Shown here one piece after another: positions 1-30,002 of a DNA stretch of 30,002 nt. The notes beneath the pieces were generated by a model. It saw only the letters and a list, made by a program, of their open reading frames with translations, searched no databases and was not told where the DNA came from. This DNA is from Bacteroidales bacterium (GTDB taxonomy: Bacteria; Bacteroidota; Bacteroidia; Bacteroidales; UBA12077). Position 1 is the first letter of the stretch; every line of letters begins with the position of its first letter. The stretch covers positions 1-30,002 of the forward strand of contig JANQHR010000096.1 in assembly GCA_028282585.1 (NCBI GenBank), read 5' to 3'. The translations under genes were made by a program, and so were the position numbers.

Positions 1-64
1 TACTTTTTTTATCAAAAAGACAATAACCAAAACTTATTTGAAACCAAAAATAAAAAAGCGGCAT

Positions 65-98
65 AAAAAAGAGACTGCCTTTTTGGACAGCCTCTTTT
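65..98 (-). terminator. Intrinsic terminator-like hairpin (minus strand)
   Basis: On the minus strand, AAAAGAGGCTGTC pairs with GGCAGTCTCTTTT through two G-U wobbles and ends in a T run. Pairing on the + strand has mismatches. The cognate transcript is unclear. Confidence 0.5.
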
Positions 99-163
99 AA
101 AACAGAAAGTTTTGTTAATTTTAAAATCATCAAAACAATATCAACCCAAAAGCTTTTTTAATC

Positions 164-874
164 ATGCTGCCCAAAAATTACTACGCTTTAATAGTTATAC
201 TTATTGTTCTTATCTTTATTGGATATTTTTTTAATAACAATACCAATAAAATCGTAAAAGAAGTTAGGCCGCTTGGAGAAGAAATCTTTACTAACCTGTA
301 TGAAAGGAATTTTAACATCATTCAGAATAAATACAATTTTCATTTTGACTATGAACATTTTTTTACCGGAGAAGGAATAATTAATTATTACAAAGAAAGT
401 GGCTATGGTACCAATGGCAGAGAAAATGTATGGTTACATTATTATGTAACCGGGTTACCTGCAGAAACCCGAAATGTATCTTTAAATTTCCAAAAGGAGA
501 ATTCAGCCTGGAATTTATCCGATATTAAAATTTCTTACCATTTCGATAGGGTTCATAAATCAAATATTTTTTCATTTATTAACCATATTGAACAAGGGAA
601 TAGGACGGAAGCATTTGCATTAACAAGAGATTTTTCAAAAGATAAATTTGAAGAAATCGCCAGCCAAATCCCTTCGGTTAGTTTTAATTCGAACTGGGAA
701 ATAGTTGAGGCAATCAATAAACCCTGTTCGAATAAATACTGTAAAAACAAACCTTCTGCCCAACATTTTTATGTAATGCCTGCAAATGGGTACATAAAAC
801 TCTTCTTTATTTGTAAAGACCTCAAGGGCGATTGCTGGATAGAGAAAGTTAGCTTAATAGCGTTAAATAAATAG
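164..874 (+). CDS. Hypothetical protein with N-terminal membrane anchor
   Basis: 236-aa ORF with one hydrophobic N-terminal segment (YALIVILIVLIFIGYFF) and four Cys near the C-terminus. No family recognised. Confidence 0.65.
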   Translation: MLPKNYYALIVILIVLIFIGYFFNNNTNKIVKEVRPLGEEIFTNLYERNFNIIQNKYNFHFDYEHFFTGEGIINYYKESGYGTNGRENVWLHYYVTGLPAETRNVSLNFQKENSAWNLSDIKISYHFDRVHKSNIFSFINHIEQGNRTEAFALTRDFSKDKFEEIASQIPSVSFNSNWEIVEAINKPCSNKYCKNKPSAQHFYVMPANGYIKLFFICKDLKGDCWIEKVSLIALNK

Positions 875-974
875 GGTTTACTAAGATGAGTTTAGGCACC
901 AACATAACAAGGGTTTCTTACTAAAGATTTCTTAACCTTAATAAAATTTATTACTATAAACTTCTTTTTCTCCC

Positions 975-998
975 CGATATATATAGTTTTGCATATCC
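975..998 (+). promoter_or_regulatory. ModE-like operator overlapping the Bacteroidota -7 box of wtpA
   Basis: CGATAT-ATATAGTTTTGC-ATATCC. The dyad GATAT-N12-ATATC contains TAGTTTTG (984-991), which fits TAnnTTTG. Confidence 0.65.
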
Positions 999-1020
999 AG
1001 ATTATAAACTTATGTTAATT

Positions 1021-1986
1021 ATGAAACGAATCTCTTTTTTAATAATCATTATAATAGCATTAACATTTGTTAATTGTAAAAATACCGGACAAAAAAAAGG
1101 ACCCGAAAGCAAACAGCTAATCATTTTTCATGCAGGAAGTCTATCTGTACCTTTTAAACAGATGAAAGTACAATTTGAAAAAGAAAACCCAGGAACAAAT
1201 ATATTACTTGAATCTGCAGGTAGCGTAAAATGTGCACGAAAAATAACTGACCTAAAAAAGGAGTGCGATATTATGGCATCGGCAGATTATACAATTATTG
1301 ATAAAATGCTAATCCCGGAATATGCAGAATGGAACATTCAATTTGCTACTAACGAAATGTGCATAGTATATCATGATGAATCAAAATACTCAAAACTAAT
1401 AAATAGCGAAAACTGGTATGAAATTTTATTAAAAGATGATGTAATTTTTGGCAGGTCCGACCCTAACTCTGACCCTTGTGGATATAGAGCCATTTTAAGT
1501 ACCCAGTTAGCCGAAAATTACTACAATTATCTGGGTTTAACCGAAAAAATCAAGAGTAAAAACCAGGAATATATACGCCCAAAAGAAGTTGACCTACTGG
1601 CTCTTCTTGAATCAAATACAATTGATTATATTTTCCTTTATCGTTCGGTTGCTAAACAACACCAGTTAAAATACTTAATATTACCAGATTCTATTAACCT
1701 TAAAACTCCAAAGCTTAACCCACATTATAAAATTGCCAGCATTGATATATTAGGGACAGAACCTGGTACAACAATTACACAATACGGACAGGCTATGGTT
1801 TACGGTTTAACTATTTTGAAAGATGCCCCAAATAAAGACCTGGCTAATAAATTCATAGATTTCGTATTATCGGAAGATAAAGGAAGAAAAATATTAGAAG
1901 AAAACGGACAGCCAGCTATCTTATTAACTGATTCTATTTATCGAAATAAAATTCCGGCAGAATTAAATAAATACTTTTACAGGTAA
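1021..1986 (+). CDS. wtpA: Tungstate/molybdate ABC transporter substrate-binding lipoprotein, WtpA type
   Basis: Lipobox LTFVNC. WtpA motifs FHAGSL, SAGSV..ARKI, ASADY, SDPNSDPCGYR, RPKEVDLLALLE and YRSVAKQH. The start may be 1012 or 1021. Confidence 0.9.
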   Translation: MKRISFLIIIIIALTFVNCKNTGQKKGPESKQLIIFHAGSLSVPFKQMKVQFEKENPGTNILLESAGSVKCARKITDLKKECDIMASADYTIIDKMLIPEYAEWNIQFATNEMCIVYHDESKYSKLINSENWYEILLKDDVIFGRSDPNSDPCGYRAILSTQLAENYYNYLGLTEKIKSKNQEYIRPKEVDLLALLESNTIDYIFLYRSVAKQHQLKYLILPDSINLKTPKLNPHYKIASIDILGTEPGTTITQYGQAMVYGLTILKDAPNKDLANKFIDFVLSEDKGRKILEENGQPAILLTDSIYRNKIPAELNKYFYR

Positions 1987-2002
1987 ATATTTCAAAAAAA
2001 TA

Positions 2003-2060
2003 TTTGATAATTCAAATAGCTTATTATTTTTGCAAGCGATATGCATAAAATTTCATATCA
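2003..2060 (+). promoter_or_regulatory. Second promoter (TTTG ... TAnnTTTG) with a downstream ModE-like operator
   Basis: TTTG at 2003-2006 and TATTTTTG at 2025-2032, then CGATAT-GCATAAAATTTC-ATATCA at 2037-2060 over the expected transcription start. Confidence 0.65.
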
Positions 2061-2094
2061 ATTATGCAATTCTAACCAAATTATAATTATAACA

Positions 2095-2664
2095 ATGAAA
2101 AAACTTATTTATTTATTCGTATTCGCTTTGATTGCAAGTACAACTTTCGTAGGGTGTGATGATGACGATGACAGTTCATCTCCTTTTAAAACAGTGACTC
2201 TTGGAGCCCAGTTAAATACTGAAATTGACGGTTTTTATTCAATGAACGAAGACAAAACCTATCCGTTAACCGATGCGGCTCAAAACCAATCAAAAATTGA
2301 TTTATTATGCTTTTATGAAGAAGGTAAAAATGATATTTCTTTAGCATCACCAGGAGCAAATATTACGGATATTTTTACTGGCGATAACGACCCGGTAGAT
2401 TGGGCTGTGAAAGATACAACCTGGTTTCATCAAGTTGATGAAAATTTAATGACAGTTGCTGCATTTGATGCACTTTCGGAAAGTGATGTAATTATAGAAA
2501 CATTATTTGACGAAGAAAACAAAAAACGAAAAGCAAAATTATTACAACCAGGAGATATTTATGCTTTCCAAAATGAGGATAACCAATACGGTTTATTTAA
2601 AGTTGTTACTGTTACTCAAGGCGAAGCTGGTTCGGTACAATTCACTTATATTCTAAAAAAATAA
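2095..2664 (+). CDS. Putative surface-exposed lipoprotein (paralog of the C-terminal domain of the next gene)
   Basis: The ATG at 2095 gives the signal peptide MKKLIYLFVFALIASTTFVG-C followed by DDDDD, an acidic export signal. Motifs LGAQ.N, IDL, SP, W and YGLFKV. Confidence 0.8.
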   Translation: MKKLIYLFVFALIASTTFVGCDDDDDSSSPFKTVTLGAQLNTEIDGFYSMNEDKTYPLTDAAQNQSKIDLLCFYEEGKNDISLASPGANITDIFTGDNDPVDWAVKDTTWFHQVDENLMTVAAFDALSESDVIIETLFDEENKKRKAKLLQPGDIYAFQNEDNQYGLFKVVTVTQGEAGSVQFTYILKK

Positions 2665-2665
2665 A

Positions 2666-2790
2666 AACACTTTCGGGTGTTCTTTCTCTGAATGCTTACT
2701 GTAAATTTTAAGAAGTTTGCGGTAAGCATTAAAAATAAAGTTTGTGAGCTTTTAAACAACCCAGGGACACCCCTTATAATTACTGTAAAT
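2666..2790 (+). ncRNA. Structured intergenic RNA element (candidate cis-regulatory or stability element)
   Basis: An 18-bp stem at 2691-2730 with three G-U pairs, an outer stem pairing 2675-2684 with 2763-2772, and an alternative UUCG-loop hairpin at 2666-2681. Confidence 0.45.
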
Positions 2791-3694
2791 GATGAAAGTT
2801 TATAAGCTTTTTATTGTTTTCATCTTCTTATGTTTTGCCTTTTCCTGTGCAGAAGATGAACTACCTGAAACTAACCCTTTTGTTATACTTAAACCTGGTG
2901 CTGAATATACACAAAATGGAACTTCTGTACCCATAGGCGGACAAATTAAATTTGGAATATCTGCGGTTGGAGATGGCACTGCCATAACCAATTTAACAAT
3001 ACAAAGAATAACGGATAAAGAAATTATTACAGAATTAGACCAGGGAATGTATATTAAAACCGGAGGCCTGGACACTACAGTAACATTTGTAAAAGGGCCT
3101 GCTGAACATGAAACCTGGCGGTTTATCATCATGAATGGGCATCGAGATACAGCTTCGGTATCAACTATTATTTATTTAGGAGAAGGTAGTGCATACGGTG
3201 AAATTGATTACTTCCCTTCTATCATAATAGGCTTTCAAAATAATACAGAACTACCTTATTACGTGGATTTACATACAGGTAAGGCATATGATAATACAAC
3301 TATTGCAGGGCACGAACCTTCAATTGATTTAACAAGTTATTACTATTTAAGCTCAGGAAAATCTTCTCCTACCCTGTCATGCCCGGGATATGAAACAGCA
3401 AGATATTACCATCCGGAAATAAGCAGCTGGTCTGTTCAAAACTCTACTTTATACGATTATGAAACGACAGACTATGATTTAATCGCAACTGAAGAGTTTG
3501 ATGCTGCGCAAAATGACAGCTTATTAGTTAACGCATATATTCCGAGTAGCGTTAGTGGAACATGTAAATATTGTTATACCGATAAGATCATTCCATTTAA
3601 AACATCTGATGGTAAATACGGATTAATTAAAGTTTTACATGCAGACGAGTTTGATACTGGTTACATGGAACTTGCTGTTAAAATTCAAAAATAA
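2789..3694 (+). CDS. Putative surface lipoprotein with an N-terminal beta-rich domain and a C-terminal domain paralogous to 2095-2664
   Basis: Lipobox FAFS-C followed by AEDE. The C-terminal half has IGFQNN, IDL, SCP, W..QNST and FKTSDGKYGLIKV. Confidence 0.8.
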   Translation: MMKVYKLFIVFIFLCFAFSCAEDELPETNPFVILKPGAEYTQNGTSVPIGGQIKFGISAVGDGTAITNLTIQRITDKEIITELDQGMYIKTGGLDTTVTFVKGPAEHETWRFIIMNGHRDTASVSTIIYLGEGSAYGEIDYFPSIIIGFQNNTELPYYVDLHTGKAYDNTTIAGHEPSIDLTSYYYLSSGKSSPTLSCPGYETARYYHPEISSWSVQNSTLYDYETTDYDLIATEEFDAAQNDSLLVNAYIPSSVSGTCKYCYTDKIIPFKTSDGKYGLIKVLHADEFDTGYMELAVKIQK

Positions 3695-3704
3695 CAATCA
3701 AGCA

Positions 3705-6026
3705 ATGAAAAAATACATGCTTATCATAGCATTTCTGTTATTGATTTTTACAAAACTGTTTGCACAATCAAAACTAAATGGAATTATATACAATTCTGAA
3801 AATAATGAAGTTGTAAGTTATGCCAACATCTCCATTAACGGGCAGGCAGTTGCTGTAAGTAACGAAAAAGGACAGTTTTCAATAGAAAATATAAAACCCG
3901 GAGAATATTCGGTTATTATTTCTTATGTAGGTTATGAGATATTGAAAAAGCAAATCGATATTGATGAAAACAAAATTCAAAACCTTGAATTTAAATTAAA
4001 ACCAACCTCTTACTTAACGGGTGAGGTTGTTATTACAGCTACAAAAACTGAAAATTATATTCAGGATATTCCGGTAAGAGTTAGCATTGTTTCTTCACGG
4101 CAAATAGAAAACATCCCGGCACAAACTACAGATGAACTCCTGAGCTTTGTCCCGGGTGTTAATGTTAGCAGGAATTTTGGGATTTTCTCGCATCATTCAA
4201 GGGTTACCATGCGTGGGCTCAACGGGCAAGAACAAGGCCGTGTGTTGGTAATGGTTGATGGTATCCCCACCAATAAAGCCGATGGTGGTTCTGTAAACTG
4301 GAATTTAATGAATACAGGACAGATTGAGCGCATTGAAGTTGTAAAAGGACCCGGGTCATCACTTTATGGAGGCAATGCAATGGGTGGCGCAATTAATATA
4401 ATTACGAAAAAACCGACCAAGAATTTTCAGGGAAAAGTTAGTGCCAATTATGGGACATATAATACCATAGGCGGTCAACTTTATTTATCCGGCAAGCTAA
4501 ATCCGGAAGCTGAAAAAGGATTTTACTGGAACTTAAACAGTTTTTACAGGCAAAGCGATGGTTACATAACAGCCTCAGAAGCTGAACAACTAGCTAACCC
4601 TTATATTGCTGAATCCGATTTAATGGAATGGGGAACCTCAGCTAAATTGGGATATGATATTAATCCAACTAGCAATATCGAGTTAGGTCTTTTATATTAT
4701 GATGACGATAGGGCCACAGGCGAAAGAGTTTATCAACCCGAAGGAAATAATCGCGAACACGATACTTACCATTTAAAAGCTAAATATTCTGGCAATAAAA
4801 ACAAAACACAATGGAATGTAAGCGTCTTTTATTTGAACGAAGATTATAAGCGAATTAGCGAATGGATGAAAGATGATTACACCTTTTATAAAGTACTTTC
4901 AAACAGAATTGATTTTGGCGTTTTATCAACTTTATCGTATGATTTGGATAAACATATTATAACCGTAGGAATAGACCTTAAACAAGGAAGCGTTGATGCT
5001 ATAGATGAATATTTTACGTCTACTGATATTGTTTACAATAGGGGTAAAATGAATACTTTTGGGTTATTCATTCAGGACGAAATTCATTTATTTGATGATA
5101 AAATCAAAATTGTTGCCGGGCTTCGGTTCGATTACGCTAACTTTTTTGATGGAGGATTCGAAATTGAAGCACCTACATCAGAAACTACATTTATGCTAAA
5201 TTATCATAATGAAAATCTTTCTGAAGATAATTGGAACGCACTGAGCCCAAAGTTATCATTACAATATAAGTTTAATAACAACTACCGAATTTATGTCAAT
5301 TATGCCAGAGGATTCAGGCCTCCGGTACTAGACGATATGTGCCGCTCGGGCAGAATCAGAGGTGGATTTAAAGTTTCCGACCCAAGTTTGCAACCTGAAT
5401 ACCTAAATAATTTTGAACTAGGCGCTGATACCAGGTTACTTGACCGCCTAAGAACTTCCTTGTCTGCGTATTACTCTCTTGGAAACGATTTTATGTATTA
5501 TGTAAATACAGGGGATTCGATTCAGTTTAGTTATGGCCCAAGGCCAATTATTAAAGCTTCAAATATTTCTGAAGTTGAGATCTATGGATTTGAATTCGAA
5601 GTTAATTACAGATTCTTGGAAAACATTATCCTGAATACCAATTATGCTTATGCACATTCACAAATTACTAATTACGAGCCTTTAAATATGGATGATCCGA
5701 TTGATTTAACCAACAAATATCTTGCGGATGTTCCCAACCATATGGCTACAGCCACTTTACAATGGCAAAATAAAATTGTGAATGCGGGAATAACAGCTAA
5801 ATACACAGGCAAACGCTGGGTAAATGATACGAACCAATATGATGATATTGTTCAGGATAACCAATACGATGCATATACCATTATGGATTTAAAATTGTCC
5901 AAATCAATCAAAAAAATATTTGTAAGCCTTAATGTTCAGAATATTCTGGACACTAAGTTTTACAACAGCAAAGGGGCCGTTAATCCCGGCAGGTTTATAA
6001 CATTTGAATTAGGAACAAGATTTTAA
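3705..6026 (+). CDS. TonB-dependent outer-membrane receptor (BtuB/CirA-like) with an N-terminal carboxypeptidase-regulatory-like domain
   Basis: The ATG at 3705 gives the signal peptide MKKYMLIIAFLLLIFTKLFA. TonB box EVVITATKT, plug motifs VLVMVDGIP and IERIEVVKGPGSSLYGGNAMGGAINIITKK, and a C-terminal Phe (ELGTRF). Confidence 0.93.
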   Translation: MKKYMLIIAFLLLIFTKLFAQSKLNGIIYNSENNEVVSYANISINGQAVAVSNEKGQFSIENIKPGEYSVIISYVGYEILKKQIDIDENKIQNLEFKLKPTSYLTGEVVITATKTENYIQDIPVRVSIVSSRQIENIPAQTTDELLSFVPGVNVSRNFGIFSHHSRVTMRGLNGQEQGRVLVMVDGIPTNKADGGSVNWNLMNTGQIERIEVVKGPGSSLYGGNAMGGAINIITKKPTKNFQGKVSANYGTYNTIGGQLYLSGKLNPEAEKGFYWNLNSFYRQSDGYITASEAEQLANPYIAESDLMEWGTSAKLGYDINPTSNIELGLLYYDDDRATGERVYQPEGNNREHDTYHLKAKYSGNKNKTQWNVSVFYLNEDYKRISEWMKDDYTFYKVLSNRIDFGVLSTLSYDLDKHIITVGIDLKQGSVDAIDEYFTSTDIVYNRGKMNTFGLFIQDEIHLFDDKIKIVAGLRFDYANFFDGGFEIEAPTSETTFMLNYHNENLSEDNWNALSPKLSLQYKFNNNYRIYVNYARGFRPPVLDDMCRSGRIRGGFKVSDPSLQPEYLNNFELGADTRLLDRLRTSLSAYYSLGNDFMYYVNTGDSIQFSYGPRPIIKASNISEVEIYGFEFEVNYRFLENIILNTNYAYAHSQITNYEPLNMDDPIDLTNKYLADVPNHMATATLQWQNKIVNAGITAKYTGKRWVNDTNQYDDIVQDNQYDAYTIMDLKLSKSIKKIFVSLNVQNILDTKFYNSKGAVNPGRFITFELGTRF

Positions 6027-6040
6027 TAAAAACACTTTAT

Positions 6041-7105
6041 ATGAAAAATTACTTTTTAATAGCATTTGCAGGATTGGTGTTATCATCCTGTAATGTTAAC
6101 GACACAAATGAAAATAATTATTTAAGACAAACTACCGCAGATAATATTGATGCTACCAATGATTTCTACGATAATGCAGAAACTTTCGAATTACCAGTAA
6201 AATCAATAGCCATAGAAGGAGAAATTGAAAATCCCGGAATAGTCGATTTTTCAAAAATACCATTAAGAAGTATTATTGTTAAGGAAACCTTACTAACAGA
6301 AAATGGCGATCAATTTGTTGGTGCATATAGATATGATGGTTATGCCCTTTATGATATCCTGAACCTCGTTAAATTAAATAAAAAGAATAAAGAAGAATTT
6401 AACCCAATTATCGATTTGTATGTTCAACTGGAAAATGATAAAGGAGAAAAAGTTAATATTAGTTGGGGGGAAATCTTTTATCCAAACCATTTACAGGAAA
6501 TCATCATTGCCAAAAGGGTAATGCGAATCGTTCCTTCAAAAACAAAAGAATTATGGCCACTGCCTGTTTCAGGTAAGTTGGTTGTTGCAAGCGATTTGAT
6601 TACGGAAAGAAACATCTCTGATCCTGTAAAAATAACCGTAAAATCTTACCCAAAATCTTTTGAAACCGTTAAAGGACTAAAGCCTTTATATTCTCCTACC
6701 ATAGATATTTTTGATGAAAATAAAAAAGTAGTTACTTTGACTGAGAATCCTAAGGAATTGCAAATAGAAGAGTATCATACTATTTTTTATGGCAGGGGAA
6801 AGGGTATTCATTCTACACAACCATTTACAGGAGTTATGCTTAGAGATATTTTAAAAGATTATATAGAATTTAACAAAAAAAATATCCGTGAAGGGATTTT
6901 TTTAGTTGTTGCAAAAGATGGTTATAGAGGAACTTTCACTTTTAGCGAAGTAATGAATAGAAATGACCAATCGGAGATTTTATTGGTTTGCCGCCCGGAA
7001 GTAAATGATAATGGTATATTTCGTTTATTCCCTGCGTGCGACTTTTTCTCTGACAGAGCAATAAAAGGAATCAACGCTATTTATTTTTCGGCTAACGAAC
7101 AGTAA
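6041..7105 (+). CDS. Lipoprotein with two tandem molybdopterin-oxidoreductase-like (sulfite oxidase/MsrP fold) domains
   Basis: Lipobox LVLSS-C. Repeat 1: YDGYALYDIL..ENDKGEKVNISWGEI..KLVVASD..RNISDPVKITV. Repeat 2: FTGVMLRDIL..AKDGYRGTFTFSEV..FRLFPACD..RAIKGINAIYF. Confidence 0.65.
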   Translation: MKNYFLIAFAGLVLSSCNVNDTNENNYLRQTTADNIDATNDFYDNAETFELPVKSIAIEGEIENPGIVDFSKIPLRSIIVKETLLTENGDQFVGAYRYDGYALYDILNLVKLNKKNKEEFNPIIDLYVQLENDKGEKVNISWGEIFYPNHLQEIIIAKRVMRIVPSKTKELWPLPVSGKLVVASDLITERNISDPVKITVKSYPKSFETVKGLKPLYSPTIDIFDENKKVVTLTENPKELQIEEYHTIFYGRGKGIHSTQPFTGVMLRDILKDYIEFNKKNIREGIFLVVAKDGYRGTFTFSEVMNRNDQSEILLVCRPEVNDNGIFRLFPACDFFSDRAIKGINAIYFSANEQ

Positions 7106-7107
7106 AA

Positions 7108-7902
7108 ATGTATAAGAACAAGTTAAGGAGTTTAGACATAGTATTTATATTTCTTGGAGGGCTGGTACTGTTATTCATTATTAGCCCGCTTCTTGGCATG
7201 TTTTTATCTACTACACCAATCCAATTATTTGAAACATCTAAAGATCCTGAAGTTCTAAAAAGTATTTGGTTAACCTTGAGAGTTTCATTCCTTGCCACTA
7301 TTTTTTTTGCTATTGGTGCAATTCCCCTTTCTTACTTCTTGGCCAGAAGTAATTTTAGGCTTAAAAAGCTAATTAACGGAATTATTGATTTACCAATAGT
7401 TATTCCTCATTCTGCAGCTGGAATAGCAATTCTTGGCTTTATTTCGCGTGATTCAGTTTTAGGAAAAATAGCTTCATCCGTAGGATTAAATTTTGTAGGG
7501 CACCCGGTTGGAATAGCATTAGCCATGGCCTTTGTAAGCATCCCTTTTCTAATTAATGCTGCCCGCGATGGTTTTGAAAACGTACCGGTAAAACTTGAAA
7601 AAACTGCATTAAACTTAGGTGCTTCGCCAGTTCGAGTTTTCTTTTCTATTTCTTTGCCCCTGGCATGGAAAAATATATTATCAGGACTGGTCATGATGTT
7701 TGCCCGAGGTTTAAGCGAATTCGGAGCTGTAGTTATTGTAGCATACCACCCAATGATTACACCTGTTATGATTTATGAGCGTTTCGGCTCATTCGGTCTC
7801 AAATATGCACGACCCATTTCTGTGTTGTTTATCCTGATTTGTTTAATATTCTTCATTTTATTGCGAGCTTTAACTAAAGAAAAGGAACATAGAAATGCTT
7901 GA
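7108..7902 (+). CDS. wtpB: Tungstate/molybdate ABC transporter permease (WtpB/ModB)
   Basis: Multi-TM protein with IIDLPIVIPHSAAG, the EAA loop LEKTALNLGASPVRVFFSISLPLA, and ARGLSEFGA. Confidence 0.9.
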   Translation: MYKNKLRSLDIVFIFLGGLVLLFIISPLLGMFLSTTPIQLFETSKDPEVLKSIWLTLRVSFLATIFFAIGAIPLSYFLARSNFRLKKLINGIIDLPIVIPHSAAGIAILGFISRDSVLGKIASSVGLNFVGHPVGIALAMAFVSIPFLINAARDGFENVPVKLEKTALNLGASPVRVFFSISLPLAWKNILSGLVMMFARGLSEFGAVVIVAYHPMITPVMIYERFGSFGLKYARPISVLFILICLIFFILLRALTKEKEHRNA

Positions 7903-8932
7903 GTTAAAAAACATATCGGTTAAGCTAGGTGAATTTCAGCTCAAGAATATTAACCTGCAATTAGAAAAAGGAGATTATTATGTTCTTTTAGGTAAATCCG
8001 GTGTTGGTAAAACGGTACTTCTGGAGATAATAGCTGGTTTAATAAAACATAGAGCCGGACAGGTAATTCTAAATAATGTAGATATCACAAACCATAAAAT
8101 TCAAAACAGAAAAGTTGGGATAGTTTTTCAAGATTATTCCATCTTTCCTCATCTTAATGTATGGCAAAACATTTTATTTCCTATAAAAAAAAGGAAAATT
8201 AGTAAAAAGCGTAAAGAGGAACTTGTTAAAAAATTTGCGGAACTAACTAATATTTCGCATCTTTTAGATAGAAATCCCCAGAACTTGTCCGGAGGCGAAT
8301 TACAACGTGTTGCTTTGGCTCGTACTCTAATAACTGAACCTGTTTGCCTTCTGCTCGACGAACCATTAGCCTCACTTGATGTGCAATTAAAAAATGGCTT
8401 AAGAAACTTACTTAGAAAAATTAACCATAATGGTGTAACGATATTACACGTAACACACGATTATGAAGAAGCCATTGCTTTATCAAACAAAGTAGCTGTT
8501 GTTCACGAAGGAGAAATAATTCAAAAGGGTCTTACCAAAGAAGTATTTAAAAGGCCAGCTAATGAGTTTGTCGCAAATTTTACTGGAATAAAAAACTTCT
8601 TCATCGCAGAATTTTTACCAGAAAATATTGCAAAAATAAATGGTAAGATACAAATAAAAGTATCTAATAAAGCCAACTTGCAAAAAGGGAGAATTATCAT
8701 TAGGGGAGAAGAGATTATATTATCAAATAATAAAATTGAATCCAGCGCAACAAACAATTTTAAAGGAAAAATTTTACAAATCATTCCGTATTTAGCCAAT
8801 TACGAAATTATAGTCGATATTGGAATTGAACTTTCAGTTGTTATTTCGGAAGAATCACTCCATATATTAAGTATAAAAGAAGGCTATGAAATTTGGGCAT
8901 CTTTTAAATCTACTGCTATGAAGGTTATATAA
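7895..8932 (+). CDS. wtpC: Tungstate/molybdate ABC transporter ATPase with C-terminal TOBE domain (WtpC/ModC)
   Basis: Walker A GKSGVGKT, signature LSGGELQR, Walker B LLLDEP, H-loop VTHD and TOBE SSATNNFKG...FKS. Overlaps the permease stop. Confidence 0.9.
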   Translation: MLELKNISVKLGEFQLKNINLQLEKGDYYVLLGKSGVGKTVLLEIIAGLIKHRAGQVILNNVDITNHKIQNRKVGIVFQDYSIFPHLNVWQNILFPIKKRKISKKRKEELVKKFAELTNISHLLDRNPQNLSGGELQRVALARTLITEPVCLLLDEPLASLDVQLKNGLRNLLRKINHNGVTILHVTHDYEEAIALSNKVAVVHEGEIIQKGLTKEVFKRPANEFVANFTGIKNFFIAEFLPENIAKINGKIQIKVSNKANLQKGRIIIRGEEIILSNNKIESSATNNFKGKILQIIPYLANYEIIVDIGIELSVVISEESLHILSIKEGYEIWASFKSTAMKVI

Positions 8933-9059
8933 CCTCCGGAACGTTATTCAATGTGATTATTTATAAATCAAACGAGACTCGATTACTTTGCTCGCAATTA
9001 TTTTTTTTATAACTTGTTGTTTCCAATAAAATCTTGATTATTAACTAAATCATAACAGC

Positions 9060-9974
9060 ATGAAATTTAAATTAGTAACTTTATTATTAATGCTAATTGT
9101 TTTTAGCATTGGAAACCTACATGCACAAGAAGAAAAGGAAATAATACCTGTTTTTGAAGGAAGCCGGGTAAATTATGATGATAACCTTGGTTTTGATTTT
9201 TTTGATATTTGCGTTGGAAAGCAAACAGAAGATACCGCTAAAATAAAGCGAGTTGAAGGATATATTCACCATCGCTTCTGCTATGCCCCTGCAAACACTT
9301 CAGCATACGAAATAGTAAAAAATTATGAAGAAGCCGTAAAACAAAAAGATGGAATTGTCTATGATTTAGTGCAAAAGGCTGAATGTATTGAGGCATTTAT
9401 GAAAAAAGGTCATCCCGGGCACGGTATGACCAATTATGAATATTTACAACTGCCAAATTATGCAGGCGAATATTTTTCAGGAAAGATATCCGGTGATGAA
9501 CATGATTATTATATTGCAATCGCGTTAGCAAATGTTAGCGGTAAGATCGTATATTCGCTAGTTACAATACAATCTAAAGCTATGGAAACCGGGAAAGTTA
9601 CGCTTGGAAATTTAGAAGAGGGCCTAATGGAAAAAGGGCATGTAGCCATTTATAATATCTTTTTTGATACTGGCAAATACGATGTAAAAGAAGAATCTAA
9701 TGATGCATTAAAAGTTATTGCAGAATTTATGAACTCAAACCCTGATAAAAAGTTTTATATAGTAGGACACACTGATAATGTTGGTGGGTTCGAAATGAAC
9801 TTGCAGCTTTCGGAAGACCGTGCCAAAGCAGTGGTCAATGCGCTTATAAATAACCATGGCGTAAAAACAGAACAATTAAAAGCTAATGGAATAGGCCCGC
9901 TTGCACCAATAAAAAGTAATAAAGATGATACAGGTAAAGCTAAGAACCGCAGAGTTGAAATTGTTGAACAATAG
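9060..9974 (+). CDS. Exported protein with a C-terminal OmpA-like peptidoglycan-binding domain
   Basis: Signal peptide ending LHA-Q; motifs IFFDTGK, VGHTDNVG, NLQLSEDRAKAV and KNRRVEIV. Confidence 0.88.
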   Translation: MKFKLVTLLLMLIVFSIGNLHAQEEKEIIPVFEGSRVNYDDNLGFDFFDICVGKQTEDTAKIKRVEGYIHHRFCYAPANTSAYEIVKNYEEAVKQKDGIVYDLVQKAECIEAFMKKGHPGHGMTNYEYLQLPNYAGEYFSGKISGDEHDYYIAIALANVSGKIVYSLVTIQSKAMETGKVTLGNLEEGLMEKGHVAIYNIFFDTGKYDVKEESNDALKVIAEFMNSNPDKKFYIVGHTDNVGGFEMNLQLSEDRAKAVVNALINNHGVKTEQLKANGIGPLAPIKSNKDDTGKAKNRRVEIVEQ

Positions 9975-9985
9975 AAATGTATTAG

Positions 9986-10981
9986 ATGGAAAGTAAAAGT
10001 TTTAAGGCCCTTGTCATTGAAGAACAAGATGGAAAATATTTAAGAAATATAAAAACCCAAAAGATTGGTGAATTACCTTTCGGGGACTTATTAATAAAGG
10101 TAAGTTACTCATCTTTAAACTACAAAGATGCGCTTTCTTCCATTGGAAACAAAGGCGTAACAAAAAACTATCCTCACACCCCTGGAATTGACGCCGTTGG
10201 TATTGTAGAAAAATCCGACAATGTTGATTTTAAAATTGGTGAAGAAGTTATCGTTACCAGTTATGATTTAGGAATGGACACATCTGGAGGATTCGGTCAG
10301 TACATTCGTGTTCCTTCTGAATGGGCCATAAAACTGCCGGAAAGTTTAACAATGAAAGAAGCCATGATTCTGGGAACGGCAGGCTTAACCGCTGGAATTC
10401 TAGTACTAAGATTATCGGAAAAAGTAACACCAAAACAAGGGAAAATAGTCGTTTCAGGAGCAACAGGTGGAGTTGGAAGTTTAAGTGTTGCCATATTAGC
10501 AAAATTAGGGTATCATGTTGTTGCAATTACAGGCAAAGAAAAAGAAAAAGATTTTCTATTTAATTTGGGCGCAAGAGAAATAATGCTTCGAAAAGAAATT
10601 GATCAACCGGAAAAACGACCCATGCTAAGTGCTAAATTTACCGGAGGAATTGATACCGTTGGTGGTACGATACTTGAGAATATCATAAAATCAACAGCAA
10701 ATATGGGAGTGGTTGCATGTTGCGGAAACGCTGCATCTCCTAAAATCGATTTAACTGTATTTCCGTTTATACTTCGTGGTATTTCATTAATTGGTATAGG
10801 TACACAGGAACACCCAATGCCTGAAAGAAAGATGGTCTGGAACAAATTAGCCAATGAATGGAAACCGAGTCAGTTAATAAACATACATAGAGAAGTTACT
10901 TTGGAAGAATTAAATAATGAAATCGATTCCATACTTAAAGGTCAAATAAAAGGAAGAGTAATTGTTAATCTCTGGAAATAG
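9986..10981 (+). CDS. yhdH: YhdH/AcuI-family NADPH-dependent medium-chain reductase (acryloyl-CoA reductase-like)
   Basis: Motifs YSSLNYKDAL, PGIDAVG, GTAGLTA, GATGGVGS and PFILRGISLIGI. Confidence 0.88.
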   Translation: MESKSFKALVIEEQDGKYLRNIKTQKIGELPFGDLLIKVSYSSLNYKDALSSIGNKGVTKNYPHTPGIDAVGIVEKSDNVDFKIGEEVIVTSYDLGMDTSGGFGQYIRVPSEWAIKLPESLTMKEAMILGTAGLTAGILVLRLSEKVTPKQGKIVVSGATGGVGSLSVAILAKLGYHVVAITGKEKEKDFLFNLGAREIMLRKEIDQPEKRPMLSAKFTGGIDTVGGTILENIIKSTANMGVVACCGNAASPKIDLTVFPFILRGISLIGIGTQEHPMPERKMVWNKLANEWKPSQLINIHREVTLEELNNEIDSILKGQIKGRVIVNLWK

Positions 10982-11150
10982 TTTAATTTTTATTTAGAAC
11001 TTATTTTTAAACCTCTAACAAATTAAATATTCTAAGAACATATAATCTTTAACTATTGGGCAATAAGACAAGTTAAATCATAAACATTAAGTTAATCTAA
11101 TTTTTATACTATTTTAATTTAATTCATAGATTAAAAATACTTGTAATTAC

Positions 11151-11158
11151 TAATTTTG
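11151..11158 (+). promoter_or_regulatory. Bacteroidota -7 promoter box
   Basis: TAATTTTG, about 20 nt upstream of the ATG at 11178. Confidence 0.55.
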
Positions 11159-11177
11159 CAGAGTAAAAAGTAGGAAA

Positions 11178-11843
11178 ATGACAAAGCAGGATTCAGATAT
11201 TTTATCAAAAAATAAAGATCAAAAAGAAGTTTTAAAAGATTACTGGAATGATACTTATAAAAAAGATATAAGTAAGTTAAATTGGTATGAAGAAAAGCCC
11301 AGACCTTCTTTGAAGTTGATTAAATTGTGCAATCTTAAAAAAGATGCTGCCATTCTAAATGTAGGAGCTGGAGCTACGATTTTAATTGATGAACTGCTTA
11401 AACTGGGCTATAGTAATGTAATTGCTAATGACTTAAGTGCAAACGCTCTTAGTAAAATCCAGGAACGACTTGGCGAAGACAACGATAAAGTAACGTGGTT
11501 AGTAGATGATTTAACTAATCCAAAAGAACTTCTTAATCTTGGAGAAGTTGATTTATGGGTTGATAGAGCTGTTTTACACTTTTTCATAGAAAAGAAAGAA
11601 CAAGACACTTACTTTCAACTAATTAAAAAACTTGTAAAGAAAAAAGGATTTGTGATTATCGCTGTATTTAACTTTAAAACAGACGATGAAAGTGAGGCTT
11701 TACCTGTTTATCGGTTCGAACAAAATATGTTACAGTTTAAATTGGGTCAAGAATTTAACCTGATCGAAGACTTTAACTATACCTTTGAGGGACCATACGG
11801 TGATACCAGAGAGTATGTTTATACACTCTTTCAACGAATATGA
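11178..11843 (+). CDS. Class I SAM-dependent methyltransferase
   Basis: Motifs ILNVGAGA, ANDLS and DLWVDRAVLHF. Confidence 0.85.
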   Translation: MTKQDSDILSKNKDQKEVLKDYWNDTYKKDISKLNWYEEKPRPSLKLIKLCNLKKDAAILNVGAGATILIDELLKLGYSNVIANDLSANALSKIQERLGEDNDKVTWLVDDLTNPKELLNLGEVDLWVDRAVLHFFIEKKEQDTYFQLIKKLVKKKGFVIIAVFNFKTDDESEALPVYRFEQNMLQFKLGQEFNLIEDFNYTFEGPYGDTREYVYTLFQRI

Positions 11844-11948
11844 TAACCCTGAATTACTAAAAAGCAATTAAACCACTCAAGAAAACTAAGTTCCTGAAAA
11901 TAAATTAAAAATAAATTGAACTTATCGTTGTTTAGTTAATTATTATAC

Positions 11949-11956
11949 TACCTTTG
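11949..11956 (+). promoter_or_regulatory. Bacteroidota -7 promoter box of the csp gene
   Basis: TACCTTTG upstream of the ATG at 11985. Confidence 0.6.
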
Positions 11957-11984
11957 TGCGCTAATTAACAAATAAATATTAAGA

Positions 11985-12176
11985 ATGAACACAGGAACAG
12001 TAAAGTTCTTTAACGATGCCAAAGGATTTGGTTTTATTAAAGAAGACAATTCAAACAAAGAACATTTTGTACATGTATCAGGTTTAATTGATGAGATCAA
12101 AGAAGATGACTATGTAGAGTTTGAATTAGAACAAGGTAAAAAAGGATTAAACGCAGTAAACGTAAGAGTTATATAA
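11985..12176 (+). CDS. csp: Cold-shock protein (CspA family)
   Basis: GTVKFFNDAKGFGFI (RNP1), FVHVS (RNP2) and GKKGLNAVNV. Confidence 0.95.
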   Translation: MNTGTVKFFNDAKGFGFIKEDNSNKEHFVHVSGLIDEIKEDDYVEFELEQGKKGLNAVNVRVI

Positions 12177-12198
12177 TATTTGATTTTATTTACCGATC

Positions 12199-12231
12199 TA
12201 GAAAGCCTGTTTGTTTTAAACAGGCTTTCTA
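12199..12231 (+). terminator. Intrinsic terminator after csp
   Basis: Perfect 14-bp inverted repeat TAGAAAGCCTGTTT / AAACAGGCTTTCTA followed by an AT-rich tract. Confidence 0.8.
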
Positions 12232-12295
12232 ATTTATTATATCAAAACCAATAAACTAAAATATCCTTTTATATAAATACTCGGAAATAAATGCG

Positions 12296-12303
12296 TATCT
12301 TTG
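12296..12303 (+). promoter_or_regulatory. Bacteroidota -7 promoter box preceding a long leader to the RRM gene
   Basis: TATCTTTG just downstream of the csp terminator. Confidence 0.55.
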
Positions 12304-12533
12304 TACAAACTTAGATTTGAGAATTTGCGCTTTATTTACTAATTCCTATCATTTAGTTAGTTCATCACTGCTCTTTTTTTTAGATCCATAATACCATTAA
12401 AAAACAAAAACGCAATAACATATCAAAGTTAGAAAAACTTTATCATTTTCATCCTTTAATCAAGATTAAGCGATAAAGTTCTTTAACTATGTTATTTCTA
12501 TTTGTTATAAAACTAACCTTAAAAATTAAAATA

Positions 12534-12785
12534 ATGAACATTTATGTAGGCAACCTTGATTATAAGGTAAATGAAGAAGACTTAAGAAGTATGTTTGAAG
12601 AATTTGGAAACATTAGCTCCGTAAAAATTATTATCGACAAATATAACGGAAGAAGTAAAGGATTTGGATTTGTCGAAATGGAAGAAGGTGGAAAAAATGC
12701 TATCCAGACGTTAAATGGTAAAACATTTAAGAACCGGGAAATTATTGTAAACGAGGCTAGGTCTAAAAGAGATTTCAACAGATAA
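12534..12785 (+). CDS. Single-RRM RNA-binding protein (Bacteroidota Rbp type)
   Basis: MNIYVGNL (RNP2) and SKGFGFVEM (RNP1). The likely start is ATG 12534. Confidence 0.92.
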   Translation: MNIYVGNLDYKVNEEDLRSMFEEFGNISSVKIIIDKYNGRSKGFGFVEMEEGGKNAIQTLNGKTFKNREIIVNEARSKRDFNR

Positions 12786-12890
12786 GTATTAAAGTCTTTA
12801 GTTTAATTAAAACTCTTTTCAGCAATTTAATCAATGCCTTTGTATCTTTTATACGATAAAAGATTATTTTACTATTTAACAAAAAATCGC

Positions 12891-13757
12891 ATGAGGCAAC
12901 TAAAAATTACAAAACAAATAACTCATCGAAATGAAGATTCCATTAACAGGTACTTTCATGAGATAAGCAAATATACAGTTCTTAGTGCTGAGGAAGAAGT
13001 TGAGCTAACAGTAAAAATTAGAAAAGGTGATGATGTCGCTTTAGAAAAATTAATAGTTGCCAATTTAAGATTTGTTATTTCTGTTGCAAAGCAATATCAA
13101 AATCATGGATTATCATTTTCCGATTTAATCAATGAAGGAAATGTAGGACTAGTTAAAGCAGCTAAAAAGTTTGATGAAACAAGAGGCTTTAAATTTATAT
13201 CATACGCAGTATGGTGGATTAGGCAATGTATTATTCAAGCCATTTCCGAACAAACCAGAACCGTTAGGTTACCCTTAAACAGGTTAACATCTATTAATAA
13301 AATTGGAAAAGCCTCTCTTTATTTGGAACAGGAATTTGAAAGAACACCAACCAACGAAGAACTTGCTGCTTATTTGGAGCTTTCAACTGAAGAAGTTCAA
13401 ACTGCAAACTTTATTAAACAAAAACAGGTATCTTTTGATATGCCAATTTCAAAAGATAACGATAGTGATGCGAATTTATATGATTTTGTTCAAACGGATA
13501 CTATACCATCACCAGATAATAATTTAATTCAAGAATCATTAACAACTAATATTTCGAGAGCATTGAGTAAACTGTCATTAAGAGAAGCAGAAATACTGAC
13601 TATGTTCTATGGGTTGAATAAAACGAAAACTTACCGTTTAAATGATATAGCCTTAAGGTTTGATATGACAACAGAAAGGGTTCGTCAAATTAAAAGCAGG
13701 GCACTCGTAAGGTTAAAGAGCGTACTTAAAGAAAATTATGCTATTTTAGAAAATTAA
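12891..13757 (+). CDS. Sigma-70 factor, RpoD/SigA-like Bacteroidota type, probably a secondary paralog
   Basis: MRQLKITKQIT start; region 2 ANLRFVISVAKQY..DLINEGNVGLVKAAKKFDETRGFKFISYAVWWIRQ; region 4 TTERVRQIKSRAL; no region 1.1. Confidence 0.9.
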   Translation: MRQLKITKQITHRNEDSINRYFHEISKYTVLSAEEEVELTVKIRKGDDVALEKLIVANLRFVISVAKQYQNHGLSFSDLINEGNVGLVKAAKKFDETRGFKFISYAVWWIRQCIIQAISEQTRTVRLPLNRLTSINKIGKASLYLEQEFERTPTNEELAAYLELSTEEVQTANFIKQKQVSFDMPISKDNDSDANLYDFVQTDTIPSPDNNLIQESLTTNISRALSKLSLREAEILTMFYGLNKTKTYRLNDIALRFDMTTERVRQIKSRALVRLKSVLKENYAILEN

Positions 13758-13790
13758 AAAATAAATAATATAATCACCTAACAAATATTT

Positions 13791-14240
13791 ATGGGCAGAT
13801 CACAAGAAACTTTTAACAAGAAGGAAGTTAGACAGAGAAAAGAAAAAAAGAGAAAAGAAAAAGCTCAAAAAAGATTAGAGAAGAAGGAAAATGAAAAGAA
13901 AAATTCGTTAAACGACATGATTGCTTACGTTGACGAAAATGGTGTAATTAGTTCAACGCCACCCGATCCGGATAAAAAATCTAAAGTTAAAGCAGAAGAA
14001 ATTGAACTAGGTGTTCCCTCTCGAAATAACGAAGATGATGATCCAACAAGAACAGGTATAGTTTCTCATTTTAACCAATCAAAAGGTTTTGGTTTTATAA
14101 AAGATTCTGTTACAAAACAAGGTATATTTTTCCATATCAATAATGTAACCGGAGATGTCATTGAAGGAAACAAAGTTCAATTTGAAATTGAAAACGGACC
14201 AAAAGGACCCACAGCTATAAAAGTTATTAAAGTTAAGTAG
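13791..14240 (+). CDS. Cold-shock-domain protein with basic N-terminal extension
   Basis: Lys/Glu-rich N-terminus (MGRSQETFNKKE...), then AYVDENG, then the CSD GIVSHFNQSKGFGFI..IFFHI..GPKGPTA. Confidence 0.9.
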   Translation: MGRSQETFNKKEVRQRKEKKRKEKAQKRLEKKENEKKNSLNDMIAYVDENGVISSTPPDPDKKSKVKAEEIELGVPSRNNEDDDPTRTGIVSHFNQSKGFGFIKDSVTKQGIFFHINNVTGDVIEGNKVQFEIENGPKGPTAIKVIKVK

Positions 14241-15330
14241 AATAAACTCTACCTAATTTCTTTAACATCTTTCCATGTTCCCAAAGTGCGCTTAAGAAAT
14301 CCGGTTGAACATAATACGGCAAATTGTGTTTTTTTGCCATATCCTTAACCAGTTTAGATAACTTGCGATAATGAACATGGCTAATATTGGGAAACAAATG
14401 ATGCTCAACCTGGTAATTTAGGCCTCCAATAAACCAGGAAAAAACACGACTACGTGGAGCAAAATCGGATGTAGTAAATAATTGATGAACGGCCCAATTA
14501 TTTTCCAATGTATTATTCTCATCCGGTATCGGATAATCTGATGTTGGTACCACGTGAGCAGTCTGAAAAATTATGGTTAAAATAAACCCACTGGTATAAT
14601 GCATTGCTAAAAAGAAAATAATTACCCAGTACCATGCAAATGGTAGAATTAAAATCGGAATTATCAAAAAGGCTACAAAATACAATAGTTTTGTTACGAT
14701 TAATATAATCCAAAGCTGTAATGTTGATAATCTATTACTTAAAGATGCGCCATTTCTTTTATATTTAATTAACTGCTTAAAATCCTTGTTGGTTACCCAG
14801 GTAAGTGTCATTAAACCGTATAAAACCCATGCATAAATATGCTGGTATCTATGAATTTTTAACAAAGGTTTATGCGGAGAAAACCTCAATAAGGAACCCG
14901 GGTCAATATCCTCGTCATATCCTTCGATATTTGTAAAACCATGATGCAAAGTGTTATGTTGGTGTCTCCAGGTAATTGGCGACCCACCAAGCAAATAAAG
15001 TGTATTTCCCATTAAATTATTTACCCATTTAACAGACGAATAAGATTTGTGGTTAGCATCGTGCATTACTGCCATTCCAATTCCTGCCTTTCCAACTCCC
15101 ATTATAATCCAACAAAATAAAACGCCTGCAAACGAATTAATAATACCGGTAAGCATTATAAAATAAGGAGAAAAATACAATAAAAACATAAATGTAGTTT
15201 TCAAATACAAATTTAAATTTCCATTTTCTGAAATATTATTACCCTCAAAATAGTTTGATACTTTTTCCCTTAATTCAAATATAAACTCGTTCTTACTATT
15301 TGATCTAAACTTTATATTCTCGCTTATCAT
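14233..15330 (-). CDS. Membrane fatty acid (acyl-CoA/acyl-lipid) desaturase
   Basis: Three His boxes (HDANH, HNTLHH, QVEHH) and several TM segments. Confidence 0.92.
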   Translation of the reverse strand: MISENIKFRSNSKNEFIFELREKVSNYFEGNNISENGNLNLYLKTTFMFLLYFSPYFIMLTGIINSFAGVLFCWIIMGVGKAGIGMAVMHDANHKSYSSVKWVNNLMGNTLYLLGGSPITWRHQHNTLHHGFTNIEGYDEDIDPGSLLRFSPHKPLLKIHRYQHIYAWVLYGLMTLTWVTNKDFKQLIKYKRNGASLSNRLSTLQLWIILIVTKLLYFVAFLIIPILILPFAWYWVIIFFLAMHYTSGFILTIIFQTAHVVPTSDYPIPDENNTLENNWAVHQLFTTSDFAPRSRVFSWFIGGLNYQVEHHLFPNISHVHYRKLSKLVKDMAKKHNLPYYVQPDFLSALWEHGKMLKKLGRVYST

Positions 15331-15398
15331 ATTAATCTAATTTATATCACCCTTTAGAAACAACAGTATCTAATTAAAGTTCATAAAAGGAATGCTCG

Positions 15399-16205
15399 TT
15401 AGTTTTTTCTTAAAACAAAACTCCAATATTCAAAAGTTCCATCGTTAAATGAATTGTACCTTGTTGAGCCTTTGGTTCCTGCAAATTTTTCAAACAATTT
15501 GTGAAGCATGCCAGGTACTTTTTTTTGAATTAACTGTTCTCTTCTTTTTGTATCCAAATCAAGCCCTTTTGCAACATTTTTTGTGATATCTTTTTCATTG
15601 ATAATAGTAAATCCACATTCCTTCAGGTCTTTTTTTATTTCATCAACCTTTCCTTTTTCAATCATGTCAGCAAATAAAAAATCACCATTATCATTCAAAA
15701 CACGGTACACCTCCTGAAAGAATAACTTAATATCACTATAACATCTCGCAGATTCAACATTCACAAGTGCATCATAAGTTGCATCATCGACAGGAATTTT
15801 CTCAGCTCTTCCTTCTAAAAATGATAACCCGGAAACATTATAACACTGATTACAGAACTTAATAACTCCTGAAGAAATATCAACTCCAGTATATTTTTCT
15901 GGTTTACAATAACGAGAAATATAGTCTGCTCCTCCTCCGCGTCCGGAACCAATTTCAATAACCTTTTTATTTTCAAGGTTCACACTATTTACAACATGAT
16001 GATATAACTGAATACAATAACGGTTTATTTCATCTTCTTCTTTAAGCAGAATTGGTTTGTCACCATTTAATCCTGCATAGCCGTAATTCATGAAATTCAC
16101 CGTACTATCTTTATCAAATCGAATTAATAAGTTATGCCATATTCTCCACATTGGACGACGTAAAGCGTTTGGGAAGTCACAATAATTATCAACTACATTT
16201 ATCAT
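15399..16205 (-). CDS. SAM-dependent methyltransferase resembling mycobacterial phthiotriol/fatty-acid O-methyltransferases
   Basis: Motifs FMNYGY, NRYCIQLYHHV, EIGSGRGGGA, YTGVDIS and NVESARCY. Confidence 0.8.
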   Translation of the reverse strand: MINVVDNYCDFPNALRRPMWRIWHNLLIRFDKDSTVNFMNYGYAGLNGDKPILLKEEDEINRYCIQLYHHVVNSVNLENKKVIEIGSGRGGGADYISRYCKPEKYTGVDISSGVIKFCNQCYNVSGLSFLEGRAEKIPVDDATYDALVNVESARCYSDIKLFFQEVYRVLNDNGDFLFADMIEKGKVDEIKKDLKECGFTIINEKDITKNVAKGLDLDTKRREQLIQKKVPGMLHKLFEKFAGTKGSTRYNSFNDGTFEYWSFVLRKN

Positions 16206-16263
16206 TTCTTTGTTTTTTGGTTTAGCGCAATTTAAAACCTAAACCTATCGATAAAAAAACAAA

Positions 16264-16335
16264 GGGCTCAACAGTTGCAAAATTGTGGAGAACAAGATTA
16301 AGTTGGGGTGAATAACAATATTTAGTGACGAATAG
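16264..16335 (-). promoter_or_regulatory. Four phased imperfect direct repeats (putative LytTR operator)
   Basis: Minus-strand units CTATTCGTCAC, TTATTCACCCC, TTGTTCTCCAC and CTGTTGAGCCC, spaced 20, 20 and 21 bp, upstream of a TAAATTGC -7-like box (16234-16227). Confidence 0.55.
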
Positions 16336-16340
16336 CAGCT

Positions 16341-17189
16341 CTAATCGATAGAAGAAATCAAATCTTTTACTAAAATCAAATATTGGCGAGAAACAGGTAT
16401 ATAATGATCTAAATTTCTCATTTTTAAACGATAACCACTATAATTCCTTTCTAATTTTGTAACATATAACATATTAACAATGCTCGTACGATGACAGCGA
16501 ATAAACTCTGGTAGTTGTACTAATTGTGTTTCAATATTTTTTAATGTGTTTCTGACTAATTTTTTTTCTGTTACATCTTTTACCATGTAATAAATCTCAA
16601 TATAATTATCAGCTGATTGTACCGAAATAATATTCCTATACTTTATGCTTATCTTATCCGATCTACTATCGGAATATATATGAACTATTTCTTCTTTTTC
16701 ATTACTTTCAAGTTGCTGGATTTTGGTTTCATATAATTTATTCTTGTTCTGAAGAATCTCGATTATAAGTTCCTGCGATTTATTTTTATATAGAATATTC
16801 AGAATAATTAAAGGCAATAAACTCACCAAGAAGATTTTAAATAAAATATACAAAGTCAAAACCGTATGTCCAACATACCTGATATAAAAAGCATTAGCGG
16901 TAATGGTAAAAATCAATAATAGAATAATCAGAAGTTGCGAAGGCCCGCTCTCCCATTCACTTATTTTAAACCATTTTGTAAAAAACATTGGAATAATAAC
17001 CAATATTAGAAAACTAAATAAAAATGTAATCCCACCAAATCCTGTTACATATAGTAATCGGTTATCATCGGTAAGCATATCTAATGGAAATGGCTGAAAA
17101 AAGAGAATAAACAGAAAAACCCCAATAGCAATAAAAAATAAACGTGCCAGCTCGTTTTTAAGAGAATTTTTTGTTTCTGTATTTCGCAT
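16341..17189 (-). CDS. Membrane-anchored LytTR-family transcriptional regulator (4 TM + LytTR)
   Basis: Four hydrophobic segments, then SADNYIEIYY, RNTLKNIE, FIRCHRTSIVN and IPVSRQY. The likely start is ATG 17189. Confidence 0.9.
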   Translation of the reverse strand: MRNTETKNSLKNELARLFFIAIGVFLFILFFQPFPLDMLTDDNRLLYVTGFGGITFLFSFLILVIIPMFFTKWFKISEWESGPSQLLIILLLIFTITANAFYIRYVGHTVLTLYILFKIFLVSLLPLIILNILYKNKSQELIIEILQNKNKLYETKIQQLESNEKEEIVHIYSDSRSDKISIKYRNIISVQSADNYIEIYYMVKDVTEKKLVRNTLKNIETQLVQLPEFIRCHRTSIVNMLYVTKLERNYSGYRLKMRNLDHYIPVSRQYLILVKDLISSID

Positions 17190-17347
17190 TCGGTAAATTT
17201 TGTTAAAGTTACGCAAAGATTCCAGTCTTTCATATAATTTATATTACATATAAATTTGAGCTATTATTTGCAGCATTGAATAAAACGAAAATATGTAACT
17301 AAAGAAATAATAATTAGATTTGATAAAAATACTTAAAGTTCCTTGTT

Positions 17348-18145
17348 ATGAAATACTCAACATACCTTCGAGAACTGTTCAGTGATACCAATCTGGATAT
17401 TGAGGATTTACTCCTGCTCGAAAGCTTTCAGATTAAGTATTTACCAAAGCGGGTTCCTCAAAAAGAATTTGCAACACTACTTCGAGCTCACCCAATAATT
17501 CATCGATTTCTAATAAAAAAAGAGCCCTCCATCCAATCGTTCTTAGATAAAATATTGATGGAAAATAAACCCATTCATGATCAGGATACTATTAATGACC
17601 ACTGCAACGAAGTAGTTTGGGAAATAGGCGAACTCATTGTTTATAATAAATTTCCTGAAGCATATAATTCAAAGATTAAATTCACATGGAAAATAGAAGA
17701 TATCCTTTCAACTAATTTATTGAAAGATAAAACCATTGCTGATGTAGGTGCAGGATCGGGAATGCTGAGCTTATTGCTATCACCATATGTAAAAACGGTT
17801 TATGCTTTTGAGCCTTTAGTTAGTTTCAGGAAGTTTATTAGAAATGAAGTTTCAGTAAAACGGATCAAGAATATTTATACCTTGGAAGGGTATCTCGAAT
17901 CCATTCCTTTGCCAGATGATACCCTCAATTATTTATTTACGTCTAATGCCATAGGCTGGAATTTCGAGCAAGAACAGAAAGAAATTGAGCGGGTTGTAAA
18001 ACCTGGAGGACAAGCTATTCACTTAATGCGTGCTTTTGATAAAGATGCAGCAAGTCCATATCATGATCAACTTTTGAAATGGAACTACGAATTTTATCAG
18101 TTCAAAGCTGAAGGTTATAAAGCGAAGTATTTCAAAACGTTTTAA
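17348..18145 (+). CDS. Class I SAM-dependent methyltransferase with N-terminal extension
   Basis: Motifs IADVGAGSG, YAFEP, ESIPLPD and EIERVVKPGG. A TAGATTTG -7 box lies at 17315-17322. Confidence 0.82.
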   Translation: MKYSTYLRELFSDTNLDIEDLLLLESFQIKYLPKRVPQKEFATLLRAHPIIHRFLIKKEPSIQSFLDKILMENKPIHDQDTINDHCNEVVWEIGELIVYNKFPEAYNSKIKFTWKIEDILSTNLLKDKTIADVGAGSGMLSLLLSPYVKTVYAFEPLVSFRKFIRNEVSVKRIKNIYTLEGYLESIPLPDDTLNYLFTSNAIGWNFEQEQKEIERVVKPGGQAIHLMRAFDKDAASPYHDQLLKWNYEFYQFKAEGYKAKYFKTF

Positions 18146-18374
18146 GTCATTTTCCCTCAAGATAATTCCACAGCACAAGAGTGAAAATGCAAAATTGTAG
18201 AAGTATTAAAGATGTATTTATTTATAAAAAAAAAGAAACAGGCTATTCTATTTTATTCGAATTTAAAAAAATATAAAAACTACTCACATAAAGTATTTGG
18301 TAATAGAAAAACTGCTATTCAATGGTTACAATAATACGAATTCTCTTTTCTTATTACCATTAGAAAACTGCCTA

Positions 18375-18451
18375 CAACTTTTTTCAAACCCATTTGCAAC
18401 TTTTTTCAAACCTATAAAAATTCCTATTTTTATTTATGTAAAGTAGATTTG
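18375..18451 (+). promoter_or_regulatory. 16-bp perfect direct repeat (period 22) plus -7 box
   Basis: CAACTTTTTTCAAACC at 18375-18390 and 18397-18412; TAGATTTG at 18444-18451. Confidence 0.7.
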
Positions 18452-18483
18452 CTAATAACATTTACAAATCAAAAAAATTAAAC

Positions 18484-19215
18484 ATGAAAGCATTAACAAA
18501 ACTTAGCATTATATTTTTAGGTATTTCGCTGTTAAGTCCTATAAAAAACTTTGCACAAAAACCTGATTTTGAGAATGAGTTTACTCTTGACGAAGACAGT
18601 AAAAAAGAAATTGTATCGTTCGAAGTGAAAGAAGGTACTAAAGAACTCATTTTAGATTTCGAAGGTGTAATAAGCATTGGAGGTTTAAAAGTAAAGATTT
18701 ATGATCCGGAAGGTAATCAGGTTTCAGGATTTTCATTAAAAGCATCGAAAAACAGAACCCGTACTTTTAGTTACGATCTGGATGCAGGTTCAACTGATAC
18801 AAAGAAAAAAGAAAAAGCAGAGAATGCTGAAAAGGCTAAACGAGAAGGAAAAGAAGAAAAATCGATTCGAGATCGAGAAGTTAGGGAAGCAAGAGATGCC
18901 AGGGAAGAAGTCAGAGCTCGTGTCAGTTCAAGGTCTGATTCAAGAAACAATACAACATCCTCTTCAAGTTCGTCATCAAGCTCGAGTTCCAGCTCAAGCG
19001 TATCGGTAAGCGTTGAGACAGATGAATCGGGAAATGTGATTACTAAAACTAATAATACTCATATTTATTCTAAGGAAAAGAAAGAAACAGGCGAATCCGG
19101 TGCACGGGGAGTTATTAAAAAGGAAGTTACCAATCCGGTTTCAGGAATCTGGGAATTCCTTATCGATCCCGATGATACAGATGGGAAATTATCAGTAAAA
19201 ATAACCTATAAATAA
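18484..19215 (+). CDS. Exported hypothetical protein with internal charged and Ser-rich low-complexity region
   Basis: Signal peptide ending NFA-Q; beta-strand-like termini flank a K/E/R-rich segment and a long poly-Ser run. Confidence 0.75.
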   Translation: MKALTKLSIIFLGISLLSPIKNFAQKPDFENEFTLDEDSKKEIVSFEVKEGTKELILDFEGVISIGGLKVKIYDPEGNQVSGFSLKASKNRTRTFSYDLDAGSTDTKKKEKAENAEKAKREGKEEKSIRDREVREARDAREEVRARVSSRSDSRNNTTSSSSSSSSSSSSSSVSVSVETDESGNVITKTNNTHIYSKEKKETGESGARGVIKKEVTNPVSGIWEFLIDPDDTDGKLSVKITYK

Positions 19216-19265
19216 ATTCAGAAAGCTTATATTTAACCATGCCGGTAGCATATAATTTAATATCG

Positions 19266-20297
19266 ATGATTAAAAAGTTCCTTTTTATTATTTGCTTTCT
19301 TTGTTTTAAGCTTGCGCTTACTCATGCAACAAGTATTAAAGGGCAGATTGAAATTGGAGGATCATGGGAAAATCTAATCTATTTATCGGGAATTAATTCG
19401 TTTAATGATTTAAATACGGCATCGTATGATTTTTTAATTGCTCGTACCGAAATAGATTCCAACGGATATTTTGAATTTGAAAACCTGAACCTTCATGATG
19501 ATGAAAGATTATATCGTTTACATATTTGTAAAACAGGAGATCCTGTTTCGACTATTATTATTGGAGGAAATGAAGAAAACTTTATTCATTTTATTATGAA
19601 AGATGGTGATAGCATTGAAGTTAACGTAAATCCGGAATCAGCCGCTTTTTATAACAGTACCGTTTTTGGTAATCAAGCTAATAAGTACCTTAGTTTACTC
19701 TTTCGCAGGCAAAAAGAACTGAATTCTCCTCCTAGTTTACCATCAGTGCAAAGCCGCCAGCTATTGCGAGAGAAAGTACTTAACGATTATTATAACATTG
19801 CTGATACATCATCTTATACTATCATTCAATTGCTTAGTATCTACTTGATCAATACTACTTTTTCATCATCCGGACATTTAAACTTAATGGAAAAAATTCA
19901 AGCCGGGACTCAACCTTCAGATACATCAAGTCCCTACTACAAAGCATTTTTGGATGAATTATCATATCTGAAGTATCAAAGCAAACAACAGTCCAGAACT
20001 AAAACTATTTGGGTAATTATAATTGTCATTTTACTTGTGATAATAAGTATACTCATTCCAAAGTTGATTAGAAGTAAAACTACAGGAAATAAACTGGATA
20101 ATAAATTTTCTGAATTAATCAACCAACTTTCATTACAGGAAAAACGCGTACTTGATTTGTTAAAAGAAGGAAAAACCAATAAAGAAATTTCAAATGAGTT
20201 ACACATTGAAGTTAGCACTGTTAAAAGTCATTTGAATAAAATCTATTCCAGGTTAGGAATAAGTGGTCGTAAAGACATTCTTAATTCTGATTGGTAA
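19266..20297 (+). CDS. Transmembrane one-component regulator: periplasmic domain, TM helix, LuxR-type HTH
   Basis: N-terminal signal/TM, TM IWVIIIVILLVIISILI, and LSLQEKRVLDLLKEGKTNKEISNELHIEVSTVKSHLNKIYSRLG. Confidence 0.88.
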   Translation: MIKKFLFIICFLCFKLALTHATSIKGQIEIGGSWENLIYLSGINSFNDLNTASYDFLIARTEIDSNGYFEFENLNLHDDERLYRLHICKTGDPVSTIIIGGNEENFIHFIMKDGDSIEVNVNPESAAFYNSTVFGNQANKYLSLLFRRQKELNSPPSLPSVQSRQLLREKVLNDYYNIADTSSYTIIQLLSIYLINTTFSSSGHLNLMEKIQAGTQPSDTSSPYYKAFLDELSYLKYQSKQQSRTKTIWVIIIVILLVIISILIPKLIRSKTTGNKLDNKFSELINQLSLQEKRVLDLLKEGKTNKEISNELHIEVSTVKSHLNKIYSRLGISGRKDILNSDW

Positions 20298-20300
20298 ATA

Positions 20301-20324
20301 AAGCCCGGTTAAATTTCCGGGCTT
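20301..20324. terminator. Hairpin between convergent genes (probably bidirectional terminator)
   Basis: AAGCCCGG-N8-CCGGGCTT between the stops at 20297 (+) and 20336 (-). Confidence 0.7.
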
Positions 20325-20335
20325 CTTCGTTTAAT

Positions 20336-20932
20336 TTACTTTCCTAAAAGTTCTTTATTAAACCTTAAAATTTCATTTAAGCTTGCCATCTCTTTGCGAA
20401 TAGCACTTCGAATCGACAATCCTACGATCAATGCAGCAACAAGAAAAGATAAATCAATCAATATCATAATTTTCGAATTAAAATAAAGACTGAACTCAGG
20501 TGTTAGCATAAAAAATCCCACCGAATAAATTACCAGGATACTTATAGTAACAAAGCCATGTATAAACTTTCGTAACTTATGATATGTAAATGCATTTGTA
20601 TTCGTTTTTAAGGCTGTCTCGCTTATATCAATCTTCCTTGATAAAAAGATACTGTAAAGTTCAAGTACAATTCGAATTGATAAACTTCCAAGCATAAGAG
20701 CAACTCCCACTTTACTTAGCAACTGGTTGAATGGTGCTACATTTTTAAAGAAAAGACCTAAACCAAACAGAACTAAAATAAGTATCACCAGATTTGTAAT
20801 TTGAACTTTTAGAGCTTTTTTCTTTTTTTGTCCAGCCTGCAAAATAATTTCGCTTACAGGTGTATTTGAATCTTCAAAACTATTTTGTCCGCTTTTCCAG
20901 ATTTCTTTTATATCATCAATATTACTTTTCAT
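20336..20932 (-). CDS. Four-TM membrane protein, probable anti-sigma factor
   Basis: Overlaps the ECF sigma stop; N-terminal DDIKEIWKS motif followed by four TM helices. Confidence 0.7.
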   Translation of the reverse strand: MKSNIDDIKEIWKSGQNSFEDSNTPVSEIILQAGQKKKKALKVQITNLVILILVLFGLGLFFKNVAPFNQLLSKVGVALMLGSLSIRIVLELYSIFLSRKIDISETALKTNTNAFTYHKLRKFIHGFVTISILVIYSVGFFMLTPEFSLYFNSKIMILIDLSFLVAALIVGLSIRSAIRKEMASLNEILRFNKELLGK

Positions 20933-21419
20933 TTTCCATAATTTCTTTAAGTGTCTTTTTAATACGATGAATCTTTACTCTTAAATTTCCTTCACTAATT
21001 CCCATGACTTCCGAAATAAGAGCGTAATCCGATTCATCTAAAACCATCATAATAATTAACCGATCAACTTCATTTAACTTACCAATTGATTGGTAAAGAG
21101 TATCAAATTGCTTTGTAGGACTCAATTCTTCATCTCTAGTTTCCTCACTTATCTCAACATTTGAGATGGTTAACTTATTTTTCTTATCCCGAATATATTT
21201 AAGGCACGTATTAACCGCTATCCTGTATACCCAGGTTTTATAACTCGACTGAGCTTTGAATCTATCCAGCGCATTCCATACACTTATAAAAACCTCCTGC
21301 GACAAATCCTTGGCCAGTTCGTGTTCTCCCTTCATATATCCCAAACATAATTGCATTACCATGGACTTAAACTGTTTATGCAGATCTTCAAATAAGTCCT
21401 TCTTTTTCTTACTCCTCAT
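20922..21419 (-). CDS. ECF-type sigma-70 factor
   Basis: Region 2 AKDLSQEVFISVW..SSYKTWVYRIAVNTCL; region 4 ISEVMGISEGNLRVKIHRIKK. Confidence 0.92.
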   Translation of the reverse strand: MRSKKKKDLFEDLHKQFKSMVMQLCLGYMKGEHELAKDLSQEVFISVWNALDRFKAQSSYKTWVYRIAVNTCLKYIRDKKNKLTISNVEISEETRDEELSPTKQFDTLYQSIGKLNEVDRLIIMMVLDESDYALISEVMGISEGNLRVKIHRIKKTLKEIMENEK

Positions 21420-22248
21420 TACTAAGAAAACTGTTAATTTTATTTACTAACCATTCGTTTTGGTCAAACATAATAAAATGTTTACTATTAGCTGCAAAAT
21501 ACATTTCTTTTCTTTCAAGCCTTTCATATTGAGTTTCATAATTAGCCTCAATTACCGCTCTGCTTGGAAATTCAGCCCCCAAAATAAGCGATTTTGCTTT
21601 AACCTTTTCTAATTTATCTCGTTGATCGAGTTTTAAAAGATCAGTATACCCATATACGTAAGTTTCACGATCTGCTTTCACAATCCAGTTGGTAAGTACT
21701 TTAATCTTAGATGTATCGTTAGTCATATATGAAGATTGCATAGCGGCCGTTTGTAAAAATTGTTCGTCCGACATTTGAAGCATTTGATTATTGTAGGGGC
21801 TATCATATCCGATCTGATCTTCAGACATACCTGGCATCATTATTTCACGCATACATGGAATTGATTCTACCAATACCAATTTATTTACATAATCGGGTAA
21901 TGCGACCGCTAATTCAATTGCCAGGTTCCCTCCCATGCTGTGTCCAATTATGGTTAGGTTATTTAACTTCTCATTTTTTATATAAGCAATTAAATCATTT
22001 ACCAGCTTTGGGAACCATGGAGTTTCAACAGGTTCAATTCCATTAAATCCTGCATAAGAAACAAGGTGGCTCTCGTGTTCGAATTTAATATCACTTATGG
22101 TTTCGTTCCATACTGAACCCGGGCAAGTAAAACCAGGTAAATATAAAACCGGACCTCCTGAACCTGATTTTTCAATTCGAATTGATTCCTGACTAAATAA
22201 AGTATTTACTAAAAATGCGAATGTGATTGTTAAAATTAAATTTTTCAT
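21409..22248 (-). CDS. Secreted alpha/beta hydrolase
   Basis: Signal peptide from ATG 22248; LPGF oxyanion motif, nucleophile elbow GHSMGG and catalytic His in SKHFIMFD. Confidence 0.88.
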   Translation of the reverse strand: MKNLILTITFAFLVNTLFSQESIRIEKSGSGGPVLYLPGFTCPGSVWNETISDIKFEHESHLVSYAGFNGIEPVETPWFPKLVNDLIAYIKNEKLNNLTIIGHSMGGNLAIELAVALPDYVNKLVLVESIPCMREIMMPGMSEDQIGYDSPYNNQMLQMSDEQFLQTAAMQSSYMTNDTSKIKVLTNWIVKADRETYVYGYTDLLKLDQRDKLEKVKAKSLILGAEFPSRAVIEANYETQYERLERKEMYFAANSKHFIMFDQNEWLVNKINSFLSNEE

Positions 22249-22273
22249 AATTATTCGTTTTAAAATTTTACCC

Positions 22274-22302
22274 TTTGATCCAAGCATTCGTAAATTGTTA
22301 CA
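22274..22302 (-). promoter_or_regulatory. ECF-type promoter for the hydrolase-sigma-anti-sigma operon
   Basis: Minus strand TGTAAC-N18-TCAAA, the same AAC-to-TC spacing as RpoE-type promoters. Confidence 0.55.
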
Positions 22303-22443
22303 AAAAACGAAAATAAAATCTTAACAGACTTCAGAGTTCTTCCTTTTTTCTAACGTTAACTTTTTGTTAACCAATTTCTTATTTTGTATATTTGAGTGGA
22401 TTATATTGTATTGTTAAGTATTCAACCTCCAAATAAAAATTAC

Positions 22444-23886
22444 ATGGAAAGATTAATCATCCGAATTTTGTTACCTGCAGTCACATTAATTATAGCAGGT
22501 ATCATTTTGTTTTCCTGGTTCAAAAATAGCCGTGCTGATTCTACGAATAAAATAACTCCTCAAATATATACTGATCAGGAAATTCGGACTCTTTATCTAA
22601 ACTACTGTGCTGGTTGTCATGGCGAACAGTTGGAACGATTCAACCGCAGCGACTGGATATTTGAAGAAACGAACGAAATGGCTATTCAAAGTATAAAATA
22701 TGGTCGCGAAGAAGTTGGGATGCCTGCATTTGAAAAAACATTTACTGATGAACAAATACAAGCCATGGCCAAATACATTCGTGCGGAAATACCTATGGAT
22801 GATAACAAAAGAAAACCAGCCTTTTCAATGAATCAGGTAGTAAAATCTGAAAAACAAAATTTTACGGTAGATACAGTAGTTACTGGATTAAATGTACCAT
22901 GGGGAATGGAGTTTCTGCCTAATGGAGATATTTTAATTTCTGAGCGATCAGGAACTTTGTATCGATTCAGTAATGGCAAATTAACTAAAGTTGAAAACCT
23001 ACCCGAAATTGTTGCAAGAAATCAGGGAGGTTTACTTGATCTTCATTTACACCCGGATTACGAAAAAAACGGATGGATATATTTTGCATATTCAGATCCT
23101 TCAGAAGGTAATAAACAAAAGGCAAATACATCTATCATGCGCGCAAGGTTATCAGGCAATAAAATGATTGATAAAGAAAAGATATTTGACGGAATCCCGG
23201 ATTCACGTAAAGTATTTCATTGGGGTTGTAAAATAGAATTTGATAAGGAAGGTTATCTTTGGTTTGGTATTGGAGACCGAGGAAGCAGAGATTTGTATCC
23301 GCAAACACTGGATAATCACAACGGAAAAATACACCGAATCCACGACGATGGGACAATACCAAAAGACAATCCATTTGTTAATACTAAAGGTGCGATGCCA
23401 TCAATTTATTCGTATGGTCATCGAAATCCACAAGGTACATCCATGCATCCGGAAACGGGTGAAATTTGGATTACTGAACATGGCCCAAAAGGTGGCGATG
23501 AACTAAATTTGATACGACCAGGATTAAATTATGGATGGCCAGTTATATCCTACGGAATTAACTATAATGGAACCAAATTTACAGACCTTACTCACAAAGA
23601 AGGGATGGAACAACCCATTATTTATTGGGATCCTTCCATAGCTCCATGCGGAATGACATTCGTTAACAGCAACCGTTATCCTGAATGGAAAAATAACATA
23701 CTGGTTGGTTCACTTCGCTTTGAATACCTAGAAAGAATTGAGCTTTTGGGAAACCAGGTCGTTAATCAGGAGAAATTGCTCGAAGGCATAGGTCGTGTTC
23801 GAAATGTTGTCGTTAGTCCGAATGGCTATATTTACGTTGCTGTCGAGAAACCGGGGTTTATTGTTAAACTTATGCCCTTAAACTAA
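22444..23886 (+). CDS. Cytochrome c fused to a PQQ-dependent aldose sugar dehydrogenase (Asd/YliI, GSDH family)
   Basis: N-terminal TM and heme motif CAGCH with distal MPAF; GSDH motifs PWGMEFLP, QGGLLD, GHRNPQG, EHGPKGGDELN, NYGWP and GRVRNV. Confidence 0.9.
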   Translation: MERLIIRILLPAVTLIIAGIILFSWFKNSRADSTNKITPQIYTDQEIRTLYLNYCAGCHGEQLERFNRSDWIFEETNEMAIQSIKYGREEVGMPAFEKTFTDEQIQAMAKYIRAEIPMDDNKRKPAFSMNQVVKSEKQNFTVDTVVTGLNVPWGMEFLPNGDILISERSGTLYRFSNGKLTKVENLPEIVARNQGGLLDLHLHPDYEKNGWIYFAYSDPSEGNKQKANTSIMRARLSGNKMIDKEKIFDGIPDSRKVFHWGCKIEFDKEGYLWFGIGDRGSRDLYPQTLDNHNGKIHRIHDDGTIPKDNPFVNTKGAMPSIYSYGHRNPQGTSMHPETGEIWITEHGPKGGDELNLIRPGLNYGWPVISYGINYNGTKFTDLTHKEGMEQPIIYWDPSIAPCGMTFVNSNRYPEWKNNILVGSLRFEYLERIELLGNQVVNQEKLLEGIGRVRNVVVSPNGYIYVAVEKPGFIVKLMPLN

Positions 23887-24496
23887 ATATTTATTAACCT
23901 TACAAAACAAACTTAAATTTTATGGAAAATGAAAAATCATTTTAATTAAAAGCATTCAAACCTTTTAACATTTTTCTATTAGATTTGTTATTATTATATA
24001 ATATTCAAATACAAAACATGATTGTTATATTAATGATATTGATTTATTTACTGGAGGAATATTTAAGCAAATTAAGTTATAATAGACCAAAAGTTGATAC
24101 TAAGAAAAATGCGTTGTTAGTAGATGAATCTTTGATTAAAATATTCTTGGAAAGCAATCAACCTGAACCTGCATTTTAACTGCCATTTTTTCATAACTTA
24201 CAATATTACTTGCTTTTTACCTGGAATTACGAAAAAAAGAAAAAATATTGGTCTATTTTATTATTTCACGTGATTTAATCTAGGGATTTATCTTGATTTG
24301 GATGTTTAATTAAAACCTAAAATTATCTTATATAACTCTTAACACTGGATCGTTTAGAGTTAGTCTGGGAACCTAACACAAGATAGATAAAGAAATTAAT
24401 AAAACTAAATGAAAGATTGCGAAATTGAGGTACACGTAAGCATACCGTTACCAGAGTAAAAATATACGCCTTAAATCATCCAAAAGCATTTTTATT

Positions 24497-25165
24497 TTAA
24501 TTACCACTTGCATTTCGGATCATCTCAAATAACTCTTGTGGTTCTGCACTTAAAGTATCGTTTAATAAAAATACTGCAGCCACAATAAATGCAGCAAAAC
24601 CCAATACTATAAAAAAGTGGGTCCACGATGTTTTTTGAATATCATGTCTTGATTTAACATCACACACTTCTCCAGGGCAATATTGCGCATTTTTTCCATG
24701 ATACCATTTATATGCCAGACAACCCAGGCAGATTCCAAATACCGATTCAAAAAATAGAAAGATCAAACAGACAAAACAAATAAGACCTGTTATAACACTA
24801 AATGTATTTAAAAACACCATTAAGACAAGCATGATCACAGCTAATCCAATGCCAATTATCCAGGCTACCTTCTTTTGCGCAGCACCAACATATTCCGGAG
24901 TTTGTCTTCTTACAATCCAACGGCCAAGAATTAAAGTTGGCGAAAACTTAGGGTTTATAAATACACGAATAATAAAATCTGTTAAAAAAATGATCACAAA
25001 ATATTTGATTGGAACAAAGTTTCCTTCACCTGCTATTAAAATTGCAATAAATGCAAATAAAAATAACATTCCAGCTGATGCACGTATTTCACGTTCATTT
25101 AAAACAGGGATGGTATATCCATCAACGTTTTCTCCAAATTGGATAGTTTTGTTTTCTTTACTCAT
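24497..25165 (-). CDS. Membrane protein, DUF4395-like
   Basis: NEREIRASAG, PEYVGAAQKKVAW and FESVFGICLGC, with multiple TM segments. Confidence 0.75.
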   Translation of the reverse strand: MSKENKTIQFGENVDGYTIPVLNEREIRASAGMLFLFAFIAILIAGEGNFVPIKYFVIIFLTDFIIRVFINPKFSPTLILGRWIVRRQTPEYVGAAQKKVAWIIGIGLAVIMLVLMVFLNTFSVITGLICFVCLIFLFFESVFGICLGCLAYKWYHGKNAQYCPGEVCDVKSRHDIQKTSWTHFFIVLGFAAFIVAAVFLLNDTLSAEPQELFEMIRNASGN

Positions 25166-25345
25166 TACTTAGAATTTTAAGTTTGATTTAAGATATTTTT
25201 CGTTTAAATTCATTTGTAAAGCAAAATATAAGATTTCTAAATCTAACTTTCCTTCAAACAAATGTAGTTGTTATTCACATAATTAATTGTTAACGAGATG
25301 TTAAGATATTTCAAAAAATACCTTTGAGATTACTTTTAGAATAAC

Positions 25346-25549
25346 TTATCTGTTTCTTGAGAATATTACTTCTTTATTTTCGATCATTTGCTGTAATTGC
25401 TTTAATAAAGCTCTTTCTTGCTCATCAATATATCCATCTTCAGTAGAAATTCTAATAATCTCATCGTATTCTTCCGGGGTAATTATATGATCTTCAATTG
25501 CTTTATTAATAACTTTGCGCAATCGTTCGCCGCTTTCACTTAATAACAT
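25346..25549 (-). CDS. Small acidic helical hypothetical protein
   Basis: 67 aa with a duplicated D-x-x-I-x-x-x-E motif (DHIITPEE, DGYIDEQE). Confidence 0.65.
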   Translation of the reverse strand: MLLSESGERLRKVINKAIEDHIITPEEYDEIIRISTEDGYIDEQERALLKQLQQMIENKEVIFSRNR

Positions 25550-25752
25550 GACGATTAGATTTAGTTTCTAGCAATTTAATAAAAATAAAACACATAACTG
25601 AATACTTTCTAACTTAAACGTAAACTATTGAATTAGTTTAAAACTCAAATGTAACTGTTTCAAATATTTATGATATTCATTATGTTTTTATAACTAAATT
25701 TTATGTAAAACTTATGTAAGGAAGATATCCTCCACGTCTAAAAAGAAATGCG

Positions 25753-26217
25753 TTAACATTTGATGGCAATTTCAATTACGCCAAGAACTCAGAAGATGAT
25801 ATTAATCCTCTTCCCTACTTCAAAGCTCAGGAAAAGAACACCGGGGTAGAACTACCCAACATTTTTCCAGGCAAATGGATAAGCTAAAAATTTTCAATGA
25901 ACCGATCAGCACATCGAAGGTATTAGACCTTTATAACAACGTTATTGCAACCGGCGCTAATGATTTGGGTAACAAAGGAAAACAAGTTTTTATTTATCCA
26001 AATCCCTTTACCAGCTTATTAAACATCAATCTATCTATACTTAATTTTAAGGTAGATGAACTTAGTCTGATAAACTACATTGTTCAAAATATCATTCATA
26101 ATTAAACGTATGGAAAACAATCAAATATATTTAAATAATATAAAATCAGGAATCTACAATCTTGTTTTAAAAGGTACGAATGAAATAATTAACCAAAAAG
26201 TATTGATCATAAGATAA
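25753..26217 (+). pseudogene. Decayed LamG-domain / T9SS C-terminal sorting domain gene remnant
   Basis: Fragments LTFDGN and FPGK|MDKLKIFNEPIS..LDLY (frameshift at the bar), then IYPNPF, a stop at 26103-26105, and a +1-frame continuation IKSGIYNLVLK..QKVLIIR* ending at 26217. Confidence 0.7.
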
Positions 26218-26265
26218 GACAACATAAAATACTTGATGTAACTTTATGTTTTTAATTTTACAAAT

Positions 26266-26520
26266 ATGAATTTACTTACATTACTTGGATTAGTTGCTGC
26301 TTGCTGTACAACCATATCATTTCTTCCACAAGCCATAAAAGCAATCAAAACAAAACATACCAATGACCTGTCTTTAGGAATGTATACTTTGTTAACCACC
26401 GGAATTATTTTATGGTTGATTTATGGAATTTTAAAAGATGATTTACCAATTATTCTGGCTAATGGAATAACATTGATATTTGCCGGAACAATTCTTATTC
26501 TTAAAATAAGGTATAAGTAG
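26266..26520 (+). CDS. SemiSWEET (PQ-loop) sugar transporter
   Basis: 84 aa, 3 TM; TTISFLPQ, TNDLSLGMY, LWLIYG and PIILAN. Confidence 0.92.
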   Translation: MNLLTLLGLVAACCTTISFLPQAIKAIKTKHTNDLSLGMYTLLTTGIILWLIYGILKDDLPIILANGITLIFAGTILILKIRYK

Positions 26521-26649
26521 TTATTTATCTGACAAATAAACATTTACTTGTGGCTGATTTTAATTTAATCTTAAAATATAAACTTTCTATAAGTTTTTAT
26601 GTCTAAAGCTAAGTTTTTATGCTTTGGCTAGGATTATAAATTGTAAAAC

Positions 26650-27024
26650 ATGATTAAGTATTATTTAGAGAAGAAATCTGAAATTCTTGAAGTTGAGTAT
26701 GAAGGTATTATTGTTGCAGAGGATATTGTTAAGCATACAGACTACCTATTAACTAATCCAAATTTACCCAATCAATTAAAAATTCTTACAGATGCCCGTC
26801 AGGCTCAATATAAGATAAGTATCGAAGAATTAAATGGATTATTAAAGCTTATTAAAAAAAGCTTACATAAATTTAGCTCTATTCGAGATGCATTTATTCA
26901 TAAAAATCCTAAAGAAACTGCATTTTCTGTTTTAATTGAGCAAAAAGCAATTCATAAAAACTATTCTCACAAAGTGTTTGTAACCAAGGAAGCCGCTATG
27001 GATTGGCTGAACGATCCATTTTAA
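26650..27024 (+). CDS. STAS/SpoIIAA-like small alpha/beta protein
   Basis: Pattern EVEYEGII..ILTDARQA..KVFVTKEAAMDWL. Confidence 0.6.
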   Translation: MIKYYLEKKSEILEVEYEGIIVAEDIVKHTDYLLTNPNLPNQLKILTDARQAQYKISIEELNGLLKLIKKSLHKFSSIRDAFIHKNPKETAFSVLIEQKAIHKNYSHKVFVTKEAAMDWLNDPF

Positions 27025-27060
27025 ATATTTAATCTTATAATCTTTAATAAAAATTATTAT

Positions 27061-28017
27061 ATGAATTTTACAAATGACTTAAAAGTTGCTTTAGCCCAAA
27101 TAGCACCTATTTGGTTAAATAAAAACAGAACTATCGAAAAAATAAAAGACTATATCGTTAAGGCCGGAGATTTAAAATGCGACCTGGTAACATTCGGTGA
27201 AAGCTTATTACCTGGTTATCCATTCTGGGTATCGTTAACAAATGGTGCAGAATTTAACTCCAGAGTACAAAAAGAAATTCATGCTCATTATATTAGAAAT
27301 GCAGTTCAAATTGAAAATGGCGATTTAAATGAGATTTGTGAACTAGCAAAATCTAAGAATATTGCAATTTACCTTGGAATTATTGAACTTGCTCAAAACC
27401 GTGGAGGACACAGTTTATATTGTTCATTGGTATATATTGATAAAAGCGGAGAAATAAAATCTGTTCACAGAAAATTGCAACCAACTTATGAAGAACGTCT
27501 AACATGGTCGCCAGGCGATGGAAATGGATTACAAGTACATTCCTTAAAACCGTTTACAGTTGGTGGGTTAAATTGTTGGGAAAATTGGATGCCTCTACCA
27601 AGAACAGCCTTATATGCCATGGGCGAAAATCTGCATGTTGCAGTTTGGCCGGGAGCAGAAAGAAACACAATCGATATTACAAAGTTCATTGCTAAAGAAT
27701 CACGTTCATTTGTAATTTCTGTTTCAGGATTAATGCGTAAAGAAGACTTTCCGAAAGATACACCTCATTTAGATAGAATTATGGCTAATGCTCCTGAAAT
27801 TTTAGCAGATGGCGGATCATGTATTTCTGGCCCTGACGGTGAATGGGTTGTTGAGCCTTTTGTTGGTAAGGAAGATTTGATTGTTGCAACGCTGAATTTT
27901 AACCATGTACTCGAAGAAAGGCAGAACTTTGACCCTTCAGGTCACTACTCCCGGCCTGATGTTACAAAATTAGTTATAAATAGAGATAGACAGTCTATTC
28001 TTCAAATAAATGAGTAA
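27061..28017 (+). CDS. Nitrilase (carbon-nitrogen hydrolase)
   Basis: Catalytic E-K-C triad in FGESLLPGYP, HRKLQPTYEER and LNCWENWMP; C-terminal FDPSGHYSRPDV. Confidence 0.93.
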   Translation: MNFTNDLKVALAQIAPIWLNKNRTIEKIKDYIVKAGDLKCDLVTFGESLLPGYPFWVSLTNGAEFNSRVQKEIHAHYIRNAVQIENGDLNEICELAKSKNIAIYLGIIELAQNRGGHSLYCSLVYIDKSGEIKSVHRKLQPTYEERLTWSPGDGNGLQVHSLKPFTVGGLNCWENWMPLPRTALYAMGENLHVAVWPGAERNTIDITKFIAKESRSFVISVSGLMRKEDFPKDTPHLDRIMANAPEILADGGSCISGPDGEWVVEPFVGKEDLIVATLNFNHVLEERQNFDPSGHYSRPDVTKLVINRDRQSILQINE

Positions 28018-28270
28018 AGAGTTCTAAAATAATTCAAACTTTTTCATATTAGAAAGTACTAGTCTTAATTTAAATTAAACTATTAAAAACTTATTGTTGA
28101 ATTATTATTCTGTAATAAGTTTTTTATTTAATCTAATTTATATTCATTTCATTTAGACTTAAATCATGGTTTATTAATCAAATTTATTAATAATTAGTTA
28201 AAAATAATTTTACTTTTGAACCTTTACTGTTTCCCAAACGTTAAGAAGTTGGGGATTATAATTATTGGAG

Positions 28271-29431
28271 ATGAAGCTTATTTTTAAGAAAATATCAATT
28301 TGTGTTTTCGGACTATTATTTATTTGGATTAACTTATCATTTACCAATCCTTTAAATGAAAATGAAGAGTATCTAAATAACAATGAAAGTCCTCAAGTAA
28401 GCTATTTTGGTGAAGAGAATATCACTGATGGTCCTTATATATTTATTAAAAATAATGTTAAGATTGTAAAATGGATATCAAAAGACAGGTTAAAGCAGAA
28501 ATTAATTGTAGGTGATAATTATAAAGTAATCAAGCGCAATTTTGGATTTGATTTTCAACCGGAATGGATTGAAAATCTTAAAGAAAGCGAACCTGATTAT
28601 GAACAGAAATACGAAAATGTAGAGAATTTCATTGCGATTAGCGATATTCATGGCCGTTATGATGTATTGGTAAAACTACTTTCAGAACACAATGTTATTG
28701 ATAAAGATTTTAACTGGAACTATGCTGATGGGCACTTAATTATATTAGGTGACATTCTGGATAGGGGTCCTCAGGTTACGGAATCATTGTGGTTAATTTT
28801 TAGATTGGAACAACAAGCAAAATTACACGGAGGCAAAGTACATGTTTTGCTAGGAAATCATGAGTTAATGGTTCTAAATGATGATTTCAGGTATATCCAT
28901 GAGAAATATATTAAGTCTTCTCAATTAATGTTTACGACATATTCGGGATTATTTAGTGAAGAAACTTTATTTGGCAAATGGCTAAGGCAAAAACCAATAA
29001 TAGTAACTATTAATGATATTGTTTTTGTACACGCTGGTATCTCAACAGATTTCATAATACAAGGATTTACCAGGGAAAAAACAAATAAGCTATTCGCGGA
29101 AAATATTGTAGGAAATAGCTGGGATAAAATTTTAGCTGACTCTACTCTTACTTTCATGATGGATAAAAATGGTCCAATTTGGTATAGGGGCTACTGGGAG
29201 AATCCTAAATTAATGGAATATCAAGTTGATCATGTACTTAGATATTTCGACGTAAATCACATTATTGTAGGTCATACTTCCTTCTCTAATATAGTTTCTT
29301 TATATAATGGTAAGATATTTGGTATTGATTCAAAAATTAAAAGCGGTGGTATATATGGTGAATTATTAATTTACAAAAACCAATCATTTTATCGAGGAGC
29401 AATAGATGGTTCTGTGAAAAAGCTTGAATAA
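28271..29431 (+). CDS. Exported calcineurin-like metallophosphoesterase (Shewanella-like phosphatase type)
   Basis: Signal peptide; motifs SDIHG, GDILDRG, GNHE, VHAG, GPIWYRG, VGHT and IDS. Confidence 0.9.
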   Translation: MKLIFKKISICVFGLLFIWINLSFTNPLNENEEYLNNNESPQVSYFGEENITDGPYIFIKNNVKIVKWISKDRLKQKLIVGDNYKVIKRNFGFDFQPEWIENLKESEPDYEQKYENVENFIAISDIHGRYDVLVKLLSEHNVIDKDFNWNYADGHLIILGDILDRGPQVTESLWLIFRLEQQAKLHGGKVHVLLGNHELMVLNDDFRYIHEKYIKSSQLMFTTYSGLFSEETLFGKWLRQKPIIVTINDIVFVHAGISTDFIIQGFTREKTNKLFAENIVGNSWDKILADSTLTFMMDKNGPIWYRGYWENPKLMEYQVDHVLRYFDVNHIIVGHTSFSNIVSLYNGKIFGIDSKIKSGGIYGELLIYKNQSFYRGAIDGSVKKLE

Positions 29432-29434
29432 CTT

Positions 29435-30002
29435 TTATTGCCTACAAGTTGAATTTAAATTCTTTTCTATAAAATTAAATTTGTTTAATTCCTCATAAAA
29501 ATCTTCTATATATTTTCTGGTACCATTTTTAGCTCTATTACTCAAAAATTCAAAATTGTCTATAGTTTGAAATATTTCTGATTCTTTTTGTTTATATATT
29601 TCAATAACTCTTTGGTATTGTTCATCGGACCTGCATCTTCCCAGGTAATAACGTTCCCTTACACTACTTATATTTAATTTACGTGTAGGGTGAGCATATT
29701 GAGTATTAATTAATCCTGCAAAATCAAAGTCATATGGCACTAATACTAACTTAGGTTTTTTATGGTCCTTATACTTAAATATTCTTATATTATGTCTATT
29801 ATTTAAAGCAAAATCAGTATTGCCTATCATATATTGAAATAAAAACATCTTATCAACAGGAATACTATCAGTATGTCTATATTCTAAATTATTCCTTTTT
29901 ATTGAAAGCGCATCCATTCTTTTTGCTAACATCTTTTGGGGTTCAATCATAAAAGCCCAACTAATAACTTCTCTATTATTTCTACCTGTATCAATATATT
30001 TT
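29435..30002 (-). CDS. Partial (5' end beyond window) atypical kinase-fold protein, CotH/HipA-like
   Basis: The frame stays open to the window edge (KYIDTGRNNREVISWAFMIEP). FQYMIGNTDF..HNI and VPYDFDFAG resemble catalytic-loop and DFG-equivalent motifs. Confidence 0.6.
   Translation of the reverse strand, partial: KYIDTGRNNREVISWAFMIEPQKMLAKRMDALSIKRNNLEYRHTDSIPVDKMFLFQYMIGNTDFALNNRHNIRIFKYKDHKKPKLVLVPYDFDFAGLINTQYAHPTRKLNISSVRERYYLGRCRSDEQYQRVIEIYKQKESEIFQTIDNFEFLSNRAKNGTRKYIEDFYEELNKFNFIEKNLNSTCRQ

Follow-up and report, generated by a model that had tools for sequence, protein, structure and literature searches.

Gene content of the wtp locus

We analysed a 30,002-nt stretch of DNA (the window) from an uncultured Bacteroidales bacterium with a genome of 4.89 Mb and 31.9% G+C, represented by an assembly that is 98.35% complete. 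The tungstate transporter gene wtpA lies near the start of the window and is followed on the same strand by a lipoprotein-receptor operon:

1012..1986, + strand: wtpA, tungstate ABC-transporter substrate-binding lipoprotein (ATG at 1021 is the likelier start)
2095..2664, + strand: 189-aa lipoprotein, gene 1 of the lipoprotein-receptor operon, syntenic in relatives
2789..3694, + strand: 301-aa protein with neither a Pfam nor an NCBIfam match
3639..6026, + strand: TonB-dependent receptor with Plug, beta-barrel and CarboxypepD_reg domains
6041..7105, + strand: 354-aa lipoprotein with two PruR/sulfite-oxidase-type (pterin/Moco-binding-like) domains in the predicted structure
7108..7902, + strand: wtpB-like ABC permease (BPD_transp_1; best match NF040839, 274 bits, below the cut-off of 340)
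7895..8932, + strand: wtpC-like ABC ATPase with a C-terminal TOBE domain (best match NF040840, 352.8 bits, below the cut-off of 440)

The wtpA product matched NF003196 with 378.2 (cut-off 355) and TIGR03730 with 325.6 (cut-off 242.75), besides Pfam SBP_bac_11. Both scores exceed the curated cut-offs, which assigns the product, by profile, to the WtpA equivalog. For the permease and ATPase genes, the WtpB and WtpC families were the best matches at scores under their cut-offs; the TOBE domain of the ATPase is the only one in the assembly. The 189-aa lipoprotein belongs to no Pfam family and gave a weak NigD-like match (20.1 bits; cut-off 60), the atlas neighbours of the 301-aa protein were Bacteroidota hypothetical proteins, and the best NCBIfam subfamilies for the receptor scored under their cut-offs. 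The AF2 model of the 354-aa lipoprotein (pLDDT 84.3) aligned to PruR chains (VIA) with Z 11.0 over residues 54-201 and Z 10.5 over residues 219-350, and Foldseek returned such matches too. PF00174 itself went undetected in the genome, though the predicted fold resembles that family. Elsewhere in the window, DNA-binding proteins of the LytTR (16341-17216), GerE (19239-20297) and ECF sigma (20922-21419) types are encoded.

A pair of palindromes on the two promoters

Two similar palindromes accompany candidate promoter elements upstream of wtpA and of the lipoprotein-receptor operon:

975..998, no strand: operator 1, putative 24-bp ModE-type box CGATATA-N10-CATATCC, on the wtpA promoter
984..991, + strand: candidate -7 box TAGTTTTG, a TAnnTTTG match enclosed by operator 1
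2003..2006, + strand: TTTG, candidate -33 element for the lipoprotein-receptor operon, kept as tTTG 18 nt ahead of the -7 box at 9 loci
2025..2032, + strand: candidate -7 box TATTTTTG of the lipoprotein-receptor operon, a TAnnTTTG match
2037..2060, no strand: operator 2, putative 24-bp ModE-type box CGATATG-N10-CATATCA, over the expected transcription start of the lipoprotein-receptor operon

The preliminary description had reported identical arms and spacing, and both copies, CGATAT-ATATAGTTTTG-CATATC (975-997) and CGATAT-GCATAAAATTT-CATATC (2037-2059), are present as it claimed. The true inverted repeat is GATAT-N12-ATATC, at 976-997 and 2038-2059. We found these two matches in the window against a mean of 0.04 in shuffled sequences, and none of 100 shuffles reached two; the pair is real and beyond chance. 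An internal ATA...TT shared by the two sites had also been pointed out, and this carries no weight: by hand count from the sequences, the window spacers agree at 6 of 12 positions, and in the boxes of relatives the spacers are conserved solely where a -7 box falls inside. Operator 1 has A at box position 7, against G in the consensus.

On the + strand of 901-2110, TAnnTTTG, which we take to be the -7 box from the Bacteroidetes promoter consensus, occurs only twice: at 984-991, inside operator 1, and at 2025-2032, 4 nt ahead of operator 2. The proposed overlap of the first palindrome with the wtpA -7 box and the placing of the second over the expected start site thus both hold, and both are repressor positions. 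A sigma-70 promoter scan found 8 promoters where 7.5 were expected and is uninformative for this phylum.

The likeness to ModE operators suggested earlier was borne out for the geometry. The boxes share the 24-bp CGnTAT...ATAnCG frame with the consensus ATCGNTATATA-N6-TATATANCGAT, given in a passage of PMC545781, and with the E. coli K-12 modA upstream region, where CGTTATA-N10-CATAACG stands 19 nt before the ATG in the same 7+10+7 frame.

Conservation of the box in relatives

For phylogenetic footprinting of orthologous promoters, as the preliminary description had proposed, we used the extended box CGATATG-N10-CATATCG with at most 2 mismatches and at most 150 nt upstream of wtpA. Of 29 relatives, 23 carry it there; three controls with scrambled arms each gave 0 of 29. 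The other 6 relatives have no wtpA site by this measure, and the site of the closest relative has 3 mismatches. Across the wtpA promoters, the arms are at least 80% conserved and the flanks are unconserved, and TAnnTTTG within the box is conserved in the consensus of 24 orthologous promoters. The box also stands ahead of the lipoprotein-receptor operon at all nine loci that have this operon after wtpA, always 4 nt past TAnnTTTG, a gap that is invariant.

Genome-wide specificity and the putative regulon

Across the 4.89-Mb genome, GATAT-N12-ATATC matched 22 times and the pattern read backwards 5 times. Nineteen of the 22 matches sit within ORFs of at least 100 aa and a twentieth (C31:829) in an ORF running off its contig; with 20 coding, no exact match outside genes remains besides the two in the window. 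We also built a position weight matrix (PWM) from relatives only, without this genome's own sites. Its three highest-ranking sites in the genome were operator 2 (24.5), a site at C92:58787 and operator 1 (21.1). Allowing one mismatch to the box gave 23 sites, 19 coding and 4 non-coding. The latter consist of the window pair and of two sites 87-89 nt before tandem AFOR_N+AFOR_C genes, which encode tungsten-type aldehyde:ferredoxin oxidoreductases (AORs); the three top PWM sites are among them. The genome scan suggested at the outset showed a rare motif, confined outside genes to tungsten-related promoters (4 of 4 non-coding near-matches). Two outcomes named beforehand as fatal to the proposal, a motif missing from orthologous promoters or frequent across the genome, were thus looked for and did not occur.

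AOR gene starts carried a site scoring at least 12 in 30 of 30 cases across the genus (locus L103 gave no row), and 29 of these 30 sites read CGATATG-N10-CATATTG, 85-109 nt before the ATG. In relatives, the box further precedes a receptor-HD-moeA-moaA-moaC operon and modEN, the gene of a small ModE-domain protein. The putative regulon includes TonB-dependent receptor operons, tungsten-type AOR enzymes, two NAD-dependent aldehyde dehydrogenases and WtpABC.

A small ModE-domain protein accompanies the box

The search for a ModE-family gene, another check put forward with the palindromes, succeeded in the relatives: 33 of 36 congeners have a frame matching TIGR00637 (ModE_repress), most at E 1e-18 to 1e-23, with its own box. 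The product, ModEN, has 125 aa, is 86% conserved and consists of the ModE DNA-binding domain alone. It scored 68-82 bits with TIGR00637, under the curated cut-off of 98.5, and 33.9 bits with PF00126 (cut-off 26.6). In the PDB it best matched 2ijl_A (E 2.5e-12) as well as E. coli ModE 1o7l/1b9m, of which the N-domain alone aligned (E 2.3e-7). Judged from these matches, ModEN carries an N-terminal ModE-type winged-helix domain. The C-terminal tandem Mop/TOBE domains are absent, no TOBE match being found in the 125 aa, so that we regard ModEN as a ModE-domain protein, not a full ModE.

The box lies 12-26 nt upstream of modEN at 26 of the 30 closest loci and at 10 of 48 distant loci, and among the genes of the regulon ModEN alone was seen to be a DNA-binding protein. 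Of genomes from other families in the order, G051 carries the motif together with ModEN, and G060 carries neither. In G049 (82% complete) the motif is present and ModEN was not found. Modelled as a homodimer, ModEN reached an ipSAE of 0.51 against 0.00 for the best control, with contacts agreeing to at least 94% between runs and a pLDDT of at least 81. Among proteins of solved structure, 20 of 30 pairs and 1 of 23 single chains reach the ipSAE mark; the pass of ModEN may reflect no more than its likeness to the solved dimers 1b9m and 2ijl.

We saw no stand-alone Mop/molbindin sensor in 37 genomes, where TOBE occurred in ABC-ATPase-sized frames bar three short ones: one in G036 that runs to the contig end, one that starts at base 39 of its contig, and one in G002. 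With neither a Mop/TOBE domain in ModEN nor, as far as seen, a separate Mop protein in the genus, no known route leads from the metal to DNA binding. A co-operonic 246-aa TiaS-N-like protein, considered as an obligatory sensor, was dropped: only 18 of 36 congeners have it, so it cannot be a general sensor.

Whereabouts of modEN in the genome of the window

The absence of a modE gene from the window, remarked on from the start, extends to the whole assembly. A TIGR00637 profile search of the assembly returned nothing at E 0.001 and, at E 10, only a match of 0.32 inside a 465-aa frame, and a PF00126 search returned one ordinary LysR and weak noise. In the closest relative, the place of modEN is flanked by the receptor gene inside which contig C15 begins and by the 236-aa ORF just before which C172, the contig of the window, begins. 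Since this syntenic place falls in the gap between C15 and C172, just upstream of the window, the gap is probably why modEN is missing from the assembly. A 7281-nt contig of run X1 (the probable source sample) covers this interval of the closest relative, modEN included; it is about 85% like the closest relative and could belong to another strain.

Interpretation and alternative explanations

Taken as a whole, the observations are best explained, and we consider it likely, by the palindromes being operators at which homodimeric ModEN represses the uptake of tungstate (or molybdate). A ModEN dimer would bind both boxes, its half-sites flanking the -7 box at wtpA and its bound box covering the expected start site at the lipoprotein/TonB-dependent receptor/wtpBC operon; with the boxes so placed, the bound dimer should block RNA polymerase at both promoters. 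When metal is sufficient, tungstate (or molybdate) uptake would be shut off. In relatives, the box would also mediate repression of modEN itself (autoregulation), and ahead of the two AOR genes its position, about 65 nt upstream of the start, would be activator-like. The data establish the motif with its conservation and specificity, the genes that carry it, and that a regulator of this family exists. Binding of ModEN to the box, repression by that binding, and tungstate or molybdate as the signal are inferences that fit this arrangement. Repression by Mo/W, which the preliminary description had proposed, is suggested by the position of the sites and by family analogy. Because ModEN lacks known molybdate-binding domains, we can only infer whether W or Mo is the effector, in which direction control works and how the metal is sensed.

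This domain structure also feeds a rather unlikely alternative, in which ModEN binds the boxes and control is something other than simple metal-bound repression: a constitutive basal level kept by autoregulation, a co-factor protein, or another signal such as cofactor, pterin or redox state. E. coli ModE that has lost its C-terminal part represses modA even when molybdate is absent, which counts in favour of this alternative, as do the missing Mop/TOBE domains of ModEN, the failure to find a stand-alone Mop in the genus, and the exclusion of the co-operonic 246-aa protein as a general sensor. According to a passage of PMC11672702, molybdate is bound by the Mop domain at the C-terminus, and one in PMC545781 already calls sensing by domain-only ModE proteins unclear. 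Against this, genes for uptake, cofactor synthesis, the regulator and tungsten enzymes carry repressor- or activator-like sites, a combination not easily accounted for unless a signal linked to the metal exists, and tungstate negative feedback on WtpA is described for Pyrococcus in part of PMC10221389.

That another transcription factor reads the palindrome, its co-occurrence with a ModE-like gene being incidental, is very improbable. The window does encode LytTR, GerE and ECF sigma proteins, and ModEN is absent from this assembly; yet those three genes lie outside the neighbourhood conserved in relatives, the box directly precedes modEN at most of the closest loci, its layout equals the ModE consensus, and no other DNA-binding protein was seen in the regulon. 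Barely credible is an action of the palindromes in RNA, as hairpin, terminator or attenuator, or their origin as chance or duplicated AT-rich promoter sequence. The genome is AT-rich, and operator 2 lies 51 nt past the wtpA stop codon, where a terminator could be expected. However, the palindromes fold no better than shuffled sequences (z -0.11 and -0.97) and no terminator-like site was found in 850-2150, so we rejected the hairpin or terminator reading. Chance is countered by five promoter classes in many genomes, at which the letters of the arms are kept and the spacers vary freely, and by shuffles and scrambled controls that are essentially without matches.

Beyond repression of uptake by ModEN, the data allow a bolder picture, possible though on balance doubtful, in which a sensor-less ModE-domain protein would run the tungsten economy of uncultured Bacteroidales, turning outer-membrane uptake and NAD-dependent semialdehyde dehydrogenases off and AORs on by an undescribed signal route. 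The metal signal might then act by direct binding to the N-domain dimer or via a partner protein. Since its genes encode, besides a receptor and two lipoproteins, a further lipoprotein bearing two domains of pterin/Moco-binding type, the system may import pterin- or carrier-bound W/Mo, not the free oxyanion.

How tungstate and molybdate pass the Gram-negative outer membrane and how sensor-less ModE proteins sense metal are both poorly known. Here one specific operator links WtpABC, TonB-dependent receptor operons that include a lipoprotein of pterin-binding-like type, genes of cofactor synthesis, AORs and their NAD-dependent alternatives. Through regulation, it gives a separate line of evidence assigning the outer-membrane genes to W/Mo acquisition. 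It also offers a testable tungsten-use regulon for abundant uncultured anaerobic Bacteroidales and, for work on binding, a defined probe sequence together with a candidate protein. We found no description of this operator/regulator system in the full-text literature, which was the scope of the search (subscription literature and RegPrecise-type databases lay outside it).

Comparison with known systems

With E. coli ModE, the system shares a 24-bp inverted repeat with outer CG, homologous DNA-binding domains, and targets among oxyanion ABC transporters, cofactor synthesis and pterin enzymes. The K-12 record lists ModE as a dual regulator, and the family is known for both repression and activation. 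Unlike E. coli ModE, the 125-aa ModEN is without Mop/TOBE sensor domains. Most Bacteroidales boxes have G, not A, at position 7, and they are built around the Bacteroidetes-type -7 element; the Bacteroidales PWM gives the E. coli modA site 1.8, which is not significant, so the likeness lies in the frame and the half-site letters. The regulon differs as well, having TonB-dependent receptor operons, AORs, two NAD-dependent aldehyde dehydrogenases, and WtpABC in place of ModABC.

Domain-only ModE proteins are also known from Desulfovibrio and Desulfotalea and were later described as TunR. Like ModEN, they have no fused molybdate-binding domain, and palindromes lie upstream of their oxyanion transporter genes, according to a section of PMC545781. 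The motif predicted for them there, CGGTCACG-N14-CGTGACCG, is unlike the E. coli type, whereas the Bacteroidales box keeps E. coli-type half-sites and spacing. The same section describes separate Mop-fusion proteins in the Desulfovibrio mod cluster; none was found in the Bacteroidales genus.

In many bacteria, molybdate transport and cofactor genes are controlled by the Moco riboswitch (PMC11672702, in part), an RNA element unlike the DNA boxes described here. An Rfam search of the window found no family, the Moco riboswitch included, so this element is not used at the locus. The best solved relative of ModEN is PDB 2ijl, a 135-aa 'molybdenum-binding transcriptional repressor' that matches residues 25-113 with moderate sequence similarity; being similar in size to ModEN, it too is essentially the N-domain alone.

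The two palindromic strings described on the promoters of wtpA and of the lipoprotein-receptor operon were confirmed at their positions in the window sequence. Their true inverted-repeat form, GATAT-N12-ATATC, occurs at 976-997 and 2038-2059 and nowhere else in the window, compared with a mean of 0.04 in 100 dinucleotide-preserving shuffles, none of which contained two or more. We refer to the extended 24-bp form, CGATATG-N10-CATATCG, as the box. The locus comprises the following features:

975-998, operator 1, on the wtpA promoter
1012-1986, wtpA, WtpA equivalog (NF003196, 378.2 vs. cut-off 355; TIGR03730, 325.6 vs. cut-off 242.75)
2037-2060, operator 2, on the lipoprotein-receptor operon promoter
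after wtpA, in order: 189-aa lipoprotein, 301-aa protein of unknown family, TonB-dependent receptor
6041-7105, 354-aa lipoprotein without family assignment, in the receptor operon
operon end: WtpB-like permease, then WtpC-like ATPase with a TOBE domain

A 108-nt gap separates wtpA from the next gene, after which the genes are closely packed on the same strand, so that the transporter membrane parts and the outer-membrane genes form one apparent operon.

The genome containing the window (G000; 4.89 Mb, 173 contigs, 31.9% G+C, with the window as contig C172) holds 22 exact matches to GATAT-N12-ATATC, versus 5 for the backwards pattern. Nineteen lie inside ORFs of at least 100 aa and a twentieth (C31:829) within an ORF running off its contig; this leaves the window pair as the sole exact non-coding matches.

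Bacteroidetes promoters carry TTTG about 19 nt before TAnnTTTG, the latter centred near -7. Within 901-2110, the + strand holds just two copies of TAnnTTTG. One, at 984-991, is flanked by the half-sites of operator 1; the other, at 2025-2032, ends 4 nt before operator 2, so that the start site is expected on the left arm of this operator. Both boxes thus occupy the repressor positions proposed for them in the preliminary description, and a dimer bound at either operator would exclude RNA polymerase.

Conservation of the box in relatives

We identified WtpA orthologues in 30 of 36 same-genus genomes and in 7 of 24 genomes from the order's other families. We searched 29 relatives' loci for GATATG-N10-CATATC (≤2 mismatches, ≤150 nt upstream of wtpA) and found the box in 23, while three scrambled-arm controls each gave 0/29. 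The six loci without it at this threshold were L018, L022, L033, L034, L042, and L046; L018, from the closest relative, carries a site with 3 mismatches. Box-anchored alignment of 24 wtpA upstream sequences yielded tCGaTATGtTTAttTTTgCATATCc, with flanks that were not conserved. Variant half-sites exist, often symmetric (e.g., GTTATG/CATAAC and GACATG/CATGTC), and one genome can hold differing variants, indicating tolerated degeneracy. Where a lipoprotein gene follows wtpA, the box precedes it in all nine loci (eight relatives and the window), in an invariant context of tTTG, 18 nt, TATTTTTG, 4 nt, and CGATATG. The motif is therefore present in orthologous promoters of both transcription units, as the ModE reading requires.

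A box-sharing regulon

A weight matrix 24 nt long was derived from 24 non-redundant sites, all from relatives. Its top three matches in G000 were C172:2037 (24.5), C92:58787 (22.0), and C172:975 (21.1), and a fourth intergenic match was C92:55405 (17.5). Allowing at most one mismatch, G000 contains 23 sites, 19 coding and four non-coding. The latter are these same four, two in the window and two before genes for tungsten-type aldehyde:ferredoxin oxidoreductases (AORs). The motif is rare across the genome, and its non-coding copies are restricted to tungsten-related promoters.

C92:53163-58810 (L074 9164-14800), tandem AOR-family genes (717/718 aa, AFOR_N + AFOR_C), with a box 87-89 nt upstream of each

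Their neighbours are two ThiF-family genes and a gene for a DUF364 ("heavy-metal chelation") protein. Throughout the genus, a site scoring ≥12 lay within 300 nt of each of the 30 AOR gene starts examined (L103 not represented); 29 of these sites read CGATATG-N10-CATATTG and are 85-109 nt upstream of the ATG. At the tandem AOR genes, the box is followed, ahead of the -7 box, by roughly 25 nt of strongly conserved sequence (ATTGATTTAAGTCATTTTATAC).

Relatives carry the box ahead of three further units. One is a second lipoprotein-receptor operon, extended by an HD-domain gene, moeA, moaA, and moaC. Another is an operon encoding L-glutamate gamma-semialdehyde dehydrogenase (TIGR01236, 775.8 vs. 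613.6) and piperideine-6-carboxylate dehydrogenase (NF050084, 785.4 vs. 730). The third is modEN, which encodes a candidate ModE-like regulator. The box on the dehydrogenase operon suggests that NAD-dependent and tungsten-dependent aldehyde oxidation are exchanged for one another; in congeners, it overlaps the -7 element (L064 9491-12856, equivalents in L065-L073). None of the four molybdopterin-oxidoreductase-family genes or the single xanthine-dehydrogenase-family gene of G000 has a box. As boxes stand at transport, cofactor, AOR, and regulator genes, the window palindrome belongs to a coherent W/Mo regulon, which provides the independent tie of the outer-membrane genes to Mo/W that had been hoped for.

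The 354-aa lipoprotein has more than 2300 unnamed homologues, and among 120 listed, all source-named ones are "hypothetical". Its predicted structure (pLDDT 84.3) has two domains of the sulfite-oxidase/YedY/PruR pterin-binding fold, residues 54-201 (VIA Z 11.0, rmsd 2.3 over 113 residues) and 219-350 (VIA Z 10.5, rmsd 2.5 over 117 residues). Forty-five chains matched the model at VIA Z ≥8, the next match being 5.6; those listed were all of this fold except one integrative model. The predicted fold gives the outer-membrane genes another link, this one structural, to Mo/W-pterin chemistry, and the protein may handle pterin- or carrier-bound W/Mo.

A candidate regulator, ModEN

The search for a ModE-family gene succeeded in the genus and failed in the G000 assembly. 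TIGR00637 (ModE DNA-binding domain) matched in 33 of 36 congeners, mostly at E 1e-18 to 1e-23 and 68-82 bits, under the curated cut-off of 98.5. G000 gave no ModE-family match and only one ordinary LysR, and its sole TOBE domain belongs to WtpC. ModEN frames span about 125-160 aa in congeners, and modEN shares its contig with wtpA in many genomes. The 125-aa protein is 86% conserved (13 genomes), and profile search found no Mop/TOBE part. Among solved proteins, it is most closely related to 2ijl (135 aa, E 2.5e-12) and to the E. coli ModE N-domain (E 2.3e-7). Among modEN loci from public genomes, all Bacteroidales/Marinilabiliales-type metagenome genomes, the box lies 12-26 nt before the modEN start in 37 of 80 (26 of the 30 closest and 10 of 48 more distant loci).

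Modelling supports a ModEN homodimer (ipSAE 0.51 vs. 0.00 for the best control; contact agreement ≥94%, pLDDT ≥81) with an interface of strand 11-23 and the C-terminal helix, although this pass may only mirror likeness to solved ModE dimers. Of proteins solved as pairs, 20 of 30 attain this ipSAE mark, compared with 1 of 23 among those solved as single chains.

Several genes accompany modEN:

L065 4867-5148, L066 4300-4581, and others, 93-aa PpnP-like (nucleoside phosphorylase) gene between two divergent boxes, in most congeners
L064 8857-9560, the same gene in the closest relative, a pseudogene with in-frame stops
L064 7738-8478, 246-aa protein with a TiaS-N/methanogenesis-marker-11-like domain
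L064 7218-7799, 193-aa protein

The 246-aa/193-aa pair follows modEN in 18 of 36 congeners and is always accompanied by the second receptor operon.

The closest relative, whose WtpA is 87% identical, has the modEN-wtpA region on one contig. One strand carries moaC-moaA-moeA-HD-receptor-lipoprotein, the 193-aa gene, the 246-aa gene, and modEN in that order; the genes for the two dehydrogenases, then a 235-aa ORF and wtpA, follow on the opposite strand. In G000, contig C15 starts within the receptor gene (residue 243) and the window starts just before a 236-aa ORF; the genes between have no close match in the whole assembly. The missing segment, about 7.3 kb, corresponds in the relative to modEN and five or six further genes, including the dehydrogenase operon. 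We placed contigs of the one public run containing the window (possibly its source) on L064. A 7281-nt contig spans exactly the missing interval (L064 5554-12927), with about 85% likeness to the relative across modEN; the counterpart of C15 ends at 5529, and that of C172 begins at 12958. Depths are similar (15.3 vs. 11.5 and 13.6). The organism most probably carries modEN on an unbinned contig, though this contig possibly belongs to a co-resident strain.

Regulatory model and relation to known ModE sites

E. coli K-12 carries CGTTATA-N10-CATAACG 19 nt before the modA start codon, which we take to be the footprinted operator. It shares the 7+10+7 frame and the GTTAT/ATAAC variant of several Bacteroidales sites; its score in our matrix is just 1.8, and the resemblance is therefore one of layout and half-site letters. 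The geometry claimed for the ModE consensus agrees with PMC545781, where the E. coli consensus ATCGNTATATA-N6-TATATANCGAT, like the window boxes, spans 24 bp between outer CG dinucleotides. That paper also describes Desulfovibrio ModE proteins that consist of the DNA-binding domain alone, whose motif differs and whose mode of sensing it calls unclear. ModEN lacks the C-terminal Mop domain, which binds molybdate in ModE according to PMC11672702. By sequence, the element appears to be a ModE-type operator pair of known kind; what sets it apart is that the presumed regulator lacks a sensor domain, that the box is arranged around the -7 element, and that TonB-dependent receptor operons and AOR enzymes fall within the regulon.

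In AOR promoters, 41 nt lie between the end of the box and a conserved TAacTTTG. The box is thus centred near -65 and adjoins the -33 region, an activator-like position. We infer that metal-replete ModEN would bind the box, repressing the uptake genes, modEN, and the NAD-dependent dehydrogenases and activating the AOR genes. Tungstate is the likelier signal because of WtpA and the AORs. The earlier interpretation is supported, with one serious rival, namely that ModEN binds the box without acting simply as a metal-dependent repressor; no stand-alone Mop protein was found in the genus, and the 246-aa neighbour of modEN occurs in only half of congeners. Recognition of the box by an unrelated factor is disfavoured, as is an RNA element, against which we found no terminator-like site between wtpA and the receptor operon. 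Chance is likewise disfavoured by the shuffles and the scrambled-arm controls.

Two further observations concern neighbouring genes. In congeners without a receptor operon after wtpA, a 413-414-aa protein without NCBIfam match lies between wtpA and wtpB and may be an alternative outer-membrane channel:

L066 15116-16357, L069 3818-5062, L070 6300-7544, and L071 18567-19811, 413-414-aa gene

Unrelated to the palindromes, window positions 12489-14240 encode, in a row, an RRM-domain protein, a full-length sigma-70 (regions 1.2-4), and a cold-shock-domain protein.

Follow-up and report, generated by a model that had tools for sequence, protein, structure and literature searches.

Few details are on record of the route by which trace tungsten or molybdenum passes the outer membrane of Gram-negative bacteria and then traverses their periplasm. 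To our knowledge, the Wtp systems described so far consist of three components, with neither an outer-membrane receptor nor a fourth periplasmic protein. For zinc, the periplasmic chaperones AztD and ZinT load the cognate ABC binding proteins AztC and ZnuA. No periplasmic helper for tungstate or molybdate was found in the literature searched, and the sources found on the route, available in part, dealt with ModA/IcmP of Pseudomonas only.

The molybdenum cofactor (Moco) domain fold of the sulfite oxidase (SUOX) family is common to the molybdoenzymes sulfite oxidase, SorA, SoxC, and YedY/MsrP (PF00174). A minimal version, periplasmic, non-catalytic, and devoid of the Mo-ligating cysteine, is found in PruR (Atu3496) and its proteobacterial homologues (7kos, 7kou, 7rkb, 7kom, and 7kp2). 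According to the available part of its description (PMC11194511), PruR of Agrobacterium tumefaciens has ~170 aa, an ordinary signal peptide, and one domain, in which a Trp occupies the Mo-Cys position (PW motif) and pterin is held by a Tyr/Trp sandwich with an Asn for the pteridine ring, and its gene lies directly upstream of that of the c-di-GMP enzyme DcpA.

Here, we analyzed a window of 30,002 nucleotides from a Bacteroidales bacterium, in which an operon for a Pyrococcus-type tungstate/molybdate importer (WtpABC) hosts the gene of a tandem Cys-less SUOX-fold lipoprotein of 354 aa (P0001; 6041..7105, + strand), a kind of protein for which no description was found in the literature searched. 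Compared with the available account of PruR, which is a single domain encoded beside DcpA, P0001 is a tandem duplication, a lipoprotein, and Trp-free in its C-domain, and its gene stands within a tungstate importer operon of Bacteroidota. Compared with the SUOX molybdoenzymes, P0001 lacks the Mo-ligating Cys, the Tat signal, a dimerisation domain, a haem domain, and a redox partner gene, and it scores below the PF00174 cut-off (14.1 versus 24 bits).

Results

P0001 begins with a Sec/SPII signal peptide and lipobox (6041..6091, + strand; MKNYFLIAFAGLVLSSC, Cys17) without a twin arginine, as read from the sequence and a survey of homologues. A lipobox-like motif is present in 89/118 homologues, and the RR motif is absent from the first 30 residues of all 120 closest homologues (0/120), which agrees with the Sec-type lipoprotein signal proposed in the initial annotation. 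The cysteines of P0001 are limited to C17 (in the lipobox LSSC), C317, and C333. Beyond the lipid Cys17, no Cys lies N-terminal to either GxxLxDIL motif, as had been claimed, and no Cys column of the mature protein exceeds 60% across 187 family members, C317 and C333 being swapped for Y/D/G and G/S/A in many of them. Since both the Mo-ligating Cys and the Tat signal are missing, P0001 would be exported unfolded and without cofactor, in line with the apo-export suggested earlier.

The initial annotation had also described two internal repeats, and all elements of its pattern were recovered in each half of P0001: Y98-x-G100-x-x-L103-x-D105-I-L107 and F262-x-G264-x-x-L267-x-D269-I-L271; G135-E-x-x-x-I140-S141-x-x-E144 and G294-Y-x-x-x-F299-T300-x-x-E303; K179-L-x-x-x-x-D185 and R328-L-x-x-x-x-D334; and R190-x-I192-x5-I198 and R339-x-I341-x5-I347. 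Alignment of the two halves shows a repeat beyond chance, though a weak one in sequence: blastp of residues 46-205 versus 206-354 gave 24% identity over 111 columns at E 2e-4, and hhalign applied to the half-alignments gave E 0.005 with a probability of just 7%. The tandem arrangement is settled by the predicted structure (AF2, pLDDT 83.9, pTM 0.81). In this model, the N-terminal Cys-less domain (residues 54-201; 6200..6643, + strand), which carries the conserved motifs GAYRYDGY, SWGE, RIVPSK, and DLITERN, aligns with PruR 7kos, 7kou, and 7rkb at Z 10.0-10.1 (VIA-align, rmsd 2.3-2.7, 113-116 residues aligned). The C-terminal Cys-less domain (residues 219-350; 6695..7090, + strand), with the conserved motifs FYGRGRGIHS, DGYR, NRNDQ, and DFFSDRAIK, aligns with PruR 7kom at Z 10.6 and 7kp2 at Z 9.7 (VIA-align). 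Foldseek of the model retrieved YedY (1xdy, E 3.6e-5), SorA (2blf, E 1.1e-4), and plant sulfite oxidase (1ogp, E 1.8e-4), VIA scored the SUOX fold at Z 9.8-11.0, and altogether SUOX and PruR structures match both halves (Foldseek E 4e-5 to 2e-3; VIA Z 9.7-11.0). The sulfite-oxidase-like fold anticipated for the protein was thus borne out for both halves on the AF2 model, each half being in this model a SUOX Moco-domain fold most like the minimal pterin-binding PruR.

At the level of sequence, Pfam Oxidored_molyb (PF00174) reached its 14.1 bits (E 0.035) over residues 252-305 of the C-domain only. A family-profile search retrieved distant relatives (E 1e-21 to 1e-33) that pass this Pfam model, with up to 46.8 bits against the cut-off of 24, and tie the family to the SUOX molybdoenzymes by homology. 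Sequence searches of PDB chains with P0001 and with the family profile gave nothing at E <= 10, the distant relative P0270 gave merely E = 2 to Thermus sulfite oxidase, and no NCBIfam model matched P0001. The ESM Atlas contributed one Oxidored_molyb cluster (0.91) and otherwise only clusters of Bacteroidota. Tryptophans of P0001 are limited to W142 (SWGE) and W172 (LWPLP), two differing motifs of the N-domain. A DGY motif is kept in the C-domain (D293, G294, Y295), the Tyr being present in 115/119 stand-alone members. The invariant set that could line a binding site includes R97, Y98, W142, E144, R162, R190, N191, Y250, R252, H257, Y295, R296, R307, D334, and R339.

All genes of the operon lie on the + strand. 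WtpA, a tungstate-type ABC substrate-binding lipoprotein (1012..1986), exceeds the equivalog cut-offs (NF003196, 378.2 bits, cut-off 355; TIGR03730, 325.6 bits, cut-off 242.75; Pfam SBP_bac_11), and its lipobox FVNC is not followed by an acidic run. Next comes lipoA (2041..2664), a probably surface-exposed lipoprotein in whose sequence the Cys is followed by an acidic stretch (CDDDDD); it matched no Pfam family and gave a weak NCBIfam NigD1/NigD2 match (19.9 bits versus a cut-off of 60). LipoA and the C-terminal half of lipoB are paralogues, with tblastn cross-matches at 24-42% identity to lipoB regions. LipoB itself, likewise a lipoprotein (2789..3694; CAEDE after the Cys), is probably a surface partner of the TonB receptor. 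Its AF2 model (pLDDT 90.0) is DUF4466-like (Foldseek E 1.9e-10 to 4ei0 of Parabacteroides merdae), a fold that gives no clue to the ligand of the receptor.

The TonB-dependent receptor (3639..6026) comprises CarboxypepD_reg-like, Plug, and barrel domains (PF13715, E 7.5e-16; PF07715, E 2.3e-26; PF00593, E 8.2e-48), and its best NCBIfam match, the TonB-hemin subfamily (249.7 bits), is below the cut-off of 316.85. Because the listed reading frame overlaps lipoB, translation probably begins instead at an internal Met (~3705). Downstream of P0001 are a WtpB-like ABC permease (7108..7902; NF040839, 274 bits, below the cut-off of 340; Pfam BPD_transp_1) and a WtpC-like ATPase with a C-terminal TOBE domain (7895..8932; NF040840, 352.8 bits, below the cut-off of 440; Pfam ABC_tran and TOBE). 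The stop codon of P0001 ends at 7105 and the ATG of wtpB is at 7108, confirming the 2-nt gap noted at the outset, and wtpC overlaps wtpB by 8 nt. Pfam searches identified no redox partner gene in the operon, and no DcpA-type GGDEF/EAL gene adjoins P0001, which is flanked by the TonB receptor and WtpB.

We also looked for regulatory signals. Rfam riboswitch searches gave no match in the window and rRNA alone in seven related loci. The E. coli-type ModE half-site CGnTATATA is found 5' of wtpA in this window only (1/46 upstream regions), and a search of this genome (98% complete) for the ModE N-terminal family was negative. Hence, Mo/W-responsive regulation is not supported.

In Bacteroidota, surface lipoproteins carry an acidic export signal after the lipid Cys. 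At least two D/E residues at positions +2 to +6 were found in only 4/89 family homologues, compared with 3/20 orthologue N-termini of WtpA and 12/16 of lipoB. From these N-terminal sequences, we infer that the tandem lipoprotein faces the periplasm, resembling WtpA and unlike lipoB.

The family occurs in the genomes of about 460 species, almost all of them Bacteroidota, and according to record titles many carriers are metagenome-assembled genomes (MAGs) whose samples came from digesters, sediments, or groundwater. We surveyed the neighborhoods of homologues by tblastn with the proteins of the window, and found a conserved place for the gene, with the TonB receptor on one side and the Wtp importer on the other. 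Its neighbors are WtpA/B/C and/or a TonB receptor cassette in 62/80 loci. One or more Wtp genes are present in 54/80 loci, 28 of these 54 also having the receptor directly upstream, so that 26/80 loci have Wtp genes without a receptor directly upstream; in another 8/80, the receptor lies upstream and the available locus DNA contains no Wtp gene. The gene directly downstream is WtpB in 35 and WtpA in 8 of the 80 loci, and the one directly upstream is the receptor in 36 and WtpA in 14. Gene orders vary (WtpA-X-WtpB-WtpC, receptor-X-WtpB, and X-WtpA-WtpB, where X is the tandem protein), and adjacency to Wtp genes spans loci of Rikenellaceae, Lentimicrobiaceae, Prolixibacteraceae, and Bacteroidales (record titles). 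Neither Wtp genes nor a receptor are found in the available DNA of the remaining 18/80 loci, several of which are short contigs; 8 of these 18 have ~10 kb upstream (2 on both sides), with varied neighbors.

Fusions place the tandem module with different partners. Three proteins are fused to a WtpA-type substrate-binding protein (SBP), in both domain orders (tandem domain then SBP in P0148 and P0339, SBP then tandem domain in P0306), and in each the second signal peptide is lost; these fusions are rare, P0306 and P0339 each being one sequence on one contig and P0148 a cluster representative. The SBP part of P0148 reaches 288.1 bits on TIGR03730 (cut-off 242.75). In a clade of 67 clusters, the module is fused to a periplasmic beta-aspartyl peptidase (Asparaginase_2), with all motifs kept at ~51% identity. 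These fusions have an ordinary signal peptide without lipidation and sit in housekeeping neighborhoods (MutS2, prolyl oligopeptidase, and ECF sigma), with no Wtp genes on their contigs. A query with the fusion against 400 sampled Bacteroidia gave stand-alone asparaginases only, among the 150 matches listed. This clade is not predicted by a purely Wtp-dedicated role. The motif set is also shared by distant relatives fused to tetrapyrrole-methylase domains, so that it may be suited to another ligand than W/Mo.

The family is restricted to the few Bacteroidota bearing AOR-type tungstoenzymes. AOR-family tungstoenzymes (AFOR_N) are encoded in 10/10 carrier genomes tested versus 5/400 other sampled Bacteroidia, the carriers being mutually related and these counts not independent. 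The family profile had no match at E <= 1e-20 in the 400 sampled Bacteroidia, which did not permit a cross-tabulation of family and AOR within this sample; the carrier genomes were reached via their loci instead. As 5/400 genomes have AOR but no family member at this threshold, the tandem protein is not required for tungsten use. In all five carrier genomes whose copy does not adjoin Wtp genes, WtpA is encoded elsewhere (5/5). The genome studied here has four AFOR_N copies. It encodes MoeA and MoaC and thus makes its own Moco, and it also has a separate ModA (147.9 bits, cut-off 62.5). Together, these genes make the Wtp locus the likely tungsten route of this genome.

Discussion

The gene probably encodes a new helper protein for tungsten uptake. 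We propose, with about even confidence, that P0001 assists the WtpABC importer of tungstate (or molybdate) as an accessory binding component, and that it does so in the periplasm, tethered to the membrane, without catalysis or cofactor, and with a putative metal ligand. In the proposed pathway, a scarce metal species would cross the outer membrane via the co-encoded TonB receptor and the two surface lipoproteins where these are present, or through porins where the receptor cassette is absent. The tandem protein would capture the metal species in the periplasm and hand it to the high-affinity WtpA, which would dock on WtpBC. Both the identity of the ligand as a W/Mo oxyanion and the hand-over to WtpA are inferred. 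Complex prediction for WtpA (residues 31-324) and the tandem protein (residues 38-354) gave a score of 0.00, which is no answer and bears neither way. The tandem protein would follow the logic of AztD and ZinT, extra periplasmic metal binders that are co-encoded with an ABC importer and pass metal to its SBP, but it has an unrelated fold and a putative metal other than their zinc, and its transfer step is proposed only. More tentatively, and with the balance leaning against it, the protein could be a periplasmic chaperone for tungsten (or molybdenum), the first of its kind. The Moco fold would then have been duplicated and have lost its cofactor, and the resulting protein would bind the free oxyanion or a complexed tungsten species released by the receptor and load WtpA.

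The initial annotation had envisaged a non-catalytic protein that binds or unloads a scavenged pterin cofactor or metal complex between the receptor and the ABC transporter. Its first part, a non-catalytic accessory at this position, is supported by our analysis, and the carriage of scavenged cofactor is unlikely given the genome's own Moco synthesis and separate ModA. Nor is cofactor carriage supported by the oxyanion-type WtpABC, by the 26/80 loci with Wtp genes and no receptor directly upstream, or by the WtpA fusions, and the handling of a metal species, as putative ligand, fits better. A related version, in which the protein is an enzyme or carrier working with a Mo/W cofactor that is scavenged or ligated in another way, or converts environmental W/Mo species (thiometalates, complexes) into the oxyanion accepted by WtpA, could draw on the SUOX fold, on many invariant Arg/His/Tyr/Asn/Asp residues compatible with an active site, and on the digester, sediment, and groundwater origin of many carriers. 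We consider it very unlikely, as it has to contend with the missing Mo-ligating Cys, Sec export in an unfolded state, Moco made by the genome itself, an oxyanion-type WtpBC permease, and an operon without a redox partner gene. Besides, the matched core is a truncated PruR-type domain, and the available part of the PruR report describes a cleft too shallow for Moco (PMC11194511). A PruR-like role, in which the protein binds pterin or another small heterocycle and senses or sequesters it in the periplasm, modulating the transporter or the receptor rather than carrying metal, appears unlikely. Over the full domain, both halves find their best structural matches in PruR chains, PruR itself is a periplasmic Cys-less SUOX-fold protein with demonstrated pterin binding, as far as its available description goes (PMC11194511), the C-domain DGY is kept, and fusion to a peptidase-type hydrolase would suit an organic ligand. 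Nevertheless, the Trp of the Tyr/Trp sandwich and the Trp at the Mo-Cys position given in that description are both missing from the Trp-free C-domain, and W142 and W172 of the N-domain stand in differing motifs that may not correspond to them; the neighbors are transport genes instead of a DcpA-type partner, and the WtpA fusions and the confinement to AOR-bearing genomes point to metal.

An improbable alternative is a general periplasmic function unrelated to tungsten (e.g., peptide or metabolite binding), the place in the Wtp operon reflecting lineage history. The 67 Asparaginase_2 fusion clusters in their Wtp-free housekeeping surroundings and the 18/80 loci in varied contexts would agree with it, but adjacency to Wtp genes persists across several families despite reshuffled gene order, WtpA fusions arose independently in both orders, and AOR is found in 10/10 of the related carriers versus 5/400 in the background. 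In Bacteroidota, BtuG and HmuY-type proteins are surface partners of receptors. A comparable surface-exposed capture lipoprotein feeding the TonB receptor would be consistent with the lipidation of P0001 and with the receptor directly upstream in 36/80 loci; it is highly improbable in view of the rare acidic signals (4/89 homologues versus 12/16 for lipoB), the 26 loci with Wtp genes and no receptor directly upstream, the periplasmic location of the fusion partner WtpA, and the plain signal peptide of the non-lipidated asparaginase-fused clade.

Our analysis of this proposed accessory component of WtpABC suggests that a fold otherwise familiar as the holder of finished cofactor was seemingly co-opted, cofactor-free, for taking up the metal. 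If so, the tandem protein would join PruR as a second functional class among SUOX-fold proteins that lack the cofactor, and its gene would be a marker for tungsten dependence in anaerobic communities. It would also provide a testable model of a TonB-dependent tungsten pathway, and, should the chaperone reading be true, this would be a four-to-seven-gene, whole-envelope pathway of tungsten acquisition in anaerobic Bacteroidota.

Fold and relatives of the tandem protein

The initial observation on P0001, the 354-residue tandem lipoprotein encoded at 6041..7105 (+), was confirmed: all four motif elements recur in both halves with the spacing first described, the only cysteines are C17 of the lipobox, C317 and C333, so that no Mo-ligating one exists, and the twin-arginine motif is absent in 120 homologues. 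The AlphaFold2 model (34 homologues; pLDDT 83.9, pTM 0.81) consists of two similar domains, and its top Foldseek matches in the PDB (E 4e-5 to 2e-3) all have the sulfite oxidase (SUOX) fold, namely YedY 1xdy, SorA 2blf, plant sulfite oxidase 1ogp, nitrate reductase 2bih and the Cys-less pterin-binding protein PruR (7rkb/7kom/7kos/7kp2). On structural re-alignment, in which unrelated structures begin at Z 5.7, each half alone matches an entire PruR chain (residues 54-201 versus 7kos/7kou/7rkb, Z 10.0-10.1, rmsd 2.3-2.7; residues 219-350 versus 7kom/7kp2, Z 10.6 and 9.7). In sequence, the halves are only weakly alike (blastp of 46-205 versus 206-354, E 2e-4, 24% identity; hhalign, E 0.005, probability just 7%).

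P0001 itself reaches just 14.1 bits on Pfam Oxidored_molyb (cut-off 24). The family profile retrieved 363 representatives at E <= 1e-3 among 1.84 billion, and several distant relatives (E 1e-21 to 1e-33) pass Oxidored_molyb with up to 46.8 bits; this chain of searches supports homology of P0001 to SUOX proteins beyond the shared fold. Among 187 aligned family members, the cysteine frequency stays at or below 60% in every column, and other residues often stand in for C317 and C333. Eight of the relatives passing Oxidored_molyb (P0202, P0217, P0226, P0232, P0240, P0252, P0269, and P0225) have N-terminal signal-like segments and a C-terminal tetrapyrrole-methylase-type domain that scores under every NCBIfam equivalog cut-off. 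CxxCH occurs in the first-domain loop of three of four sequences (P0232, P0229, P0225, and P0270) as DCKTCH, DCKSCH, or SCKNCH; the methylase domain is apparently exported and possibly accompanied by a haem-c site, an odd pairing.

A word-index search gave 2312 proteins at E <= 1e-3; none of the 120 matches listed has a precomputed Pfam domain, and those with a name are all called "hypothetical". In a collection of species-representative genomes, 482 stretches matched a pattern and 462 encode a relative, the best 80 loci being nearly all labelled Bacteroidales or Bacteroidota, including Rikenellaceae, Lentimicrobiaceae, and Prolixibacteraceae. The family is rare, with a single copy in the source genome and no match at E <= 1e-20 in an even sample of 400 other genomes from its class, and its polar motifs are very highly conserved (GAYRYDGY, SWGE, RIVPSK, DLITERN, FYGRGRGIHS, DGYR, NRNDQ, and DFFSDRAIK).

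Gene row and upstream DNA

From the binding protein WtpA to the WtpC-like ATPase, the tungstate-type importer genes and P0001 form a single compact row on the + strand. WtpA (1012-1986; NCBIfam NF003196, 378.2 bits, cut-off 355; TIGR03730, 325.6 bits, cut-off 242.75) is followed by lipoA (2041-2664) and lipoB (2789-3694), both lipoproteins that match no Pfam family, and by a TonB-dependent receptor with CarboxypepD_reg-like, Plug, and barrel domains (3639-6026). The P0001 gene starts 14 nt past the receptor gene and ends 2 nt ahead of the permease gene (7108-7902), whose product has WtpB as its top match without reaching the equivalog cut-off. Last in the row comes a WtpC-like ATPase that also has a TOBE domain (7895-8932). 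As listed, the receptor frame overlaps lipoB by 56 nt, and its true start is likely the internal Met at ~3705, ahead of the signal peptide MKKYMLIIAFLLLIF. lipoA and the C-terminal half of lipoB are paralogous (24-42% identity, tblastn cross-hits). The predicted structure of lipoB matches the uncharacterised DUF4466 protein 4ei0 (E 1.9e-10), a match that does not reveal the receptor ligand. At seven loci (L032, L034, L039, L041, L042, L044, and L049), a second, more divergent receptor and lipoB/lipoA cassette (26-42% identity), mostly on the opposite strand, adjoins the first, which suggests duplication.

Rfam matched no riboswitch in the window or in seven related loci, no ModE N-terminal domain was found in the source genome, and only one of 46 upstream regions, that of the window, has an Escherichia coli-type ModE half-site. 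An imperfect inverted repeat upstream of wtpA (GATATAT-N8-GCATATC, 976-997) overlaps a TAnnTTTG-type promoter element; its second arm TGCATATC (once just TGCATAT) recurs in 11 of the 46 regions ahead of wtpA, and the repeat is perfect at one related locus, L003 (GATATGC-N8-GCATATC). This repeat may be an operator.

Association with Wtp genes and tungstoenzymes

We surveyed the best 80 loci by tblastn of the window proteins. At least one Wtp gene is present in 54, with the receptor directly upstream in 28 of them; many of the other 26 are plain rows of WtpA, tandem gene, WtpB, and WtpC. Within the DNA examined, the receptor lies upstream without any Wtp gene at 8 loci, and 18 have neither, several being short contigs, although 8 of these 18 have ~10 kb of upstream sequence, 2 of them on both sides. 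The gene directly downstream is WtpB in 35 loci and WtpA in 8; the receptor directly precedes the tandem gene in 36, and WtpA does so in 14. Stand-alone copies have mixed neighbors (e.g., GntP permease and glycerate kinase, or PorZ and RecO), and all five such genomes checked encode WtpA above the cut-off elsewhere. In two genomes where the tandem gene stands alone, WtpA lies ~1.5 kb from a gene of the AOR tungstoenzyme family (G408:C1 95418-98367 and G409:C2 119443-122394), tying Wtp directly to a tungstoenzyme.

The two-domain module is fused to a WtpA-type substrate-binding protein (SBP) in three proteins and two domain orders, the SBP being C-terminal in P0148 and P0339 and N-terminal in P0306. 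No signal peptide is left on the second moiety of any of the three, so that they are not read-through artefacts. In P0148, the SBP part reaches 288.1 bits with TIGR03730, whose cut-off is 242.75. These fusions are rare, P0306 and P0339 each being one sequence on one contig.

The source genome encodes four AOR-family tungstoenzymes, four Mo/W-bisPGD enzymes, MoeA and MoaC, and, on another contig, a separate ModA (147.9 bits, cut-off 62.5). Hence it synthesises its pterin cofactor itself and, with ModA, has a route for molybdate, making the Wtp locus the likely tungsten route. The tungstoenzyme domain AFOR_N was found in 10/10 tested genomes carrying the family versus 5/400 others sampled in the class, counts that overstate independence because the carriers are related; those five lack a family member at E <= 1e-20. 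Thus, the family tracks tungsten use, yet is not required for it.

Proposed role

The fixed place among receptor, WtpA, and WtpB, the WtpA fusions, and the restriction to tungstoenzyme genomes argue for an accessory role in the import of tungstate (or molybdate). We propose that the tandem protein would bind a metal species in the periplasm and then pass it to WtpA, by analogy with AztD and ZinT, periplasmic helpers that pass zinc to a cognate binding protein; we infer ligand and hand-over at even odds. The facing of the lipoproteins follows from the rule that acidic residues after the lipid cysteine are the export signal of Bacteroidota surface lipoproteins. In the window, lipoA and lipoB have acidic runs at this place, and probably partner the receptor at the cell surface. 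At least two acidic residues at +2..+6 occur in 12/16 lipoB sequences (consensus CKKDE) versus just 4/89 tandem proteins and 3/20 WtpA, so that the tandem protein, as WtpA, probably faces the periplasm, and capture at the surface is the least probable role for it. A converting enzyme or cofactor carrier is scarcely more probable. The initial annotation had proposed a non-catalytic protein, exported apo, that handles scavenged pterin cofactor or a metal complex between receptor and transporter: the first part held, since Sec export in an unfolded state, without the cysteine and without cofactor excludes SUOX-type catalysis, and P0001 is not classed as a SUOX enzyme; carriage of scavenged cofactor is unlikely, as a genome making its own pterin cofactor has no need to import it ready-made.

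Two further alternatives are each unlikely, though less so. One is a PruR-like pterin binder. PruR, the closest known protein, is periplasmic, Cys-less, minimal in its SUOX fold, and non-catalytic, but is a single domain with Trp at the Cys position, a Tyr/Trp pterin sandwich, and DcpA as partner (PMC11194511). P0001 has two domains, its C-domain lacks any Trp, and no GGDEF/EAL gene lies near it; it was not classed as PruR. The other, of equal weight, is a function unrelated to tungsten. In 67 clusters (~642 aa; within P0271-P0338), a clade far larger than the three SBP fusions, the fusion partner of the module (~51% identity to P0001, all motifs retained, ordinary signal peptide) is a beta-aspartyl peptidase/asparaginase domain (PF01112). 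Nine metagenome contigs carrying this fusion have no Wtp or receptor gene, its neighbors being housekeeping genes (MutS2, prolyl oligopeptidase, and ECF sigma factor); loci with it include L094-L096, L099, L100, L119, L124, and L144. This unexplained fusion is the chief evidence against a tungsten-only role.

The literature searched on TonB, tungstate/molybdate, WtpA, lipoproteins, and PruR describes no such protein, and "Bacteroid" and "tandem" are absent from a 2026 review of pterin signalling. The P0001 family is thus real, well conserved, and undescribed in that literature, a new variant among cofactor-less SUOX-fold binding proteins, and the tandem protein probably belongs to a system for acquiring tungsten.
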